Part shown: in pieces, positions 1 through 16,941 of the stretch
Position numbering within the stretch: position 1 is the stretch's first letter
How the letters are laid out: each line of letters starts with the position of its first letter
Assembly: GCA_002392285.1 (NCBI GenBank)
Contig: DGGR01000036.1
Coordinates: 1 to 16,941 of the forward strand
Source of the DNA: Verrucomicrobia bacterium UBA3869
GTDB lineage: Bacteria > Verrucomicrobiota > Verrucomicrobiia > Opitutales > UBA9783
Length of the DNA stretch: 16,941 nt
Direction of reading: 5' to 3'
Position numbers and translations under genes: made by a program
The notes under the pieces: generated by a model
The model's input: the letters and a program-made list of their open reading frames with translations, nothing else
What the model was told of the DNA's origin: nothing
Databases searched by the model: none

Positions 1-608
1 CGTTTCATGCACGCATCGTAGAACACGCATGGGAAGGATATGCTCAGCAGCGCAACATTGGAACTCAATACGCTAACACCCAATGGATTTTCCGTATCGA
101 TGCCGACGAAGTGGTATCGCCTGAATTACGCACGGCTATTGAAGCGTTTTTCGCCAATGCCAACCATACCCGTTACAACGCCTGTTATTGCTACCGTATC
201 AATCGATTTTTAGGTCAGTGGTTAAAGATGAACGACCATCAACTCATTCTGTTTAATAAAAGCCATGCTCATTGGGAAGGCGTAGTGCATGAGCGTCTAT
301 GCTTCTCAGGCCCTGCACAAACCTTATTTGGCCCCTTGTTTCATTATACCGAAAGAGATGTAGCTCATACCCTACAAAAAAACATTCATTATGCACAGCT
401 AAAAGCAAGCGAATTGGCTCAGCGCTACTCCCAAAAACGCTTAGCTTTTAACCTCCTTACTTACCCTTGGCACGCCTTTATTAAGAGCTATTTTCAGCAA
501 CGGTGCTATCGTAATGGCATTGCAGGCTTTTATGTAGCAAGCCTATCCGCTATCTATGTTTTTTTTAAGTACTTGTTCGCAATCGAACTAAAACACAACC
601 ATGATTAA
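1..608 (+). CDS. Family 2 glycosyltransferase (WaaE/KdtX-like LPS-core type), 5'-truncated by the window edge
   Basis: Frame 3 is open from position 3 with no stop before the listed GTG at 111. Upstream translation reads FHARIVEHAWEGYAQQRNIGTQYANTQWIFRIDADEVVSPEL. It contains the GT2 'W(I/L)xxIDADE' catalytic Asp-rich motif. The C-terminal 'RNGIAGFYVASLSAIYVFFKY' tail is typical of this GT2 subgroup. Stop TAA is at 606-608. Confidence 0.7.
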   Translation, partial: FHARIVEHAWEGYAQQRNIGTQYANTQWIFRIDADEVVSPELRTAIEAFFANANHTRYNACYCYRINRFLGQWLKMNDHQLILFNKSHAHWEGVVHERLCFSGPAQTLFGPLFHYTERDVAHTLQKNIHYAQLKASELAQRYSQKRLAFNLLTYPWHAFIKSYFQQRCYRNGIAGFYVASLSAIYVFFKYLFAIELKHNHD

Positions 609-1479
609 AGCTACCCTGGTTTTGTTAGCTGCTGGGAAAGGAAGCCGTTTCGGAGGACCCAAGCAAATACATACCTTTGAGCCTCAACAGGCTCCGTTAG
701 CAAGCTATGGGATATGGGACGCCTTACAGGCCGGATTCCATTACTTTGTCGCGATCGTAAACCCCGAAACCCAACCGTTTTTTGAGCACATTTTCGATCA
801 ATTTGGACTGAAGGATCGTTCGCAATGCGTTTTGCAAGAAGATCCATCCCTTGAGCTAGGGATACATCGAACCAAGCCTTTTGGCACCGGACACGCACTG
901 TATGCCGCTCGCCATGCTATTACCACCCCTTTTGTCGTTAATAATGGCGACAATTGGTATGGGCACGAAGCCTATACGCAAGCCATGCAATTCCTATCCT
1001 CGAATCACCAAGACTGCGCGTTGGTTGGATATCCACTTAAAACAGTCTTATCATCCAACGGAAGCGTTTCTAGGGCCATTTGCAGCGTCCAAAATGGCAA
1101 GATTACGCGTTTGCAAGAATATACTTGTATCGAACAAACCCCTAACGGTATTGTCCATCATCAGGATACGGAAACCGTTCCTCTTGCATCTGACGCTTAT
1201 ACCTCGGTTAACTTTTGGGTACTGCAACAAGACGTCCTTCCTGCTTTGGAAGAACAATGGCAGGTGTTTGTCCAAAACATGACATGTCCGGAAAGCGAAG
1301 AATTCTATTTGCCAACTGCTATTCAAGCCATTGCAACCCAACAACAGCGCCCCATTCATCTGCTCCCCAATTTAAAAGACAAGTGCCTAGAAATCACTTA
1401 TCCTGCGGATGCAAATCCTATACAGGATTATTTAAGGTCCCAAACGCAACAAGGTAGGTACCCGCTGACTTTTGGGTAA
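601..1479 (+). CDS. Sugar-phosphate nucleotidyltransferase (NTP-transferase fold), specificity unknown
   Basis: N-terminal 'LLAAGKGSRFGGPKQ' matches the G-x-G-(S/T)-R pyrophosphorylase loop. 'FGTGHAL' and 'VVNNGDNWYG' resemble GlmU/RmlA-type motifs. The ATG overlaps the upstream GT2 stop by 8 nt, consistent with translational coupling. Confidence 0.65.
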   Translation: MIKATLVLLAAGKGSRFGGPKQIHTFEPQQAPLASYGIWDALQAGFHYFVAIVNPETQPFFEHIFDQFGLKDRSQCVLQEDPSLELGIHRTKPFGTGHALYAARHAITTPFVVNNGDNWYGHEAYTQAMQFLSSNHQDCALVGYPLKTVLSSNGSVSRAICSVQNGKITRLQEYTCIEQTPNGIVHHQDTETVPLASDAYTSVNFWVLQQDVLPALEEQWQVFVQNMTCPESEEFYLPTAIQAIATQQQRPIHLLPNLKDKCLEITYPADANPIQDYLRSQTQQGRYPLTFG

Positions 1480-1512
1480 ATTTTTTGCCAATTAAACCGA
1501 ATTATCATTAAT

Positions 1513-2091
1513 ATGAGGTTCGGTGTAAGTAGCCTTTGTTGTTCATTGTTATTTGCTACGCATTGCTTCGCCTATCCTGTTATTCACAATGGTTCTATGG
1601 TCGATGCTACATTCAAACAAGTAGCGTATAATCACATCCCCGATGCCCCATTGGTTAACGCAATCCTTACGCAATCGAATTCGATGGAACTGCATACCTT
1701 ATACGAACAATTGCAGTACCTATGCATTACGTACGATGAAGACTGGCAAGACTTTATCGCGCAATTAGAAGCGAATATTGCCCGTAACAATTCTCAATCC
1801 ATCCTGGCCACCACGATTACCGTCAAGGGGCAGCTCAAAAAAATACTGACCCCATTCTTAAGCGAAGCTCAAGCGAACCAACCCACTACCCAAATGTCCA
1901 TTGTCAGCGCCATTTTCCTCTATACCATCTCCTACCTTCCACCTGACGAAATCCAACAACTGTCTTTGGGATATACCGGCAATTTACAAGAAAAATTCGA
2001 TGAATATGCATGCGCCTTTATTCGGCCATCTTCACAGGAACAAAGACCTGCGGTCAAAAAAGAGGTAAAAAACACCTCTAATGCGCGTTAA
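1513..2091 (+). CDS. Hypothetical secreted protein with a Sec signal peptide
   Basis: The hydrophobic N-terminus MRFGVSSLCCSLLFATHCFA/YP looks like a type I signal peptide. I recognise no other motif. It is a clean 192-aa ORF in a short gap between neighbouring genes. Confidence 0.5.
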   Translation: MRFGVSSLCCSLLFATHCFAYPVIHNGSMVDATFKQVAYNHIPDAPLVNAILTQSNSMELHTLYEQLQYLCITYDEDWQDFIAQLEANIARNNSQSILATTITVKGQLKKILTPFLSEAQANQPTTQMSIVSAIFLYTISYLPPDEIQQLSLGYTGNLQEKFDEYACAFIRPSSQEQRPAVKKEVKNTSNAR

Positions 2092-2750
2092 TCGTTCGCC
2101 TGAAACGATTCCCACTGACGTAAGAATACCGCACCTTCTTTCAAAGTTTGCAGCTGTTGTAGATACCGCTTTAGCTGCTCCCCATTTTCCCTTCTGTGAG
2201 CAATAAAGCATAAACCATACAGCGCTTGTGCCTTTAAATAATTCAGGGGGCCTTGATATAAAGTTTTAAATTCCGCTTCGGCGGCATCCAACTGATCCAA
2301 TTGCAATGCTATAAAAGCGTATCCCATGCGCGCTTGTTCTTTCAAAGGCGACAGGGTTCCATAGGTTTTGGCCTGCCGATAGCATTCCAATGCATCGCTC
2401 CATTCCCCTTTGTGCTCATACTCATGAGCTTGGCGTAAAAACACAAATGCCTGTAGGTTGCTCAATTGACTAGGTACGCTTAATTTAGCCCAAGCCACCT
2501 GATCTGCCAAGGTTGAGCACTTTGCATACTCCGCCACATAATGGTTGATGCGGTGCGCTTGCCAGCCTTTAAAAATTCCAACGACAGCCCCTATCGTTAA
2601 CCCAATAAGAGCAATGGCTCTTAAGCGTCCTGCTTGTGCCTGTAACCATGCGCTGAAGGTATACCAATCGAACACTGCCTTTACACCCTTAACGGATTTG
2701 TCATCCGCGTGCCCCGGGAATTTAACGATGGATGGCTTTTGGGAATTCAT
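2088..2750 (-). CDS. Membrane-anchored TPR-like repeat protein (YfgM-like topology)
   Basis: One predicted TM helix (RAIALIGLTIGAVVGIF) is followed by helical repeats with TPR-like spacing (WSDALECYRQA, GYAFIALQLDQLDAAEAEF, AQALYGL). The layout resembles YfgM/UPF0070. Assignment is by topology only. Confidence 0.4.
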   Translation of the reverse strand: MNSQKPSIVKFPGHADDKSVKGVKAVFDWYTFSAWLQAQAGRLRAIALIGLTIGAVVGIFKGWQAHRINHYVAEYAKCSTLADQVAWAKLSVPSQLSNLQAFVFLRQAHEYEHKGEWSDALECYRQAKTYGTLSPLKEQARMGYAFIALQLDQLDAAEAEFKTLYQGPLNYLKAQALYGLCFIAHRRENGEQLKRYLQQLQTLKEGAVFLRQWESFQAND

Positions 2751-2807
2751 TATTCATAGTCCTACGCTTTATTACTCCCAAGGTCAACTTTTTCCCACAT
2801 CCTTCAA

Positions 2808-2836
2808 TTGAGTTTTGAGTTTAAAAGCGCTATACT
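2808..2836 (+). promoter_or_regulatory. Candidate sigma70-type promoter for glgA
   Basis: TTGAGT (2808-2813), a 17-nt spacer, then TATACT (2831-2836). It ends 14 nt before the glgA ATG at 2851, implying a very short leader. Pattern match only. Confidence 0.35.
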
Positions 2837-2850
2837 AAAAACATACGACG

Positions 2851-4284
2851 ATGAGAATTTTAATGGTTAGCCCCGAATGCGCTCCCTTTGCGGAAACAGG
2901 GGGTCTGGGCCACATGGTAAGCGGCCTAACAAAAGCCTTAGCTAATCGCCATCATGACGTACGGCTGTTCTTGCCCCTCTATGGATTTATCCACCCACAA
3001 AATGATTGGTTTTGCCATAGAGATATTCCAGTGTACATGGGGCAAAAGGTTGAAACATGCCAAGTGTATGAAGCCAGCCAAAATGGAATTACCTTCTACT
3101 TTATCGACGCTCCTAATTACTTTAAAGATAACGCTATTTATGTAGATGGGCCTTATAACGGTGAACGTTTTGCCTTCTTCTGCCGAGCGGTACTCGATAG
3201 TTGTAGGGCGCTGCAATGGACTCCAGAGGTCATACACTGCCATGACTGGGCCACAGGACTTATCCCTGTCTATTGCAACACCTTGCGTTCTTGCCACCCC
3301 ATCAGCTCCGCCGCAACCGTTTTCACCATCCATAACCTCCAGTATCAGGGCATATTCGCGCCATCCATTTTATCCTTCGCAGGTATCCCTTTTTCCGAAT
3401 TTCATTCCACCAGTCTAGAGGCCCTGGGACAAGTAAACCTCCTCAAAGGTGCCCTCTATCATGCCACTAAAATAACAACCGTTAGCCCTCGATATGCACA
3501 AGAGATTCAAACTACCGAATTTGGCTGCGGATTAGACCACGTACTCCGCTTTAAAGCAGGTGACCTCATCGGAATTTTAAATGGTATCGATACCGATGTG
3601 TGGAATCCAGAAACCGACCCGCTGATTCCCAGCCATTTCACTTCAAACAATTTAATCCCCAAAGAGGAATGTAAAAAGTCCATTCGCAACCAATTTCATT
3701 TGCCGCACACACCAGCCCCCCTATTAGGCGTGGTCAGCCGCATCTGTTGGCAAAAGGGATTAGATGTCTTTGCCAATGTACTGCCCTACCTTTTAAACAA
3801 CACTCAACTTCAGGTGGTTATCTTGGGAACGGGTGATAGGAACCTAGAAAACCAATTTCGCTCCTTAGAACAGCCATTCCCCAATCAAGTCCGAATGATT
3901 TCCCAATACGACTCAGAACTCGCCCATCGATTACAAGCCGGATGCGATTTGTTCATCCTCCCTAGTCGTTACGAACCCTGCGGCTTAGCTCAGCTTTATG
4001 CTATGCGCTACGGAACTTTACCGATTGTACGCGCAACCGGTGGCCTAGCCGATACCGTTCAGTCGTTAAACGAATCAGACGAAACAGGCTACGGCTTTGT
4101 ATTTTCCGATCTCCACAACGACGCTATCTACAATACCGTTCATTGGGCTTATCGTATCTATAATGAAAAGCATAACTTGTTTCAAAAGATGCAAAAAACA
4201 GCTATGGAAGCCGACTTTTCTTGGGAACGTTCTAGCGCACAATACGAATCGGTCTATCAGTGGGCTTTCAATCAACGCGGTTAA
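2851..4284 (+). CDS. glgA: Glycogen (starch) synthase, GT5 family
   Basis: N-terminus MRILMVSPECAPFAETGGLG matches the GT5 'K-x-GGL' region. The C-terminal 'PSRYEPCGLAQLYAMRYGTLPIVRATGGLADTV' is the conserved GlgA catalytic block. Length of 477 aa is typical. Confidence 0.9.
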   Translation: MRILMVSPECAPFAETGGLGHMVSGLTKALANRHHDVRLFLPLYGFIHPQNDWFCHRDIPVYMGQKVETCQVYEASQNGITFYFIDAPNYFKDNAIYVDGPYNGERFAFFCRAVLDSCRALQWTPEVIHCHDWATGLIPVYCNTLRSCHPISSAATVFTIHNLQYQGIFAPSILSFAGIPFSEFHSTSLEALGQVNLLKGALYHATKITTVSPRYAQEIQTTEFGCGLDHVLRFKAGDLIGILNGIDTDVWNPETDPLIPSHFTSNNLIPKEECKKSIRNQFHLPHTPAPLLGVVSRICWQKGLDVFANVLPYLLNNTQLQVVILGTGDRNLENQFRSLEQPFPNQVRMISQYDSELAHRLQAGCDLFILPSRYEPCGLAQLYAMRYGTLPIVRATGGLADTVQSLNESDETGYGFVFSDLHNDAIYNTVHWAYRIYNEKHNLFQKMQKTAMEADFSWERSSAQYESVYQWAFNQRG

Positions 4285-4312
4285 ATAACCTAACCGCCTC
4301 ATTAACCACCCA

Positions 4313-4329
4313 CCGTTCGCTTGAAACGG
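4313..4329. terminator. Weak hairpin between convergent glgA and the lipoprotein gene (possible bidirectional terminator)
   Basis: CCGTT-cgcttga-AACGG, a 5-bp stem with a 7-nt loop, lies in the 50-bp convergent gap. The stem is short and there is no U-tract, so support is weak. Confidence 0.2.
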
Positions 4330-4334
4330 CCCAC

Positions 4335-5249
4335 TTATTGAATCGGAGCACAAACCTTGATCGGTACGATTACTTCTTCATACCCCATGGCCGAAATATA
4401 AAGCTTCCCGTCACCTGGTTCACCACCTTCAAGGCTTATAGTCGCGCTATCTTCTCCTGCAGCAATCTTAACTTCGGGCATGATAACGCTATCAGGAATG
4501 TTGGTTGTTACGTTAATAGCCAGCGAATCCGTCACCGGGCCATCCAATCTAACTGTTAAAGCAACCTGTTCTCCTTGACCAATCTCCAATTGGGACGGTT
4601 GAACCATCAATTGCTTGCTATCGATCAACAAATTACCTACGAAATCCGTTTTACGTTCCCGTATGCAATACACAGGATAAGCTTTGCCGCTCATTAAATG
4701 AGGCACAACAAATGAAATAGCGTTTTCAGAATAAAAGGTAGTCCATACTTCACATTGTCCAATCACCACGCGATCGTTCGCTGTAAATTCGCTACCAATG
4801 ATGCGTACTTCCGCTCCTACCGGGGCTCGTTCAAACTGCAACATAGAAGCTCCATGCTCTGAAATAACATATTCCGTCAATGGTGTCGTGTACGTATACG
4901 TACGGATAGACTTGGAGCTGGATATCGATTGATAACTTACCTCAAAGTAATACCGCGCCTTCTTTCGATCATTCCCTAAGGTATAATCTGCATAGTAAAC
5001 ATCGGGCTTAATAGCATCTGCTTTCAAAGGTACTCGCTTGCCGTCAATGACTAACATCGGCGCAAAGGTACCCGCAATCGCTTTGGATTTAGAAATTTTA
5101 CTGCCAACGGTAAAACGATATAAATTAGAGGGATTACGCGGACAATTAACCGTTAAATCCGTTAACTTTTCCCGGCAACCGGACAATCCCATCAGGCTTA
5201 ACAAAGCTGTTAATGATAGTGATTTAAATAAAAAACAACGAATAGTCAT
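4335..5249 (-). CDS. Lipoprotein with IPT/TIG-like and other beta-sandwich domains, function unknown
   Basis: Signal peptide plus lipobox: MTIRCFLFKSLSLTALLSLMGLSG|C. The middle segment 'GAEVRIIGSEFTANDRVVIGQCEV...ISFVVP' resembles an IPT/TIG domain. The C-terminal 'VKIAAGEDSATISLEGGEPGDGKLYISA' is Calx-beta/Big-like. Confidence 0.6.
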   Translation of the reverse strand: MTIRCFLFKSLSLTALLSLMGLSGCREKLTDLTVNCPRNPSNLYRFTVGSKISKSKAIAGTFAPMLVIDGKRVPLKADAIKPDVYYADYTLGNDRKKARYYFEVSYQSISSSKSIRTYTYTTPLTEYVISEHGASMLQFERAPVGAEVRIIGSEFTANDRVVIGQCEVWTTFYSENAISFVVPHLMSGKAYPVYCIRERKTDFVGNLLIDSKQLMVQPSQLEIGQGEQVALTVRLDGPVTDSLAINVTTNIPDSVIMPEVKIAAGEDSATISLEGGEPGDGKLYISAMGYEEVIVPIKVCAPIQ

Positions 5250-5360
5250 AACAAATAACAGTTATAATTTACGGTCTCTTTGTCCAAATAGCAATCACTG
5301 ATTTTTTACCCTTGAACCAACGCTTGATTTTACTCTCACTCATGATTCCATAAAAAGGTA

Positions 5361-6467
5361 TTGAAACCACCCGCATTAGGCCTTTATATCCATGTTCCGT
5401 TTTGCACCAATCAGTGCGATTACTGCCATTTCTATAAACAATCCCCATCGCAGTCTGCAATCCAACAATTTTTTCAGAACATTCAACAGGAACGGGATTA
5501 TTGGCAGTTTGTTTGGGAACAACGCCCGTTTGAAACCATCTTTTGGGGAGGAGGCAATCCAAGCTGCTTAATCCCTGATGAATTGATCGCCTTGGGTAAT
5601 TTATGCCCCACATCCAAAATCCTAAAAGAATGGTCCGTGGAAGTATCCCCAACGGCCATCAACCAAGCTAAATTACAGGCCTTGCATTCGTTGCCCGTAA
5701 CACGCCTATCTATGGGTATTCAAAGCTTTAACCCAACCATTTTACACCAACTGGGGCGCCGACAAACCCCAACAGATGCTTTTAAGGCTTACGATGCCTT
5801 ACGATCTGCCGGATTCAATAATATCAACTTAGATCTCATTTTCCCGCCGGATTTTTCTGACTTAACCCTTTGGCGTCAGGACCTAGAAACCGCCATTAGC
5901 TTAAACCCTGAGCACTTATCCACTTACTGTTTGACCTACGAAACTACCTCAGGCCCCTTTACCCCCCAGCATCACCAAACGGTCGATATCGATAAAGAAG
6001 CAAACTTTTACCTGTTTACTTGGGACTTTTTAAACGCACACGGGTATCAGCAATACGAAGTGTCTAATTTTGCAAAACCCGGCTTTGAATGCCGCCATAA
6101 CAAAAATACTTGGCTCATGCAAGAATGGTTAGGTTGGGGCCCCAGTGCCGCTTCTCAATGGAATCATCAACGCTTCCAAAACTCTACCCATTTGCCTTAT
6201 GCCCCAGGTCCTCATAACTCTACTCCATCGCTTACCCCTGACGAGCTTTGCAAGGATCATCTGATCTTTGGCTTACGGCTATGCGAAGGAATCAACCTGA
6301 GCGAATTACAAAAACAATTCCCATCGGTCAACCTGGAACGTTATCAATCGCTTTGGCAGCATTTTTGCGCTCAAGGACTTACGACGTTGAACCATTCTAT
6401 CTTACGCTGCACTCAACGCGGTATGCTCTTAGCTGATAGCTTGGCTGTAGCAATTTTATTACGCTAA
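5361..6467 (+). CDS. hemW: Radical-SAM HemW/HemN-like protein (heme chaperone / oxygen-independent coproporphyrinogen oxidase-like)
   Basis: 'LYIHVPFCTNQCDYCHFY' is the HemN/HemW CxxxCxxC motif in its typical context. 'IFWGGGNPS' and the HemN_C-like tail are present. Length of 368 aa fits HemW rather than HemN. The start is TTG at 5361, because an in-frame stop lies just upstream. Confidence 0.8.
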   Translation: MKPPALGLYIHVPFCTNQCDYCHFYKQSPSQSAIQQFFQNIQQERDYWQFVWEQRPFETIFWGGGNPSCLIPDELIALGNLCPTSKILKEWSVEVSPTAINQAKLQALHSLPVTRLSMGIQSFNPTILHQLGRRQTPTDAFKAYDALRSAGFNNINLDLIFPPDFSDLTLWRQDLETAISLNPEHLSTYCLTYETTSGPFTPQHHQTVDIDKEANFYLFTWDFLNAHGYQQYEVSNFAKPGFECRHNKNTWLMQEWLGWGPSAASQWNHQRFQNSTHLPYAPGPHNSTPSLTPDELCKDHLIFGLRLCEGINLSELQKQFPSVNLERYQSLWQHFCAQGLTTLNHSILRCTQRGMLLADSLAVAILLR

Positions 6468-6475
6468 ACAACCGG

Positions 6476-7210
6476 TTATTTTCGGTTCAAGGCGCACCTT
6501 AAAGAGGGTAGGCAAGTAAAGATAAAACCAAAAACAAATAAAGCTATATAAGTACTTGGCGTATGAAATTGTAATCGCCAATCATAACCTAAGAGCTGCA
6601 GGGGAATTAGAGCTATACATAGCAATTCCAACCCCAAAATACGCACCCAAACAACAAGGTTCCTTAAAGCAAACCCTGTAATCACTCCTATCAAACAAAT
6701 AAAAGGCTCCCATATGCAGGTATGGATAGGGCTTGTCACGTTCAACCACAAGCCAACGAACAAACAAGCTAATGCCGTTAGCACCCATTCCGCATAATCA
6801 TAACGATCCAACCACAATACCATCGGTAGCTCCATTACTCCAAATAAAAACCCACCCAGCACCTCTAAAGGCCGATGATCCTCGAAATAGACCATACCAG
6901 CTCCTGCACAAAGTATTAAAGCTAAACCAATGCCTAATCCCCACAACCGTTTGGTGCACCCTAATAGATACCCATAAACAATCGTTAACGCATGGGTATG
7001 CCCACTCGGAAATCCATAGCCTCCACAAGGGGTAAACCATGGCCAAGCAAACCACTGCTTCAATACGCTATTCCAGGTCCCCACCAACAAGAGCAATAAC
7101 AAAGCCCGTATAAACATACGACGGGATCCAAACAAAACACCCAAAGCAATCATCCCTCCCATAATTAAGGAATGGGATAATGAATAACAAAGTATAAAGA
7201 ATAGTCTCAC
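6476..7210 (-). CDS. Divergent PAP2-superfamily-like polytopic membrane protein (paralog B)
   Basis: About 7 hydrophobic helices. It has 'GFPSGHTHA' (the PSGH C2 motif, codons 6998-7009) and 'DHRPLEVLGG' (an HxxxD/E-like C3 remnant). No canonical KxxxxxxRP or SR motif is present. The GTG start overlaps the upstream stop (GTGA). Confidence 0.45.
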   Translation of the reverse strand: MRLFFILCYSLSHSLIMGGMIALGVLFGSRRMFIRALLLLLLVGTWNSVLKQWFAWPWFTPCGGYGFPSGHTHALTIVYGYLLGCTKRLWGLGIGLALILCAGAGMVYFEDHRPLEVLGGFLFGVMELPMVLWLDRYDYAEWVLTALACLFVGLWLNVTSPIHTCIWEPFICLIGVITGFALRNLVVWVRILGLELLCIALIPLQLLGYDWRLQFHTPSTYIALFVFGFIFTCLPSLRCALNRK

Positions 7211-7956
7211 CCGTAATGCTTTAAGAGTTGAAAATTGGGTAAACAGGTAAGGATAAAAGCAATACTGACTAATCCCAGATAATAATCAATAGATGAGGAT
7301 TCGATTACATTACTTAACCAAGTACAAATGATAAGAATCGCACCTATCCCTATCCATTGTTTCAATGCATAAGGGATTTTCATTCCTATCAAAACACCGA
7401 TAAAACACGCTAAGGGTTCCATCATCCGCGTTTGAGTATTGGAGCACATTAACCATAGAACCGTGCAACACATGACCCATACGAATAACCCTTGTTCCAA
7501 GCGATTATTTTTTTCTAACCAAAATACCACCGGTAGTTCCAGTATCCCAAATACAATACCTCCCCATACGCAAATCCAAGTATGGCATTTAAAATAGACT
7601 ACTGACGGAGCCGTTAAGGCTAATATAGTCAACCATAACACTACCAACCAAAGTTTTTTTTGCCGAAGCAACCAATAACCCCAAGCTGCCGTCAAAGCTT
7701 GCATATGGGTTGATGGAAACCCGTAGCCATACCCCCAAGGGGTAAACAGCTCTATCTGAAACCACTCTTTTAATAACGAACCAAAGACAGCGGTAGCGGC
7801 ATATACCAGCCACACATGCAGATAGGTTTTGCGCGAACCCAACAGGATCCCCGAAATCACAATGATGGCGATGAAATACACCCGAACCATCACAAATGCC
7901 ATACTCATCCAATTATGCACCAACAGCTGATGCAGATACGCCGATGCAGTATCCAT
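7207..7956 (-). CDS. PAP2-like polytopic membrane protein, motif-degenerate paralog A
   Basis: Clearly paralogous to 6476-7210: LKEWFQIELFTPWGYGYGFPSTH versus LKQWFAWPWFTPCGGYGFPSGH. PSGH is changed to PSTH (7705-7716) and the C3 acidic residue to Cys (CHTWICVWGG). An SD-like GAGGAG/AAGGGG lies in the 23-nt gap after nrdG. Confidence 0.4.
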   Translation of the reverse strand: MDTASAYLHQLLVHNWMSMAFVMVRVYFIAIIVISGILLGSRKTYLHVWLVYAATAVFGSLLKEWFQIELFTPWGYGYGFPSTHMQALTAAWGYWLLRQKKLWLVVLWLTILALTAPSVVYFKCHTWICVWGGIVFGILELPVVFWLEKNNRLEQGLFVWVMCCTVLWLMCSNTQTRMMEPLACFIGVLIGMKIPYALKQWIGIGAILIICTWLSNVIESSSIDYYLGLVSIAFILTCLPNFQLLKHYG

Positions 7957-7979
7957 GACAACCCCTTACTCCTCTATCA

Positions 7980-8666
7980 TTAGGGGCGAAAAAACACGTT
8001 ATTACAATAATTTTTAGCAATCGCCAAATAACGTTCAATTATTTCTCCATCTTGAGGGGTTTCAGGTTTATGCTGCGCAATATAACAACGCTGTAAGTAC
8101 CAATGAGCTGAAGGATGGATTTGGGATCCTAAGTTTCGCAAGGCAGCCTCATCAATCCAATCGCGCGCTAACGTAGTACGAAATTCATAGGTACCCGGCG
8201 CACGCTGCAACACTACTTGCATCGATGTTTTTATATTGGCTACTAAGCTGGTTTGTTCAGCTGGTTCAGCCAACTGAGGATAACGATCCAAAGACGTTTT
8301 TAGATCCATTGCAATATAATCAACTAACGGGCTGATCAACCGCACCACCTCCGGATGGCTTCCGTTGGTATCAACCTTTACTTTCAATCCTAAGCGCTTA
8401 AAACGTTCGATCAAAAGCATTAAATCGGATGGATCCGTAGTTGGTTCTCCCCCGCTGATACACACCCCACTGATGAGTTTACGCGCTTTTTGCAGATAAA
8501 CTTCAATGGCGGACAATTCCAACCCATCACGTTTAACATCCTCCGTAAGGGTTTTATTATGGCAATAGGGACAATGAAAATTGCAGACTGGTATAAATAC
8601 CACGCTGCATACTTCACCCGGATAATCGCTTAACGAATGGACTAAAAAACCATACCGCTTAAGCAT
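7980..8666 (-). CDS. nrdG: Anaerobic ribonucleoside-triphosphate reductase activating protein (radical SAM)
   Basis: 'GEVCSVVFIPVCNFHCPYCHN' contains CxxxCxxC in the NrdG/PflA-activase context. 'ISGGEPT' is the SAM-binding motif. The gene begins 8 nt downstream of nrdD with an AAGGAA SD. Confidence 0.85.
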   Translation of the reverse strand: MLKRYGFLVHSLSDYPGEVCSVVFIPVCNFHCPYCHNKTLTEDVKRDGLELSAIEVYLQKARKLISGVCISGGEPTTDPSDLMLLIERFKRLGLKVKVDTNGSHPEVVRLISPLVDYIAMDLKTSLDRYPQLAEPAEQTSLVANIKTSMQVVLQRAPGTYEFRTTLARDWIDEAALRNLGSQIHPSAHWYLQRCYIAQHKPETPQDGEIIERYLAIAKNYCNNVFFRP

Positions 8667-8674
8667 GCTATTCC

Positions 8675-11065
8675 TTAAGAACCGGTGCTTACGTACCGCT
8701 TAATTTCTTCTGAATCGTATACCACTTCAGGTCGGTTGGGAACCACTAAGGCTGGTAAGTTATGAATATGATAACGTTTGGCAAGCTCCAATCCTGAGGT
8801 TTCGGATGTATTTACATACGTTCCGTTAAAATGATTTTCAGCTAAGAATGGCTTTAAGGACCGACATTTAACACAAGAATCGCTATGGAAAAATAGCGCT
8901 TGCTGAACAGCCGGCATTGGATCCTCTTGTTTTGTTTCGCAACAAGCGGATTCCGCTTCACACCCACCTGAAGTTGCATCATTCTTACCAAACGGCAAAT
9001 GGGAATGCGCTGCATCATACGTTAACCGATGCCTAAACTCTTCCTTCTTACCTTTATTCCAAAACTTAACGGCTCGGTAATATCCGGTAATACGGCTGTA
9101 GACTTCCATTTCGGATCCACACTTCGGACAATGTTCCACCTGACCTTCGCAACGGCCATGGGTTCCGCATACCGAAAATGTCGGTGAAATCGATACATAA
9201 GGCACCCGATAATTGCTCACAATCTTACGCACCAACGTACGGCACGACTGAGCATCCGGTAACGCTTCTCCCAAAAACACATGGAATACGGTACCTCCTG
9301 TATATTTTGTTTGAATCTCCTCTTGATGCTCTAACGCCTCAAATACGTTCGATGTATAATCAACAGGCAAGTTAGACGAATTGGTGTAATAAGGATCCTC
9401 GCTTCCCGATTGAATCATCTCTGGGAACATCTTTTTATCGATTTTAGCCAAACGATACGAAGTTCCTTCAGCGGGTGTTGATTCCAAATTGTACAAATTA
9501 CCGGTTTTCTCCTGATAATCCCGTAACCGATCGCGCATATGCAACAATACCCGTTGAACAAACGCATGCCCTGCCTCACTTGCAATCGATTGATGCAAGA
9601 AATTTAAACAACATTCATGCATACCAACCAATCCAATTGTGGAGAAATGGTTATTAAACGTATGTAAATAACGCTTGGTATAGGGGAACAATCCTTGATC
9701 CAACCAAGATTGAATCACCTTACGCTTACATTCTAATGAATCCTTTGCCAAATCCATCAAGGTATCCAAACGCTGGAAAAATTCCGTTTCTGAAGTGCTC
9801 AAATAGCCCAAACGCGGCATGTTGATGGTTACAACTCCAATCGAACCTGTAAATTCATCTGATCCGAACAATCCACCACCACGGCGCCTTAATTCTCGTT
9901 TATCCAAAGTCAAGCGGCAGCACATACTACGGACATCCGATGGATTTAGATCCGAATTAATGAAATTCTGGAAGTAAGGGGTTCCGTATTTAGCAGTCAT
10001 TGTGAACAACAAGTCTGTATTTTCACCCTCCCAATTAAAATCCTTTGTAATATTGTAAGTCGGAATAGGATAAGCAAACCCACGACCATTCGCATCCCCT
10101 TCAAGCATCACCTCTAAAAAGGCCCGGTTGATCATATCAATCTCTTTCTGACAATCCTTGTAACAGAAATCGCATTCCTTACCGCCAACAATAGCCTTTT
10201 TATCCGCTAAATCCTTTGGACATACCCAATCCAAAGTAATGTTTGAAAAAGGAGGCTGTGATCCCCATCGCGAGGACGTATTCATGCTAAAAACAAAGCT
10301 TTGCATACACTGCTTCACTTGTTCAAACGTTAGGTGGTCACTTTTAACAAAGGGAGCTAAATAGGTATCAAAGCTAGAAAGCGCCTGAGCACCCGCCCAT
10401 TCGTTTTGCATTGTCCCTATAAAGTTAATGATATGCCAAATAGCCGTTGAAAAGTGCTTAGCTGGCTTCGATCCAACCTTACCCTCAACCCCACTGATGC
10501 CCAATTCTAACAACTGACGCAAGCTCCAGCCGGCACAATACCCAGCAAACATGGATAAATCATGCAAATGAAAATCCCCGTTTTTATGCGCCTGAGCAAT
10601 TTTTTCATCGTAAATACGACTCAACCAATAATTGGCAGTAATCGCTCCTGCGTTGTGCAAGACAAGCCCACCGACCGAATAATGCATACTGCTATTTTCA
10701 TGGACGCGCCAATCGCTTTGATGAAGATAATCTTCCATCGTTTTCCCGATGTCTAACACCAACGCTTGACCTTCGCGGATTTGGCGGTGTTGGTCACGAT
10801 ATAAGATGAACGCTTTAGCAACTTTTTCAAAATGCTCTTGCATCAAGCAATGCTCAATCAAATCCTGAACCTCCTCAACCGATGGAATTGCACGCTCAGG
10901 ATAACGTTCCAACTCAGACAACACCTTCTCGCTTAAGCGTTGTACCAAAGAAACATCACATTGAGGGCTTACCGCTAAAAAGGCTCTATGGATTGCACTA
11001 AAAATGCGTTCCAAGTCAAACGGAACGACAGCCCCATTACGTTTACGAATAGAAAGTTCAGTCAT
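8675..11065 (-). CDS. nrdD: Class III (anaerobic) ribonucleotide reductase with an ATP-cone and a C-terminal thioredoxin-fold extension
   Basis: - N-terminal ATP-cone: IRKRNGAVVPFDLERI.
- Finger-loop motif 'VRSMCCRL' (Cys-Cys codons 9917-9922).
- Cys-rich zinc-ribbon region 'CPKCGS'.
- Glycyl-radical motif 'SRITGYYR' (Gly codon 9083-9085).
- After that motif come 135 more residues, ending in 'ALFFHSDSCVKCRSLKPFL...YHIHNLPALVV', a thioredoxin-like pattern of beta1, CxxC and a cis-Pro region. Confidence 0.92.
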   Translation of the reverse strand: MTELSIRKRNGAVVPFDLERIFSAIHRAFLAVSPQCDVSLVQRLSEKVLSELERYPERAIPSVEEVQDLIEHCLMQEHFEKVAKAFILYRDQHRQIREGQALVLDIGKTMEDYLHQSDWRVHENSSMHYSVGGLVLHNAGAITANYWLSRIYDEKIAQAHKNGDFHLHDLSMFAGYCAGWSLRQLLELGISGVEGKVGSKPAKHFSTAIWHIINFIGTMQNEWAGAQALSSFDTYLAPFVKSDHLTFEQVKQCMQSFVFSMNTSSRWGSQPPFSNITLDWVCPKDLADKKAIVGGKECDFCYKDCQKEIDMINRAFLEVMLEGDANGRGFAYPIPTYNITKDFNWEGENTDLLFTMTAKYGTPYFQNFINSDLNPSDVRSMCCRLTLDKRELRRRGGGLFGSDEFTGSIGVVTINMPRLGYLSTSETEFFQRLDTLMDLAKDSLECKRKVIQSWLDQGLFPYTKRYLHTFNNHFSTIGLVGMHECCLNFLHQSIASEAGHAFVQRVLLHMRDRLRDYQEKTGNLYNLESTPAEGTSYRLAKIDKKMFPEMIQSGSEDPYYTNSSNLPVDYTSNVFEALEHQEEIQTKYTGGTVFHVFLGEALPDAQSCRTLVRKIVSNYRVPYVSISPTFSVCGTHGRCEGQVEHCPKCGSEMEVYSRITGYYRAVKFWNKGKKEEFRHRLTYDAAHSHLPFGKNDATSGGCEAESACCETKQEDPMPAVQQALFFHSDSCVKCRSLKPFLAENHFNGTYVNTSETSGLELAKRYHIHNLPALVVPNRPEVVYDSEEIKRYVSTGS

Positions 11066-11214
11066 AATAAAAAGTTTTTTACAGGATTAATTGTATTATC
11101 CCTTTTGGGAATTATAAATCAAGTGGTTTTTGCAAAATTTTTGATCATTTTTTGATGCAGCCCAGATGCCTATCAACGAATTCCAATGGCCAGTTTAACG
11201 GCGTTTTAAGCACC

Positions 11215-12288
11215 TTATCGTTTCATGGGGATATACGGTGCCTTTTCTACCTTGTTTTTGTTCTCTTGCAACCAACGAATTACATGCGCAATCGGTTCAA
11301 TTAATTCATGCGGAATATAGTCCCCCTCATCCGCCAAATCATACAATGCATGAGCCAATGGCACATCCTCCAAAATCGGTATGTCGTACTGGCAAGCCGT
11401 TTTCTTCATCAATTGCGCCTGAAAATCGATTCCTTTAGCCAAAACCAAGGGCAATTTGGTCACAAGACGATTATAGTAAATAGCAACCGCATAGTGCGTT
11501 GGGTTCACAATGACGGCCGAAGCACGCTTTGTACGTACCGCCGGTCCCCCTTGCAATAATTCCCGATGCATCTGCTTACGCTTACCTTTAATAGTAGGAT
11601 CCCCTTCTTGTTCTTTAAATTCACGTTTAACCTCATCCTTGGTCATCATCAGCTGCTTCAGGTGATTTCTGCGCTGAAAAACAAAATCGATAAATGCTAC
11701 CACGACATAGGCAAAAATCACATTACAGACAAAGGTTTTCATGATACTGGGCATAACATCCATTAAATCCTCCAAGTTCATAAACGGGGTTTTTAATAGC
11801 GGATCGAGCACATTGCGGATAACAAAATACAACAAAACCCCCAAAAATATAATTTTGAACGCAGATTTTAAGAACTCCACCAGGTTTTTAATAGAAAATA
11901 TCTGCTTCAATTTAGAAATGGGATTGAGTTTGTTTAAATCCGGCTTAACCGACTCAAAGGCCAAAAGTAATCCGAACTGGAGCATATGAGCTGCCACACC
12001 AGTAATGATCACCAACAATAAGAGAGGCAAAACCACCTGAACAAACCCCGAAAGCCCAGCAGCTATGATTCGCTGACACGCCCCTATAAACGGTTCATTA
12101 TACAAGGTAGCCGGAACCTCTATTAATGCCCCTAGCGTTTGTAAAACAGCTTCTCGACGTATCCCTAAATACGCAAAAACAATGATCAGTAAAGCAGTAG
12201 AAGTTACATCCTTACTGTTAGCAACCTGCCCTTTTTTTCGGGCATCCCGTATTTTTTTAGCAGTTGGCTGTTCTGTTTTTTCACTCAT
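11215..12288 (-). CDS. sctU: Type III secretion export-apparatus switch protein SctU (YscU/CdsU-like; FlhB family)
   Basis: N-terminus 'MSEKTEQPTAKKIRDARKKGQVANSKDV' and 'VKPDLNKLNPISKLKQIFSIKNLVEFLKS' closely resemble YscU as I recall it, and resemble flagellar FlhB less. The autocleavage motif NPTH is present (codons 11494-11505). Four TM segments and a 357-aa length fit the family. Confidence 0.88.
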   Translation of the reverse strand: MSEKTEQPTAKKIRDARKKGQVANSKDVTSTALLIIVFAYLGIRREAVLQTLGALIEVPATLYNEPFIGACQRIIAAGLSGFVQVVLPLLLLVIITGVAAHMLQFGLLLAFESVKPDLNKLNPISKLKQIFSIKNLVEFLKSAFKIIFLGVLLYFVIRNVLDPLLKTPFMNLEDLMDVMPSIMKTFVCNVIFAYVVVAFIDFVFQRRNHLKQLMMTKDEVKREFKEQEGDPTIKGKRKQMHRELLQGGPAVRTKRASAVIVNPTHYAVAIYYNRLVTKLPLVLAKGIDFQAQLMKKTACQYDIPILEDVPLAHALYDLADEGDYIPHELIEPIAHVIRWLQENKNKVEKAPYIPMKR

Positions 12289-13078
12289 GTAACAACCTTA
12301 AAAATTGTAAAACGACTGTACGACAATCAAAACGCCCCACAAAATATTGAGCTAAATAATATAAATACAGGATAAAGAAGAACATGGACAGTTCGCTTTT
12401 AATCGGCATGGATAAAAAGAACACGTTCAACTGAGGAGCAAAGCGCGTCACTAAACCCAATCCAAATTCCGCCAAGAACAAAACGAACAAAACGGGACCT
12501 CCCAATAAGGCAATTTGGTTAAACAATTCCGTCCCCATTCCATGATTAAAGAAGTGAATCCATTCCTTTCCTAAAGCAGTTGGGAAAGCAAATATAGGGC
12601 ATAATTCATAAGTGACATAAATAGCTTTCAAAATGAGGAACAACCCTCCACAACTAACCGCCAACACCATAACAAATTTGATTAAAAAATCACCCAAAGG
12701 ACTGGTTTGAGAATTGGATAAAGGGTCAAATAAGCTAGCCATGGATGATCCGCGTTGCGTATCCAGGATAAATCCAACGCTTTGAGCTGCATAAAACCAA
12801 AAGTTGGTCAACCACCCTAAAATCATTCCCAACAAGGCTTCTTTGAAAAGAATTAATACAAATAACCAACGGCTTTCGTTTAAAACCACCAATCCCTGCG
12901 CATACACCGCAGGCATTAGCAGCATAGCAAACGTTACCGTTACAACACGCCGTGCAGTCCCTGATAAGTATTGCGAGGCAAAGAACACCGATAGCGAACA
13001 AAAGCCGAACATACGGCTACCACTAATCCCTAAAATCAATAGCCAATCCAACAATGGCTTTAGGGCATCGAAGTTCAT
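12281..13078 (-). CDS. sctT: Type III secretion export-gate protein SctT (YscT/FliR family)
   Basis: 265-aa polytopic membrane protein with a FliR/SctT-like profile. It sits between sctS and sctU with overlapping stop/start codons at both ends (ATGA at 13075-13078; 8-nt overlap at 12281-12288). Confidence 0.8.
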   Translation of the reverse strand: MNFDALKPLLDWLLILGISGSRMFGFCSLSVFFASQYLSGTARRVVTVTFAMLLMPAVYAQGLVVLNESRWLFVLILFKEALLGMILGWLTNFWFYAAQSVGFILDTQRGSSMASLFDPLSNSQTSPLGDFLIKFVMVLAVSCGGLFLILKAIYVTYELCPIFAFPTALGKEWIHFFNHGMGTELFNQIALLGGPVLFVLFLAEFGLGLVTRFAPQLNVFFLSMPIKSELSMFFFILYLYYLAQYFVGRFDCRTVVLQFLRLLHE

Positions 13079-13365
13079 CGCCCAAACGGTTGCTTAATAA
13101 GCATGAAGATGGATTCCAAATAACGCACCATCTCAATTCCCATCCAATGGGCGCTCAATACTAACACACAAGTAATACATACAAGACGAACCGCAAAGCT
13201 GAGTGTTTGTTCCTGCACCTGGGTTAACGCTTGTAATAAACTAACGCCCAACCCAACAAATGTTGCCAACAAAATAGAGGGTAAAGAAAGCAACAATACA
13301 ATGGTCATCGCTTTCGACGATAAATCAACAATAGCATTCTGATCCACAAAGTTATTGTACCCCAT
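13075..13365 (-). CDS. sctS: Type III secretion export-gate protein SctS (YscS/FliQ family)
   Basis: 'LLLSLPSILLATFVGLGVSLLQALTQVQEQTLSFAVRL' matches the FliQ/SctS hairpin, including the 'TQxQEQTL' core. I prefer the internal ATG at 13363-13365, giving 96 aa. It is preceded by GGAGGG (13369-13374). The longer 131-aa ORF would overlap the divergent radical-SAM start and add a non-homologous N-terminus. Confidence 0.8.
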   Translation of the reverse strand: MGYNNFVDQNAIVDLSSKAMTIVLLLSLPSILLATFVGLGVSLLQALTQVQEQTLSFAVRLVCITCVLVLSAHWMGIEMVRYLESIFMLIKQPFGR

Positions 13366-13368
13366 ATT

Positions 13369-13374
13369 CCCTCC
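13369..13374 (-). promoter_or_regulatory. Shine-Dalgarno sequence for sctS
   Basis: The minus strand reads GGAGGG-AAT-ATG. This is the strongest SD-like element I saw in the window. Confidence 0.5.
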
Positions 13375-13461
13375 ATACGCAAATGCTTCCAACAAGTTCT
13401 TCTGGATAAAAAACTCGCGCTTTACCCTAATCTTTGATAATTTTCTGTTAAATTTTTCAAA

Positions 13462-14496
13462 ATGACTCAATTTCTACGCACATTACAATCCGTTCGACGC
13501 TTTGCTGACTACCGAAAGCATCGGATTCCCAACAAAGATATTTTAATCGATATTAGCAATGTCTGTAACGCTCAGTGTTATTATTGTCCCATCGGATTAG
13601 CCAATCGAAAGGGTGCTCCTAGCTGCAGCCAATCAGGCGCTCCCAGCTTCATGCCGACTGATTTGTTTCAAAAAATCCTTCAACATTTGAAAGACACCCA
13701 GTGGCTACAACCCCATACCTGTTTACTCCCTTATATATGGCATGAACCACTGTTACATCCGGAATTCGCATCCATCATCCGCATCGCCAATCACTTTAAT
13801 TGTCCTCTAGATATCTCTACCAACGCAAACGTGCTCCCCAAAATCCCCAATGATTTTGATGCAAGCCGTATCTACATCGTTTGGTTTTCCATGCCAGGAT
13901 TTAGCCAACAGTCGTACGATAAAATCCACAAATTCGACTTTGAACGCATTAAGCACAATATTACAACCCTCGTACATACCTTCCGTGAACATGGCTGCAT
14001 TGGCCATTTCAAAATTGCCTTCCATGTCTATCAGTCAAATATTCATGAGCTTCCAGCAGCCTATGAATTTGCTCGCTCCCTTCATATCGATTGCCAACCT
14101 TATTTTGCAACCTTAATCAGCTTTAAAGACATTGCGCGCTACTTGAAGCAAGAGCTGTCCATGGATTTCTTAAGTAAGATCTCGCGTGATTTATTCATGG
14201 GGCTAACGCTCAATCTCAAAGGGCCACAATCAACCTGTCCGTGGTACAACAACGGATTGGCTATCGATAGCCAAGGAAATGTGTTACCTTGTTGCAACGA
14301 AACAGACCCTCTTGGCTCAGTATTCGAAGTAACGCCAGAAAAATTACGCGAATGGCACCAGGGCTACGATTTTTGTAAGGAATGCCTAGCGCTAGGGTTG
14401 CCTAATCGCGACAATGCTTATTGTGATTTCTATCCCCCTCATTACAACTGGCATCGGCAATGGTACTTGGAAGTATTAAAACAATGTTTGCGTTAG
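13462..14496 (+). CDS. Radical-SAM protein with a SPASM/twitch-like C-terminal Cys cluster, paralog 1 (unassigned family)
   Basis: - CNAQCYYC (Cx3Cx2C, residues 35-42, codons 13564-13587).
- 'WHEPLLHP', a GGE-like SAM motif, and 'STNAN'.
- Family block 'SMPGFSQQSYDKIHKFDFERIK'.
- C-terminal 'CPWYNNGLAIDSQGNVLPCC' (CX12GX4C-C), then 'CKEC', then a distal 'QCL'. Confidence 0.8.
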   Translation: MTQFLRTLQSVRRFADYRKHRIPNKDILIDISNVCNAQCYYCPIGLANRKGAPSCSQSGAPSFMPTDLFQKILQHLKDTQWLQPHTCLLPYIWHEPLLHPEFASIIRIANHFNCPLDISTNANVLPKIPNDFDASRIYIVWFSMPGFSQQSYDKIHKFDFERIKHNITTLVHTFREHGCIGHFKIAFHVYQSNIHELPAAYEFARSLHIDCQPYFATLISFKDIARYLKQELSMDFLSKISRDLFMGLTLNLKGPQSTCPWYNNGLAIDSQGNVLPCCNETDPLGSVFEVTPEKLREWHQGYDFCKECLALGLPNRDNAYCDFYPPHYNWHRQWYLEVLKQCLR

Positions 14497-14500
14497 CATT

Positions 14501-15559
14501 ATGACTCAATTTCTACGAGCACTGAAAAGTCTTACCCATTTTGCTGCCTATAAAGCAAATCGGCATCGTAAATCAATCTTGGTTGAAATCAGTAATGTTT
14601 GTAACGCCCAATGTTACTATTGCCAAACGGGCTGGGAGAACCGTAATCACATAACCCATCCGGGTACCTCATTCATGGAGGTTGAGCGTTTTAAGCAGAT
14701 TTTGGCGTATGCCAGAAAAACTTCCTTTGTAAAAGGGCAATCCTTAGTAACACTGCACAATTGGCACGAACCGTTACTGCATCCCGATTTCCCATCCATC
14801 ATTAAAGCTGCTCAACAGGCTAGCTATTGCGTAGAGTTGAGCACTAATGCTAACGTTTTGCCTAAAATTTCCCCTGATTTTGATGCAAGTCCGATTGCCA
14901 TGACTATTTTTTCCATGCCAGGGTTTAGCCAAGCATCATACGATAAAATCCACCGCTTCGATTTCGAGCATATCAAGCATAACATTGCTCAAATTGTAAA
15001 AACTTTTCGCCAACATGGCTGTTTTGGACGCTTCATCATTGCATTTCACGTCTACCAATTCAATACGCATGAACTTCAAGCTGCAAAAGCATTTGCACGG
15101 TCATTAGCGATTGATCTATGGCCTTATTTTGCCTTTATCTGCGATGGGCCGCGGCATTTACAGTACCTAAAGGGTACACTTCCTAACGATTACTTGTTGA
15201 ATGTTTCCAAGGATCTTTTTATGGGGTTCTATATGAAGAATCTAAAACCTTCAACCTTCTGCCCCGTTGCCAAAAACCTAACGGTGGATGTGGATGGGAA
15301 CTGCCGCATGTGCTGTAATGACGACACATTGTTGGGTAATGTATTTGAAATGACTCCGGAGCGTTGGGATCGCATTCATCAAGAGCATCCGGTCTGTAAA
15401 GAATGTATGGCATTAGGAAAGGCCAATTGGGAGTTGGCGGACGATTTGAATTTTCCGCTACAAGGGTTTGCACAATTTAAACGCATTAACTTTACCTACT
15501 TAAAAGCATTTGCCCTAACCTGTCTGCAATCGCCCAAAGCCGAAAACGCAAAACCTTAA
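14501..15559 (+). CDS. Radical-SAM protein with a SPASM/twitch-like C-terminal Cys cluster, paralog 2
   Basis: Motif set: CNAQCYYC, WHEPLLHP, STNAN, SMPGFSQASYDKIHRFDFEHIK, 'CPVAKNLTVDVDGNCRMCC' (CX11GX4C-C) and CKEC. It starts 4 nt after the paralog 1 stop. The first 17 nt are identical to those of paralog 1. Confidence 0.8.
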   Translation: MTQFLRALKSLTHFAAYKANRHRKSILVEISNVCNAQCYYCQTGWENRNHITHPGTSFMEVERFKQILAYARKTSFVKGQSLVTLHNWHEPLLHPDFPSIIKAAQQASYCVELSTNANVLPKISPDFDASPIAMTIFSMPGFSQASYDKIHRFDFEHIKHNIAQIVKTFRQHGCFGRFIIAFHVYQFNTHELQAAKAFARSLAIDLWPYFAFICDGPRHLQYLKGTLPNDYLLNVSKDLFMGFYMKNLKPSTFCPVAKNLTVDVDGNCRMCCNDDTLLGNVFEMTPERWDRIHQEHPVCKECMALGKANWELADDLNFPLQGFAQFKRINFTYLKAFALTCLQSPKAENAKP

Positions 15560-15586
15560 ATCCTTAATGTTCACAAACCCAACGGT

Positions 15587-16618
15587 ATGCAGTGCTTAAA
15601 GGCCCTTAAAGCAGCTAAGCGTTTTTTATCCTATCAAACCCATAAGACAGGGCGTTCGGTTATTTTAGAAATTAGCGCTATCTGTAACGCTCAGTGTGCC
15701 TATTGCCAAACGGGCTTCAATAACCGCAACGGTTCAGGGTGCAAAGAAAATCCGTTTATATCGGTCGAGTTGTTTACACGCATCGTCCAGTATTTAAAAG
15801 CTCAGCGCTTCCTAACCGCCGGCACTTTGCTCAACCTGTATTCTTGGGGCGAACCCCTCCTACATCCTGAATTTGCAACGCTCGTTCACGTCGCAACCCA
15901 AGAACACTGTTTGTTGGGATTAAGCACGAACGCTAACTACTTACCCAAATTGCCTAACAATTTCGACGCTAGCCATATCGCAGTTGTGTACATCTCTATG
16001 CCCGGGTTTAGCCAGGCATCGTACGACAAGATCCACCGCTTCGATTTTGAGCATATCAAGGCAAATATTCAGCGCTTGGTACAGGATTTTAGAAGCCATG
16101 GGTTTTTCGGTATTTTTGATATCCGTTTTCACGTTTACCGTTTTAATCAAGCTGAGATTGCGCCTGCTCAAGCCTTTGCGCAATCCCTCGGAATAGCGTT
16201 TCATCCCTATTATGCTTACATCAACGATGGCGCAAGGGTAGCTCGTTATTTCCAAGGAACTTTAGACGCAGCTTATCGCCAACAAGCAGCGGACGATTTG
16301 TTCATGGATTATTATGACCCTTATTTCAAACCCAGCACAACCTGCCCCATGCTCAACCGTACGTATTTAGACGTACAGGGGCGCTGCGCCTTGTGCTGCA
16401 TGAACGGAACCACGGTTGGTTCTATCTTTGACCATACGCTTAGCTCGTTAACCAAAGCACGCGACCAACATCCGGCGTGTCAAGCCTGCCGACAATCAGG
16501 GTTGGCTTCGGTTATGAACACCTGCATTAATTACGATTTTACGTTGAACGATACATCAACCAAAGGCTTAAGGTATTTTTATCAATGCCTAAAGACCTGC
16601 TTTTTGTCTCACCAATAG
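15587..16618 (+). CDS. Radical-SAM protein with a SPASM/twitch-like C-terminal Cys cluster, paralog 3
   Basis: Motif set: CNAQCAYC, WGEPLLHP, STNAN, SMPGFSQASYDKIHRFDFEHIK (this 22-aa block is identical to paralog 2), 'CPMLNRTYLDVQGRCALCC' and CQAC. It starts 27 nt after paralog 2. Confidence 0.8.
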   Translation: MQCLKALKAAKRFLSYQTHKTGRSVILEISAICNAQCAYCQTGFNNRNGSGCKENPFISVELFTRIVQYLKAQRFLTAGTLLNLYSWGEPLLHPEFATLVHVATQEHCLLGLSTNANYLPKLPNNFDASHIAVVYISMPGFSQASYDKIHRFDFEHIKANIQRLVQDFRSHGFFGIFDIRFHVYRFNQAEIAPAQAFAQSLGIAFHPYYAYINDGARVARYFQGTLDAAYRQQAADDLFMDYYDPYFKPSTTCPMLNRTYLDVQGRCALCCMNGTTVGSIFDHTLSSLTKARDQHPACQACRQSGLASVMNTCINYDFTLNDTSTKGLRYFYQCLKTCFLSHQ

Positions 16619-16653
16619 CCACAAACCCGGTCTTTTTGTAAAAACAAAAAATC

Positions 16654-16683
16654 TTGCCATTTTTGAGGGTAAAAAGTTATTTT
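16654..16683 (+). promoter_or_regulatory. Candidate promoter for dnaN
   Basis: TTGCCA (16654-16659), an 18-nt spacer, then TATTTT (16678-16683). The -10 element ends 7 nt before the dnaN ATG, which would imply a leaderless or near-leaderless mRNA. Weak pattern match only. Confidence 0.2.
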
Positions 16684-16690
16684 GGTAGTG

Positions 16691-16941
16691 ATGAAATTCC
16701 AAATCGAAAAAAATGCTTTTGTAAATGGACTCACGCAAGTTCTGAACATTGTTGGAACCCGTGCAGCGCTTCCTGTTCTATCCAATGTTCTGATAAAAGC
16801 TCAAGATGATGCATTAGAGCTAACCACCACTAACCTAGATATTGGAATTCGCTGTACCGTAACCGCAACGGTACAAACCCCGGGCACGTTAACGTTACCT
16901 GCCCGTAAGTTGGCAGCCATTGTTAAAGCTTTACCAGAGGG
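16691..16941 (+). CDS. dnaN: DNA polymerase III beta sliding clamp, 3'-truncated by the window edge
   Basis: This ORF is absent from the ORF track because it has no stop in the window. My translation from ATG 16691 is [83 protein letters not shown]. This is the canonical DnaN N-terminal domain pattern (LP(V/I)LSNVL, L.L..TDL, G....PA+.L..IV+.LP). Confidence 0.88.

Follow-up and report, generated by a model that had tools for sequence, protein, structure and literature searches.

Three tandem radical-SAM paralogs with a twitch-like domain beside T3SS genes in a gut Opitutales genome, and their possible link to glycan tailoring

What do three divergent radical-SAM paralogs do in tandem between a T3SS export gate and dnaN in a gut member of the Opitutales (Verrucomicrobiota), on what substrate, and do they act as one unit? 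The window, by which we mean the whole stretch of 16,941 nucleotides analysed, carries the three genes (rS1, rS2 and rS3) at coordinates that agree with an earlier note made from the sequence alone.

The three genes and their surroundings

The triplet consists of three co-directional ORFs of 344, 352 and 343 aa on the + strand, separated by spacers of 4 and 27 nt. The features of the locus are as follows.

13075..13365, − strand: sctS, heading the divergent gene run sctS-sctT-sctU-nrdD-nrdG (TIGR01403 SctS, 89.9 bits; cut-off, 76.5 bits)
13366..13461, no strand: divergent intergenic region of 96 nt between sctS (−) and rS1 (+), ORF-free (ORF check)
13462..14496, + strand: rS1, radical-SAM/twitch paralog, 344 aa, Opitutales clade A (ORF, translation, NJ tree)
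13564..13587, + strand: rS1 CX3CX2C (C35, C39, C42), predicted radical-SAM [4Fe-4S] cluster motif (sequence)
14236..14385, + strand: rS1 C-terminal Cys block, C259-X12-G-X4-C277C278...C305-X2-C308, twitch-like auxiliary-cluster motif (sequence)
14501..15559, + strand: rS2, radical-SAM/twitch paralog, 352 aa, clade B (ORF, translation)
14600..14623, + strand: rS2 CX3CX2C (C34, C38, C41) (sequence)
15260..15406, + strand: rS2 twitch-like block, C254-X11-G-X4-C271C272...C299-X2-C302 (sequence, AF2 secondary structure)
15587..16618, + strand: rS3, radical-SAM/twitch paralog, 343 aa, clade C (ORF, translation, tree)
15683..15706, + strand: rS3 CX3CX2C (C33, C37, C40) (sequence)
16343..16489, + strand: rS3 twitch-like block, C253...C270C271...C298-X2-C301 (sequence)
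16691..16941, + strand: 5' end of dnaN, running off the window, start at about 16691 (sequence read)

The neighbours had been named as a T3SS export gate and dnaN, and both identifications hold: SctS, SctT and SctU score above the NCBIfam non-flagellar T3SS cut-offs, and dnaN is recognized on reading the sequence. An sctS ortholog of 96 aa is called in both L008, a horse-faeces Opitutales MAG, and the related sequence L003, and the latter also has a dnaN ortholog with DNA_pol3_beta domains. The flanking gaps had been considered too short for a precursor gene; indeed, no plausible ORF was found in either 13366-13461 or 16619-16690. Promoter-like matches in 13366-13461 are weak and fewer than in shuffled sequences, and thus do not constitute evidence of a promoter.

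The three proteins align with one another over their full length, as the earlier note had judged by eye, with identities of 50% (rS1-rS2), 42% (rS1-rS3) and 43% (rS2-rS3). The signature motifs that it quoted are all found in rS1-3, with conservation far above chance: the basic N-terminal leader (MTQFLR/MQCLK), CNAQCxYC at residues 33-42, W(H/G)EPLLHP, STNAN, DFDAS, SMPGFSQxSYDKIHxFDFExIK and, at the C-terminus of each protein, CX11-12GX4CC followed by CX2C. Among 185 representatives of the family defined below, the three radical-SAM and five C-terminal cysteines are conserved at 89-95%, CX3CX2C at 95% and the C-terminal five (C254, C271, C272, C299 and C302 in rS2) at no less than 89%. The claim of a further, distal conserved Cys did not survive the alignment, in which its column differs among rS1-3; it is also missing from most of the wider family, the majority of whose members end shortly after CX2C.

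A radical-SAM family with a twitch-like C-terminus

Membership in the radical-SAM superfamily is supported by PF04055, which matches rS2 (31.8 bits) and rS3 (32.5 bits) above the Pfam gathering threshold of 29.5; rS1, at 21.3 bits, falls under this cut-off and is 50% identical to rS2. None of the Pfam and NCBIfam family models claims any of the three. The best NCBIfam match, TIGR04317 (W_rSAM_matur), has a cut-off of 380 bits; rS1-3 reach 54-63 bits and ten further members of the family 47-73 bits, and membership in it was rejected. The BlsE (TIGR04466), MoaA and prokaryotic viperin equivalogs were likewise discarded, with all scores at or below 40 bits versus cut-offs of 400, 231-325 and 180, respectively, as was anSME, for which the SPASM motif is incomplete and the likeness is at the level of the fold only (TM ~0.5). 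The earlier note could place the signature motifs in no named family, and this is borne out; no strong match was found that puts all three in a characterised family with a known substrate and the same tandem layout.

On sequence grounds, rS1-3 belong to an uncharacterised 'GFSQxSYDKIH' radical-SAM family defined in this analysis. It comprises ~555 representative clusters at 50% identity (E <= 1e-30), the independent members of which have in common the motifs W(G/H)EPLLHP, STNxS, SxxGFSQxSYx(K/R)IH and HxYxFNxxE as well as the five C-terminal cysteines. On the family HMM, rS1-3 score 456-465 bits (rS1, 456), values that are partly circular because the three proteins are in the seed alignment. 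A literature search found no paper on the family and no biochemical study of any member.

A full SPASM domain contains seven cysteines, arranged as CX9-15GX4C - gap - CX2CX5CX3C - gap - C, and binds two auxiliary clusters. Of these elements, rS1-3 show just CX11-12GX4CC and CX2C and lack CX2CX5CX3C, a Cys pattern that agrees with the half-SPASM C-terminus described in the earlier note and fits a twitch-like domain. The Pfam SPASM model (PF13186) matches rS1 only, at 15.8 bits versus a cut-off of 21.5, with residues 259-287 covering profile positions 1-34, and the NCBIfam N_Twi_rSAM model gives 14-26 bits versus a cut-off of 170. Since the motif of the second cluster is missing, the second auxiliary cluster is expected to be lacking, and the half-SPASM domain probably binds a single auxiliary [4Fe-4S] cluster. 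The AF2 model of rS2 (pLDDT 87.9, pTM 0.89) displays an alternating beta/alpha core, as expected of the partial TIM barrel of the superfamily, followed by a predicted beta-hairpin (259-262, 267-269) and a helix (297-305) that carries CX2C. With this model, Foldseek retrieved 89 PDB matches at E <= 0.001, and all 50 listed are radical-SAM enzymes; the nearest structures are BlsE, which ranks first, SuiB, CteB, anSME and DesII (TM ~0.5), the top matches all being of the SPASM/twitch class. The best PDB sequence matches of the family profile are BtrN and BlsE.

Substrate and organization of the triplet

The genomic context of relatives points to sugars: outside Opitutales, family members mostly lie in loci for nucleotide sugars or glycans. 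Single-copy relatives lie among genes for GT2, epimerase/dehydratase, DegT, NeuB, formyltransferase and pyruvyltransferase. In Clostridium tertium, the family gene is located between two flagellin genes in a flagellin glycosylation island, adjoining TPR-GT2 and GT-methyltransferase genes, and in another locus (L034) it is the last gene of a 10-gene deoxysugar-decoration operon. The 106 immediate neighbours at 56 loci are led, in raw counts, by eight methyltransferases, seven TPR proteins and six each of GT2, GT41, NAD epimerase/dehydratase and other radical-SAM genes, and a DegT aminotransferase occurs within five genes at 11 of the 56 loci. Furthermore, in seven of eight long family proteins the domain is fused to glycosyltransferase-type domains (GT2, WbsX or GT4/GT1). 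In one proteobacterial sub-branch the neighbours are long repeat proteins, and the substrate there could be a protein.

No glycosyltransferase lies beside the Opitutales paralogs in the examined loci, where the neighbours are housekeeping genes, and within this order a single clade-D copy supplies the sole glycan hint, having a dTDP-sugar operon at a distance of 2.5-7 kb. The glycan role of the Opitutales copies is a putative one, carried over from relatives that are 26-37% identical. The Opitutales copies also have two clade-specific helices that are absent elsewhere in the family, one basic and N-terminal and the other C-terminal, which could mark a changed substrate or location. Of the earlier suggestion that the triplet acts sequentially or combinatorially on a distally encoded or non-peptide substrate, the part on the substrate fits the glycan loci and glycosyltransferase fusions of relatives, whereas the part on triplet chemistry is unsupported.

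We consider it an even call that rS1-3 are independent twitch-type radical-SAM enzymes tailoring sugars or glycans, with the substrate encoded elsewhere; what they tailor is most likely a sugar of the cell surface and not a peptide. Each paralog would work alone, cleaving SAM reductively at the CX3CX2C cluster, and the resulting 5'-deoxyadenosyl radical would attack an unactivated C-H of a sugar and remove the hydrogen. This sugar would be part of a cell-envelope glycan, as one of its residues, or else the nucleotide- or lipid-linked precursor of such a residue. As to the type of reaction, we can offer a guess by analogy: electron transfer to the auxiliary cluster might yield a keto-sugar, in a BtrN-like dehydrogenation, or a conserved Cys might return a hydrogen to give the epimer, in the manner of HygY and NeoN. 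Target sugar or position would differ among the paralogs, and the substrate and glycosyltransferases would be encoded elsewhere in the genome. More tentatively, the family may represent a previously unrecognised, glycosyltransferase-coupled class of sugar-tailoring radical-SAM enzymes whose expansion in gut Opitutales diversifies surface glycans, a proposal we think possible but rather doubtful. If true, the chemistry could be epimerisation, oxidation or a new C-H functionalisation, the targets would be glycans that anaerobes carry on flagellin, S-layer or envelope, and up to seven helix-tagged paralogs would diversify the surface glycans of gut Opitutales. That the T3SS-adjacent copy, kept across Opitutales genera, serves the glycosylation of a T3SS-associated protein would mirror the place of the family in flagellin glycosylation islands and has a very slim chance at best.

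The leading alternative is that rS1-3 mature a protein or peptide encoded at a distance, as anSME-like enzymes, TIGR04317-like metalloenzyme maturases or RiPP maturases devoid of an RRE. Gut PVC bacteria are rich in sulfatases, the context for an anSME-like role. TIGR04317, a 'tungsten cofactor oxidoreductase radical SAM maturase', is consistently the best NCBIfam profile match, SuiB, CteB and anSME appear in Foldseek with E-values near that of BlsE, and both the repeat proteins of the proteobacterial sub-branch and the Opitutales copies without an adjacent glycan gene would suit such a role. However, TIGR04317 scores stay far below the cut-off, and no anSME model is found among the NCBIfam matches listed at E <= 0.1 (all 13 for rS1, the best 25 of 26 and of 28 for rS2 and rS3). 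Moreover, rS1-3 have no RRE or PqqD-like Pfam match, and the 32-34 residues preceding CX3CX2C leave no room for an RRE, as the earlier note had argued. Nor does a precursor, protease or transporter gene adjoin the triplet: none had been noticed in the window, and none was found there or in seven related Opitutales loci, which also lack a conserved adjacent partner. With the second SPASM cluster motif and a precursor ORF missing as well, and with family contexts and fusions dominated by glycosyltransferases and sugar enzymes rather than peptides, proteases and transporters, we regard a maturase role as unlikely.

Lipids are a poorer candidate substrate. The basic N-terminal helix of the Opitutales proteins (predicted at residues 2-19, net charge +3 to +6) could tether them to a membrane, where they would modify an acyl or isoprenoid chain of membrane lipids or of lipid A/LPS; envelope genes are near, namely a pair of PAP2 phosphatases on the upstream side and, on the downstream side, a Lol-like ABC transporter, a GFO/IDH/MocA oxidoreductase and LpxB, and there are weak sequence and fold matches to the lipid enzyme GDGT-MAS/Tes. 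Yet the helix has a modest hydrophobic moment (0.19-0.58), the Tes matches are marginal (21.5 bits, TM 0.28-0.38), and there is no such helix in the wider family, which is linked to glycan genes. In addition, dnaN or T3SS genes separate the envelope neighbours from the triplet, and these neighbours are not conserved at other paralog loci, making the lipid reading improbable.

The order rS1-rS2-rS3 is the same in three related sequences, namely the window, L008 (same triplet locus, 97% identity) and L003, in which a 750-nt insert separates rS2 from rS3. In four related Opitutales MAGs (L012, L014, L016 and L018), a clade C (rS3) copy stands alone between sctS/T/U and dnaN. Related MAGs range from one copy to at least seven, which in one of them are scattered. 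In the NJ tree, a second triplet, located elsewhere in the same MAG as the first, falls into clades E, E and A. Clade D genes stand alone, other Opitutales paralogs occur singly among housekeeping genes, and outside Opitutales the family is mostly single-copy. The sctS|dnaN slot was thus ancestrally held by one rS3-clade copy, and the lineage of the window gained two older, divergent paralogs in tandem; the triplet is lineage-specific and part of an Opitutales-specific expansion to at least seven copies per genome. The earlier note took the three-fold paralogy to suggest sequential or combinatorial chemistry or a hetero-oligomer. An obligate complex, or a fixed pathway of three steps acting on a single substrate, would accord with the close spacing (suggestive of co-transcription), the shared gene order and the second triplet. 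The single copies at the same slot and the scattered copies make an obligate three-part enzyme unlikely, however, and the solitary clade D genes, the different composition of the second triplet, the insert in L003 and the usual single copy outside Opitutales likewise speak against such a unit, so that we leave this idea only a small chance.

Finally, dN/dS relative to orthologs is 0.075-0.081 for rS1, 0.034-0.044 for rS2 and 0.049-0.092 for rS3, a range of 0.03-0.09 comparable to sctU (0.07) and nrdD (0.05). rS1, rS2 and rS3 are intact paralogs under strong purifying selection; loss of conserved cysteines in orthologs, named earlier as a sign of decay, was not observed, and with the low dN/dS this indicates that the genes are not decaying. 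The variable copy number among related MAGs might suggest duplicates that are redundant or in decay and serve no function of their own, but this reading is close to refuted by these values, by the retention of all catalytic Cys and family-invariant residues and by paralog identities of 42-50%, which imply old and maintained duplications.

Comparison with characterised radical-SAM enzymes

TIGR04317 is the best curated-profile match for every member tested, over up to ~270 of 349 profile positions, but no aldehyde:ferredoxin oxidoreductase adjoins family genes in any Pfam-annotated locus examined. With anSME (4k36-39), SuiB (5v1q-t) and CteB (5wgg/5why), the family has in common the fold class (Foldseek E ~1e-8, TM ~0.5) and the first SPASM half, CX9-15GX4C, whereas it differs from them in lacking CX2CX5CX3C, the second auxiliary cluster, an RRE and a precursor gene.

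BlsE and DesII are radical-SAM enzymes with sugar substrates, BlsE being a sugar-nucleoside decarboxylase. BlsE (cytosylglucuronate decarboxylase, PDB 7vob) is the top Foldseek match (E 2.7e-9, TM 0.52/0.56) and DesII (PDB 8hzv/8hzy) is also among the matches listed, although identity to them is only 13-17%, rmsd is 8-12 A and the NCBIfam BlsE model gives 18-28 bits versus a cut-off of 400.

BtrN, the 2-deoxy-scyllo-inosamine dehydrogenase of the butirosin pathway (PDB 4m7s/4m7t), is the founding twitch radical-SAM enzyme and is paired with BtrS. In BtrN as in the family, the radical-SAM core leads into a short C-terminal domain with a Cys pattern suiting one auxiliary cluster; BtrN acts on a carbohydrate and gives the best PDB sequence match to the family profile, and the BtrN/BtrS pair is paralleled by the frequent DegT aminotransferase neighbour. 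By contrast, the match (31.6 bits) spans the N-terminal 80 residues only, BtrN is not among the best 50 of the 89 Foldseek matches, family loci have no aminoglycoside cluster, and a CC doublet is conserved in the family, which also has motifs of its own (SMPGFSQASYDKIH, FHVYQFNxxE).

HygY and NeoN are carbohydrate epimerases of the twitch radical-SAM type that rely on a Cys to give the hydrogen back (PMC10991966). They come from aminoglycoside pathways and, unlike the long fusion proteins of the family, are not joined to glycosyltransferases. Judged by description only, they are nonetheless plausible mechanistic analogues, combining a twitch domain with an extra conserved Cys; similarly, the five conserved C-terminal cysteines of the family are one more than a cluster needs.

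The triplet and its neighbourhood

The three radical-SAM paralogs of the window, rS1–3, are co-directional, separated by 4 nt (rS1/rS2) and 27 nt (rS2/rS3), and lie among the following features:

4335–5249, minus strand: 304-aa ORF between glgA and hemW
6476–7210 and 7207–7956, minus strand: tandem PAP2-family phosphatase paralogs of 244 and 249 aa, overlapping by 4 nt
7980–11065, minus strand: nrdD and nrdG (anaerobic ribonucleotide reductase), in the same co-directional run as sctS/T/U
11215–13365, minus strand: sctS/T/U, T3SS export-gate genes that pass the NCBIfam non-flagellar cut-offs
13462–14496, plus strand: rS1, ORF of 344 aa
14501–15559, plus strand: rS2, ORF of 352 aa
15587–16618, plus strand: rS3, ORF of 343 aa
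from about 16691: dnaN

Aligned end to end, rS1 and rS2 are 50% identical, rS1 and rS3 42%, and rS2 and rS3 43%. The earlier note's description of three mutually alignable paralogs is thus borne out in coordinates, spacers and identity (42–50%), and every motif that it quoted was found in rS1–3. All three have an intact radical-SAM cluster motif, CNAQCxYC, at residues 33–42, and a C-terminal block of five cysteines in a twitch pattern (CX11–12GX4CC, 26 residues, CX2C). The C-terminal block had been described as followed by a distal conserved cysteine; the block stands, but the distal cysteine falls in different alignment columns in rS1–3 and is missing from most of the family. The genes are under purifying selection, with dN/dS values, calculated against the orthologs of two related loci (L008, an Opitutales MAG locus with the same triplet, and L003, a syntenic ENA metagenome contig), of 0.075–0.081 for rS1, 0.034–0.044 for rS2 and 0.049–0.092 for rS3; the comparison genes sctU and nrdD gave 0.07 and 0.05. 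Because dN/dS is low and the catalytic cysteines are kept throughout, rS1–3 are maintained genes and not copies in decay, the latter having been the earlier note's reading in the event of cysteine loss. As had been claimed, the flanking gaps hold no precursor gene: no credible ORF was found in 13366–13461 or 16619–16690.

SctS, SctT and SctU, encoded divergently upstream of the triplet, score above the NCBIfam cut-offs for the non-flagellar models and below those for the flagellar ones, and a flagellar gate (FliQ/R/FlhB), tying the locus to flagellin glycosylation, was rejected on this ground. Beyond them come nrdD, nrdG, the two PAP2 genes and then hemW on the opposite (plus) strand. The PAP2 pair is directly downstream of nrdG, is kept in L003 and L008, and matches no NCBIfam family. 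The 304-aa ORF has a weak IPT/TIG-domain match only and none in NCBIfam. A promoter/terminator scan gave fewer matches than shuffled sequences and was hence uninformative.

Copy number in gut Opitutales

When one genome per species was scanned, the locus, with the order sctU-sctT-sctS-rSAM-dnaN, was found in six MAGs, four labelled Opitutales and two uncultured Verrucomicrobia. The closest, 'MAG: Opitutales bacterium isolate Horse_feces372', has an rS2 that is 97% identical; the other five are more divergent and of rumen origin where the record name states the source. A chlamydial origin, considered on account of the T3SS, nrdDG and dnaN surroundings, was rejected on these matches. In the neighbour-joining tree, all gut Opitutales copies form one clade, split into six sub-clades.

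Sub-clades of the gut Opitutales copies in the neighbour-joining tree (L, relative loci; P, family proteins)
A: rS1, L001_c, P0014, P0018
B: rS2, P0002
C: rS3 and singletons
D: singletons amid housekeeping genes
E: L001_a, L001_b
F: L019, P0022

Four loci (L012, L014, L016 and L018) have the order sctU-sctT-(sctS)-single clade-C gene-dnaN; therefore, the sctS–dnaN slot is ancestrally single-copy and holds three copies in the window lineage. At least seven family copies are present in the horse-faeces MAG, comprising a triplet of the window type, a second triplet of different composition (E, E, A) and a clade-D singleton. The second triplet (L001 7469–11032, contig JAKSVZ010000002.1 of Horse_feces372) has a Na+/H+ antiporter gene on one side and topA on the other; just past topA is a gene for an FkbM-type methyltransferase (Methyltransf_21). 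Clade-D copies are found amid rpsU, ksgA and argS, or adjoining DNA-repair and T2SS-ATPase genes, and one of them is 2.5–7 kb from a dTDP-sugar operon. Furthermore, in L003 a 750-nt AT-rich non-coding insert (9251–10000) splits the rS2 and rS3 orthologs. The insert is missing in the window and L008 and is without a long ORF; an Rfam search of the window and L003, insert included, returned zero matches.

The solitary clade-C and clade-D copies, the differing second triplet and the L003 insert weigh against an enzyme of three obligate subunits and against a set three-step cassette, readings that the earlier note had considered, and favour independent enzymes of diverged specificity. The occurrence of a tandem triplet with no substrate gene beside it is best read as a lineage-specific expansion of enzymes whose substrate pathway is probably encoded elsewhere. 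Overall, the earlier observation is confirmed and its interpretation partly supported: the triplet is real and uncharacterised, yet it is a tandem expansion in one lineage and not a new kind of multi-part system.

Placement and extent of the family

Pfam assigned PF04055 alone to rS1–3, at 21–32 bits, with a sub-threshold SPASM match in rS1 that is confined to the first half of that profile. No NCBIfam model reached its cut-off; the top match was always TIGR04317 (54–63 bits versus 380), models for BlsE, MoaA, viperin and peptide maturases all scored ≤40 bits, and ten diverse relatives behaved in the same way. These HMM searches agree with the earlier note, which could not place the paralogs in any named radical-SAM family. 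Against PDB sequences, the family profile matched BtrN and BlsE at ~31 bits in the N-terminal core only, and the C-terminal domain alone gave only noise. The AF2 model of rS2 (pLDDT 87.9, pTM 0.89) has a beta/alpha core followed by a beta-hairpin and a helix bearing the C-terminal cysteines. Its Foldseek matches listed from PDB were radical-SAM enzymes, with BlsE in first place and then SuiB, CteB, anSME, DesII, MoaA and viperin, all with TM ~0.5 and 11–17% identity. Therefore, rS1–3 belong to the SPASM/twitch structural class but fit no characterised family within it. They lack the complete SPASM motif, and at the sequence level a single-cluster twitch pattern fits. The family falls outside each curated family tested, a literature search found no paper on it, and we rate it as an uncharacterised, fairly large sub-family of the well-known radical-SAM superfamily.

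A word-index search had found only 42 relatives, so that the family seemed tiny. This view was overturned by a degenerate-pattern genome scan, with 406 confirmed stretches, and by an exhaustive profile search, with 555 representative clusters (50% identity) at E ≤ 1e-30. The family is widespread in anaerobes. Residues conserved over 185 family representatives (rS2 numbering) are C34, C38 and C41; W88-G-E90-P91 of the WxEPLLHP motif; S114-T115-N116; S138..G141-F-S-Q144..S146-Y147..K149..H151; N161; H183..Y185..F187-N188..E191; A211; and C254, C271, C272, C299 and C302. Only one basic residue is conserved across this set, and its many polar and aromatic residues would fit a sugar-binding site better than a nucleotide-phosphate-binding one.

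The Opitutales copies alone have a K/R-rich, basic helix (net charge +3 to +6) at the N-terminus and a further helix at the C-terminus, which may tether the proteins to the membrane, dock a partner or serve as a lid. Many family members of 400–460 aa have an extra domain of ~100 aa at either end of the core (N-terminal in P0040, C-terminal in P0054), missing from the Opitutales copies. Its match to the UDP-sugar-binding N-terminal domain of PglD is sub-threshold (~20 bits versus a cut-off of 23.4), and a PglD_N-like accessory domain is thus a lead rather than evidence.

Glycan contexts and proposed chemistry

Family genes recur among genes for glycan enzymes, as in the following loci:

L004, Maridesulfovibrio: after an epimerase/dehydratase and two GT2 genes
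L005, Desulfobacter MAG: after GT1 and Methyltransf_21, facing double GT2, DegT, acetyltransferase and NeuB genes
L007, Natronincolaceae: amid GT2, three epimerase/dehydratase, DegT, NTP-transferase, pyruvyltransferase, formyltransferase and NeuB genes
L050, Clostridium tertium: flanked by two flagellin genes, in a flagellin glycosylation island with TPR-GT2, GT-methyltransferase, ATP-grasp enzyme, pyruvyltransferase and DegT genes
L034, Pseudoalteromonadaceae MAG: last of a run including genes for a sugar C-methyltransferase, DegT, TPP-dependent E1 subunits, an acyltransferase, two TylF O-methyltransferases, a PhyH dioxygenase and a CmcI-type rhamnosyl O-methyltransferase

Among the 106 genes immediately adjacent to family members at 56 non-Opitutales loci, the commonest encode class I methyltransferases (8) and TPR proteins (7), then GT2, GT41, NAD epimerase/dehydratases and further radical-SAM/SPASM proteins (6 each). 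Within five genes, a more distant radical-SAM gene is found at 18 of the 56 loci and a DegT aminotransferase at 11. Clustering of all ORFs of 80 loci found no universal partner gene. Eight of the 150 best representatives are long multidomain proteins, and in seven of them the family domain is joined to glycosyltransferase domains; the architectures include WbsX-methyltransferase-TPR-rSAM, GT2-rSAM, rSAM-WbsX and rSAM-GT2-GT1/GT4. Such fusions are the strongest evidence that the substrate would be the sugar handled by the fused glycosyltransferases. For the Opitutales copies, function is transferred from relatives at 26–37% identity, and a glycan role is accordingly proposed by analogy.

Two further contexts were observed. 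The Desulfobacter locus (OY762069.1, L005 1–7218) holds a much larger radical-SAM array, with at least six radical-SAM/SPASM genes of 333–340 aa in a row that is broken at one point by a B12-binding radical-SAM gene and located just upstream of GT1, Methyltransf_21 and the family member. A more distant proteobacterial branch (L064 and L070–L085, e.g. L075 5890–9560 and L076 10879–12597; 150–170 bits) adjoins long secreted-looking 'PGTYV/GSYV'-repeat proteins as well as TPR and GT41 (O-GlcNAc-transferase-like) proteins, which suggests glycosylation or modification of the repeat protein.

To our knowledge, carbohydrate radical-SAM chemistry is known almost solely from antibiotic pathways (BtrN, DesII, BlsE, HygY and NeoN). 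The family described here, which we found in no curated model and in no paper, repeatedly lies within glycosyltransferase machinery or is fused to it, and points to unexplored radical tailoring of flagellin, S-layer and envelope glycans; it is present in cultured Clostridium tertium (L050 9971–11320) and Aeromonas enteropelogenes CECT 4487 (L049 9995–11269), in which the glycan link is testable.

By analogy, rS1–3 may work like twitch-type carbohydrate radical-SAM enzymes. Cleavage of SAM would yield a 5'-deoxyadenosyl radical that takes hydrogen from a sugar C–H, the candidate substrates being an NDP-sugar, a lipid-linked intermediate or a finished glycan. The substrate radical could then lose an electron to the putative auxiliary cluster and end as a keto-sugar; this route resembles that of BtrN, and its product would be in keeping with the DegT aminotransferases often encoded nearby. 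Alternatively, hydrogen could be given back by a cysteine, giving an epimer; the conserved CC doublet of the family provides one cysteine beyond the need of the cluster. This second route resembles those of HygY and NeoN (PMC10991966).
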